Assembly: GCF_057098645.1 (NCBI RefSeq)
Contig: NZ_CM169472.1
DNA length: 64,000 bases
Reading direction: 5' to 3' (one strand)
Part shown: in pieces, positions 1-64,000 of the stretch
How the letters are laid out: each line of letters opens with the position of its first letter
How positions within the stretch are numbered: position 1 is the stretch's first letter
The notes under the pieces: generated by a model
The model's database searches: none
Seen by the model: the letters and a program-made list of their open reading frames with translations, nothing else
Told to the model about the DNA's origin: nothing
Program-made: the position numbers and the translations under genes

Positions 1-735
1 GAAGGTTTTAATCGCTATCAGCGCCACCACAAAAGCGGTGATAAACCCAACGGCAAACATCGGGATATCGCCGCTTGTCAGGAAGCCCCAGCTTTTGTAG
101 AGATCGAGCGCCGTTGCGCCCATCATCATCGGCACCGCCAGCAGGAACGAAAACTCGGAAGCAGCGTAACGGCTCACCCCCATCAGCATCCCACCTGAAA
201 TGGTCGCCCCGGAACGGGAGAAACCCGGCCACAGCGCCAGACACTGGAAGCAGCCAATCATAAACGCCTGACGATAGGTCATATCATCCAGACCCGGTGC
301 GCGCGGTTCTTTCGGCTTCAGGCATTCGGCGGCAATCAGCAACAAACCGCCAACGACCAGCGCATACATCACATTTATCGGGTTAAACAATGACTTAATC
401 GTGTCGTGGAACAACAGCCCCAGTACCACCGCCGGAATCATCCCCAGCAAAATGTGGATCAGCGTTAAACGACCTTTGCTTTCTCCTTCGTGCTGCAACG
501 GGCGGCCAAAGTGGATGCCAATCAGGCCAAACAGACGCCGCCAGAACATCACTACTACCGCCAGAATTGATCCTAACTGGATCACGACTTCAAAGGTTTT
601 CGCCGTGTCGCCCTCAAACCCCAACAAGTGACCGACAATAATCATATGGCCCGTGCTGGATACCGGCAGAAATTCTGTCAATCCTTCGACCACACCCAAT
701 ATTGCCGCTATCAGCAGCGAGTGCATATCGCTCAT
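1..735 (-). CDS. uppP: Undecaprenyl-diphosphate phosphatase UppP/BacA; 3' end cut by window edge
   Basis: Reverse strand from ATG at 735 reads [12 protein letters not shown]...; multi-pass membrane protein recognised as UppP; frame open to position 1. Confidence 0.85.
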
Positions 736-825
736 CAATAAACCCCTAAATTATAAAAATGTAACGCTTGTCCGAACTACTGCAGTATGACCAGGTTATA
801 ACCGTTTGGTTTAACAGCTGTAAAA

Positions 826-1194
826 TTAATTATTTTCTTTCAGATTATTGCCACGCTCAATGATTACGCCAACATTCGCCGCCCGCGCCACTGCGCCTGG
901 CTTGCTGAGTTTGATACGCACCCACGGCGAGTTGAAGCGTGCTAACAGCAGCTCTGCCACCTCTTCCGCCACGCGCTCCACCAGCGCAAAACGCGCCCCC
1001 TCGACGTGGCTGACCACCGTTTCTGCAATGTCAGCGTAACTGAGGCAATCCGCCACATCATCACTTTTCGCCGCTTTACGGTTATCCCACGCCATTTCGA
1101 TATCGAACACTAACTTCTGTTCGATGGTCTGTTCCCAGTCGTAAACACCAATAGTGGTGATTACCGAAAGTTGCTCTATAAATACAATATCCAT
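826..1194 (-). CDS. folB: Dihydroneopterin aldolase
   Basis: ORF-track 826..1197; MDIVFIEQLSVITTIGVYDWEQ... recognised as FolB; second Met taken as start. Confidence 0.9.
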   Translation of the reverse strand: MDIVFIEQLSVITTIGVYDWEQTIEQKLVFDIEMAWDNRKAAKSDDVADCLSYADIAETVVSHVEGARFALVERVAEEVAELLLARFNSPWVRIKLSKPGAVARAANVGVIIERGNNLKENN

Positions 1195-1298
1195 CACGTC
1201 CTGCCTGCTTTTTGGCTAACCGGATACCACTTCCGGCGAAATGTGCGTATTATCCACAGATTCATCGTTGAACACGAATTTTCAAAACGGAACAGCTT

Positions 1299-1916
1299 AT
1301 GAGTGCAATCGCGCCTGGAATGATCCTCATCGCGTACCTCTGCGGCTCCATTTCCAGTGCCATTCTGGTTTGCCGCTTGTGTGGGCTGCCCGATCCGCGA
1401 ACCAGCGGCTCCGGCAATCCCGGCGCAACCAATGTGTTACGTATCGGTGGCAAGGGAGCAGCCGTAGCAGTACTGATTTTCGACGTTCTGAAAGGAATGT
1501 TGCCTGTCTGGGGCGCGTATGAATTAGGTGTCAGCCCCTTCTGGCTAGGCTTAATTGCCATCGCCGCCTGTCTTGGACACATCTGGCCCGTTTTCTTCGG
1601 TTTTAAAGGAGGAAAAGGCGTTGCTACCGCTTTTGGAGCAATCGCACCAATTGGCTGGGATCTCACCGGAGTAATGGCGGGAACCTGGTTACTGACCGTG
1701 CTAATGAGCGGATACTCGTCGCTGGGAGCGATTGTCAGTGCACTGATTGCTCCGTTTTATGTCTGGTGGTTTAAGCCACAATTCACCTTCCCGGTTTCGA
1801 TGCTCTCTTGCCTGATCCTGCTGCGTCATCATGACAACATCCAGCGTCTGTGGCGTCGTCAGGAGACAAAAATCTGGACGAAATTCAAAAGAAAGCGCGA
1901 AAAGGATCCCGAGTGA
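1299..1916 (+). CDS. plsY: Glycerol-3-phosphate acyltransferase PlsY
   Basis: 205-aa membrane ORF with GSGNPGATN motif typical of PlsY. Confidence 0.9.
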
Positions 1917-1928
1917 TTTCTGGTGGAA

Positions 1929-2861
1929 CTACATGACCTGATAGCCTTCATCGGGCTTGCCCAGCCGTTGCTGGCACCATGCCGCCAGAAATTCCACGCA
2001 GACACGTAATTTCATGCTGCGATAGAGCGGCTCCCGGTAAACAGCCCAGATATTGGCGCTTTGTGCATACTCCGGCAATACTTGCACCAGTTTGCCACTC
2101 TCCAGAAACGGCAACACATCCCACTCGGAACGCAGCATAATCCCTTTGCCCTCCAGCGCCCATTGCAGCACAATCTCGCCGCTATTGGAGGAAAGATGCC
2201 CGCTTACCTTCACCGATTTTTTCTCCTGACCGTTCCCCAACTCCCATATTCCGTGGGTCATATCGCGCTCTTTGGTCACCAGACAGTCATGACGACTTAA
2301 TTCCTGTAGGGATTGTGGCTGCGGATATTTTTGCAGATACTCAGGTGCTGCGCATAATATTCTTTTATTTTTTGTCAAAAGATGCGCAATATAATAATCA
2401 GGAATTTCGTCATTAATACGAATATCCAGATCAATATTATCCTGCACTAAATCAATTTGTCGATCGAACAATTCAAAATGCACCTGTAACTCAGGATAAT
2501 TGCGCATCAGTTCGGTAATGGCTGGCGCAATATGGCTGCGCCCAAAACCAAAACTGCAACCAATACGAATCATCCCCTCCGGGCGCGTTTTGATTTGCGT
2601 GACGTCATCGACCAGTCGCTGATATTGGGTGAGGATTTCCAGCGCATGTTCGTAACAACGTTGGCCACTTTCAGTCAGCGCCACGCCGCGAGCGGATCGG
2701 TTCAGCAACGTTGTTGCCAGCGTATTTTCAAGGATTTGGATCCGCTTGGTGACGAATGCAGGCGTTTGCCCAAGCGTCGCCGCTGCGGCGCTAAAACTCC
2801 CGCTGTGGACGATTTCTACCAGTACCTGCAAATCTTTGGCTAAAGGCCAGCTATTCAGCAT
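1929..2861 (-). CDS. ttdR: LysR-family transcriptional activator of the tartrate operon
   Basis: 310-aa ORF with N-terminal HTH ([20 protein letters not shown]), divergent from ttdA. Confidence 0.85.
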
Positions 2862-3067
2862 CGTTAATTATCCGCAGTTGTGATAAGCGCAGTGTATTTC
2901 GCAAAACATTGCCATTCCCTGCTCTGGCGCAATATTCATTCTTATTTTCGCGTTGATTCACGAACTGTTAATTACATATTCACGGTGGCAAAAAATATAA
3001 AACCACATTTTTAGTGGTAGTTTGTGGCGGTGAATTTTTCCAGACAAATACAAAAACTGGAGTTGCC

Positions 3068-3979
3068 ATGATGAGCGAAAGTAATAAGCAACAGGCAGTG
3101 AATAAGTTGACGGAGATTGTCGCTAACTTTACCGCCATGATTTCTACCCGAATGCCTGATGACGTGGTGGATAAACTAAAACAGCTAAAAGATGCCGAAA
3201 CGTCATCGATGGGGAAAATTATCTACCATACGATGTTCGACAACATGCAAAAAGCGATTGACCTGAATCGTCCTGCCTGTCAGGACACCGGGGAGATTAT
3301 GTTCTTCGTTAAAGTCGGTTCCCGCTTCCCACTGCTTGGCGAGCTGCAAAGCATACTCAAACAAGCCGTGGAAGAGGCAACCGTCAAAGCACCACTACGT
3401 CACAATGCGGTAGAAATTTTTGACGAAGTAAACACCAGCAAAAATACCGGCAGCGGCGTACCGTGGGTCACCTGGGATATCGTCCCCGACGGTGACGATG
3501 CGGAAATCGAAGTTTACATGGCAGGCGGCGGCTGCACGCTACCAGGCCGCTCGAAAGTGTTAATGCCGTCAGAAGGCTACGAAGGCGTGGTGAAATTCGT
3601 CTTCGAAAATATCTCCACCCTCGCCGTAAACGCCTGTCCACCGGTATTGGTGGGCGTGGGCATCGCCACCTCGGTGGAAACCGCCGCCGTACTCTCGCGT
3701 AAAGCCATTTTGCGCCCGATTGGCAGCCGCCACCCCAATCCAAAAGCGGCAGAGCTGGAGCTACGCCTGGAAGAAGGACTCAACCGTCTGGGGATTGGTC
3801 CACAAGGGCTGACTGGCAACAGTTCAGTGATGGGCGTGCATATCGAATCTGCCGCTCGCCATCCGTCAACCATCGGCGTTGCTGTTTCTACCGGCTGCTG
3901 GGCGCATCGTCGCGGCACACTGCTGGTTCATGCCGATCTCTCCTTTGAAAATCTGTCTCACACCCGGAGCGCGTTATGA
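3068..3979 (+). CDS. ttdA: L(+)-tartrate dehydratase alpha subunit
   Basis: ORF-track 3014..3979; likely start at MMSESNKQQ; Fe-S hydro-lyase alpha chain. Confidence 0.85.
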
Positions 3980-4581
3980 AAAAGATCCTGACAACCCCGA
4001 TCAAAGCTGAAGATCTGCAAGATATTCGCGTCGGCGATGTGATCTACCTGACCGGTACGCTGGTGACCTGCCGCGACGTTTGTCACCGCCGCTTGATCGA
4101 ACTGAAACGTCCGATCCCTTACGATCTCAACGGCAAAGCGATTTTCCACGCTGGCCCCATCGTGCGCAAAAACGGCGACAAATGGGAGATGGTTTCCGTC
4201 GGTCCGACAACCAGTATGCGTATGGAAAGTTTTGAACGTGAATTTATCGAACAGACCGGCGTGAAACTGGTGGTCGGCAAAGGCGGAATGGGGCCGCTGA
4301 CCCAAGAAGGCTGTCAGAAATTCAAGGCGCTACATGTAATTTTCCCGGCAGGCTGCGCGGTGCTGGCGGCAACCCAGGTGGAAGAGATTGAGGAGGTGCA
4401 CTGGACAGAACTCGGGATGCCGGAGTCACTGTGGGTCTGCCGGGTCAAAGAGTTCGGCTCGCTGATTGTCTCTATTGATACCCACGGCAACAACCTGATA
4501 GCAGAAAACAAAAAGCTGTTCGCCGAACGCCGCGATCCCATCGTGGAAGAGATCTGCGAGCACGTCCATTACATCAAATAA
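3976..4581 (+). CDS. ttdB: L(+)-tartrate dehydratase beta subunit
   Basis: 201-aa ORF overlapping the ttdA stop by 4 nt (ATGA). Confidence 0.85.
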
Positions 4582-4629
4582 CCCTCCCGGAGAGGCTCGC
4601 CCCCTCTCCTTTTTCGCAGGCATAACACG

Positions 4630-6093
4630 ATGAAACCTTCCACTGAATGGTGGCGATACCTTGCGCCGCTGGCGGTCATCGCCATTATTGCTCTAATTCC
4701 GGTTCCCGCAGGGCTGGAGAGTCATACCTGGCTCTACTTTGCTGTTTTTACTGGCGTGATCGTTGGACTGATCCTCGAACCCGTGCCGGGTGCCGTGGTG
4801 GCGATGGTGGGTATATCCATCATCGCCATACTCTCTCCCGGGCTGCTGTTCAGCCCGGAGCAGCTCGCTCAGCCAGGCTTTAAATTCACTGCAAAATCCC
4901 TCTCGTGGGCCGTTTCCGGTTTTTCTAATTCGGTTATCTGGCTGATTTTCGCCGCCTTTATGTTTGGCACAGGCTATGAAAAAACCGGGCTGGGGCGACG
5001 TATCGCGCTGATTCTGGTGAAAAAGATGGGGCATCGCACGCTGTTTCTTGGCTATGCGGTGATGTTCTCCGAGCTGATCCTGGCACCTGTCACACCGTCC
5101 AACTCGGCGCGTGGTGCGGGGATTATCTATCCCATCATCCGTAACCTGCCGCCGCTCTATCAATCACAACCAAACGACAGCAGTTCACGCAGCATTGGCT
5201 CGTACATCATGTGGATGGGGATTGTTGCCGACTGCGTGACCAGCGCCATTTTCCTGACGGCGATGGCACCAAACTTGCTGTTAATTGGACTGATGAAAAG
5301 TGCATCTCACGCCACGCTGAGTTGGGGCGACTGGTTCCTCGGGATGTTGCCGCTCAGTATTTTACTGGTGCTGCTGGTTCCCTGGCTGGCTTACGTGCTG
5401 TACCCGCCGGTACTGAAGTCTGGTGATCAGGTACCGCGCTGGGCAGAGACGGAACTGCAGGCAATGGGCCCGCTCTGTTCGCGTGAAAAACGGATGCTGG
5501 GGCTGATGGTAGGCGCGCTGGTGCTGTGGATTTTCGGCGGTGATTATATCGATGCCGCGATGGTCGGTTACAGCGTGGTGGCGCTGATGCTGCTTCTGCG
5601 CATTATCAGTTGGGACGATATTGTCAGTAATAAAGCGGCGTGGAACGTTTTCTTCTGGCTGGCCTCGCTTATCACCCTCGCGACCGGACTCAACAACACC
5701 GGTTTTATTAGCTGGTTTGGCAAACTGTTAGCAGGCAGCTTAAGCGGTTATTCGCCGACGATGGTGATGGTGGCGTTGATTGTGGTGTTTTATCTGCTGC
5801 GCTACTTTTTTGCCAGCGCCACGGCGTATACCTCCGCTCTCGCACCGATGATGATTGCCGCTGCGCTGGCGATGCCGGAAATCCCGCTGCCGGTGTTCTG
5901 CCTGATGGTTGGTGCGGCAATTGGTCTGGGGAGCATTCTTACACCATACGCCACCGGACCCAGTCCGATTTACTACGGTAGTGGTTATCTGCCAACGGCG
6001 GATTACTGGCGACTGGGGGCGATTTTTGGGCTGATATTCCTCGTATTGCTGGTGATTACCGGCTTACTGTGGATGCCCGTGGTGTTGCTTTAA
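4630..6093 (+). CDS. ttdT: Tartrate/succinate antiporter
   Basis: 487-aa polytopic membrane ORF immediately downstream of ttdAB. Confidence 0.85.
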   Translation: MKPSTEWWRYLAPLAVIAIIALIPVPAGLESHTWLYFAVFTGVIVGLILEPVPGAVVAMVGISIIAILSPGLLFSPEQLAQPGFKFTAKSLSWAVSGFSNSVIWLIFAAFMFGTGYEKTGLGRRIALILVKKMGHRTLFLGYAVMFSELILAPVTPSNSARGAGIIYPIIRNLPPLYQSQPNDSSSRSIGSYIMWMGIVADCVTSAIFLTAMAPNLLLIGLMKSASHATLSWGDWFLGMLPLSILLVLLVPWLAYVLYPPVLKSGDQVPRWAETELQAMGPLCSREKRMLGLMVGALVLWIFGGDYIDAAMVGYSVVALMLLLRIISWDDIVSNKAAWNVFFWLASLITLATGLNNTGFISWFGKLLAGSLSGYSPTMVMVALIVVFYLLRYFFASATAYTSALAPMMIAAALAMPEIPLPVFCLMVGAAIGLGSILTPYATGPSPIYYGSGYLPTADYWRLGAIFGLIFLVLLVITGLLWMPVVLL

Positions 6094-6135
6094 GTAAGGA
6101 CGGTGCCGGAAGTAACTCTCCGGCACCCGATAGTT

Positions 6136-7149
6136 TTACGCAGCCGGTAACTCCGCCAGCGGCCAGCGCGGACGCACGCTAACGCCGAGATCCGCCGTCG
6201 CGCCTGCTTTAAACCGCACCATTCCGGCATAGGCGATCATCGCACCATTATCAGTACAAAATTCCGGACGCGCGTAGAACACTTCGCCGCGGCGTTTTTT
6301 CATCATTTCCGCCAGTTTCGCCCGCAGCGTGCGGTTAGCACTCACGCCGCCCGCCATGACCAGTCGCTTAAAGCCCGTCTGATCCAGTGCTCGCTTACAC
6401 TTAATCATCAACGTATCAACCACCGCATCTTCAAAGGCGCGGGCGATATCAGCACGCGTCTGGTCGTCGGTGCCGTTGTCACGAATCGTGTTCGCTGCGA
6501 AGGTTTTCAGACCAGAAAAGCTGAAATCCAGCCCCGGACGGTCAGTCATCGGGCGTGGGAAGACAAAGCGCCCGGCAGTACCCTGAGCCGCCATTTTCGA
6601 CAGTAACGGTCCGCCAGGATAATCCAGCCCCAGCAGCTTCGCGGTTTTATCAAACGCTTCACCAGCAGCATCATCGATAGACTCGCCGAGCAGCTCGTAC
6701 TGACCAATGCCAGTCACGCTGATTAACTGCGTATGACCGCCGGAAACCAGCAGCGCGACAAACGGAAATTCCGGTGGGTTATCTTCCAGCATCGGCGCTA
6801 ACAGATGCCCTTCCATATGGTGTACAGGGATCGCCGGAACGTTCCAGGCAAACGCCAGAGAACGCCCCACGGTCGCGCCAACCAGCAGTGCGCCGACTAA
6901 TCCAGGGCCTGCGGTATAGGCCACAGCATCAATGTCTTTTGCCGTTAAACCAGACTCCTTTAGCGCCGCCTGGATCAACGGTACGGTTTTACGCACATGA
7001 TCGCGGGAGGCCAGTTCAGGCACGACGCCGCCGTAGTCAGCGTGCAATTTCACCTGACTATACAATTGGTTGGCTAGCAAACCTTTTTCATCGTCGTAAA
7101 TGGCGATGCCGGTTTCATCGCAGGAAGTTTCAATACCCAGTACACGCAT
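6136..7149 (-). CDS. tsaD: tRNA N6-adenosine threonylcarbamoyltransferase TsaD (Kae1/Gcp family)
   Basis: 337-aa [23 protein letters not shown]..., divergent from rpsU. Confidence 0.9.
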
Positions 7150-7347
7150 GACTTGTTTTACCTCGCTTTATTACCGCGCAGTGTAGGACCAATGCGGGTT
7201 GATGTAAAACTTTGTTCGCCCCTGGAGAAAGCCTCGTGTATACTCCTCACCCTTATAAAAGTCCCTTTCAAAAAAGGCCGCGGTGCTTTACAAAGCAGCA
7301 GCAATTGCAGTAAAATTCCGCACCATTTTGAAATAAGCTGGCGTTGA

Positions 7348-7602
<255 letters not shown>

Positions 7603-7712
7603 TTCCCCGAGAGCGTTGCTCTCCGATCAGACCGAGTTGTAGTTGTAAGGCCGTGCTTCCGAAAGGAATGCGCGGCTTATTTTCGTTTATGAATTGCTAA
7701 AAATCGGGGCCT

Positions 7713-9458
7713 ATGGCTGGACGAATCCCACGCGTATTCATTAATGATCTGCTGGCACGCACTGACATCGTCGATCTGATCGATGCCCGTGTGAAGCTGA
7801 AAAAGCAGGGCAAGAATTTCCACGCGTGTTGTCCATTCCACAACGAGAAAACCCCGTCCTTCACCGTTAACGGTGAGAAACAGTTTTACCACTGCTTTGG
7901 ATGTGGCGCGCACGGCAACGCGATCGACTTCCTGATGAACTACGACAAGCTTGAGTTCGTCGAAACGGTCGAAGAGCTGGCGGCAATGCACAATCTTGAA
8001 GTGCCATTTGAAGCAGGCAGCGGCCCCAGCCAGATCGAGCGCCATCAGCGGCAAACGCTTTATCAGTTGATGGACGGTCTGAATACGTTTTACCAACAAT
8101 CTTTACAGCAACCTGTTGCCACGTCTGCGCGCCAGTATCTGGAAAAACGCGGATTAAGCCACGAGGTTATCGCCCGCTTTGCGATTGGTTTTGCGCCCCC
8201 CGGCTGGGACAACGTCCTGAAGCGGTTTGGCGGCAATCCAGAAAATCGCCAGTCATTGATTGATGCGGGCATGTTGGTCACTAACGATCAGGGGCGCAGT
8301 TACGATCGTTTCCGCGAGCGGGTGATGTTCCCCATTCGCGATAAACGCGGTCGGGTGATTGGTTTTGGCGGGCGTGTGCTGGGCAACGATACCCCCAAAT
8401 ACCTGAACTCGCCGGAAACAGACATTTTCCATAAAGGCCGCCAGCTTTACGGTCTTTATGAAGCGCAGCAGGATAACGCTGAACCCAATCGTCTGCTTGT
8501 GGTCGAAGGCTATATGGACGTGGTGGCGCTGGCGCAATACGGCATTAATTACGCCGTTGCGTCGTTAGGTACGTCAACCACCGCCGATCACATACAACTG
8601 TTGTTCCGCGCGACCAACAATGTCATTTGCTGTTATGACGGCGACCGTGCAGGCCGTGATGCCGCATGGCGAGCGCTGGAAACGGCGCTGCCTTACATGA
8701 CAGACGGCCGTCAGCTACGCTTTATGTTTTTGCCTGATGGCGAAGACCCTGACACGCTGGTACGAAAAGAAGGTAAAGAAGCGTTTGAAGCGCGGATGGA
8801 GCAGGCGATGCCGCTTTCCGCATTTCTGTTTAACAGCCTGATGCCGCAAGTTGATCTGAGTACCCCTGACGGGCGCGCACGTTTGAGTACGCTGGCACTG
8901 CCATTGATATCGCAAGTGCCGGGCGAAACGCTGCGAATATATCTTCGTCAGGAATTAGGCAACAAATTAGGCATACTTGATGACAGCCAGCTTGAACGAT
9001 TAATGCCAAAAGCGGCAGAGAGCGGCGTTTCTCGCCCTGTTCCGCAGCTAAAACGCACGACCATGCGTATACTTATAGGGTTGCTGGTGCAAAATCCAGA
9101 ATTAGCGACGCTGGTCCCGCCGCTTGAGAATCTGGATGAAAATAAGCTCCCTGGACTTGGCTTATTCAGAGAACTGGTCAACACTTGTCTCTCCCAGCCA
9201 GGTCTGACCACCGGGCAACTTTTAGAGCACTATCGTGGTACAAATAATGCTGCCACCCTTGAAAAACTGTCGATGTGGGACGATATAGCAGATAAGAATA
9301 TTGCTGAGCAAACCTTCACCGACTCACTCAACCATATGTTTGATTCGCTGCTTGAACTGCGCCAGGAAGAGTTAATCGCTCGTGAGCGCACGCATGGTTT
9401 AAGCAACGAAGAACGCCTGGAGCTCTGGACATTAAACCAGGAGCTGGCGAAAAAGTGA
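7713..9458 (+). CDS. dnaG: DNA primase
   Basis: 581-aa ORF with zinc-binding CCPFHNEKTPSF...CFGCG and toprim region. Confidence 0.95.
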   Translation: MAGRIPRVFINDLLARTDIVDLIDARVKLKKQGKNFHACCPFHNEKTPSFTVNGEKQFYHCFGCGAHGNAIDFLMNYDKLEFVETVEELAAMHNLEVPFEAGSGPSQIERHQRQTLYQLMDGLNTFYQQSLQQPVATSARQYLEKRGLSHEVIARFAIGFAPPGWDNVLKRFGGNPENRQSLIDAGMLVTNDQGRSYDRFRERVMFPIRDKRGRVIGFGGRVLGNDTPKYLNSPETDIFHKGRQLYGLYEAQQDNAEPNRLLVVEGYMDVVALAQYGINYAVASLGTSTTADHIQLLFRATNNVICCYDGDRAGRDAAWRALETALPYMTDGRQLRFMFLPDGEDPDTLVRKEGKEAFEARMEQAMPLSAFLFNSLMPQVDLSTPDGRARLSTLALPLISQVPGETLRIYLRQELGNKLGILDDSQLERLMPKAAESGVSRPVPQLKRTTMRILIGLLVQNPELATLVPPLENLDENKLPGLGLFRELVNTCLSQPGLTTGQLLEHYRGTNNAATLEKLSMWDDIADKNIAEQTFTDSLNHMFDSLLELRQEELIARERTHGLSNEERLELWTLNQELAKK

Positions 9459-9652
9459 TTTAACGGCTTAAGTGCCGAAGAGCGATCGGGAAGCCCCCGA
9501 CAGCCGCACTGAGAGGCAGCGGCAAATATATAAGTACGCCCTCGTAATTATCGTTGGCGGTAAACAACCGTTGGATTTCAGCGTTAACGGCTGAAGGACA
9601 TCGGGTCAATCGCCCAACACCAACCTCATGAAATAAGTGTGGATACCGTCTT

Positions 9653-11494
9653 ATGGAGCAAAACCCGCAGTCACAGCTGAAACTTCTTGTCACCCGTGGT
9701 AAGGAGCAAGGCTATCTGACCTATGCCGAGGTCAATGACCATCTGCCGGAAGATATCGTCGATTCAGATCAGATCGAAGACATCATCCAAATGATCAACG
9801 ACATGGGCATTCAGGTGATGGAAGAAGCACCGGATGCCGATGATCTGATGCTGGCTGAAAACACCGCGGACGAAGATGCTGCCGAAGCCGCCGCGCAGGT
9901 GCTTTCCAGCGTGGAATCTGAAATCGGGCGCACGACTGACCCGGTACGCATGTACATGCGTGAAATGGGCACCGTTGAACTGTTGACCCGCGAAGGCGAA
10001 ATTGACATCGCTAAGCGTATTGAAGACGGGATCAACCAGGTTCAATGCTCCGTTGCTGAATATCCGGAAGCGATCACCTATCTGCTGGAACAGTACGATC
10101 GTGTTGAAGCAGAAGAAGCGCGTCTGTCCGATCTGATCACCGGCTTTGTTGACCCGAACGCAGAAGAAGATCTGGCACCTACCGCCACTCACGTCGGTTC
10201 TGAGCTTTCCCAGGAAGATCTGGACGATGACGAAGATGAAGACGAAGAAGATGGCGATGACGACAGCGCCGATGATGACAACAGCATCGACCCGGAACTG
10301 GCTCGCGAAAAATTTGCGGAACTGCGCGCTCAGTACGTTGTAACGCGTGACACCATCAAAGCGAAAGGTCGCAGTCACGCTGCCGCTCAGGAAGAGATCC
10401 TGAAACTGTCTGAAGTATTCAAACAGTTCCGCCTGGTGCCGAAGCAGTTTGACTACCTGGTCAACAGCATGCGCGTCATGATGGACCGCGTTCGTACGCA
10501 AGAACGTCTGATCATGAAGCTCTGCGTTGAGCAGTGCAAAATGCCGAAGAAAAACTTCATTACTCTGTTTACCGGCAACGAAACCAGCGATACCTGGTTC
10601 AACGCGGCAATTGCGATGAACAAGCCGTGGTCGGAAAAACTGCACGATGTCTCTGAAGAAGTGCATCGCGCCCTGCAGAAACTGCAGCAGATTGAAGAAG
10701 AAACCGGCCTGACCATCGAGCAGGTTAAAGATATCAACCGTCGTATGTCCATCGGTGAAGCGAAAGCCCGCCGTGCGAAGAAAGAGATGGTTGAAGCGAA
10801 CTTACGTCTGGTTATTTCTATCGCCAAGAAATACACCAACCGTGGCTTGCAGTTCCTTGACCTGATTCAGGAAGGCAATATCGGTCTGATGAAAGCGGTT
10901 GATAAATTCGAATACCGCCGTGGTTACAAGTTCTCCACCTACGCAACCTGGTGGATCCGTCAGGCGATCACCCGTTCTATCGCGGATCAGGCGCGCACCA
11001 TCCGTATTCCGGTGCATATGATTGAGACTATCAACAAACTCAACCGTATTTCTCGCCAGATGCTGCAAGAGATGGGCCGTGAACCGACGCCGGAAGAACT
11101 GGCTGAACGTATGCTGATGCCGGAAGACAAGATCCGCAAAGTGCTGAAGATCGCCAAAGAGCCAATCTCCATGGAAACGCCGATCGGTGATGATGAAGAT
11201 TCGCATCTGGGGGATTTCATCGAGGATACCACCCTCGAGCTGCCGCTGGATTCTGCGACCACCGAAAGCCTGCGTGCGGCAACACACGACGTGCTGGCTG
11301 GCCTGACCGCGCGTGAAGCGAAAGTTCTGCGTATGCGTTTCGGTATCGATATGAACACCGATCACACGCTGGAAGAAGTGGGTAAACAGTTCGACGTTAC
11401 CCGTGAACGTATCCGTCAGATCGAAGCGAAGGCGCTGCGCAAACTGCGTCACCCGAGCCGTTCTGAAGTGCTGCGTAGCTTCCTGGACGATTAA
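9653..11494 (+). CDS. rpoD: RNA polymerase sigma-70 factor
   Basis: 613-aa ORF with acidic region and conserved regions 2-4 ([14 protein letters not shown]). Confidence 0.95.
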
Positions 11495-11544
11495 TCGGTA
11501 GGCCGGCTCAGGCGTTACGCCGCACCCGGCACCTGTCCCTTTGC

Positions 11545-11576
11545 ACAAACGCCACCTTTTCGGTGGCGTTTTTTAT
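11545..11576. terminator. Hairpin plus T-run between convergent rpoD and mug
   Basis: ACGCCACC-TTTT-CGGTGGCGT followed by TTTTTAT. Confidence 0.6.
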
Positions 11577-12079
11577 CGCCCACGCACCACCAGCGCCTGG
11601 TCCAGCTCGTGATACGCTTCAACCAGTTTCTCCAGTGAAACGCGACTTAAACCGCTGGGATTTGGCAGCACCCAAATCTGCGTCGAACCAATGCTGAGCG
11701 TTTGTTTCCCCCACTGTGCACCGCGCTGGCTGAATCCCTGTTCATATGCTTGTTTGCCCAGAATCGCCAACGCTTGCGGCTGATAATCTTCAATTTTTTC
11801 AATCAGCTTGCGCCCACCTGCGTGTAGCTCTTGCTTTGAAATTTCATTGGCTTGCACCGTTGGACGGTCTACCAGTTTGGTTACGCCACAACGATAATCC
11901 AGCAGATGCTGTGCCTCCTGCGGCTTCAACTGACGGTCGGTAAACCCGGCCTGATATATCACCTTCCAGAAGCGATTTGCCGGATGAGCAAAGGGAAAAC
12001 CAGTCCCGGCGGATGAAAGCCCAGGGTTGATACCGCAAAACACGACCCGTAACCCTGGAACCAAAATATCCTCAACCAT
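11573..12079 (-). CDS. mug: G/U mismatch-specific DNA glycosylase
   Basis: 168-aa [28 protein letters not shown]... Confidence 0.9.
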
Positions 12080-12203
12080 ATTTACTCCTTTCTAACATCA
12101 CCAGGAAAAGTATAACGGATTGAAAATACATTGTTTATAAAAACAGCAGGCGCGCGGTAATGGCTGGATTGCGACACGGAGTTACTTTATAATCCGCTAC
12201 CAT

Positions 12204-12279
12204 GGCCCCTTAGCTCAGTGGTTAGAGCAGGCGACTCATAATCGCTTGGTCGCTGGTTCAAGTCCAGCAGGGGCCACCA
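12204..12279 (+). tRNA. ileX: tRNA-Ile2 type with CAU anticodon (lysidine-modified isoleucine tRNA)
   Basis: 76-nt cloverleaf GGCCCCTTAGCTCAGTGGTTAGAGCAGGCGACTCATAATCGC...GGGGCCACCA; anticodon loop CTCATAA; encoded CCA end. Confidence 0.85.
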
Positions 12280-12287
12280 GATATAGC

Positions 12288-12325
12288 AAAGGCTGACGAG
12301 AAATCGTCAGCCTTTTTCTTTTTAT
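12288..12325. terminator. Rho-independent terminator after ileX (also convergent with yqjH)
   Basis: GGCTGACGA-GAAA-TCGTCAGCC followed by TTTTTCTTTTT. Confidence 0.7.
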
Positions 12326-12332
12326 ATATCAG

Positions 12333-38190: not shown

Positions 38191-39156
38191 ATGAATACTG
38201 TCGGCACGCCGTTGCTATGGGGCGGATTCGCTGTTGTTGTCGCCATTATGCTGGCTATCGACCTGTTGTTGCAGGGGCGTCGTGGGGCACATGCCATGAC
38301 CATGAAACAGGCTGCGGCCTGGTCGCTGGTCTGGGTGACGCTGTCGTTACTGTTTAACGCCGCTTTCTGGTGGTATCTGGTGCAAACCGAAGGTCGCGCC
38401 GTTGCCGATCCACAGGCACTGGCCTTTCTCACGGGTTATCTGATTGAGAAATCGCTGGCGGTCGATAACGTCTTTGTCTGGCTGATGTTGTTCAGCTATT
38501 TCTCCGTTCCGGCGGCATTACAACGTCGCGTGCTGGTGTATGGCGTGCTCGGGGCGATTGTTCTGCGTACCATCATGATCTTCACAGGCAGCTGGCTGAT
38601 TTCGCAGTTCGACTGGATCCTGTATATCTTCGGTGCCTTCCTGCTGTTTACCGGCGTGAAGATGGCGCTGGCCCATGAAGATGAATCAGGCATTGGCGAC
38701 AAGCCGCTGGTGCGCTGGCTACGCGGTCATTTGCGCATGACCGACACCATCGACAACGAGCATTTCTTTGTGCGTAAGAATGGATTGCTGTACGCCACAC
38801 CGCTGATGCTGGTACTGATTCTGGTGGAATTGAGCGACGTGATTTTTGCCGTGGATAGCATTCCGGCTATCTTCGCCGTGACCACTGACCCGTTCATTGT
38901 GCTGACCTCAAACCTGTTTGCGATCCTCGGCCTGCGTGCGATGTATTTCCTGCTGGCGGGCGTAGCAGAGCGTTTCTCGATGCTCAAATATGGCCTGGCG
39001 GTGATTCTGGTATTTATCGGTATCAAGATGCTGATTGTCGACTTCTACCATATTCCGATCGCCGTCTCGCTGGGCGTGGTGTTTGGCATCCTGGTGATGA
39101 CGTTTATTATCAACGCCTGGGTGAATTATCGGCATGATAAGCAGCGGGGAGAATGA
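38191..39156 (+). CDS. alx: TerC-family inner membrane protein (putative Mn exporter)
   Basis: 321-aa polytopic [30 protein letters not shown]... Confidence 0.85.
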
Positions 39157-39258
39157 TCCGCTGTATATTAAGCCATTACTAGAGATAACTCATTCCAGAC
39201 AAAGGTGAGCTATTAATTATGTAATCGGCTTATAGCTCTTTACAAAAAGACCGCACGG

Positions 39259-39460
39259 GTGTTGGTGGCGTCAAAATCGCCGAAGCGTTCCCTTGCGCCC
39301 GAACCGGTAGCCGCAAGGGATAAGCTGAGGGAACCGCGCAGCGGCGATTTTGTTCGCCAGAGCCTGGGGGTGCAGGGGGCGGCGGCGATTGGCCGTCCCC
39401 TGCGCGCTCCTTGCGCCAGTGACTTTATATGGCATAGCACATTAAAGGAGCGCAACCGTT
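39259..39460. repeat. GC-rich nested-palindrome intergenic element of unassigned class
   Basis: CAAAATCGCCG...CGGCGATTTTG arms enclose CCCTTGCG/CGCAAGGG; second hairpin GCAGGGG...CCCCTGC. Confidence 0.4.
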
Positions 39461-39711
39461 CTCATATTCCAAATAGTTTTGCCCATATGTTATCTAATCA
39501 GCCTTAGTAGCCAGTCCTTCCCTCTGTTTATGTCAAATAAATGTAACCATTAAGTTGCAAAACATGAGCTCTCTTTAAAATCCAGCATTTTTCGCTTCCC
39601 GAAGCTGTAACTTTCCTTATACTCGACCTTGCAAACACTTTGTTACATCCTGAAAGATGCGTCGACAGAACGCACCAGGGATGTGCGACAACACAATGAA
39701 AGGATCGAAAA

Positions 39712-40956
39712 ATGACTACGCAACGTTCACCGGGGCTATTCCGGCGTCTGGCTCATGGCAGCCTGGTAAAACAAATCCTGGTCGGCCTTGTTCTGGGGAT
39801 TCTTCTGGCATGGATCTCAAAACCCGCGGCGGAAGCTGTTGGTCTGTTAGGTACTTTGTTCGTCGGCGCACTGAAAGCTGTTGCCCCCATCCTGGTGTTG
39901 ATGCTGGTAATGGCATCTATTGCTAACCACCAGCACGGGCAGAAAACCAATATCCGTCCTATTTTGTTCCTCTATCTGCTGGGCACCTTCTCTGCAGCTC
40001 TGGCCGCAGTAGTCTTCAGCTTTGCCTTCCCTTCTACCCTGCACCTGTCCAGTAGCGCGGGTGATATTTCGCCGCCGTCAGGCATTGTCGAAGTGATGCG
40101 TGGACTGGTAATGAGCATGGTTTCCAACCCCATTGACGCGCTGCTGAAAGGTAACTACATCGGGATCCTGGTGTGGGCAATTGGCCTCGGTTTCGCACTG
40201 CGTCACGGTAACGAAACCACCAAAAACCTGGTCAACGATATGTCGAATGCCGTCACCTTTATGGTGAAACTGGTCATTCGCTTCGCACCGATCGGTATTT
40301 TTGGGCTGGTTTCTTCTACCCTGGCAACCACCGGTTTCTCCACACTGTGGGGCTACGCGCAACTGCTGGTCGTGCTGGTGGGCTGTATGTTACTGGTGGC
40401 GCTGGTGGTTAACCCATTGCTGGTGTGGTGGAAAATTCGTCGTAACCCGTTCCCGTTGGTGCTGCTGTGCCTGCGCGAAAGCGGCGTGTATGCCTTCTTC
40501 ACCCGCAGCTCTGCAGCTAACATTCCGGTGAATATGGCGCTGTGTGAAAAGCTGAATCTGGATCGCGATACCTATTCCGTTTCTATTCCGCTGGGTGCCA
40601 CCATCAATATGGCGGGCGCAGCAATCACCATTACCGTGTTGACGCTGGCTGCGGTTAATACGCTGGGTATTCCGGTCGATCTGCCCACAGCGCTGCTGTT
40701 GAGCGTAGTGGCTTCTCTGTGTGCCTGTGGCGCATCCGGCGTGGCGGGGGGGTCTCTGCTGCTGATCCCACTGGCCTGTAATATGTTCGGTATTTCGAAC
40801 GATATCGCCATGCAGGTGGTTGCCGTCGGCTTTATCATCGGCGTATTGCAGGACTCTTGCGAAACCGCGCTGAACTCTTCAACTGACGTGCTATTCACTG
40901 CGGCAGCTTGCCAGGCAGAAGACGATCGTCTGGCAAATAGCGCCCTGCGTAATTAA
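39712..40956 (+). CDS. sstT: Serine/threonine:Na+ symporter
   Basis: 414-aa polytopic [25 protein letters not shown]... Confidence 0.9.
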
Positions 40957-40960
40957 TTGT

Positions 40961-41512
40961 TTAACCCCTTTCGTCTATGGCGGGAGGGGTTTTCTCTACT
41001 TTAAACGGATCAATTCCCCTTTTCTGCATCCGCCAGAAACGAATGATATTCAGGCCATTCATAAGCAGAAAACTACCCTCAATCATCGTGCCGCCTATCG
41101 ACCCCGCCCAGAAGTTGTGAATCACCCAGCAACACGTTGAAAACCACATCACGCAGCGCATGGTGAGCCCTTTACAGCGGAACAGCGCCCAGGTACTGAC
41201 AATCGTACCGATAACCGGCAATAGTTCGACAGGATGATGGAACTTCGCGAGGCCAATTCCGCCAGTCAGCACAATAAAAATCGCCATTACCCATAAGCTG
41301 CGCGTGCGTAAGGTAATCAATGTACGAATGGCATTAAGGATGGCACTGGCACCAGCGGGATAGGTGCCCAGAAGAAAAAAATGTACGCCAATAACGGCGC
41401 TATAGACCGAAAGCTGCTTTTTGAAGCGACGTTCGTCACGATTGAAAAATGTTGTGATACCAATCAGAAAGGCGATGACACCCACGCCCTGGGCCAGCCA
41501 ATACGCGGTCAT
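40961..41512 (-). CDS. ygjV: Inner membrane protein
   Basis: 183-aa ORF with multiple TM helices. Confidence 0.8.
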   Translation of the reverse strand: MTAYWLAQGVGVIAFLIGITTFFNRDERRFKKQLSVYSAVIGVHFFLLGTYPAGASAILNAIRTLITLRTRSLWVMAIFIVLTGGIGLAKFHHPVELLPVIGTIVSTWALFRCKGLTMRCVMWFSTCCWVIHNFWAGSIGGTMIEGSFLLMNGLNIIRFWRMQKRGIDPFKVEKTPPAIDERG

Positions 41513-41594
41513 GATAAATCCTTAGCAGGTATGGAAAAGCAAACGGCGCTTCACATTATGAAACGCCGTTTTTTATTAACAACTCATTTCGACT

Positions 41595-43082
41595 TTATAG
41601 CGTTACGCCGCTTTTGAAGATCGCCAGTTCGCGGAAGTCGTTACGCTCGTTACAGGTTTGCTTACCGTTGGCAAACTCAACGATGGTGTCGATAAATTCT
41701 TCCAGCAACTGCGGCATCGCTTTACCGTGGATCAGCTGACCCGCGTCAAAGTCGATCCAGTGTTTTTTCTTCGCCGCCAGTTCACTGTTGGTGGCGATTT
41801 TCACCGTCGGCACAAATCCACCATACGGCGTGCCACGACCAGTACTGAACAGCACCATATGGCAGCCCGCACCCGCCAGGGCGCTGGTCGCTACGGCATC
41901 GTTACCCGGCGCACTTAACAAGTTCAGCCCTGGCGTTTTCAGACGCTCGCCGTAACGTAGCACGTCAACCACGACGCTGGAACCCGCTTTCTGGGTACAG
42001 CCAAGTGATTTGTCTTCCAGCGTGGTGATACCGCCCGCTTTGTTCCCCGGCGATGGGTTTTCATAGATCGGCTGGTCATGGGCAATAAAGTACTGTTTGA
42101 AGTCGTTGACCATAGTGACCAGTTTTTCAAACGTTGCTTCGTCGCGGCAATGGTCCATCAGCAACTGCTCTGCGCCAAACATCTCCGGCACTTCGGTCAG
42201 TACGGTAGTACCGCCGTTAGCAATCACATAGTCAGAGAAACGCCCCAGCATCGGGTTAGCAGTAATACCAGAAAGACCGTCAGAACCACCGCACTCCAGA
42301 CCAAACTTCAGTTCGCTGAGTTTGCCTGGCTCGCGTTTATCGTTGCGCATCACGTTATACAGCTGATGCAAATGCTCGATTCCGGCTTCGATCTCATCAT
42401 CCTGCTGTTGGCAGATCATGAAATGAACGCGTTCAGGATCGATATCGCCCAGCGTTTCACGGAATGCGGCAACCTGGTTGTTTTCACAGCCCAGGCCAAT
42501 CACCAGCACTGCGCCTGCGTTCGGGTGGCGCACCATGTTTTGCAGCATGGTGCGGGTATTAATGTGATCGTCGCCCAGCTGTGAGCAGCCGTAGGTGTGG
42601 CTGAAGAGGAACACGCCGTCGGTACCTTCGGCGTTGTTGGTCTCTTTCAGGAAACGATTTTGGATCTGCCGCGCGATGCCGTTGACACAGCCCACGGTTG
42701 GCAGGATCCACAGCTCGTTACGCACCCCGACATCGCCGTTAGCGCGACGATAGATCTGCACTTCACGATCTGCCGCTTGCGCAGGCAGATCCTGAAAATC
42801 AGGTTGATAGCGATACTGATCCAGATCGCTCAGATTCGTGCGCGTATTGTGGGCGTGAACGTGTTCCCCCGCCGCAATATCCGCCAATGCATAACCAATC
42901 GGCAGGCCATATTTGATGACGTTGGCCCCTTTTGCGATATTCGTTAACGCAAATTTATGTCCACGAGCAACATCCTGGCGCAGCCTAACAGTTTGGTTAT
43001 CGACACTGACTTCTGTGCCTTCAGCCAAATCCGCTAAAGCGACCGCGACGTTATCCAGCGCATGGATCTTGATGTATTGCAT
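41595..43082 (-). CDS. uxaA: Altronate dehydratase
   Basis: 495-aa ORF MQYIKIHALDNVAVALADL... Confidence 0.9.
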   Translation of the reverse strand: MQYIKIHALDNVAVALADLAEGTEVSVDNQTVRLRQDVARGHKFALTNIAKGANVIKYGLPIGYALADIAAGEHVHAHNTRTNLSDLDQYRYQPDFQDLPAQAADREVQIYRRANGDVGVRNELWILPTVGCVNGIARQIQNRFLKETNNAEGTDGVFLFSHTYGCSQLGDDHINTRTMLQNMVRHPNAGAVLVIGLGCENNQVAAFRETLGDIDPERVHFMICQQQDDEIEAGIEHLHQLYNVMRNDKREPGKLSELKFGLECGGSDGLSGITANPMLGRFSDYVIANGGTTVLTEVPEMFGAEQLLMDHCRDEATFEKLVTMVNDFKQYFIAHDQPIYENPSPGNKAGGITTLEDKSLGCTQKAGSSVVVDVLRYGERLKTPGLNLLSAPGNDAVATSALAGAGCHMVLFSTGRGTPYGGFVPTVKIATNSELAAKKKHWIDFDAGQLIHGKAMPQLLEEFIDTIVEFANGKQTCNERNDFRELAIFKSGVTL

Positions 43083-43096
43083 ATCAACCCCAGACC

Positions 43097-44611
<1,515 letters not shown>

Positions 44612-44722
44612 TCAATAAACGTAGTTAAAAAAATTACTCTCAAAGAGGTAAATCTCGCTGCAGGCCGCGCCAGTACTGGCCTCGCTGTCGTCAGGTAATG
44701 TCCCTACAAATATTCCCACATT

Positions 44723-44738
44723 TGTGATGGCTCTCACC
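44723..44738. promoter_or_regulatory. CRP-binding-site-like motif in the uxaC/exuT divergent region
   Basis: TGTGA-TGGCTC-TCACC, close to the TGTGA-N6-TCACA consensus. Confidence 0.5.
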
Positions 44739-44991
44739 TTTTAAAGTTGTATGACAAGTTATCTTTCTGCCGTCGCAAATCATAAGTCGACGGAATGCAA
44801 ATTGCCGATTCACTCATTTGTTAGATGAATCGGGTTAACCGGTACGGAAGCCGAATTAGCACGAAACTTTCATGGCAACGTTCGGGGCGTGCCGGTTTTT
44901 TTTCGGTTACCCGGTCGTAACTAACATCTTCAGCCTCTGGCGGGATGATGGCCGCGCTTCCTGCGGATATAACAAAACGATGAGGTTTTAC

Positions 44992-46290
44992 ATGCGTAAA
45001 ATTAAAGGGTTACGTTGGTATATGATCGCACTGGTGACGCTCGGCACCGTGCTTGGTTACCTGACGCGTAACACTGTGGCGGCAGCTGCGCCAACTCTGA
45101 TGGAAGAGTTAAACATCTCCACCCAACAGTATTCCTATATCATCGCAGCCTATTCTGCTGCTTATACGGTCATGCAACCGGTAGCGGGTTATGTACTGGA
45201 TGTGCTGGGTACGAAAATCGGTTATGCAATGTTTGCTGTGTTGTGGGCCGTGTTCTGTGGTGCAACCGCGCTGGCAGGTAGCTGGGGTGGCCTGGCTGTT
45301 GCTCGTGGTGCGGTCGGTGCCGCGGAAGCAGCGATGATCCCGGCGGGTCTGAAAGCCAGCTCCGAATGGTTCCCGGCGAAAGAGCGTTCCATCGCAGTAG
45401 GCTACTTTAACGTAGGTTCTTCGATTGGTGCGATGATTGCGCCGCCGCTGGTGGTATGGGCAATCGTGATGCACAGCTGGCAGATGGCATTTATCATCTC
45501 CGGTGCATTGAGCTTTATCTGGGCGATGGCATGGCTGATTTTCTATAAACATCCGCGCGACCAGAAGCATCTGACCGATGAAGAACGCGACTATATTATT
45601 AATGGTCAGGAAGCCCAGCACCAGGTGAGTACGGCGAAGAAAATGTCCGTTGGTCAGATCCTGCGTAACCGTCAGTTCTGGGGTATCGCGCTGCCGCGTT
45701 TCCTGGCAGAACCGGCCTGGGGTACTTTTAACGCGTGGATCCCGCTGTTCATGTTTAAAGTTTACGGCTTTAACCTGAAAGAGATTGCGATGTTCGCCTG
45801 GATGCCGATGCTGTTTGCTGACCTCGGTTGTATCCTCGGTGGTTACCTGCCGCCGCTGTTCCAGCGTTGGTTTGGTGTGAACCTGATCGTTTCCCGTAAG
45901 ATGGTCGTAACGCTGGGTGCAGTGCTGATGATTGGCCCGGGTATGATCGGTTTGTTCACCAACCCGTATGTCGCAATTATGCTGCTGTGTATCGGTGGTT
46001 TTGCTCACCAGGCACTGTCTGGCGCACTGATTACGCTCTCTTCCGACGTGTTCGGTCGTAACGAAGTGGCGACGGCGAACGGTTTAACCGGGATGTCCGC
46101 ATGGCTGGCAAGTACGCTGTTTGCGCTGGTTGTCGGTGCACTGGCTGACACCATCGGCTTCAGCCCGCTGTTCGCAGTTCTGGCAGTATTTGACCTGCTG
46201 GGTGCGCTGGTTATCTGGACCGTGTTGCAGAACAAACCGGCGATTGAGGTGGCGCAGGAAACACATAACGATCCCGCACCGCAACATTAA
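44992..46290 (+). CDS. exuT: Hexuronate transporter (MFS)
   Basis: ORF-track 44872..46290; likely start ATG 44992 preceded by GAGG; MRKIKGLRWYMIALVTLG. Confidence 0.85.
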   Translation: MRKIKGLRWYMIALVTLGTVLGYLTRNTVAAAAPTLMEELNISTQQYSYIIAAYSAAYTVMQPVAGYVLDVLGTKIGYAMFAVLWAVFCGATALAGSWGGLAVARGAVGAAEAAMIPAGLKASSEWFPAKERSIAVGYFNVGSSIGAMIAPPLVVWAIVMHSWQMAFIISGALSFIWAMAWLIFYKHPRDQKHLTDEERDYIINGQEAQHQVSTAKKMSVGQILRNRQFWGIALPRFLAEPAWGTFNAWIPLFMFKVYGFNLKEIAMFAWMPMLFADLGCILGGYLPPLFQRWFGVNLIVSRKMVVTLGAVLMIGPGMIGLFTNPYVAIMLLCIGGFAHQALSGALITLSSDVFGRNEVATANGLTGMSAWLASTLFALVVGALADTIGFSPLFAVLAVFDLLGALVIWTVLQNKPAIEVAQETHNDPAPQH

Positions 46291-46419
46291 CGTTTCGTGT
46301 AAGTTTTAGTTTCCCTTCAAAGCCGCCTTCTCAGGCGGCTTTTTCATCACTGCGAGTAGAGCTAAACTCGCAAAAGTGGTATAACAAATATAGTCTGCCG
46401 TATCATGCCTGGAGCGCAT

Positions 46420-47196
46420 ATGGAAATCACTGAACCACGCCGTTTGTATCAACAACTTGCCGCTGACCTGAAAGAGCGCATCGAACAGGGCGTCTATCTG
46501 GTGGGTGATAAACTGCCTGCCGAGCGCTTTATTGCCGATGAAAAGAACGTCAGCCGTACGGTAGTTCGTGAAGCCATCATCATGCTGGAAGTTGAAGGCT
46601 ATGTCGAAGTGCGTAAAGGTTCAGGTATTCACGTGGTTTCCAACCAGCCGCGCCATCAGCAGGCGGCGGACAATAATATGGAATTCGCCAATTACGGTCC
46701 GTTTGAGTTACTCCAGGCTCGCCAGCTCATCGAAAGTAATATTGCCGAGTTCGCGGCAACTCAGGTAACGAAACAGGACATCATGAAATTGATGGCCATC
46801 CAGGAGCAGGCGCGCGGCGAACAATGCTTCCGTGATTCCGAGTGGGATTTGCAGTTCCATATTCAGGTAGCCCTGGCGACGCAGAACTCCGCCCTGGCGG
46901 CTATCGTTGAAAAAATGTGGACCCAGCGTAGCCATAACCCGTACTGGAAAAAACTGCACGAACACATTGATTCCCGTACCGTCGATAACTGGTGTGATGA
47001 CCACGATCAAATCCTCAAGGCGCTGATTCGCAAAGATCCTCATGCTGCTAAGCTGGCAATGTGGCAGCACCTGGAAAACACCAAGATCATGTTATTCAAC
47101 GAAACCAGCGACGACTTCGAGTTCAATGCCGACCGCTATCTATTCGCCGAAAACCCGGTGGTGCATCTCGATACAGCCACCAGCGGCAGTAAATGA
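46420..47196 (+). CDS. exuR: GntR/FadR-family hexuronate regulon repressor
   Basis: ORF-track 46405..47196; [21 protein letters not shown]... Confidence 0.85.
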
Positions 47197-47202
47197 AATT
47201 CC

Positions 47203-47238
47203 TGTCCGACAGGCGCTGCGACGCGCCTGTTTGTCTCG
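47203..47238. terminator. Putative terminator hairpin after exuR
   Basis: ACAGGCGC-TGCGAC-GCGCCTGT followed by TTGTCT. Confidence 0.5.
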
Positions 47239-47540
47239 TCGGTAAGCGAAAAGTATAAAGTGTCAGCCTGTGTAAATCCTCTCGCCACCCTCCCCTGCAT
47301 TCAGCAAAATCAGACTCCACGGACATGTAATTTTGATAACGAACAACGTTGACCTTTGTTACAATTAGATTCAATTTGAATTTATGTTTTTGAATGCTTT
47401 CTTATCTCACGATTTAACAGGGAATAGTTCAGGCTGTGTTGATGTATCAAACCCGCAGAACATACCAAAACAGCAATAACATTGCGGTAGTGCATCTTTT
47501 AAAACCAGCGTGGCGTTAACCGATTCACCAGGAATAATGA

Positions 47541-48203
47541 ATGGAACTTTTGACCCAATTGCTGCAAGCCCTGTGGGCGCAGGATTTTGAAACCCTGGCC
47601 AATCCATCGATGATTGGCATGTTGTATTTTGTCTTGTTTGTAATTTTGTTCCTTGAAAACGGCTTGCTTCCGGCGGCCTTTTTACCGGGCGACAGTTTAC
47701 TGGTATTGGTCGGCGTGTTGATTGCGAAAGGGGCGATGGGCTATCCGCAAACGATTCTGCTGCTGACCGTTGCCGCCAGCCTCGGCTGCTGGGTCAGCTA
47801 TATTCAGGGGCGATGGCTGGGCAATACCCGCACCGTACAAAACTGGCTATCTCATTTACCCGCGCATTATCATCAACGCGCACACCATCTTTTTCATAAA
47901 CACGGTTTATCGGCGCTGTTAATTGGTCGCTTTATTGCGTTTGTCAGAACACTGCTGCCGACGATTGCCGGGTTATCAGGGCTGAATAACGCGCGCTTTC
48001 AGTTTTTCAACTGGATGAGCGGTCTGCTGTGGGTATTGATCCTGACAACTCTGGGTTACATGCTCGGCAAAACGCCGGTATTTTTAAAGTACGAGGACCA
48101 GCTGATGTCATGCCTGATGCTGCTCCCGGTGGTGCTGCTGGTTTTTGGCCTGGCAGGTTCTCTGGTCGTGTTATGGAAAAAGAAATATGGAAATCGGGGG
48201 TAA
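47541..48203 (+). CDS. yqjA: DedA-family inner membrane protein
   Basis: 220-aa ORF with DedA/SNARE-associated motif region. Confidence 0.85.
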
Positions 48204-48206
48204 GGG

Positions 48207-48590
48207 ATGCAAATACCTCGCATGTCGCTTCGCCAGCTAGCCTGGTCCGGCGCTGTTTTACTTCTGGTCGGCACGCTGTTGCTGGCCTGGTCCGCGGTTC
48301 GCCAGCAAGAGTCTACGCTGGCGATTCGTGCCGTTCATCAAGGCACAACGATGCCAGACGGTTTTTCAATCTGGCATCACCTTGACGCTCATGGCATTCC
48401 TTTCAAAAGTATCACCCCCAAAAACGACACTCTGTTAATTACCTTTGACTCCAGCGACCAGAGCGCCGCTGCAAAAGCGGTCCTCGACAGAACATTGCCC
48501 CAAGGCTACATCATTGCGCAGCAGGACAATAACAGTCAGGCTATGCAGTGGCTGACCCGGCTACGGGATAACTCTCATCGCTTCGGATAA
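48207..48590 (+). CDS. mzrA: Modulator of EnvZ/OmpR
   Basis: 127-aa ORF with single N-terminal TM helix, 4 nt after the yqjA stop. Confidence 0.8.
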
Positions 48591-48736
48591 CTTCCTGTTA
48601 TCCGAAACAGATCACTCACTTTGGTGATTTCACCGTAACTGTCTATGATTAATGAGGCGGTGGTTAACACTACCGCTTCGTTGTCTGGACAATCGTTCCT
48701 TTGTAATAGGTCCGAATCACAATGGAAGGTTCAAGA

Positions 48737-49105
48737 ATGAAATACCGCATCGCTTTAGCTGTTTCTCTTTTTGCTCTTAGTGCCGGTAGTTATGCCACTA
48801 CCCTGTGTCAGGAAAAGGAGCAAAATATCCTTAAGGAGATCAGCTATGCCGAAAAACACCAAAACCAGAATCGTATTGACGGTCTGAATAAAGCCCTGAG
48901 TGAAGTCCGGGCCAACTGTTCAGATAGCCAGCTGCGTGCCGATCATCAGAAGAAAATCGCAAAGCAGAAAGATGAGGTGGCGGAACGCCAGCAAGATTTA
49001 GCCGAGGCGAAGCAAAAAGGCGATGCCGATAAGATTGCCAAACGCGAACGGAAACTGGCAGAAGCGCAGGAAGAGCTGAAAAAGCTGGAAGCGCGCGACT
49101 ACTAA
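48737..49105 (+). CDS. yqjC: DUF1090 periplasmic protein
   Basis: ORF-track 48722..49105; signal peptide MKYRIALAVSLFALSAGSYA, coiled-coil rich. Confidence 0.8.
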   Translation: MKYRIALAVSLFALSAGSYATTLCQEKEQNILKEISYAEKHQNQNRIDGLNKALSEVRANCSDSQLRADHQKKIAKQKDEVAERQQDLAEAKQKGDADKIAKRERKLAEAQEELKKLEARDY

Positions 49106-49142
49106 CTCACAATAGTCACTACTTACTCACCTGGAGAAAACT

Positions 49143-49448
49143 ATGTCGAAAGAACACACTACGGAACATCTGCGTGCTGAGTTGAAATCCCTTTCCGATA
49201 CGCTGGAAGAGGTGCTTAGCTCATCTGGCGAGAAGTCGAAAGAAGAGTTGAGTAAGATTCGTAGCAAAGCGGAGCAGGCACTGAAACAGAGCCGTTATCG
49301 CCTGGGTGAAACCGGTGATGCCATCGCCAAACAAACCCGTGTCGCGGCGGCGCGTGCCGATGAGTATGTGCGTGAAAATCCATGGACGGGCGTGGGCATT
49401 GGCGCTGCAATCGGTGTAGTGCTCGGCGTTCTGCTGTCGCGTCGTTAA
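49143..49448 (+). CDS. yqjD: Ribosome-associated membrane-anchored protein (ElaB/YqjD family, DUF883)
   Basis: 101-aa ORF with C-terminal TM anchor. Confidence 0.8.
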   Translation: MSKEHTTEHLRAELKSLSDTLEEVLSSSGEKSKEELSKIRSKAEQALKQSRYRLGETGDAIAKQTRVAAARADEYVRENPWTGVGIGAAIGVVLGVLLSRR

Positions 49449-49450
49449 TT

Positions 49451-49855
49451 ATGGCGGACACTCATCACGCGCAAGGGCCCGGTAAAAGCGTTCTGGGCAT
49501 CGGGCAGCGAATTGTTTCCATCATGGTTGAAATGGTGGAAACACGTCTGCGGCTGGCGGTGGTGGAGCTGGAAGAGGAAAAAGCTAATCTCTTTCAACTT
49601 TTACTGATGCTGGGCCTGACGATGCTTTTCGCTGCATTTGGTCTTATGAGCCTGATGGTGCTAATTATTTGGGCGGTTGATCCGCAATATCGCCTGAATG
49701 CGATGATTGCCACCACCGTGGTGTTGCTGCTACTGGCACTGATTGGCGGTATCTGGACGTTACGTAAATCGCGTAAATCCACCTTGCTGCGCCATACACG
49801 CCATGAGCTGGCAAACGATCGGCAGCTGCTCGAGGAGGAGTCCCGTGAGCAGTAA
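49451..49855 (+). CDS. yqjE: Inner membrane protein (DUF1469)
   Basis: ORF-track 49382..49855; ATG at 49451 directly after the yqjD stop. Confidence 0.8.
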   Translation: MADTHHAQGPGKSVLGIGQRIVSIMVEMVETRLRLAVVELEEEKANLFQLLLMLGLTMLFAAFGLMSLMVLIIWAVDPQYRLNAMIATTVVLLLLALIGGIWTLRKSRKSTLLRHTRHELANDRQLLEEESREQ

Positions 49856-50144
49856 AGTCGAACGTGAACGACGTAAGGCGCAACTGCTTAGCCAGATCCA
49901 GCAACAACGGCTGGATCTTTCTGCCAGTCGTCGTGAATGGCTGGAGGCAACAGGCGCTTACGATCGTCGCTGGAATATGCTGCTCAGTCTGCGCTCCTGG
50001 GCGCTGGTTGGCAGTAGCGTGATGGCGATCTGGACGATTCGCCATCCTAATATGCTGGTCCGCTGGGCCAGACGCGGTTTTGGCGTATGGAGCGCATGGC
50101 GTCTGGTTAAAACGACCCTCAAGCAGCAACAGCTTCGCGGTTAA
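49845..50144 (+). CDS. yqjK: Small protein, uncharacterised
   Basis: GTG start at 49845 preceded by GAGGAGGAG; overlaps the yqjE 3' end. Confidence 0.7.
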   Translation: MSSKVERERRKAQLLSQIQQQRLDLSASRREWLEATGAYDRRWNMLLSLRSWALVGSSVMAIWTIRHPNMLVRWARRGFGVWSAWRLVKTTLKQQQLRG

Positions 50145-50326
50145 CTTCCCTCTGGCCGGAGCCATTCCGGCCTTACCCATCAAATTTTTTGAAGATTTTT
50201 GACAGTTTTCCTTGCTAACAATCATCATTCACCACGTTTATGATTCTCTCCATCGACAGCAACGACGCTAATACTGCGCCCTTGCACAAAAAAACAATCA
50301 GCAGCCTGAGTGGCGCAGTGGAGAGT

Positions 50327-50722
50327 ATGATGAAAAAATTAGAAGATGCTGGTGTACTGGTAGCGCGCATTTTAATGCCGATTCTGTTTATTACCGCAGG
50401 CTGGGGAAAAATTACTGGTTACGCGGGTACCCAACAATATATGGAAGCGATGGGCGTCCCGGGTTTTATGCTGCCGCTGGTGATTCTGCTTGAGTTTGGT
50501 GGTGGTCTGGCAATCCTGTTCGGTTTCCTGACTCGCACCACTGCCCTGTTTACTGCGGGCTTTACGCTGCTGACAGCATTTTTATTTCACAGCAACTTTG
50601 CTGAAGGCGTTAACTCGCTGATGTTCATGAAAAACCTGACAATTTCTGGCGGATTCTTGCTGCTGGCAATTACCGGTCCGGGCGCGTATAGCATCGACCG
50701 CCTGCTGAATAAAAAGTGGTAA
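50327..50722 (+). CDS. yqjF: DoxX-family inner membrane protein
   Basis: ORF-track 50240..50722; likely start MMKKLEDAGVLVARILMPILF. Confidence 0.8.
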   Translation: MMKKLEDAGVLVARILMPILFITAGWGKITGYAGTQQYMEAMGVPGFMLPLVILLEFGGGLAILFGFLTRTTALFTAGFTLLTAFLFHSNFAEGVNSLMFMKNLTISGGFLLLAITGPGAYSIDRLLNKKW

Positions 50723-50791
50723 GCACGCGCTATACTTAATGATAAAAAACGAGGAGGAAGCTCCTCGTTTTTGCTATTGGAGGAGAGAAAA

Positions 50792-51780
50792 ATGGGTCAA
50801 CTGATTGACGGCGTCTGGCATGACACCTGGTACGATACCAAATCTACCGGCGGTAAATTTCAACGTTCAGCTTCCGCATTTCGTAACTGGCTCACTGCCG
50901 ATGGCGCTCCTGGCCCCACTGGCACAGGCGGTTTTATCGCAGAGAAAGATCGTTATCATCTCTATGTTTCACTCGCCTGCCCGTGGGCGCACCGCACGCT
51001 GATCATGCGCAAACTCAAAGGACTGGAACCGTTTATTTCCGTTTCCGTAGTGAACCCGCTGATGCTGGAAAACGGCTGGACCTTTGATGACAGTTTTCCG
51101 GGAGCAACCGGAGATACGCTCTATCAACATGAATTTCTGTATCAGCTTTATCTCCACGCCGATCCACACTACAGCGGACGAGTTACTGTTCCCGTACTGT
51201 GGGACAAAAAGAACCACACCATCGTCAGCAACGAATCAGCAGAAATCATCCGCATGTTTAATACCGCGTTTGATGCGCTGGGCGCGAAAGCGGGTGATTA
51301 CTACCCACCAGCCCTGCAAACGAAAATTGACGAACTTAAAACGGCTGGATTTATGACACCGTTAACAACGGCGTGTATAAAGCCGGTTTTGCCACCAGCC
51401 AGCAAGCCTACGCCGAGGCGGTGGAAAAAGTGTTTGAATCGCTGGCGCGACTGGAACAGATTTTAGGTCAGCATCGTTACCTGACCGGCAACCAGCTAAC
51501 CGAAGCCGATATTCGCCTGTGGACCACGCTGGTCCGTTTTGATCCAGTGTATGTGACCCACTTCAAGTGTGATAAGCACCGCATCAGCGATTACCTGAAT
51601 CTGTATGGCTTCCTGCGCGATATCTACCAGATGCCGGGAATTGCCGAAACAGTCAATTTCGATCACATCCGTAATCATTACTTCCGCAGCCATAAGACCA
51701 TCAACCCTACGGGGATTATTTCAATTGGTCCGTGGCAGGATCTCGATGAACCGCATGGACGAGATGTTCGCTTCAGTTAA
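50792..51780 (+). pseudogene. yqjG: Glutathionyl-hydroquinone reductase (Xi-class GST) interrupted by a +2 frameshift
   Basis: Two overlapping ORFs (50771..51466 and 51373..51780) in different frames together cover one GST-like protein; in-frame lengths sum to 328 aa; frames swap at CTTAAAACGG near 51338. Confidence 0.7.
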
Positions 51781-51834
51781 AAAAAGGTACCTTACGAGGT
51801 GCCTCTGATAATTAGCTAAGTGCATGTTGTTCAT

Positions 51835-51935
51835 GTCGGATGCGGCGTGAACGCCTTATCAAACCTACAAAACATTTATATTCAATATGTTGCAAAGGCC
51901 GCGTAGGCCAGATAAGCGTAGCGCATCTGGCAATT
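51835..51935. repeat. REP/BIME cluster
   Basis: GTCGGATGCGGCGTGAACGCCTTATC...GGCCGCGTAGGCCAGATAAGCGTAGCGCATCTGGC. Confidence 0.75.
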
Positions 51936-52062
51936 TTGCGCTTGCCCTTATCCTTCACAGCTCCTTATTAATTCATCGCGATAATATTTACTGCCATTTC
52001 ATTCACGTCTATTCTTAATTTGCTGCTTTAAAAACAAGTGATTGAGCAAAATTGAGGCAAAA

Positions 52063-52380
52063 ATGGACTGGTATCTGAAAGTACTAAAAAATTATGTCGG
52101 TTTCCGGGGTCGTGCGCGGCGCAAAGAGTACTGGATGTTTATTCTGGTCAACATCATCTTTACGTTCGTGCTGGGGCTGCTGGATAAAATGTTAGGCTGG
52201 CAACGCGCTGGTGGCGAAGGCATCCTGACGACAATCTACGGTATTCTGGTGTTTTTACCGTGGTGGGCACTGCTATTCTTAATCCCGTTTATCGGCTGGC
52301 TTATTATCATCGTCTTTAACTGCCAGGCGGGTACGCCAGGCGAAAACCGCTTTGGACCTGATCCAAAACTGGAACCTTAA
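52063..52380 (+). CDS. yhaH: DUF805 inner membrane protein
   Basis: ORF-track 52042..52380; MDWYLKVLKNYVGFRGRARRKEYWMF. Confidence 0.8.
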   Translation: MDWYLKVLKNYVGFRGRARRKEYWMFILVNIIFTFVLGLLDKMLGWQRAGGEGILTTIYGILVFLPWWALLFLIPFIGWLIIIVFNCQAGTPGENRFGPDPKLEP

Positions 52381-52622
52381 AACAAATCTGCTCGCCGGAT
52401 GTCTGACTCATCCGGCTTTTATCATCATGTTGATGAATGAATAATTTACTAATGTTTATTTAAAATATTTCAATGTCGTTATATAAATTACCTATAAAAA
52501 AATAACCATGTATTTATCTTAAATATCAAAACCTTTATAACATCCAAAAAAGAAAGATACGAATAGCATTTACACAATACCCGGAATAGACTTTCGTCAC
52601 TTTTAATTAAAGGGATGTTTTT

Positions 52623-52979
52623 ATGCAGTGGTATTTATCCGTATTAAAAAATTATGTTGGTTTCTCTGGTCGCGCACGTCGTAAAGAGTACTGGATGTTT
52701 ACTCTGATTAACGCCATCGTCGGCGCTATTATCAATGTCATTCAATTGATTTTAGGTCTGGAGCTTCCATATCTGTCTATGCTTTATTTGCTGGCAACCT
52801 TCCTTCCCGTCCTTGCGCTTGCTATCCGTCGCTTACACGATACCGACCGTTCAGGTGCCTGGGCCTTGCTCTTTTTTGTTCCGTTTATTGGTTGGCTCGT
52901 GCTTCTGGTTTTTTTCTGCACAGAAGGTACTTCTGGCAGCAATCGTTACGGAAACGATCCGAAGTTTGGTTCAAATTAA
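52623..52979 (+). CDS. yhaI: DUF805 inner membrane protein, paralog of yhaH
   Basis: MQWYLSVLKNYVGFSGRARRKEYWMF, same N-terminal module as yhaH. Confidence 0.8.
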   Translation: MQWYLSVLKNYVGFSGRARRKEYWMFTLINAIVGAIINVIQLILGLELPYLSMLYLLATFLPVLALAIRRLHDTDRSGAWALLFFVPFIGWLVLLVFFCTEGTSGSNRYGNDPKFGSN

Positions 52980-53029
52980 TCTTAGAATTGGGGCGATATT
53001 TCGCCCCTTTTTATTAACAATAATAAATA

Positions 53030-53926
53030 TTATTTTCCGTTAAAAAGTTTGGGAATTTCCCGCAGACACCAGGATTTCGCTTCCCCCATACTGTCACGAC
53101 GCCAGGCCATAATAATATCGATCTCGCTGGTCGATTCCGGGCTGACGACACGCAACCGCCCTTCCGCAATATCTTTTTCGACCATCGGATACGGCATCGT
53201 CGCCACGCCAAGCCCCGCCAGTAATGCCTGACGTTTATCTTCAATCGTGCTCACCGTTAAGCGCGGCTGTTTGTCCAGCAGCTGTACAGTCAACACCGGG
53301 CGCTCACGAGCGGTATCCGCCACCGCAATTCCACGATATTTCACACGCGTCACTTCAGATAACGGTTCCGGCTCCTGATGAATCGGGTGATCAGGCGCGG
53401 CAACGTAGACGTTCATTAACGTATAGAGCTTGCGCGAGTTGATCTCCGACGAGGAACGAAAATGCATATCCGGCGCGATAACAATATCCGCCCGCCCCTG
53501 CTCCAGCCGTTCCCACGCCCCCGCCAGCACTTCTGTGATGATTGCCAGTTGGGTATTGGCTTTTGCCGCCAGTTTGTCGATTAACGGGAAAAAGGCAGGT
53601 GTCGGTACCAGCGCTTCGGTCACAATGGTGAGATGCGTTTCCCAACCGCGCGCGAGAGCTTCCGCATCAGTAGTCAGTTTATCTGCGGCTTCCAGCAAAA
53701 CGCGCCCTCGCTCCAACAACATCCTCCCGACATTGGTGAATTTGGTGCGATGGCCCGAGCGGTCAAACAGCACCACATCCAGCTCTTCTTCCAGTTTTTG
53801 CATGGTGTAGCTAAGTGCGGAAGGCACGCGTCCCAGCTCATCCGCTGCCGCCGCAAAACTGCCCCGGCGATCGATCGCATCCATAACCCGTAGTGCTTCC
53901 AGCGTTAATGCCCTTTCTTTGGCCAT
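53030..53926 (-). CDS. yhaJ: LysR-family transcriptional regulator
   Basis: 298-aa ORF with N-terminal HTH; divergent from yhaK. Confidence 0.85.
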   Translation of the reverse strand: MAKERALTLEALRVMDAIDRRGSFAAAADELGRVPSALSYTMQKLEEELDVVLFDRSGHRTKFTNVGRMLLERGRVLLEAADKLTTDAEALARGWETHLTIVTEALVPTPAFFPLIDKLAAKANTQLAIITEVLAGAWERLEQGRADIVIAPDMHFRSSSEINSRKLYTLMNVYVAAPDHPIHQEPEPLSEVTRVKYRGIAVADTARERPVLTVQLLDKQPRLTVSTIEDKRQALLAGLGVATMPYPMVEKDIAEGRLRVVSPESTSEIDIIMAWRRDSMGEAKSWCLREIPKLFNGK

Positions 53927-54030
53927 TTCGTTCTCATTCAGGAAATTTGAACATACCGGGCAGAATATCTGGCTAACAATGTAGCGTCCAGCCCCTTACC
54001 ATAAAAGGAAGTAAAGAGAGGTCAAGAATT

Positions 54031-54732
54031 ATGATTACTACCCGAACTGCCAGGCAGTGTGGACAAGCAGACTACGGATGGTTGCAGGCCCGGTATACTT
54101 TTTCCTTTGGACACTACTTCGACCCGAAATTGTTAGGCTATGCCTCCCTGCGTGTGCTTAACCAGGAAGTGCTGGCCCCAGGTGCCGCCTTTCAGCCGCG
54201 AACCTATCCCAAAGTCGATATTTTAAATGTGATTCTGGATGGAGAAGCAGAGTATCGCGACAGCGAAGGCAATCATGTTCAGGCCAGCGCCGGTGAGGCG
54301 TTGCTGCTCTCTACCCAGCCGGGTGTCAGCTACAGCGAACACAATCTCAGCAAAGACAAACCGTTAACACGAATGCAGCTTTGGCTGGACGCCTGCCCGC
54401 AGCGAGAGAATCCGCTGATTCAAAAACTGGCGCTTAATATGGGCAAGCAGCAATTAATCGCCTCGCCAGAGGGTGCGATGGGAAGCCTGCAATTACGCCA
54501 GCAAGTGTGGCTGCACCATATCGTGCTCGACAAAGGCGAAAGTGCGAATTTCCAGTTGCATGGGCCACGCGCGTATTTGCAATCGATTCACGGGAAATTT
54601 CATGCGCTTACGCATCATGAAGAGAAAGCGGCGCTGACCTGCGGTGATGGGGCGTTTATTCGTGACGAGGCTAACATTACGCTGGTTGCCGATTCCCCAC
54701 TGCGCGCTTTGCTGATAGATTTGCCTGTCTAG
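54031..54732 (+). CDS. yhaK: Pirin-like bicupin protein
   Basis: 233-aa ORF. Confidence 0.8.
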   Translation: MITTRTARQCGQADYGWLQARYTFSFGHYFDPKLLGYASLRVLNQEVLAPGAAFQPRTYPKVDILNVILDGEAEYRDSEGNHVQASAGEALLLSTQPGVSYSEHNLSKDKPLTRMQLWLDACPQRENPLIQKLALNMGKQQLIASPEGAMGSLQLRQQVWLHHIVLDKGESANFQLHGPRAYLQSIHGKFHALTHHEEKAALTCGDGAFIRDEANITLVADSPLRALLIDLPV

Positions 54733-54754
54733 TTGTTTTTACAGGGAGATGATG

Positions 54755-54919
54755 ATGAGTAAAAAATCGGCCAAAAAGCGCCAGCCAGTGAAGCCCGTGG
54801 TGGCGAAAGAACCTGCTCGCACCGCCAAAAATTTTGGCTATGAAGAGATGTTGAGCGAGCTGGAAGCCATCGTCGCGGATGCTGAAACGCGTTTAGCCGA
54901 GGATGAAGCTACCGCGTAA
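54755..54919 (+). CDS. yhaL: Small protein (54 aa), uncharacterised
   Basis: MSKKSAKKRQPVKPVVAKEPARTAKNFGYEEMLSELEAIVADAETRLAEDEATA; below the 60-aa ORF-track cutoff, read directly. Confidence 0.6.
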   Translation: MSKKSAKKRQPVKPVVAKEPARTAKNFGYEEMLSELEAIVADAETRLAEDEATA

Positions 54920-54927
54920 AGACAGGT

Positions 54928-55034
54928 TGCCGGATGCGGCGAAAACGCCTTATCCGGCCTACAAAATCCAACAACATTAACGAATTAAACAACCCGTAGG
55001 CCGGATAAGATGCGCCAGCATCGCATCCGGCACG
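54928..55034. repeat. REP/BIME cluster
   Basis: GCCGGATGCGGCGAAAACGCCTTATCCGGCC...GTAGGCCGGATAAGATGCGCCAGCATCGCATCCGGC. Confidence 0.8.
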
Positions 55035-55052
55035 ATACCCAAAACCTGGCGT

Positions 55053-56363
55053 TTATCTGGCCTTGCTCGCCATAATCTCGATAATCTGCCGATCCGTTTG
55101 CTGCATCGAATGGCTTGCTAACGCACACAGGTTGGCAATCGACTGCTCAACATCATGCGCCACGATCCCTTCATTGCCGGTCACGGCGGTATCATCCAGC
55201 GCCATTAACACCGCTTTCCACGCAGCCGAAGCACTGGTCGAAACCTTCATCGCGCAGCTGTTCGACGCACCATCGCAAATCATGCCGCTGACATCGCCGA
55301 TCATACTGCTGATCGCCATCGAGATGGTTTCATAACGCCCATCCACCAGCCATGCCATCCCGGCGGCGGCCCCCATTGCTGCGGTCGTTGCGGCACACAG
55401 CGCAGACAAACGCGGTAACTGGTTATGGATGTAAATTGCGCTCAAATGAGAAAGCATCAGCGCACGCGCCAGCCGTTCATCATCCGCTCCGAAGTGTTCT
55501 GCTACCACCACCACAGGCATTGTTGCGGTGATCCCCTGGTTACCCGAGCCGGAGTTACTCATAGCCGGAAGCGTAGCGCCGCCCATACGCGCATCGGATG
55601 CCGCGCTGGTACGAATCACAATGGATGAAGAGAGATCTTTCGCCAGCAAACCGCGCGCGCACTGTTTTTCCAGCGTCGCGCCAATATGCAGCCCCCACTT
55701 ACCGCTCAAACCTTCCTGCGATAACGCACAATTTAGCTTCGCAGAATCGAGAATAAAGCGGATCGCCGCAAACGGGACTTCATTGACGAACTTCAGGATC
55801 TCAGCCAGCGTCGTTCTGGAAAGCACCGTCAGCGGAGACTCTTGCTCGCCCTCTGCCACACACGCCTGCTGGGTAAACACCACACCATCGTGCGTCTCAA
55901 TATGCACAATGTTGGTATGCCCGCCGACGATAGTGACACACGCCCACTTCTCACCGTTCCAGACTTTGGCGCGTGAGAAGAGGATTTCATTGCAAGGTTC
56001 CTGGATCTTAACGGAGACTTTCCCCGCCGCCAGCAGTGCTTTGGCATCGGCAATTGCCTGCGCAGTTGCGTCTTTCAGCACTTCCAGCCCGGCGTTGGCA
56101 TTTCCACCTAACGCCCCCAGCGCCGCCGCAATCGGCAGCCCCACCATTCCCGTGCCGGGAACGGTGACGCCCAGACCGTTCTTCATCAGATTTGGCGAAA
56201 CCCAGGCTTCTACACGTTCAACCGGACCTTCCAGTTCTGCCGCAGCAACCGCCGCCGCCAGCGCCAGTGAAATCGGTTCAGTACATCCCAGCGCCGGTTT
56301 TACTTCCTCCTGAACGGCGAGGATGTAACGCTGCCATAACGGATTTAAAGTCGAATCAAACAT
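55053..56363 (-). CDS. cyuA: L-cysteine desulfidase (serine dehydratase-like family)
   Basis: 436-aa ORF; former yhaM. Confidence 0.8.
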
Positions 56364-56390
56364 ATTAAAAACCTTAAAATTTCAGGTAAA

Positions 56391-57722
56391 TCAAGAAAAT
56401 GCCAGGAACGGAGAAACACAAAGCAACAAACCAGTGACGATAATCAGGTACAGAGACATCCCTTTGTATTTGTGCAATGCCGGTACTTTGTAAACCAGCC
56501 ACGCCGGGATCAGGCACCCTACCATGCCGAAAATCGGGCTACAGATAGAGGTGAAGCTCAACACCGGTGCGTTCAGTACGATGGCGCTCCAGGCCAGCAA
56601 AATGGCGAAAATCATGATGCCGCGCTGAACAAGATTTTCGTTAATCTTCTCGGCAGGCATCTTGCGACGCAGGATGTTCATTACGATCCCTTGCGTTGCT
56701 TCGCGAAAGCCTAAATAGACGCCAAAGAATGCAGTCATGACAGCAAAGATATTGAGAATGACGCTGACCACTTTCACCCACGCTGCGCCGTCACCGCTAA
56801 TAAACTGTGCGGCAATCGCCAGCGCGGAAATATTCTGCTCGTAGGCTTTTACCGCTTCGTCATGTCCCATCGCCAGCGTGAACGACACGGCGTAGAAAAA
56901 GACGGTGACAAACAAAATGCCAAACGCGATATTCATTGCCCGCAATGCTTTATGCCGCGCCACTTCAATGGATTTTTCCCGCGAGCGATAAGAGATCACC
57001 ATCGGGCTTAACGTCTGGATAAACAGAATCGACGTCAGGGTAAACGGCAGCGTAATAATGGCGTTTTTCACCAGCAGCCCCAGCGGCGGTAGCGAACCGA
57101 CGTTATACAGATGCCACATTCCCACCATCGACACGCCCAGCGCCGCGACCACCAGCAGCTTGGTCAGCACCATGCCAGTCGAAATTTTGAATAACAATTT
57201 CTCGCCGCGTGAAGAGATCGCCACCAGAATGCAAATCAGTACCAGACCATAAAAGGGACTGTCTGACAGCAACCCTTCCGTCACGCCGAAGGTATGCAGG
57301 TAGGAAGCACTATCGTTGGTGATGGCGGTGGAATAGACGAACATCCAAATCACCAGCATTACGAAATAGAGTGCACCTAACAGGATGCCCCAGTTTTTAC
57401 CTAAATAACCGCTAATGACGCTCGGGTAATCTTTACATTCTGGTGATTCTGCCAGCGTATTAATAAACAATCGCTGAAACAGATACATTGCCGGGTAACC
57501 AATCACCGATGAGAACAAAAATACCCACAATCCCATCAAACCGACCTGCACCGGGAGAAAAACAATCCCCGCGCCAATCGCCATCCCGATACTCATAATC
57601 ACCCAGCCGGTGTCAGTACTGTCGAATTTGATCGCTTCTCGCCACTCGCTCTCACTCATTCCAGCACGACCCGCCGGGGTCGAAGCGTCTGCAATGACGC
57701 CTTTATTCGATGCAATTTCCAT
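56391..57722 (-). CDS. cyuP: Cysteine/serine transporter (HAAAP family)
   Basis: 443-aa polytopic membrane ORF; former yhaO. Confidence 0.8.
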   Translation of the reverse strand: MEIASNKGVIADASTPAGRAGMSESEWREAIKFDSTDTGWVIMSIGMAIGAGIVFLPVQVGLMGLWVFLFSSVIGYPAMYLFQRLFINTLAESPECKDYPSVISGYLGKNWGILLGALYFVMLVIWMFVYSTAITNDSASYLHTFGVTEGLLSDSPFYGLVLICILVAISSRGEKLLFKISTGMVLTKLLVVAALGVSMVGMWHLYNVGSLPPLGLLVKNAIITLPFTLTSILFIQTLSPMVISYRSREKSIEVARHKALRAMNIAFGILFVTVFFYAVSFTLAMGHDEAVKAYEQNISALAIAAQFISGDGAAWVKVVSVILNIFAVMTAFFGVYLGFREATQGIVMNILRRKMPAEKINENLVQRGIMIFAILLAWSAIVLNAPVLSFTSICSPIFGMVGCLIPAWLVYKVPALHKYKGMSLYLIIVTGLLLCVSPFLAFS

Positions 57723-57997
57723 AATTTCTCGCTCAATATTTTGTAGGGCTTATTATTTTTTTCCGAGCCGCATCAAGGCGATATGCGGTCTACGTTTTTG
57801 CAGGCGAGTTATTAGAATAAAGAAATGATACGCGCGAGGTCAGAGAAAATCTTCACAATCAAGACTTTGAAATAACGGAGATGGATAAGAATTTTCTACT
57901 AAATTAATCGCAAGAGAATATTCATTCTCTATTTGCGGCAGATCACAAAAAAAAAGGTGCACATTTGTGCACCCAAGGATGAAAGCTGACAGCAATG

Positions 57998-59362
57998 TCA
58001 GCCGCAGACCACTTTAATGGCCAGTCCTCCGCGTGATGTTTCGCGGTATTTATCGTTCATATCTTTGCCGGTTTCATACATCGTCTCGATCACTTTATCG
58101 AGTGAAACACGCGGTGCCGAGGTGCGGCGCATCGCCATCCGCGCGGCGTTTACTGCTTTCACGGCATTAATGGCATTACGTTCAATGCACGGGATTTGTA
58201 CCTGTCCGGCAACCGGATCGCAGGTCAGCCCAAGGTTATGCTCCATCGCGATTTCCGCCGCATTGCATACCTGCGCCGGACTGCCGCCCAGTAGTTCAGT
58301 TAACCCTGCCGCCGCCATTGAACAGGCCACGCCAATCTCCCCCTGACAGCCGACCTCCGCGCCAGAGATGGAGGCGTTCATTTTATACAGCGCGCCAATA
58401 GCCCCGGCTGCAAGAAAATAGCGGGCAATTGACCGCTCGTTTACCGGACGACGGAACTTATCGTAATAAGCCAGCACTGCCGGAATAATGCCGCACGCAC
58501 CGTTAGTCGGTGCCGTTACCACGCGCCCGCCAGCTGCGTTTTCTTCACTAACCGCCAGCGCGTACATGTTGATCCAGTCGATGACATTCATCGGATCGTT
58601 AGAGATGTTATCGCTGGAAACCAGCTGACGACGCAGCGCTACGGCACGGCGCGGCACATTGAGCGGACCAGGCAGCACGCCTTCAGTGTTCATCCCGCGT
58701 TCAATACCGTCATGCATCACTTGCCAGATACGGGCAAAACCGGCGTCAATTTCCGCTTTGCTGCGCAGCGCTAGCTCGTTGTGCATCATCAGGCCAGAAA
58801 TAGACAGGCCGTTGTAATCACACATTTTCAGCAGTTCACCTGCTGAGTGGAAATCGTAAGGTACGGACGTTTCGACATCGTGCGACAGGCCGAAGTGTTC
58901 TTCTTCGACAATAAACCCGCCGCCGACAGAGTAATAGGTTTTACTTAATAGCTCTTCCTGTGCCTTCCAGGCAGTGATCCGCATTCCGTTCTCATGGCGA
59001 GGCAACATTTCGGGATGGAAGATAATGTTCTTTGCTACAGGAAAATCAACAATATGCGCACCAGATGCCACTGGCAGCCGCCCGCTGCGCGTTACTAACT
59101 CTATAAATGCAGGGATCTCATCAATGACAACATCCTGCGGACTGTTTCCTGCCAGTCCCATGATGATGGCGACATCCGTGGCATGGCCTTTGCCCGTCAG
59201 TGACAACGACCCGTACAGATCGACCACAATATGGCTCGTCGCGGTTAATAAGCCGCTACTTTCCAGCCGATCAATAAAACTTTTTCCGGCATTCATTGGC
59301 CCCACGGTATGCGAACTGGAGGGACCAATCCCAATTTTGAAAATATCGAATGCACTAATCAT
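57998..59362 (-). CDS. tdcG: L-serine dehydratase (Fe-S)
   Basis: ORF-track 57998..59368; [23 protein letters not shown]. Confidence 0.85.
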
Positions 59363-59433
59363 ATCCACACCCTCGGATTGCCGTTCAGTGAAGTGGAGCG
59401 GAACGACCTTACGACCGTCCCGCTCACGAGGCT

Positions 59434-59823
59434 TTACGCACTACGTACTGCGATAGCTTCAATTTCCAGCTTCACATCTTTCGGCAAACGCGCGACCTGT
59501 ACACAGCTCCGGGTCGGGTAGGTCGCCTGATGCTCATCGAAGAACTGCTTATAGACTTCGTTGATGGTGGCAAAATCATTCAGATCGGTGATGAACACGG
59601 TCATCTTGATGATATCGCCCACGCTCAGCCCGGCAGCAACCACGATCGCTTTGACGTTTTCGAGGCTTAAACGCGCCTGATCTTGCACATCAGCCGGGAT
59701 CTCACCGGTCTGTGGGCAAACCGGAATTTGACCGGAGGTGAAGACCATGCTGCCTAAATCAACGCCCTGAACATAAGGGCCGATTGCGCCTGGGGCACGT
59801 TGCGTTTCGATAATCTTTTTCAT
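59434..59823 (-). CDS. tdcF: RidA/YjgF-family enamine/imine deaminase
   Basis: ORF-track 59434..59886; likely start MKKIIETQRAPGAIGPYVQG. Confidence 0.85.
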   Translation of the reverse strand: MKKIIETQRAPGAIGPYVQGVDLGSMVFTSGQIPVCPQTGEIPADVQDQARLSLENVKAIVVAAGLSVGDIIKMTVFITDLNDFATINEVYKQFFDEHQATYPTRSCVQVARLPKDVKLEIEAIAVRSA

Positions 59824-59836
59824 ACATCCTCCGGCG

Positions 59837-62131
59837 TCAGAGCGCCTGGGTAAAGGTACGTGAAATAACATCCTGCTGCTGTTCACGGGTCAGTGCGTTG
59901 AAGCGCACGGCGTAGCCAGAGACACGGATTGTCAGGTTAGGATATTTTTCCGGGTGCTCGATGGCATCCAGCAGCATTTCCCGATTCATTACGTTGACGT
60001 TGAGGTGTTGACCGCCTTCGACATCCGCTTCGTGGTGGAAATACCCATCCAGCAGGCCGACAAGGTTGGTTTTACGTACTGGATCTTCTTTGCCCAGCGC
60101 CGCAGGCACAATCGAGAAGGTGTACGAGATCCCGTCTTTAGCGTAGGTGAACGGCAGTTTCGCCACCGACGTCAATGAGGCCACGGCACCTTTGCGGTCA
60201 CGACCATGCATCGGGTTAGCGCCCGGCGCGAACGGTGTTCCGGCGCGACGACCGTCCGGCGTGTTACCGGTTTTCTGGCCGTACACCACGTTAGAAGTGA
60301 TAGTCAGAATCGACTGGGTAGGGACGGCGTTGCGATAGGTTGGCAGCGCTTTAATTTTCTTCATAAAACGTTCAACCAGGTCGCAGGCAATGCTGTCTAC
60401 GCGCTCGTCGTTGTTGCCGTACTGCGGATATTCACCGTCGATTTCAAAGTCCACCGCCAGGCCGTTTTCGTCACGGATTGGTTTCACGCGGGCATATTTG
60501 ATGGCAGACAGGGAGTCCGTTGCCACCGACAGGCCCGCGATGCCGCACGCCATGGTGCGATAGACATCACGATCGTGCAGCGCCATCAGCGAAGCTTCGT
60601 AGCTGTACTTGTCGTGCATGTAGTGAATGATATTCAGCGCGCTGATGTACTGCACCGCCAGCCAGTCCATGAAGTGATCGAGGCTGTCCATCACTTTGTC
60701 GTAATCCAGCACATCGTCCATCAACGGTGCTGTTTTCGGCCCGACCTGAATCTTCAGCTTCTCGTCCACCCCGCCGTTAATTGCGTAGAGCAGCGTTTTC
60801 GCCAGGTTAGCGCGTGCACCAAAGAACTGCATTTGCTTACCAATCACCATCGGGCTAACGCAGCAGGCAATCGCGTAATCGTCGCTGTTGAAGTCAGTAC
60901 GCATCAGATCGTCGTTTTCATACTGCAAGGAAGAGGTGACGATCGACACCTGCGCGGCATATTTTTTGAAGGCAATCGGTAATTCTTCCGACCAAAGAAT
61001 GGTCAGGTTAGGTTCCGGAGCCGGCCCCATAGTGTGCAGGGTGTGCAAATAGCGGAAGGAGTTTTTGGTCACCAACGTACGACCGTCCAGCCCCATCCCG
61101 CCGATCACTTCCGTCGCCCAGATTGGGTCGCCGGAGAACAGCGAATCAAATTCCGGTGTACGCAGGAAGCGTACCATACGGATCTTCATGATGAAGTGAT
61201 CGATCAGTTCCTGTGCCTGCTGCTCATTGAGGACGCCAGCTTTAAAGTCGCGCTCAATGTAGATATCGAGGAACGATGCCGTGCGCCCCAGCGACATCGC
61301 GCCGCCATTTTGCGATTTCACTGCCGCCAGATAAGCGAAGTAGAGCCACTGCACCGCTTCCTGTGCATTCTGCGCCGGGCGAGAGATATCAAAGCCATAT
61401 TTCGCCGCCATTTCCTGAATCTGCAACAGCGCATGACGATGCTCTGCCAGCTCCTCACGCAGACGGATGGTGGCTTCCAGATCCTCGCCTTTTTCCAGAC
61501 GAGACTGGAGATCGGCAAATTGCAGTTCGCGTTCACGCACCAGATAACTGATGCCATACAGCGCTACGCGGCGATAGTCACCGATAATGCGCCCACGACC
61601 ATAGCCATCTGGTAAACCGGTCAGCACGCCAGATTTACGGCAGCGCAGCATATCCGGTGAGTAAACATCAAATACGCCCTGGTTATGGGTTTTACGCAGA
61701 TCGGTAAACAGATATTCAAATTCACTGTCCATCTCACGACCATAGGCGTGGAATGAACTTTTAATCATATTAATGCCACCGAACGGGTGTAACGCACGTT
61801 TCAACGGCGCATCCGTTTGCAGGCCAACAATTTTTTCCAGCGGCTGGTTAATATATCCCGCATCATGAGCGGTAATTGTGGTGGCAATATTGGTATCGAA
61901 ATCAACCGGCGCGTGGGTTGCGTTTTCGATACGGATGCCTTCCATTACTTTTTCCCACAATTCCGTGGTGGCAGGCGTCGCTTCGGCGAGAAAAGATTCA
62001 TCGCCTTCATAAGGTGTATAGTTATGTTGAATAAAATCGCGGACATTAATTTCGCTTTTCCAGTCCGTACCTTTAAAGCCAAGCCATGCGTCGGCGTACA
62101 GCTTATCGCTGGTATCAATATCTACCTTCAT
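59837..62131 (-). CDS. tdcE: 2-ketobutyrate/pyruvate formate-lyase (glycyl radical enzyme)
   Basis: 764-aa ORF with C-terminal glycyl-radical motif RVSGYAV. Confidence 0.9.
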
Positions 62132-62164
62132 GAAAAATAATCTCTCTACAATACTTCAACTAAA

Positions 62165-63373
62165 TTATGCAAATTCTGCGGGCGCGTTAACTTTGCCTAA
62201 ATGAATGGCATCCAAAGCAATCATTTTTTCTTCGTTAGTCGGAATAACAGCGCAAATGACACGCGCATTTTCACTGGAAACAATTCGCTCACCACAGGAG
62301 TTAGAGCGATTATTCATTTCTGTATCAATCTCTACGCCTAATACAGCCAAATGTTCCATGACCAGACGACGAATTAAACTTGAATTCTCTCCTATTCCGC
62401 CGGTGAATATAATTCCATCCAGCCGACGTAATGAAGCTGCGTGTCCGGCAATATGACGGGCGATTCGGTGAACAAAGGTTTTAATTGCCAGTTGCGCGCG
62501 TTCGTGACCTTCATGCCAGGCTTTTTCCAGAACACGTAAATCCGAAGAAAGACCGGAAATACCTAATAATCCCGACTCTTTATTCACTACGCGTTCCAGG
62601 TCACCCAGGCTCTGGTTGGTTTGGCTGGCGACCCAGGATATCGCACCAAAGTCGACATCGCCACTGCGGGTACCCATCATCAAGCCTTCCAGCGGCGTCA
62701 TTCCCATTGAGGTGTCAACACTCTGACCGTTGCGAACTGCGCAGATTGACGCGCCATTGCCAAGATGCGCCACAACCAGGCCGGAGTCATCTTCCGCCAG
62801 ATTCAGCAGCGAATGTGCGCGCTGGGAAACATAGCGGTGCGACGTGCCGTGGAAACCATAACGGCGTACACCTAACTCTTCATAATATTTCCACGGCAGG
62901 CCGTATAAATAAGCTTCCGGAGCCATCGTCTGGTGGAAACTGGTATCAAATACAGCCACCTGAGTTACGCCCGGAAATAATTGCTGCGCCGATTCAATAC
63001 CACTTAAATTGGCGTAATTATGCAGGGGTGCCAGTGGAGAAACGCGACGGATATTATCAATGACTTCATCGGTAATAATGGCGGACTCGGTAAAAATACT
63101 GCCGCCGTGAGCGATGCGGTGGCCAATTAAGGCCACGCTGTCATTTAAATTCCGTTTTTCCAGTTCAAATGCAATTGCCTTCAATGCACCTTCGTAGCTG
63201 TGGTGAGCCAGCGGTGCTGGCTCTCCCCCATTTACGGATAAGAATGCATTTTCCGAGTTAATACCGTCGGCAATACCTGACATTAATACTTCACAGTCGC
63301 TGGCATCGAGTACGGAAAACTTAATCGAAGACGAACCACAGTTAATAACCAAAACAACCGGAAATTCATTCAT
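62165..63373 (-). CDS. tdcD: Propionate/acetate kinase
   Basis: ORF-track 62165..63385; [22 protein letters not shown]. Confidence 0.85.
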
Positions 63374-63398
63374 CTCTTTTCTCATCCTGAGTTACGGA

Positions 63399-64000
<602 letters not shown>

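Follow-up and report, generated by a model that had tools for sequence, protein, structure and literature searches.

The non-coding block lying between alx and sstT in the window (the whole 64,000-nucleotide stretch of DNA analysed here) is very probably a shortened copy of TRIP1d, a repeat of the TRIP1/RRS family, which arose by a 60-bp deletion and seems to persist as a decaying member of the family, with a role in replication that is weak at most. The element has been described before and is not new. A preliminary description of the same DNA could not assign it, yet a name existed already, TRIP1d (Li et al., 2024; PMC10888264), for a family that is also described as RRS (Pham et al., 2024; PMC10592627).

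The TRIP1 repeat was first listed by Rudd in 1999 and was revisited by Li and others (Genes 15:236; PMC10888264). The K-12 members are TRIP1a (aqpZ-ybjE/lysO), TRIP1b (putP-ycdN/efeU, 146 bp) and TRIP1c (yohI/dusC-yohG), to which Li and others added two types, TRIP1d between alx and sstT and TRIP1e at copA-ybaP. According to the same study, 99% of the TRIP1 copies of E. coli are found at five fixed loci, and TRIP1 mediated 156 rearrangement events, two of which involved TRIP1d (PMC10888264).

Alignment of the window to the TRIP1a to TRIP1e references was set as the test of identity, and it aligns. Against the published TRIP1d reference (NZ_CP027440.1, 2251149-2251412), positions 39253-39456 differ by 4 mismatches and one 60-bp gap. 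The offsets given for TRIP1d are reproduced exactly, with the repeat starting 96 bp past the alx stop (39156 to 39253) and ending 255 bp ahead of the sstT start (39456 to 39712). It lies on the same strand as both genes, in the forward orientation of the published TRIP1d, and its 204 bp and 63.2% G+C fall within the limits that characterize TRIP1 repeats (146-273 bp, 62-65% G+C, multi-copy). In comparison with the published 'double-Y' fold, the closing stem remains, as do the two 3' hairpins, and the branch made of two hairpins is deleted. The extent of 39259-39460 proposed earlier was essentially right, the literature-defined repeat covering 39253-39456; similarity to one paralogue begins at about 39233, to the left of the start used in the literature definition. 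The features of the region are the following:

38191-39156, + strand: alx, upstream neighbour of TRIP1d.
39233..39252, + strand: left extension TAGCTCTTTAcaAAaAGaCC, common to the K-12 dusC copy and weaker in other copies (pairwise and multiple alignments).
39253..39456, + strand: TRIP1d repeat of the TRIP1/RRS family, 204-bp allele with a 60-bp internal deletion, 63% G+C (alignment to the published TRIP1d reference; G+C 0.632).
39272..39287, + strand: 5' arm of P1, the long closing stem of domain 1 (inverted repeat I1; family-consensus helix 2/3 with compensatory changes).
39286..39293, + strand: deletion junction, the lone remaining copy of the 8-bp direct repeat CGTTCCCT (in-silico deletion in a full-length copy).
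39289..39320, + strand: residual hairpin TCCCTTGCG / CGCAAGGGA within P1 (inverted repeat I5, 9 nt, 100% complementary).
39337..39352, + strand: 3' arm of the P1 closing stem (inverted repeat and family covariation).
39366..39385, + strand: G-quadruplex-forming motif GGGGGTGCAGGGGGCGGCGG, at which polymerases are blocked in RRS elements (exact match; activity published for RRS-lysO and RRS-dusC, PMC10592627).
39372..39403, + strand: domain 2, GC-rich hairpin GCAGGGGGCGGC / GCCGTCCCCTGC (inverted repeat I3; family-consensus helix 10).
39404..39453, + strand: domain 3, hairpin GCGCTCCTT / AAGGAGCGC with a variable 32-nt loop (inverted repeat I7; consensus helices 11-12).
39712-40956, + strand: sstT, downstream neighbour of TRIP1d.

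The three nested inverted-repeat pairs named in the preliminary description were all recovered at their places. The long pair, CAAAATCGCCG.../...CGGCGATTTTG, joins 39272-39287 to 39337-39352 (16 nt, 88% complementary), the arms of TCCCTTGCG/CGCAAGGGA occupy 39289-39297 and 39312-39320, and those of GCAGGGGGCGGC/GCCGTCCCCTGC occupy 39372-39383 and 39392-39403 (12 nt, 92% complementary). A fourth pair, GCGCTCCTT/AAGGAGCGC (39404-39412 / 39445-39453), had escaped that first list; it forms the hairpin of domain 3, whose 3' arm in the window copy contains a Shine-Dalgarno-like AAGGAG. Folded as RNA, the + strand of the block reaches -111.4 kcal/mol, in comparison with -88.0 +/- 4.6 kcal/mol for dinucleotide shuffles, which served as controls for all the folds of the block (z -5.1, none of the 200 shuffles as good). 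The - strand gave a z value of -4.45, and the DNA folds of the two strands gave -5.4 and -5.6. It is confirmed that the block is densely self-complementary and non-coding, and that it folds well beyond chance either as RNA or as DNA.

No intrinsic terminator or promoter was predicted beyond chance within 39100-39720, so alx transcription probably enters the element. Upstream sequences that by eye resembled a sigma-54 site (TGGCGTCAAAATYGC) and sigma-70 hexamers were discarded, the scan having found nothing above chance.

The element belongs to a distinct class of intergenic repeat, as had been proposed. A blastn search against 5426 complete E. coli genomes returned matches in 5425 of them, the median genome having 4 matching places, and 3 places in the O145 strain RM9872, to which the window copy is 100% identical. 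In E. coli the copies occupy four intergenic regions (alx-sstT, dusC-yohP, aqpZ-lysO and efeU-putP), the last with a short variant of about 143 bp. The alx-sstT spacer of K-12 contains no TRIP1 copy; an unrelated repeat with a median of 16 matching places per genome is found there instead. By its consensus, this K-12 repeat (CCCTCTCCC / GGGAGAGGG / GGGGTGAGGG) is presumably BoxC-like. The window element could not be aligned with it, and the suggestion that this element might itself be BoxC-like was abandoned.

Outside E. coli, copies of about 80% identity were found in K. pneumoniae, K. aerogenes and K. variicola, none of them at a locus related to those of E. coli, with 13 matching places in a single K. 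pneumoniae chromosome (CP125156.1, a 5.37-Mb record). An exact scan with the 22-mer TCAAAATNGCNGANNCGTTCCC, covering one genome per species in 100,044 species genomes, confirmed copies in E. coli, E. albertii, E. whittamii, other Escherichia, Klebsiella and Pseudocitrobacter. The remaining matches were due to chance or to tiny low-coverage contigs in unrelated assemblies that resemble contamination. Phages gave no TRIP1 match, and the matches in plasmid records are chromosome-derived fragments or mislabelled chromosomes. The Klebsiella copies are preceded by a REP unit about 40 nt upstream, and their conservation extends about 65 nt further to the right. Two observations on these copies were given no weight: co-orientation with the upstream gene (12 of the 12 Klebsiella-type copies, using crude ORFs) is automatic in convergent intergenic regions, and local GC skew, negative in 10 of the 12, is too noisy as a proxy of replication orientation.

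This distribution bears on the proposal that the repeat is a non-autonomous mobile element, MITE- or REP-like, with hairpins recognised by a single-stranded DNA transposase and with the alx-sstT copy as an insertion. Presence and absence differ among strains, with another repeat in the K-12 spacer, the element appears in either orientation with different immediate flanks at dusC-yohP and aqpZ-lysO, a tandem duplicate exists, and the unrelated Klebsiella loci and adjoining REP sequences would be in line with mobility. However, the boundaries show neither terminal inverted repeats nor target-site duplications: the two ends, ACCGCACGG... and ...GGAGCGCAAC, are not related as an inverted repeat, and no flanking duplications occur in 30 aligned copies. 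The low copy number in E. coli, with nearly all the copies at fixed loci, the results for phages and plasmids, and the failure to find an associated transposase also argue against it, and homologous replacement of whole intergenic cassettes explains the variation equally well. The two orientations at dusC-yohP and aqpZ-lysO look like such replacement of the whole spacer cassette rather than simple inversion or transposition. Mobility is consequently a quite improbable explanation of the alx-sstT copy. A relic of an IS110/IS621 bridge RNA, suggested by the adjacent REP units in Klebsiella, was also considered, and no supporting evidence was found for it.

The family fold was then derived from an alignment of 30 copies, whose consensus comprises 70 pairs in three domains: a long stem around a two-hairpin branch, a GC hairpin, and a hairpin with a variable loop. 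In this alignment 99.4% of the cells are paired, against 40-44% when the partners are slid, and compensatory double changes occur at 16 pairs, against 0-2 in the slid controls (1-3 columns). None of 500 shuffles matched the observed values of pairing and covariation. The GC hairpin (helix 10) has 12 pairs, 4 of them with compensatory double changes, and in helices 11-12 the pair of columns 233-270 is U-A in E. coli and C-G in Klebsiella. Hairpin 2 varies as GGGGGAGGA...TCCTCCCCC and GAGGGCGGC...GCCGCCCTC, and these compensatory variants argue that the duplex is maintained, not the G-runs alone. Judged from this comparison of sequences, the TRIP1 fold is strongly supported, and its hairpins are under compensatory selection across Escherichia, Klebsiella and Pseudocitrobacter. 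The family is multi-copy and shows covariation, and of the earlier idea of a structured RNA, the structured part stands; the element may or may not act as RNA, and the activity shown for the family by experiment is at the DNA level. Among the one-sided changes, those that give G-U on the + strand (12 sites) outnumber those that give A-C (6 sites), a split that is not significant. Assignment of the strand by RNAalifold energy (-96.5 for + and -82.6 for -) was rejected, as it is biased by G-U.

The same alignment bears on a coding reading. An 82-codon ORF with a GTG start runs through 39259-39507 (+), and PGAP calls WP_001441093.1 over the full-length TRIP1d of strain EC14, a 100-aa hypothetical protein annotated in some genomes. 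Yet the frame is open only in TRIP1d, with 2-5 stops in TRIP1a, TRIP1c and the Klebsiella copies, 1-nt indels separate the genera, the ORF has no Pfam match, and the substitutions follow base-pair compensation and are not codon-like. That the block encodes a small protein is hardly credible; with no frame conserved across the paralogues and no Pfam match, the PGAP protein over TRIP1d is most likely spurious. A mini-ORF following AAGGAG, with an ATG 6-10 nt downstream in several copies, was likewise rejected, the start codon being unconserved in the alx, putP and most Klebsiella copies.

The 60 bp by which the window copy falls short of the other alx-sstT copies, about a quarter of TRIP1d, can be traced to a deletion between direct repeats. 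Full-length TRIP1d contains the 8-mer CGTTCCCT twice, 60 bp apart, and in-silico deletion between these repeats in the full-length copy L004 yields a sequence of 207 nt with only 3 mismatches to the window copy. The segment lost, GGAGGCCGGGGCGACGCGCATGGATGCGCGGCGAGGGCGCATCTTACAGGGACGTTCCCT, corresponds exactly to two adjacent hairpins, those with the TwoAYGGAY-like loops discussed below. The window allele would thus derive from the 264-bp form through a deletion between 8-bp direct repeats. According to a junction-spanning query, 1619 of the 5426 complete E. coli genomes have TRIP1d, as a single copy, and 56 (about 1%) have the deletion junction. Among these 56 genomes, 26 gave identical matches and are mostly named O145 or O145:H28; the other 30 are more diverged strains. 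Other internal deletions were noted in copies L051, L052, L045 and L044 and in TRIP1b. As the breakpoints fall at short direct repeats in the three copies inspected (L051, L052 and the window copy), decay by slippage looks recurrent in the family.

The activity known for this family has been described on DNA. Pham, Wood, Dunbar, Cox and Goodman (2024) identified the RRS near lysO and dusC with the TRIP1 of Rudd, and reported that the sense strand, which is the lagging-strand template at both loci, bears the G4-forming motif GGGGGTGCAGGGGGCGGCGG. In vitro the RRS blocks Pol I, II and IV, and in vivo it lowered M13 replication. By ssGap-seq, each RRS, ectopic sites included, was found to have a gap on the lagging strand, up to about 2 kb long, onto which SSB and RecA load; with an inverted RRS this peak was missing. 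One RRS or more has to be present unless a 200-kb region is amplified, and the deletion or inversion of both altered supercoiling genome-wide (PMC10592627). The two sites, at 0.915 and 2.229 Mb, lie about 650 kb on either side of dif, one on each flank of the Ter macrodomain. According to the published mechanism, the GGGGGTGCAGGGGGCGGCGG strand of TRIP1a and TRIP1c folds when it acts as lagging-strand template, blocks polymerases and leaves the SSB/RecA-loaded gap of up to 2 kb; TRIP1 repeats also provide homology for chromosomal rearrangements.

The window copy retains part of this equipment. The G4 motif is intact on the sense strand, as an exact match at 39366-39385, and the GC hairpin that follows it is intact except for one G-T wobble (columns 195-212). 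The location and the orientation are different. The alx-sstT spacer corresponds to 3.239 Mb in K-12, far from the two RRS sites. The + strand of the window has negative GC skew in 7 of its 8 bins of 8 kb; alx lies on the + strand at 3.2386 Mb in K-12, and TRIP1c, on the same replichore, has its sense strand on the - strand, the stated lagging-strand template (PMC10592627). Taken together, these facts place the G-rich strand of TRIP1d on the leading-strand template. A post-replication gap would not be expected at the alx-sstT copy, because the published inverted RRS gave no gap peaks. The window copy retains the G4 motif, the long closing stem and both of its 3' hairpins, with the G-rich strand in the orientation that presumably leaves no gap. 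It is most likely at most a transient obstacle to the replisome or to transcription, a very stable fold where the alx transcript ends, and a substrate for recombination. Its function appears to be weak or absent, and it is probably a decaying member of the family and not an element dedicated to regulating alx or sstT.

Two further observations concern the family. In natural strains TRIP1a and TRIP1c are each commonly found in either orientation, which fits poorly with a strict orientation rule, and selection on the G4 motif only is at odds with hairpins that are kept by covariation where the G-runs weaken, as with GAGGGCGGC...GCCGCCCTC in Klebsiella.

A different reading takes the TRIP1 family as primarily a structured RNA related to TwoAYGGAY, with two GGA-containing hairpin loops that would be offered to a dimeric protein able to bind RNA, for example CsrA, and takes the window copy as a dead one. 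It assumes transcription from the 3' ends of genes or from an own promoter, and it draws the deadness of the window copy from the loss of both loops. TwoAYGGAY was described by Weinberg and others (2010) as two AYGGAY-loop hairpins enclosed by a P1 stem that is often very long, found in gut metagenomes, Clostridia and gamma-proteobacteria. In a targeted search, full-length TRIP1d matched RF01731 end to end (model 1-168) with 33.1 bits and an E value of 0.0014, its loops CAUGGAUG and ACAGGGACG aligning to the two AYGGAY loops; TRIP1c scored 30.9 bits and the Pseudocitrobacter copy 29.6 bits. At 80 nt from this Pseudocitrobacter copy lies a bona fide instance of TwoAYGGAY (Rfam score 49.2 bits). 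When the comparison was reversed, a covariance model built on the TRIP1 core alone matched this same instance over its full length, in a pre-specified region, with 18.5 bits (E 5e-5). The E. coli loops UUACAGGGAUGU and CACAUGGAUGU resemble the CsrA SELEX consensus, RUACARGGAUGU. Binding of CsrA has been proposed for the TwoAYGGAY loops (Gardner and Eldai, 2015), and the TwoAYGGAY seed members of Psychromonas are multi-copy too, some with ACAGGGACGU loops. The lean of the one-sided changes towards G-U on the + strand would also agree with an RNA.

Against these points, every TRIP1 score is under the Rfam gathering score of 43, and one Klebsiella copy has no match at all, for which reason the TwoAYGGAY link is taken as resemblance, not membership. 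The window element has no Rfam match, either in an E-value scan of 38000-40000 (E<=10) or in a gathering-threshold scan of the whole 64 kb. The window copy possesses the long P1 typical of TwoAYGGAY (the 16-nt arms at 39272-39287 and 39337-39352, plus outer pairs), and both AYGGAY-loop hairpins are lost. Its surroundings show no promoter or intrinsic terminator predicted beyond chance. In a table of CsrA CLIP-seq results neither dusC nor ybjE has a peak, the G-U excess is not significant and G-T is tolerated by DNA hairpins also, and the only activity reported from experiments with the family is on DNA. In the portion of the Weinberg alignment examined, six accessions from E. coli, Klebsiella, Citrobacter, Enterobacter and E. 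fergusonii were sought and none was present. A family that acts primarily as RNA is therefore unlikely, and the 5' domain of TRIP1 is better described as an architectural resemblance to TwoAYGGAY, with a possible distant homology suggested by the covariance models, than as a member of it. The DNA-level model, for its part, leaves this resemblance, a hint of an RNA-level role for the family, unexplained.

It is conceivable, although rather doubtful, that TRIP1/RRS and TwoAYGGAY form one superfamily, in which case either the enterobacterial RRS would also act as RNAs, their two GGA loops, similar to the CsrA consensus, being presented to a dimeric protein, or the TwoAYGGAY 'RNAs' of Psychromonas and gut Clostridia would be DNA gap-triggers. 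If so, the window allele, with its loops gone and its G4 motif kept, would be a natural separation-of-function variant. More generally, natural alleles exist with the 5' domain deleted (the window copy), with the first G-run of the G4 motif deleted (TRIP1b) or with the orientation reversed, and such alleles could separate G4-dependent effects on replication from those that depend on hairpins or RNA. TwoAYGGAY is a motif without known function, and the 5' domain of TRIP1 shares its architecture. With respect to the existing literature examined, only this resemblance and the covariation across genera go beyond what was described. In annotation, the block deserves the label of a TRIP1d/RRS-family repeat, and is neither a gene nor a new RNA.

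Compared with the known repeats, the BoxC and REP labels are ruled out by sequence. BoxC and the window element are both GC-rich, intergenic and multi-copy in E. coli, but the BoxC-type repeat of K-12 is not similar to the element in sequence, and the alx-sstT spacer has one or the other as alternative alleles. REP/BIME units are likewise GC-rich extragenic palindromes at gene ends; they measure about 35 nt, occur in hundreds of copies and have a GCCGGATG-type core, whereas the TRIP1 element measures about 265 nt and has few copies without this core, whose absence from 39233-39456 agrees with the earlier statement that the block is not a canonical REP. An ERIC label was likewise considered and discarded. 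For the RSA label the literature search gave no support, and a search with the sequence of the element itself returned irrelevant matches only.

The closest system is the published TRIP1d (Li et al., PMC10888264), which has the same sequence bar the 4 mismatches outside the gap, and the same locus, offsets, orientation and 62-65% G+C; it measures 264 bp, while the window allele measures 204 bp and has lost one arm of the 'double-Y' fold via the CGTTCCCT deletion. The RRS of lysO (TRIP1a) and dusC (TRIP1c) are homologous to the window copy, with about 88-91% identity over the shared parts, and have the same G4 motif and downstream GC hairpin. They differ in locus, the window copy not being placed symmetrically about dif, in the template that carries the G4 motif (leading instead of lagging), and in that the 222-bp RRS includes the two-hairpin module that is missing from the window copy. 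TwoAYGGAY (RF01731) and full-length TRIP1 are both multi-copy families, matched by covariance models in both directions, and both combine a long closing stem with two adjacent hairpins, the TRIP1 loops being CAUGGAUG and ACAGGGAYG. The second TRIP1 loop is usually AGGGAY and not AYGGAY, full-length copies combining AUGGAU with AGGGAY, and loops of ACGGAC or AUGGAC occur in some Klebsiella copies. Unlike TwoAYGGAY, TRIP1 has two extra 3' hairpins and the G4 motif, the parts that the window copy has kept.

The alx-sstT spacer, which harbours TRIP1d in the window, is occupied in E. coli K-12 by a different element. When the K-12 region (L003:7550-7740) was compared with window 39157-39520, a GC-rich repeat unrelated to TRIP1d was found, composed of the following blocks:

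L003:7550-7740, repeat blocks of the K-12 alx-sstT spacer: CCCTCTCCC / GGGAGAGGG / GGGGTGAGGG

This putatively BoxC-like repeat has a median of 16 and a maximum of 27 matching places per genome. TRIP1d and the K-12 GC-rich repeat are alternative alleles of the same spacer.

In the whole 64-kb window, the sole Rfam match at the gathering level was one tRNA gene (12204-12276, 73.1 bits). Because the 5' UTR of E. coli alx has been described as a yybP-ykoY-type element responsive to Mn and pH, a match to RF00080 had been expected; within the alx leader (window 37800-38300, upstream of alx), Rfam gave no match at E<=1. In Pseudocitrobacter faecalis (L016:2202-2380), a bona fide TwoAYGGAY RNA (49.2 bits) is located 80 nt away from a TRIP1-like copy and divergent from it. 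This RNA is followed by a GC hairpin with a short T run, GGGGGGCGCGGTTGCCCCCCTTTG, which looks like a terminator, and P. vendiensis shows the same layout (L035:5654-5750).

Reading frames and signals within the repeat were also considered. Annotation pipelines have placed proteins over it, namely a 100-aa "hypothetical protein" in E. coli EC14 (WP_001441093.1, L008:1216-1518) and, in K. aerogenes, an "Uncharacterised protein" of 193 aa (L009:1426-2007). Both calls probably reflect spurious ORFs within repeat DNA of high GC content. In hairpin 3, the 3' arm (window 39445-39456, corresponding to the right end of other copies) carries a Shine-Dalgarno-like AAGGAG, sequestered by pairing. Several TRIP1 copies have an ATG 6-10 nt past this motif, opening mini-ORFs of 2-27 codons, such as ATGAGAGACTGA in the K-12 dusC copy and MMNQHITTS in the K-12 aqpZ copy; such a start is missing from the window copy and is not conserved among the Klebsiella copies. 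At window 39264-39282, TGGCGTCAAAATCGC matches the GG-N10-GC spacing of sigma-54 promoters, its counterpart in K-12 dusC being TGGCGTCAAAATTGC. Since this site sits within the conserved P1 stem, the fit may be a coincidence.

In K. pneumoniae strain 176, a 437-bp unit comprising a REP, the TRIP1-like element (L010:1056-1321 and 1493-1758) and its right extension is duplicated in tandem. L012 has an additional partial copy downstream, consisting of hairpin 3 and the extension. Enterobacterial TRIP1 copies were additionally retrieved from unrelated assemblies, namely those of Pseudobutyrivibrio, Ensifer and Bacillus and two MAGs (L014, L046, L047, L015 and L030). Three of these five lie on contigs of 432-583 bp with coverage <1, and both MAG contigs are shorter than 3 kb; contamination or mis-binning is the most likely origin of these records.

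At the K-12 RRS loci, dusC-yohP (L001:1440-1830 vs L006) and aqpZ-lysO (L005 vs L050), TRIP1 is found in either orientation among natural strains, each orientation being accompanied by its own private flanks of 40-70 bp. Across the two loci, copies in the non-K-12 orientation are more similar to one another than to the K-12-type copy at their own locus. Reversed copies have been counted at 1255/4703 for TRIP1a and 2789/5741 for TRIP1c (Li et al., PMC10888264). The occurrence of both orientations at natural RRS loci is difficult to reconcile with RRS function depending strictly on orientation.

Follow-up and report, generated by a model that had tools for sequence, protein, structure and literature searches.

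The curated start codons of yqjD, yqjE, and yqjK are the real ones with a probability that we put at about nine in ten, and the three genes are ordinary and already curated. They lie in a 64,000-nucleotide stretch of DNA, which we refer to as the window, and form the distal part of yqjCDEK, a known E. coli operon that depends on sigma-S. A mechanical list of open reading frames (ORFs) for the window contains longer versions of yqjE (49382..49855, 157 aa) and yqjK (49743..50144, 133 aa), and an earlier interpretation made from the letters of the window (the sequence-only reading) had dismissed both as probably incorrect. This judgment is borne out by annotation, by start codons at the homologous position in 83 of 83 loci, by closed upstream frames, by a TAG codon in K-12, by the substitution pattern and, for YqjE, by an N-terminal peptide. 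The curated K-12 starts of the three genes carry over to the window strain. The analysis adds to existing knowledge quantitative support for these starts and, as a small testable hypothesis, the yqjE junction without a Shine-Dalgarno (SD) sequence.

Organization of the yqjCDEK locus

The window is chromosomal DNA of E. coli. Over positions 49100-50200, its identity to O145:H28 strains is 100%, and a match of at least 95% identity to this segment exists in 5422 of the 5426 complete genomes of the species. As annotation references, we used the RefSeq record of a strain with 100% identity and, for K-12 MG1655, its curated record, both of which place yqjD, yqjE, and yqjK at the window coordinates given in Table 1; the K-12 yqjCDEK operon (b3097-b3100; RefSeq/EcoCyc) has the same genes, order, starts, and stops as the window. 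The sequence-only reading had suggested a check against curated K-12 starts, and its coordinates turned out to be identical to those in the K-12 and PGAP annotations. The yqjE ATG, as read in the sequence, is separated from the yqjD stop codon TAA (49446-49448) by the spacer TT, and the overlap of the yqjK GTG with the 3' end of yqjE matches RefSeq and K-12. The label "overlapping" therefore fits yqjE/yqjK but not yqjD/yqjE, which are merely adjacent.

The yqjCDEK operon has a sigma-S promoter, is repressed by CsrA, and is transcribed from promoters of yqjC and yqjD, with possible internal transcription start sites (PMC10746276). The mechanical ORF for yqjC begins at 48722, which is 5 codons 5' of its annotated start. 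A terminator scan returned no terminator-like sites on the plus strand between yqjD, yqjE, and yqjK. Downstream, a 185-nt gap with promoter-like sites at 50199-50244 separates yqjK from yqjF, and a GC-rich hairpin close to the yqjK stop may represent the operon end. The same scan detected no canonical intrinsic terminator after yqjK; the nearest T-run lies ~13 nt beyond this hairpin.

Table 1. Features of the yqjCDEK locus and curated starts of five other genes with over-extended ORFs (window coordinates; energies are those of the anti-SD duplex in kcal/mol)
Feature	Position	Strand	Description
yqjC (DUF1090)	48737..49105	+	Heads the yqjCDEK operon; annotation; Pfam DUF1090, 118.6 bits
yqjD SD, GGAG	49133..49136	+	6 nt 5' of ATG 49143; -6.4
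yqjD, 101 aa	49143..49448	+	DUF883 family, C-tail-anchored, ribosome-associated; annotation, Pfam
Spurious yqjE extension, 23 codons	49382..49450	+	ATG from the yqjD Pro-Trp codons CCA TGG
yqjD-yqjE junction, TAAttATG	49446..49453	+	Stop, 2-nt spacer, start; no SD upstream
yqjE, 134 aa	49451..49855	+	Two-TM inner-membrane protein; Pfam Phage_holin_3_6; TAA stop 49853-49855
Spurious yqjK extension, 34 codons	49743..49844	+	TTG 49743, in-frame ATG 49803; inside yqjE in a different frame
yqjK SD, GAGGAGGAG	49832..49840	+	4 nt 5' of GTG; Glu-Glu-Glu codons of the yqjE C-terminus (…LLEEESREQ)
yqjE/yqjK overlap, 11 nt, GTGAGCAGTAA	49845..49855	+	yqjK start on yqjE stop
yqjK, 99 aa, GTG start	49845..50144	+	Pfam YqjK family; annotation
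GC-rich hairpin GGCCGGA-GCCAU-UCCGGCC	50154..50172	+	10 nt past the yqjK stop; folding
patA	TTG 16053		ORF +37 codons (ATG); curated -5.8, extended +1.7
ebgA	ATG 19192		ORF +51 codons (TTG); curated -10.3, extended -2.3
rlmG	ATG 35485	-	ORF +10 codons (ATG); curated -10.8, extended -5.3; peptide at curated start
uxaC	ATG 44509	-	ORF +21 codons (GTG); curated -6.0, extended -3.3
exuT	ATG 44992		ORF +40 codons (ATG); curated -6.3, extended +0.1

Start codons within E. coli

Across 49000-50250, the window differs from K-12 by 21 single-nucleotide differences. YqjD and YqjE are identical in protein sequence to their K-12 counterparts, and YqjK is 98% identical. All of those that fall in YqjD or in the part of YqjE that was compared are silent, whereas in the extension frame they are missense or nonsense. 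One of them (49810 G>A in K-12) creates a TAG at 49809-49811, 12 codons 5' of the yqjK GTG. Because this codon lies downstream of TTG 49743 and ATG 49803, any K-12 ORF starting at either is truncated; conversely, the G at 49810 in the window leaves the upstream frame of yqjK open and thereby gives rise to the long mechanical ORF. The TAG haplotype is present in 1215 of the 5426 complete E. coli genomes (~22%), and the window haplotype in 4164. At the yqjE extension, K-12 has CCG TGG where the window has CCA TGG, a difference that is synonymous in yqjD and converts ATG 49382 to GTG. A rare longer YqjK proteoform from ATG 49803, the frame of which is open in the window and in approximately three quarters of E. 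coli genomes, is conceivable but improbable in these strains.

Conservation of the start codons across species

We compared 80 orthologous Enterobacteriaceae loci, one per species, together with K-12, RM12761, and the window, giving 83 loci. An ATG is present at the homologous codon of yqjE in all 83. The gap between yqjD and yqjE is 2 nt in 56 loci, 1 nt in 25, and -1 nt in two; because of this variation, the yqjE extension falls into different yqjD frames depending on the species and cannot be a conserved peptide. Moreover, the yqjE frame has no upstream in-frame start in 19 of 83 loci, and it is closed within 4 codons in 13.

Similarly, the homologous position of yqjK is occupied by a start codon in all 83 loci (GTG in 49, ATG in 33, and TTG in one), and the yqjE stop shifts around this fixed start to give overlaps of 4, 11, 8, or 1 nt or a 2-nt gap. 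The 11-nt overlap, with yqjE ending in …EEESREQ*, occurs in Escherichia and some Citrobacter, and a 4-nt GTGA/ATGA overlap in most other genera; the difference stems from a 1-nt frame change near the yqjE end, by which the TGA is no longer read in frame and YqjE gains 2-3 residues without any shift of the yqjK start. In 50 of 83 loci, a stop codon closes the yqjK frame at most 3 codons upstream. In Trabulsiella odontotermitis strain 01 (L027, ~2890-3130), the GTGA junction is kept, and yqjK carries a frameshifting deletion after codon 4 compared with a second strain (L037); this yqjK is either a pseudogene or the product of an error in the assembly.

The stretches that the extensions would share with the upstream genes evolve as single coding frames. 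Entropies at the three codon positions are 0.23/0.02/1.19 for the last 23 yqjD codons and 0.47/0.24/1.34 for yqjE codons 98-131, third-position variability equals the gene-wide values, and the pattern tracks the codon frame of the upstream gene alone. As third positions have kept their freedom, nothing in these stretches points to dual coding. The Pfam domains begin past the curated starts (residues 19-127 of YqjE and 14-86 of YqjK), and the extensions give no better match. In the yqjK frame, GTG 49845 is the sole start codon between the position of the K-12 stop and the start of the domain.

Protein-level evidence and alternative starts

N-terminal proteomics, which the sequence-only reading had proposed as a further check, supports part of the picture. 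In TRAINSPOTTER, an N-terminomics study of E. coli K-12 from 2026 of which we used rows 710-715 of Table S1, YqjD is represented by the N-terminal peptides MSKEHTTEHLR and SKEHTTEHLR together with Ribo-RET and INRI support (PMC13245402 Table S1). YqjE is represented by MADTHHAQGPGKSVLGIGQR and ADTHHAQ…, which place the protein start at MADTHHAQ…, and RlmG by MSHLDNGFR and SHLDNGFR at its curated start (PMC13245402 Table S1). YqjK has no row in this table, and data on its start are likewise absent from the INRI-seq supplements and the Salmonella riboproteogenomics supplements. For the yqjK GTG, comparison across loci argues strongly that it is the start.

If the extended ORFs were real, YqjE would have 157 aa (from ATG 49382) and YqjK 133 aa (from TTG 49743) or 113 aa (from ATG 49803), with out-of-frame overlaps of 67 and 113 nt. 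These ORFs are open in the window, and an ATG or GTG is found 23 codons 5' of the yqjE ATG in most of the loci with a 2-nt gap. However, this upstream codon is a by-product of the conserved Pro-Trp codons of yqjD (CCA/CCG TGG), and neither extended start has an SD. Together with the species-dependent frame of the yqjE extension and its missing starts, the stops just upstream of yqjK and the TAG in K-12 and 1215 complete genomes, the substitutions that are silent only in the curated frames, and the YqjE peptide at the curated Met (PMC13245402), these observations largely refute the extended ORFs, and we consider their translation extremely unlikely. The opposite error, in which yqjK would start at ATG 49977 (Met44) to give a protein of 55 aa and the GTG with its SD would be incidental, could draw on the missing TRAINSPOTTER row for YqjK and on the lower conservation of the first 13 yqjK codons compared with the remainder. 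Nevertheless, those 13 codons keep a third-position bias (0.65/0.69/1.26), the SD of ATG 49977 is weak (-2.4 kcal/mol), and a start at Met44 would leave the Pfam YqjK domain without residues 14-43; in addition, the GTG position holds a start codon in every locus and has an SD of -6 kcal/mol or lower in 67 of 83. A start at Met44 is, therefore, highly improbable, and we retain the GTG.

Initiation at the two junctions

To rank potential SDs, we calculated anti-SD duplex energies for every ATG, GTG, and TTG triplet of the window, 5946 in total. The sequence-only reading had pointed to GAGGAGGAG in front of the yqjK GTG, and this SD, with an energy of -11.8 kcal/mol, ranks among the top 0.08% of all triplets and is thus not a chance match; SDs of the GGAGG type account for the 67 loci mentioned above. 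The upstream candidates TTG 49743 and ATG 49803 have energies of -1.5 and +1.9 kcal/mol. The yqjD SD reaches -6 kcal/mol or lower in 82 of 83 loci. For yqjE, the energy is +1.1 kcal/mol in the window and at or below -6 kcal/mol in none of the 83 loci, and ATG 49382 of its extension also has no SD (+0.3 kcal/mol). Both gene pairs, being on the same strand with a 2-nt gap or an 11-nt overlap and no terminator in between, have the geometry of coupled pairs. This geometry is kept in 83 of 83 loci, in which yqjD-yqjE distances range from -1 to +2 nt and yqjE-yqjK have an overlap of 1-11 nt or a 2-nt gap.

Based on this anatomy, yqjD would be initiated via its own SD. Because the yqjE ATG is 2 nt past the yqjD stop and has no SD, we lean toward the idea that ribosomes finishing yqjD re-initiate and translate yqjE. 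The yqjK GTG, with its strong SD formed by Glu codons of yqjE, could be loaded by terminating ribosomes and de novo alike. The long ORFs arise solely because a mechanical finder takes the first ATG, GTG, or TTG after a stop; they run out of frame through the upstream gene and are not translated as such.

Alternatively, with the curated starts unchanged, yqjE initiation takes place de novo and independently of both yqjD and an SD, e.g., through the A/U-rich UAAUU and ribosomal protein S1, possibly on an internal transcript. The 5 nt before the yqjE ATG are indeed A/U-rich, SD-independent initiation is described as common in E. coli (PMC7043885), and transcription start sites predicted from RNA-seq lie upstream of yqjE and yqjK (PMC10746276); transcripts from such sites would need de novo initiation of yqjE. 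However, TRAINSPOTTER gives yqjE neither a proxy SD nor evidence from Ribo-RET or from INRI, which reports de novo initiation in a cell-free system, while both kinds of evidence are listed for yqjD and most neighbors (PMC13245402 Table S1). Also, the yqjE ATG is at most 2 nt from the yqjD stop in 83 of 83 loci despite varying stop identity and spacer, which is the expected signature of re-initiation. We consider de novo initiation a possibility to be taken seriously, if not the probable course, and continue to favor re-initiation after yqjD.

As in classical translational coupling (the ATGA/TAATG type, by termination-reinitiation), stop and start are a few nucleotides apart or overlap on one strand, and the SD of the downstream gene is within the upstream gene, as for yqjK, or absent, as for yqjE; the putative coupling described here is deduced from this geometry. 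Unlike in classical coupling, no conserved start-masking hairpin was found at yqjD/yqjE. A candidate from the E. coli fold (CGUCGU/AUGGCG, with the stop in the loop) was absent from the RNAalifold structure of 75 sequences, was paired in 70.7% of cells, equal to shuffles, and showed no compensatory change. Since a start-occluding hairpin is not conserved, coupling by the classical opening of structure is unsupported. Folding z-scores of the whole segments at the two junctions were unremarkable (-1.46 and -1.70).

We also entertain, as a doubtful extension of re-initiation, that YqjE might be made solely by ribosomes fresh off YqjD. The YqjD:YqjE ratio would then be hard-wired, YqjK would follow via its overlapping start, and YqjD, YqjE, and YqjK could assemble in fixed stoichiometry into a membrane complex by which hibernating ribosomes are anchored or regulated. 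For the locus, the junction offers a modest, testable idea about the joint expression of YqjD, a ribosome-hibernation factor, and its partners.

The encoded proteins and their relatives

YqjD matches Pfam DUF883 (PF05957; 49.5 bits, cut-off 25.4) and, with its glycine-zipper tail, DUF883_C (PF19029; 57 bits, cut-off 27). By hydropathy, residues 80-100 of its 101 form a single TM/hydrophobic segment, i.e., a C-terminal tail anchor. For K-12 YqjD, which is identical in sequence, ribosome binding or inactivation has been reported (bioRxiv 10.1101/2024.08.16.608256). YqjE has two TM segments (45-78 and 80-105) and scores 75.8 bits against Phage_holin_3_6 (PF07332; cut-off 28.4). A function as a phage holin was considered and rejected: the gene is not in a prophage lysis module beside an endolysin or spanin gene, and the neighbors yqjC, yqjD, yqjK, and yqjF are chromosomal core genes found in 5422 of 5426 E. 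coli genomes, so that "holin" is a family label only. YqjK matches PF13997 over the entire model (1-73 of 73; 88.3 bits, cut-off 28.1). Its hydrophobicity is borderline, with a maximal Kyte-Doolittle value of 1.35 over 19 aa. Accordingly, the description of all three genes as membrane-protein genes in the sequence-only reading agrees with the TM segments of YqjD and YqjE, while for YqjK it rests on the literature.

Genes for DUF883, YqjE-like, and YqjK-like proteins travel together across Pseudomonadota (bioRxiv 10.1101/2024.08.16.608256; PMC11302039). In Pseudomonas aeruginosa, PA3040-PA3042 (DUF883, YqjE-like, and a small hypothetical protein) form a three-gene cassette like yqjDEK, in which less than 15 bp separate the ORFs; stationary phase and envelope stress both induce it (PMC11302039). 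Unlike that of YqjD and YqjE, overexpression of PA3040 or PA3041 is not growth inhibitory (PMC11302039).

Over-extended ORFs elsewhere in the window

The sequence-only reading had suspected the same problem in patA, ebgA, exuT, uxaC, and rlmG, and rightly so: the listed ORFs exceed the curated starts by 10 to 51 codons (Table 1), and the curated lengths are the same in K-12. Because the window is not collinear with RM12761, genes were mapped by BLAST. Mechanical extension was found in 21 of the 57 window genes checked, including yqjC, yqjF, yqjG, exuR, ttdA, and tdcF. An ORF track built on the first start after a stop thus over-extends approximately a third of the genes in the window and provides no evidence for long gene overlaps.

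In patA, a rare TTG start follows GGAG, and an in-frame ATG 37 codons upstream has no SD. The K-12 and PGAP annotations and the SD point to this TTG as the probable start. Samsonova et al. reportedly cut the patA annotation from 496 aa to 459 aa by experiment in 2003.

Additional observations in the window

Downstream of the yqjCDEK operon, yqjG (50792-51780), which encodes a glutathionyl-hydroquinone reductase, has a 2-bp AA insertion at 51338-51339 compared with RM12761 (CTTAAAACGG vs CTTAACGG). The resulting frameshift follows …KIDEL, and the ORF stops at 51466 instead of encoding 328 aa; yqjG is either a pseudogene in the window strain or affected by a sequencing error in the A-run. Also compared with RM12761, yhaH (DUF805) has a 48-bp in-frame deletion at 52258/52259, and 1 bp is inserted at 52496 in the yhaH-yhaI spacer. 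The yhaH stretch has no exact match in the complete E. coli genomes; the best match has 99.8% identity and is in two pieces.

Between ygjK and fadH, a gene of 1545 bp at 28090-29634, annotated as "hypothetical protein," is shared with O145:H28 RM12761; in K-12, the ygjK-fadH gap is ~425 nt and contains no annotated CDS. Finally, a complete IS2 of 1331 bp (IS3 family; 32654-33984) is inserted in higB, the toxin gene of the HigB-HigA pair, and this insertion junction was present in 0 of the 5426 complete E. coli genomes searched. The element carries orfA (33528-33938) and orfB (32665-33570), both on the minus strand, and has a 5-bp target duplication, CCTAG, on its two sides (32649-32653 and 33985-33989). 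The gene for the antitoxin, higA (32001-32417, minus strand), remains intact.

What the first reader, a model, noticed from the sequence alone, without database searches (positions are those of the whole stretch)
51330..51348. yqjG appears frameshifted by two extra A residues
The ORFs 50771..51466 and 51373..51780 overlap by 94 nt in different frames and together cover one Xi-class GST-like protein. Homology continues in the first frame to ...TKIDEL, then resumes in the other frame at NGWIYDTVNNGVYKAGF. The switch point is CTTAAAACGG, where CTTAACGG would keep the frame. The in-frame segments sum to exactly 328 aa, the length I recall for YqjG. This is either a genuine inactivating mutation or a homopolymer sequencing error; the locus should be treated as a pseudogene until checked.
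Basis: partly seen in the sequence, partly recalled or inferred. Interest (0 to 1): 0.45.

Follow-up and report, generated by a model that had tools for sequence, protein, structure and literature searches.

The report
Real frameshift pseudogene of E. coli yqjG
Two extra A bases break the E. coli detoxification gene yqjG in this strain; the same break turns up in other public assemblies of the same clone, so it is a real but ordinary lineage-specific gene loss rather than a sequencing mistake.

Summary
The window is E. coli chromosome, almost identical to O145:H28 strains (14 SNPs in 64 kb against RM12761). Within yqjG it differs from those strains only by two extra A's: CTTAACGG becomes CTTAAAACGG, with the A-run at 51338..51341. 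None of 5,426 complete RefSeq E. coli genomes carries a 28-mer spanning the A4 form, while 5,363 match the A2 form.

The frameshift comes after codon 182. The product is 224 aa: 182 native residues plus a 42-residue nonsense tail, ending at the TAG at 51464..51466. It keeps the catalytic Cys63 (CPWA motif). It loses the whole helical C-terminal domain, including the Xi-class tyrosine triad (Y195, Y253, Y296) and the dimer interface.

That exact 224-aa product is already in public data. It sits on 16 contigs, from NCBI assembly GCA_015672775.1 and from Logan assemblies of sequencing runs. One of these contigs matches the window over 6.7 kb with no gaps. The change is therefore a genuine, clonally inherited mutation, not a homopolymer error.

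No slippery site or usable restart was found that would rescue the protein. A different lineage carries an independent nonsense mutation (W185 to stop) three codons downstream, so yqjG loss recurs. This is an ordinary pseudogene of low interest.

The parts
50792..51780 (+). yqjG pseudogene as a whole: 989 bp, the 987-bp reference CDS plus 2 inserted bases
   Evidence: the matching interval in O145:H28 genomes is annotated yqjG, glutathionyl-hydroquinone reductase, 987 bp; the only difference inside the gene is +AA.
50779..50785 (+). Shine-Dalgarno-like GGAGGAG, 6 nt upstream of the yqjG ATG
   Evidence: Read directly from the sequence.
50792..51466 (+). The reading frame actually translated: 224 aa, made of 182 native YqjG residues (GST_N_2 domain, Cys63 codon at 50978..50980) plus a 42-residue out-of-frame tail, ending at TAG 51464..51466
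   Evidence: translation; Pfam GST_N_2 at residues 62-158; the exact product is found in public assemblies.
51338..51341 (+). A4 run holding the 2-base insertion (AA duplication). Every reference allele has A2 here.
   Evidence: alignment; 0 of 5,426 genomes with A4; 5,363 genomes with A2.
51340..51780 (+). Stranded 3' part of yqjG: 146 codons plus stop, residues 183-328. It encodes the helical GST_C domain and the tyrosine triad (Y195 at 51376..51378, Y253 at 51550..51552, Y296 at 51679..51681). The frame is closed upstream by TAA at 51337..51339.
   Evidence: translation, residue positions; GST_C_2 at residues 203-259; role of the triad and of the C-terminal domain in dimerisation.

Best explanation
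yqjG in this strain is a genuine, recently arisen, clonally inherited pseudogene. A 2-base duplication (AA to AAAA) after codon 182 shifts the frame. The ribosome then makes a 224-residue protein: the N-terminal thioredoxin-like domain with the catalytic Cys63/CPWA motif, followed by 42 nonsense residues. The whole helical C-terminal domain is not made as part of that protein. That domain supplies the three active-site tyrosines (Y195, Y253, Y296) and the Xi-class dimer interface. Loss of glutathionyl-hydroquinone reductase activity is inferred from this, not measured. What is shown here: the insertion, its absence from all complete reference genomes, its presence in other assemblies of the same clone, and which residues are lost. 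What is inferred: loss of enzyme activity, and origin by replication slippage or duplication.
For:: +AA is the only difference in yqjG against O145:H28 RM12761, and the window differs from that strain by only 14 SNPs in 64 kb; 0 of 5,426 complete E. coli genomes hold a 28-mer spanning A4, and 5,363 hold the A2 form, so A2 is ancestral; the exact 224-aa product lies on 16 public contigs (NCBI GCA_015672775.1, where the tool reports the same contig in 10 samples, and Logan run assemblies such as ERR12122442). L004 equals window 47792..54466 with 1 SNP and no gaps, including the A4 run, the yhaH deletion and the A7 run. L005 also carries A4 but differs elsewhere, so more than one data set shows it; the domain map and the positions of Cys63 and Y195/Y253/Y296 relative to the break; the tyrosine triad and C-terminal dimerisation are defining functional features of Xi-class GSTs, established for E. 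coli YqjG; an independent W185 stop allele (TGG to TGA) occurs in another lineage, on at least 24 contigs, so the gene is dispensable in nature.
Against: No raw reads were inspected. Some Logan contigs may be re-assemblies of the same read sets that underlie the NCBI assemblies, so the number of truly independent isolates is unknown. No expression or enzyme data exist for this allele.
Confidence: 0.9

Rival explanations
1. Sequencing or assembly error: the strain really has A2 and an intact yqjG.
For: The two other small indels against RM12761 are also in A-runs: A6 to A7 at 52496 and A8 to A9 at 57947. That is the pattern homopolymer errors produce.
Against: The same frameshift product is on 16 contigs from NCBI and Logan assemblies. 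L004 reproduces both A4 and the A7 at 52496. A +2 error in a run of only two A's is not a usual error mode of any platform (own knowledge). The other two A-run changes are in long intergenic runs, which are naturally hypervariable.
Confidence: 0.04
2. Programmed recoding: a -1 or +2 ribosomal frameshift, or transcriptional slippage at the A-run, restores full-length YqjG.
For: The break sits in an A-run, and A-runs can be slippery. tRNA-Lys on AAA (51338-40) could re-pair at +1 on AAA (51339-41).
Against: A +1 shift enters the third frame, which stops after 5 codons (CGG CTG GAT TTA TGA). Restoring the frame needs -1 or +2, and there is no X XXY YYZ heptamer in frame (GAA CTT AAA ACG). A -1 slip of tRNA-Lys would have to pair with UAA. 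Four A's are far shorter than the runs of about 9 that give transcriptional slippage (own knowledge). All 5,363 matching genomes have the plain A2 form, so no recoding signal has had time to evolve.
Confidence: 0.01
3. Split gene: the N-terminal fragment and a separately initiated C-terminal fragment are both made and assemble into an active enzyme.
For: Gene callers predict a second ORF (GTG 51430, 116 aa) with a weak GAGG 10 nt upstream, and GTG 51373 gives 135 aa.
Against: The only start that keeps Y195 is GTG 51373, and it has no Shine-Dalgarno sequence. There is no ATG before 51631. The first fragment carries 42 nonsense residues. Residues 183-193 would be missing from both pieces. The lesion is very young (absent from the closest relatives), so there has been no time for adaptation to a split state.
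Confidence: 0.02

Closest known systems
E. coli K-12 YqjG (UniProt P42620; PDB 3R3E, 4G0I, 4G0K, 4G0L), a Xi-class glutathione transferase and S-glutathionyl-hydroquinone reductase
   Same: With the two A's removed, the window encodes a 328-aa protein that aligns to it without gaps over residues 1-327 (E = 9e-231). There are four substitutions in that stretch. It has the same neighbours, yqjF upstream and yhaH downstream, the CPWA motif with Cys63, and Y195/Y253/Y296.
   Different: Here the frame breaks after residue 182, so the encoded product is 224 aa and lacks the C-terminal domain.
Intact yqjG of E. coli O145:H28 strains (for example RM12761, WP_000531199.1)
   Same: Identical DNA across the gene apart from the insertion, and identical flanks.
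   Different: Two fewer A's and an intact 987-bp CDS.
Independent natural yqjG null allele W185 stop (P0011, 184 aa; L006-L008)
   Same: A truncation within three codons of the same place, also leaving only the N-terminal domain.
   Different: A nonsense substitution (TGG to TGA) rather than a frameshift. It is in a lineage whose yhaH is intact (121 aa), so it arose separately.

Membership tests
Xi-class GST / glutathionyl-hydroquinone reductase (YqjG orthologue) | Strictly conserved CPWA motif with the catalytic cysteine | tested here: met
   SLACPWAHR with Cys63, codon at 50978..50980, upstream of the break. Motif definition from PMC6345682.
Xi-class GST / glutathionyl-hydroquinone reductase (YqjG orthologue) | Tyrosine triad of the H-site carried on the same polypeptide | tested here: not met
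   The codons for Y195, Y253 and Y296 are present in the DNA but lie downstream of the frameshift, out of frame with the start. The ancestral gene qualifies; the encoded 224-aa product does not.
Xi-class GST / glutathionyl-hydroquinone reductase (YqjG orthologue) | GST N-terminal thioredoxin-like domain plus helical C-terminal domain, collinear with solved YqjG | tested here: met
Xi-class GST / glutathionyl-hydroquinone reductase (YqjG orthologue) | Conserved chromosomal position (yqjF-yqjG-yhaH) | tested here: met
Xi-class GST / glutathionyl-hydroquinone reductase (YqjG orthologue) | GS-hydroquinone reductase activity | not testable with these tools
   Needs an enzyme assay. Predicted to be absent.
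Genuine (non-artefactual) pseudogene | Reading frame disrupted relative to intact orthologues in close relatives | tested here: met
Genuine (non-artefactual) pseudogene | Lesion reproduced in independent sequence data | tested here: met
   16 contigs from NCBI and Logan carry the exact product, and L004 and L005 were confirmed at the DNA level. Raw reads were not seen.
Genuine (non-artefactual) pseudogene | No recoding or restart path to a functional product | tested here: met
   Three-frame translation and a survey of start codons. This rests on sequence reasoning only.

The most novel reading that the evidence does not exclude
The yqjG frameshift is one of three disruptive lesions within this 64-kb window that separate this clone from its O145:H28-like relatives. 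The other two are IS2 inserted in the toxin gene higB and a 16-residue in-frame deletion that removes the RRLHD stretch of YhaH. Together they might mark a sublineage undergoing accelerated gene decay, or yqjG loss might be selected, given the independent W185 stop allele in another lineage.
Probability: 0.1. Interest if true: 0.3.

Novelty: already known. Interest (0 to 1): 0.1.

Why it matters
It matters mainly for annotation. In this strain the locus should be annotated as a yqjG pseudogene, not as two GST-like genes, and the lesion should not be corrected as an assembly error. The +AA allele could serve as a marker for this sublineage of O145:H28-like E. coli, because it is absent from all 5,426 complete RefSeq genomes. 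Biologically, the strain is predicted to lack its only Xi-class glutathionyl-hydroquinone reductase. From the literature on yqjG mutants (Lam et al. 2012, cited from memory; reference listed in PMC4138524) this would be expected to reduce tolerance to benzoquinones. That effect is modest and conditional.

Tried and rejected
NCBIfam HMMs gave no hit for the repaired protein or for either fragment, so that library was uninformative and Pfam and PDB were used instead. A full-text search for the assembly and run accessions (JADACB, GCA_015672775, ERR12122442) returned only irrelevant papers, so the strain or study behind the clone was not identified. A 91-bp megablast could not by itself separate A4 alleles from A2 alleles and missed about 1,000 genomes because of flanking SNPs. 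It was replaced by the 41-mer and 39-mer word test. My first translation started one base off and was redone. Recoding and split-gene readings were considered and rejected on sequence grounds. Scans of the metagenome and species-representative genome collections were not run, because the exact-protein look-up had already answered the question of whether the allele is real.

Full report
**1. What is in the sequence**

Window 50600..51900 holds a GGAGGAG ribosome-binding site at 50779..50785, followed by an ATG at 50792. The ORF list gives 50771..51466 (231 aa from an upstream TTG) and 51373..51780 (135 aa from GTG). They are on the same strand, in different frames, and overlap by 94 nt.

The frame that starts at 50792 reads native YqjG sequence up to ...TKIDEL, with the Leu182 codon at 51335..51337. 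It then runs through 42 unrelated residues to a TAG at 51464..51466, giving 224 aa in all. The other frame is closed by a TAA at 51337..51339. It reads NGWIYDTVNNGVYKAGF... from 51340 to the stop at 51778..51780, which is 146 codons.

The two segments sum to 182 + 146 = 328 aa.

**2. Identity of the gene**

The joined 328-aa sequence matches solved E. coli YqjG (3R3E, 4G0I, 4G0K, 4G0L; 328 aa) over residues 1-327 without a gap, E = 9e-231, with four substitutions. Pfam places GST_N_2 at residues 62-158 and GST_C_2 at 203-259.

The DNA hits the annotated yqjG (glutathionyl-hydroquinone reductase) in 5,421 of 5,426 complete RefSeq E. coli genomes. The gene lies between yqjF and yhaH.

**3. What exactly differs**

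The closest complete genomes are O145:H28 strains. A base-by-base comparison of the whole window with RM12761 (NZ_CP007133.1) gives these differences:
- 14 substitutions.
- A 1,331-bp insertion.
- A 48-bp deletion.
- Three small insertions.

Inside yqjG the only difference is two extra A's at 51338-51339: CTTAACGG becomes CTTAAAACGG. The lesion is therefore a +2 insertion, formally an AA duplication, on an otherwise identical allele.

**4. Real mutation or error**

Two lines of evidence bear on this.

(a) Polarity and rarity. A 41-mer centred on the A4 run was searched by megablast. Any 28-base seed in that query must span the run. It found no match in 5,426 genomes. The 39-mer with A2 matched 5,363 genomes. 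A2 is therefore ancestral and essentially universal.

(b) Reproducibility.
- The exact 224-aa frameshift product is in the public protein collection, from NCBI and Logan sources.
- It is encoded on 16 contigs. These include JADACB010000020.1 of GCA_015672775.1 (181 kb, which the tool reports as shared by 10 samples) and Logan assemblies of individual runs such as ERR12122442.
- L004 equals window 47792..54466 with one SNP and no gaps. It shares the A4 run, the yhaH deletion and the A7 run at 52496.
- L005 also carries A4 but differs by two single-base deletions in yqjE.

Several data sets from closely related but not identical genomes therefore show the same lesion. I did not see raw reads, and some Logan contigs may derive from the same reads as the NCBI assemblies. 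That is the residual uncertainty. A +2 error in a two-base run is also not a usual platform artefact (own knowledge).

**5. Consequence for the protein**

Xi-class GSTs are defined by three features (PMC6345682; PMC5063366):
- A strictly conserved CPWA motif with the catalytic cysteine.
- A triad of tyrosines that shapes the H-site, shown in E. coli YqjG to be needed for substrate binding.
- A dimerisation mode through the helical C-terminal domain.

In this sequence Cys63/CPWA lies before the break, while Y195, Y253 and Y296 all lie after it. The encoded product keeps the thioredoxin-like domain and loses the whole helical domain, the triad and the dimer interface. I infer a null allele for glutathionyl-hydroquinone reductase activity; this was not measured.

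**6. Rescue routes considered**

- A +1 slip of tRNA-Lys on AAA-A is plausible chemically. However, it enters the third frame, which stops five codons later.
- Restoring the frame needs a -1 or +2 shift. No X XXY YYZ heptamer is in frame.
- Four A's are too few for transcriptional slippage (own knowledge).
- Downstream starts in the YqjG frame are GTG 51373 (no Shine-Dalgarno sequence), GTG 51421, GTG 51430 (weak GAGG upstream; this is the 116-aa ORF called in public assemblies), and no ATG until 51631. Only the first would keep Y195, and none would give residues 183-193.

A functional split enzyme is therefore unlikely.

**7. Context**

yqjG is evidently dispensable in nature. Another allele, P0011 (184 aa), occurs on at least 24 contigs that also carry an intact 121-aa yhaH. 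It has TGG changed to TGA at Trp185, three codons downstream of this frameshift. That is an independent inactivation in a different lineage.

Other short forms in the same 90% cluster (202, 207 and 243 aa) may be further truncations. I did not check whether they are artefacts of contig ends.

**8. Verdict**

This is a genuine, recent, clone-specific frameshift pseudogene of a well-characterised gene. It is useful for correct annotation and as a lineage marker, but it is not surprising. Interest is low.

**9. Things seen in passing**

- IS2 (99.6% identical to annotated copies) sits at 32654..33984 with a CCTAG target duplication. It interrupts the toxin gene higB at about codon 26 of 104.
- yhaH has a 48-bp in-frame deletion between two copies of CGTGGTGGGCA. 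It removes VQFRRLHDTDRSAWWA. The same junction occurs in only 4 of 5,426 complete genomes, from unrelated strains, so the deletion recurs.
- Two intergenic A-runs are one base longer than in RM12761, at 52496 and 57947.

Noticed in passing
window 32654..33984 (target duplication CCTAG at 32649..32653 and 33985..33989): A 1,331-bp IS2 element, 99.6% identical to annotated IS2 copies, is inserted in the type II toxin gene higB (minus strand, about codon 26 of 104). It is absent at this site in O145:H28 RM12761. The antitoxin gene higA next to it is untouched.
   Followed up: partly
window 52063..52380 (yhaH); deletion junction near 52259..52269: A 48-bp in-frame deletion lies between two copies of CGTGGTGGGCA. 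It removes VQFRRLHDTDRSAWWA from the DUF805 protein YhaH, leaving 105 aa instead of 121. The same junction is found in only 4 of 5,426 complete genomes, from unrelated strains (O55:H7 DEC5D, F11, VG35A2), so it is a recurrent repeat-mediated deletion. It is shared by the public contig L004.
   Followed up: partly
window 52496 and 57947: Two intergenic A-runs are one base longer than in RM12761: A6 to A7 between yhaH and yhaI, and A8 to A9 between cyuP and tdcG. The first is confirmed in the independent contig L004.
   Followed up: partly
L006-L008, position about 2053 (equivalent to window about 51348): An independent yqjG null allele occurs in other E. coli assemblies: TGG to TGA at Trp185, giving a 184-aa product on at least 24 contigs that carry an intact yhaH. 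Other short YqjG forms (202, 207 and 243 aa) in the same protein cluster were not checked.
   Followed up: partly
L005 1686 and 1705 (equivalent to window 49475 and 49495, yqjE): The Logan assembly of ERR12122442 has two single-G deletions 20 bp apart in yqjE that the window lacks. It is unclear whether these are real or assembly errors.
   Followed up: no
window 29963..31654 (fadH): Five of the 14 substitutions against RM12761 cluster in fadH, including an adjacent TG/CA pair at 29963-29964. They may be specific to RM12761 or a small recombination patch. They were not polarised.
   Followed up: no

Follow-up and report, generated by a model that had tools for sequence, protein, structure and literature searches.

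A rare, recurrent in-frame deletion removes the invariant motif of the DUF805 family from YhaH, next to an accessory yhaI gene in Escherichia coli

The closest described counterparts of the genes studied here are YhaH and YhaI of E. coli K-12, which are the same genes with the same annotation and the same neighbours, in the order yqjF-yqjG-yhaH-yhaI-yhaJ-yhaK. In terms of mutation, the closest parallel is the lacI hot spot, where classical slippage deletions occur between short direct repeats. In terms of function, the parallel lies with inner-membrane host factors for phage genome entry, of which ManYZ (lambda) and PtsG (HK97) are the familiar examples. YhaH resembles this type in being an inner-membrane protein whose loss leads to phage resistance, but it is much smaller, and the likeness concerns its requirement for infection. 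In E. coli TK001, mutation of yhaH gives resistance to the Stephanstirmvirinae phages PhiWec188 and PhiWec190, wild-type yhaH restores sensitivity, and the authors regard YhaH as an inner-membrane protein required by both phages (bioRxiv 10.1101/2024.11.29.626071; PMC12695924). NfrB and TolA are listed beside YhaH as membrane proteins needed by the phages of that study (bioRxiv 10.1101/2024.11.29.626071). Beyond PhiWec188 and PhiWec190, we found no other functional result for DUF805 or YhaH in the literature, and no phage role is reported for YhaI.

The DNA analysed here is a stretch of 64,000 nucleotides (the window), in which yhaH and yhaI lie adjacent on the same strand:

positions 52063 to 52380, plus strand: yhaH coding sequence, a deletion allele of 105 aa (normal length 121 aa), with the ribosome-binding site GAGG at 52054-52057; from ORF, Pfam, and alignment
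positions 52623 to 52979, plus strand: yhaI coding sequence, intact, 118 aa, 44.3% GC; from ORF, Pfam, and annotation

A preliminary description of this DNA, made from the letters alone, had named the two as adjacent same-strand DUF805 paralogs. This assignment is borne out by the ORFs, by Pfam, and by the RefSeq annotation of the orthologues; both are already known E. coli genes, and the naming was correct. Against a Pfam gathering cut-off of 25.7 bits for DUF805 (PF05656), the yhaH allele scores 74.1 bits and yhaI 111.3 bits, and the two proteins are 47% identical by BLASTP (E = 5e-35). The region is annotated in E. coli O145:H28 RM12761 as yqjF-yqjG-yhaH-yhaI, followed by the convergent yhaJ and then by yhaK. 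The start of yhaH, previously placed at 52042, has to be moved: the TTG at 52042 opens the longest ORF, whereas annotation and homology both point to the ATG at 52063, which follows the GAGG at a distance of five bases. M-(D/N/E/Q)-W-Y is the N-terminus of every homologue compared. Set against K-12, the window yhaI is full length and of the wild-type sequence class, whereas the window yhaH is 105 rather than 121 residues long and lacks VQFRRLHDTDRSAWWA. As two annotated genes, the pair as first described adds nothing new; the genes were recognized correctly but the deletion in yhaH was overlooked, and it is this rare, recurrent in-frame deletion, which leaves yhaH without the family's invariant motif, that is worth recording.

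Alignment with RM12761 reveals a clean 48-bp in-frame gap in the window yhaH. In the intact gene, two direct 11-bp copies of CGTGGTGGGCA, 48 bp apart, flank the deleted stretch, and the window has lost one copy together with the 37 bp between the copies. The other copy remains at the junction:

positions 52259 to 52269, plus strand: surviving copy of CGTGGTGGGCA, the deletion junction; from the alignment with RM12761 and a search with a junction 43-mer

The 16 residues lost include RRLHD. Because the two 11-bp repeats are in phase, each coding for Trp-Trp-Ala, the reading frame is kept. The best matches to the window yhaH among 5,426 complete E. coli genomes are two-piece alignments that span 47-48 bases more than the window gene. 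In the other genera examined, yhaH lacks the second Trp-Trp-Ala and, with it, the complete 11-bp repeat. The 48 bp were likely lost by replication slippage or microhomology recombination between the repeats, and we infer slippage as the mechanism. Like the lacI hot-spot deletions, the yhaH deletion is bounded by an exact repeat, keeps one copy, and recurs; it differs from them in that the yhaH repeats share a codon phase and the product is in frame.

The deletion takes out the most conserved element of DUF805. Across 30 homologues from Proteobacteria, Firmicutes, and Actinobacteria (a sample also given as four phyla), R73, R74, L75, H76, and D77 are invariant and R80 and S81 nearly so, and all of these positions lie inside the deleted stretch. 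The loop that joins helices 2 and 3 has the R-R-L-H-D motif in yhaI and lacks it in the window yhaH. The other two conserved motifs are found in both proteins: an N-terminal juxtamembrane motif, G-R-A-R-R-x-E-(Y/F)-W-M-F, in which G16, R17, A18, R19, R20, E22, W24, M25, and F26 are invariant in the same 30 homologues, and a C-terminal motif, N-x-(F/Y)-G-x-x-P-K, in which N111, G114, P117, and K118 are invariant. The window yhaH is a DUF805 member by descent, but a truncated one.

Both products are predicted to be small three-helix inner-membrane proteins of the DUF805 family. The AlphaFold2 model of intact YhaH (pLDDT 85.7) has an N-terminal helix followed by long helices at residues 20-44, 54-77, and 82-103, and it places RRLHD where helix 2 ends. 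By the positive-inside rule, under which arginine-rich segments are cytoplasmic, the two arginine-rich motifs would face the cytoplasm and the C-terminal tail the periplasm. Mapped onto this model, the deleted stretch would cover the end of helix 2 on the cytoplasmic side, the RRLHDTDRS loop, which is invariant, and the first part of helix 3. In the AlphaFold2 model of the deleted protein (pLDDT 79.1), helix 2 comprises just 11 residues (54-64), which as modelled would be too short to cross the membrane. The 105-aa YhaH is probably non-functional or mis-inserted, and yhaI would be left as the sole intact DUF805 gene of the locus. Counting against inactivity, the 105-aa form is in frame, retains the other two conserved motifs, is treated by RefSeq as an ordinary CDS, and is modelled by AlphaFold2 with moderate confidence even so. 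A PDB sequence search with the protein returned cytochrome b as its best match (E = 0.13), which is not meaningful, and a Foldseek search with the AlphaFold2 model found no solved relative (best E = 0.66).

The rarity of the allele was measured with a 43-mer junction probe, designed so that intact yhaH cannot seed a match. The junction is present in 4 of the 5,426 complete E. coli genomes (0.07%), namely DEC5D, two F11 records, and VG35A2. The 105-aa protein of these strains, identical to the window YhaH, is WP_000384142.1; it is annotated as an ordinary CDS under the name 'DUF805 domain-containing protein', and no record of it mentions its origin by deletion. In a 15-billion-protein collection the exact 105-aa YhaH occurs on 193 contigs, and the intact form on at least 1,000. 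The carriers of WP_000384142.1 share both protein and junction with the window but have other chromosomal haplotypes, 43-123 SNPs away over 4.2 kb, and their deletion events are therefore independent of that in the window. Deletion carriers as a whole fall into at least five distinct flanking haplotypes, 25-130 SNPs apart over 4.2 kb, and the window flank is 1 SNP from that of RM12761, whose yhaH is intact. The same deletion is also found in a divergent background in which the protein ends in '...KLEQE', as a 106-aa variant (P0002). Since the carriers are unrelated in haplotype and the nearest relative of the window is intact, these results show that the deletion arose repeatedly, as slippage between the 11-bp repeats predicts. 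The window allele and at least five other independent occurrences of the deletion constitute a ready-made test of the role of the RRLHD motif.

Two of the carriers have further changes in yhaI. DEC5D (L004/L011) combines the yhaH deletion with a stop codon in place of W79 of yhaI (TGG to TAG at codon 79), and GCA_026737755.1 (L008) combines it with a 7-bp insertion in yhaI at the RRLHD codons. Both DUF805 genes of the locus are damaged in these two genomes.

The sequences between and around the two genes contain several candidate signals for separate transcription:

positions 51987 to 52015, plus strand: candidate sigma-70 promoter of yhaH, TTTACT-17 nt-TATTCT, from a relaxed hexamer scan
positions 52381 to 52622, no strand assigned: yhaH-yhaI spacer, presumed promoter and regulatory region of yhaI, with one extra A at 52496 relative to RM12761
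positions 52394 to 52423, plus strand: intrinsic-terminator-like hairpin, GCCGGATG...CATCCGGC then TTTTATC, 14 nt past the yhaH stop
positions 52445 to 52459, minus strand: CpxR-box-like element, GTAAA-N5-GTAAA with 1 mismatch (plus strand TTTACTAATGTTTAT), from a pattern scan and a lead only
positions 52990 to 53012, plus strand: terminator-like hairpin, GGGGCGA...TCGCCCC then TTTTT, between yhaI and the convergent yhaJ

The spacer, noted earlier as AT-rich and about 240 bp long, measures 242 bp and has a GC content of 27.7% (23.2% past the terminator), within the lowest 0.11% of 242-bp windows in a 64-kb stretch with 52% GC. The hairpin 3' of yhaH has an 8-bp stem with 6 G-C pairs, and the first 60 nt of the spacer fold at -19.9 kcal/mol. 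A gap of this length, interrupted by a terminator-like hairpin and T-run, argues against a single operon. Citrobacter rodentium has the same layout, with yhaH, a terminator hairpin, a 223-bp spacer (29.6% GC), and yhaI. In published work the two genes also respond differently to regulators, among them the H-NS antagonist Ler. In array data, Ler activates yhaI 36-fold in EHEC, and yhaH is absent from the list (PMC3891560); likewise in array data, the CpxR effect is 3.2-fold (40.3 in brackets) for yhaI and 1.9-fold for yhaH (PMC2731931). In Salmonella, the sRNA SdsR represses yhaH mRNA (PMC5137417). The predicted transcription start of yhaH, at about 52022, lies about 41 nt before the ATG and fits the 43-nt leader of the SdsR-repressed Salmonella yhaH reporter (PMC5137417). 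A strict sigma-70 consensus scan returned no promoter (3.6 expected by chance), and for yhaI the relaxed scan gave weak, distant sigma-70-like candidates only.

The independent promoters proposed in the preliminary description are supported, indirectly, by the terminator hairpin, the C. rodentium layout, and the differential regulation; the scans did not locate the promoter of yhaI itself. From these observations we infer separate control of yhaH and yhaI, which is well supported, and read-through from yhaH into yhaI may also occur, because consensus scanning found no yhaI promoter. yhaH has a terminator of its own and, probably, a constitutive promoter of the sigma-70 type, and yhaI is reported in published work to be induced conditionally (Cpx, Ler). 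An Rfam scan of 51700-53100 returned nothing in the spacer and a weak, sub-threshold naRNA4 match (25.4 vs 59.5 bits) over a REP element upstream of yhaH. This REP/BIME-type palindromic element occupies 51829-51960, between yqjG and yhaH, where strains differ from one another in a 10-bp indel and clustered SNPs. The extra A at 52496 in the spacer (A7 vs A6 in RM12761) is either real or a sequencing error.

The two genes differ in their distribution. In a synteny scan of Enterobacteriaceae with one genome per species, yhaH occupies this position in every locus examined, whereas yhaI is missing from the locus in about 16 of the 19 lineages. The order yqjG-yhaH-yhaJ-yhaK without yhaI is seen in Klebsiella, Raoultella, Citrobacter werkmanii, C. 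youngae (C. freundii group), Kluyvera, and Enterobacter, and further in Cedecea, Shimwellia, Siccibacter, Pluralibacter, E. albertii, and a divergent genome deposited as E. coli. Within E. coli, 4,352 of the 5,426 complete genomes (~80%) carry full-length yhaI and 1,012 (~19%), including Nissle 1917, have an empty site. In the empty state, yhaH has the end '...KLEQD', and a different hairpin separates it from yhaJ, which comes next; in the yhaI-bearing state, the C-terminus of yhaH is KLEP and the terminators differ. yhaI and its spacer together form a presence/absence segment of about 650 bp (window 52375-53028 vs L095 2860-2905). As each state has a unique junction sequence, the two behave as old alternative alleles and not as a fresh insertion or deletion. 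No yhaI remnants are found in the yhaI-less relatives (L020, E. albertii), where the intergenic space holds a REP element. The gene of yhaI-less E. coli was also considered as a yhaH/yhaI fusion and rejected; it is a normal yhaH with the '...KLEQD' end and its own terminator.

In E. coli, yhaI is an accessory, dimorphic gene and not a fixed paralogue. yhaH is the conserved core gene of the locus, and yhaI with its AT-rich upstream region forms an accessory segment beside it. We regard it as likely that the locus combines a separately transcribed core yhaH, present here as a deletion allele that is probably inactive, with an accessory yhaI.

Relative to the window, yhaI falls into two allele classes, one about 95% or more identical and the other about 84-90% identical, the second in roughly half of the yhaI-bearing genomes. 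Members of the second class (L006/L007/L012; window 52770-52950) are mosaic, with 85% protein identity, identical ends, and a middle that is about 25% divergent, a pattern that suggests an imported segment in the middle. The gene also contains a homopolymer that varies in length:

positions 52909 to 52915, plus strand: T7 homopolymer within yhaI, of wild-type length here; examined by T6/T8 simulation

The simulated T6 and T8 products of yhaI are identical to the frameshifted proteins P0084 (139 aa, 345 public contigs) and P0072 (131 aa, 190 public contigs), and some of these frameshifts could be homopolymer sequencing errors. In Superficieibacter, 3-4 tandem DUF805 genes lie between yqjG and yhaJ (L013 2269-4289; L014 2197-3854), including two very divergent copies (32-37% identity).

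As to the origin of the accessory segment, lateral gain of yhaI and its AT-rich flank beside a resident yhaH, followed by exchange among Escherichia, Citrobacter, and Superficieibacter through homologous recombination via the flanking core genes, is a serious candidate that we hold tentatively, at somewhat less than an even chance. It is in keeping with the low GC content of yhaI (44.3%) and of the spacer (27.7%) in a 52% GC window, with the presence/absence polymorphism in which each state has a unique junction and terminator, with the two allele classes some 15% apart, with the patchy occurrence across genera, and with the strong Ler dependence of yhaI (PMC3891560). However, three genera share the tandem layout in synteny, as vertical descent with losses would also predict, the segment has no mobile-element remnants at its flanks, and the tree is unresolved. 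An ancient duplication followed by many losses also fits these data.

Selection offers another account of the yhaH deletion itself, namely that it was favoured because it confers resistance to YhaH-dependent phages. That the window allele lowers susceptibility to such phages is plausible by analogy, because the yhaH mutant of TK001 is phage-resistant, and natural variants of yhaH and yhaI could help explain strain differences in susceptibility to these phages. The resistance to PhiWec188 and PhiWec190 and its complementation (bioRxiv 10.1101/2024.11.29.626071; PMC12695924), the presence of the deletion in at least five backgrounds, and the two carriers in which yhaI is broken as well (DEC5D by W79stop, GCA_026737755 by +7 bp) all speak for selection. 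The 11-bp repeat hot spot, however, predicts recurrence without selection, and an allele that is very rare (0.07% of complete genomes) and confined to shallow lineages is what is expected of a mildly deleterious or neutral change. A recurrent mutation that is neutral or slightly harmful would account for the low frequency and shallow spread no less well than selection, and we consider positive selection unlikely. A broader form of the idea, in which DUF805 proteins would act as inner-membrane entry factors and the whole yhaH-yhaI locus would be under phage-driven diversifying selection with one hot spot per paralogue (the yhaH 11-bp repeat yielding the 16-residue deletion, and the yhaI T7 run yielding the T6/T8 frameshifts), is likewise an unlikely speculation by analogy. 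yhaI is itself a present/absent two-allele cassette, and if the idea were true the window yhaH allele would be a natural phage-resistance variant. PHROG 12855 ('membrane protein', moron category) is matched by both YhaH (E = 5e-22) and YhaI (E = 8e-28), which means that some phages or prophages encode a DUF805-like domain. PADLOC gave no match for either protein, and NCBIfam gave sub-threshold matches only.

Returning to the pairing of a core yhaH with an accessory yhaI, the preliminary description had attributed the pair to a local duplication, pointing to a near-identical N-terminal module, WYL-x-VLKNYVGF-x-GRARRKEYWMF, visible even in the DNA. The module itself is confirmed by pairwise alignment: 22 of 24 residues are identical between YhaH and YhaI, as are 58 of 72 nucleotides (80.6%), with a longest exact shared word of 19 nt. 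The same ~26 N-terminal residues are, however, near-identical in Bacillus, Paenibacillus, Lysobacter, and Exiguobacterium. Since the module is family-wide, its conservation is uninformative about the age of any duplication. Over the 72 nt of the module, yhaI is 82% identical to a Paenibacillus gene and 81% identical to yhaH, and the identity with yhaH of other genera is 76-86%. In a trimmed alignment, YhaI has 56% identity with YhaH and 57-61% with homologues from Firmicutes and Lysobacter. Between genera, YhaH orthologues share 70-87% identity, and the closest YhaI homologues outside Escherichia share 60-68%. In a neighbour-joining tree with 200 bootstraps, a YhaI clade of E. coli, C. rodentium, and Superficieibacter has 66% bootstrap support and an exclusive YhaH+YhaI clade 8%, so that the tree does not group YhaH with YhaI.

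It is doubtful, even more so than selection, that a local tandem duplication of yhaH gave rise to yhaI fairly recently and left the module as its remnant. In favour of it, the two are same-strand neighbours of one family, the module is conserved at both the protein and the DNA level, and C. rodentium and Superficieibacter share the tandem layout. Nevertheless, Firmicutes and Xanthomonadales conserve the module equally well, its DNA in yhaI is 82% identical to that of the Paenibacillus gene, the identity of YhaH and YhaI (47-56%) is not above that of YhaI with distant phyla, the tree shows next to no support for grouping the two, and most genera have no yhaI at the locus. The two genes do not come out as mutual closest relatives, and they share no DNA similarity beyond what protein constraint accounts for. 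The claim of a local duplication, taken as a recent event, is for these reasons not sustained. Gene conversion between the 5' ends of yhaH and yhaI was also considered and rejected; codon-level identity between the two in E. coli is not above that between yhaI and yhaH of other genera.

That the 48-bp deletion is an assembly or sequencing artefact of the source genome is extremely improbable: two single-A homopolymer differences from RM12761 (52496 and 57947), which may be sequencing errors, and an AA insertion that frameshifts yqjG slightly lower the trust placed in the assembly, but a 48-bp loss is an atypical error, the gap is exactly 48 bp, in frame, and bounded by an exact 11-bp repeat, assemblers have no known failure by collapse at an 11-bp repeat, and 193 public contigs as well as independent complete genomes carry the identical junction.

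The window as a whole is E. coli DNA; over its 64 kb, 14 SNPs, a single IS insertion, and a few small indels separate it from O145:H28 RM12761. Among the indels is the AA insertion at 51338-51339 in yqjG (50792-51780). Compared with RM12761 and four further E. coli, it expands AA to AAAA, and the window reads TTAAAACGG in place of TTAACGG. The resulting frameshift splits this gene for glutathionyl-hydroquinone reductase into two ORFs directly upstream of the deleted yhaH. The extra A at 57947, in a poly-A run of the cyuP-tdcG intergenic region, is again either real or a sequencing error. The IS insertion is a 1,331-bp segment at 32654-33984, absent from RM12761 and with a 5-bp overlap at the junction; it carries IS2-type InsC/InsD-like ORFs and lies inside the higB toxin gene of higBA.
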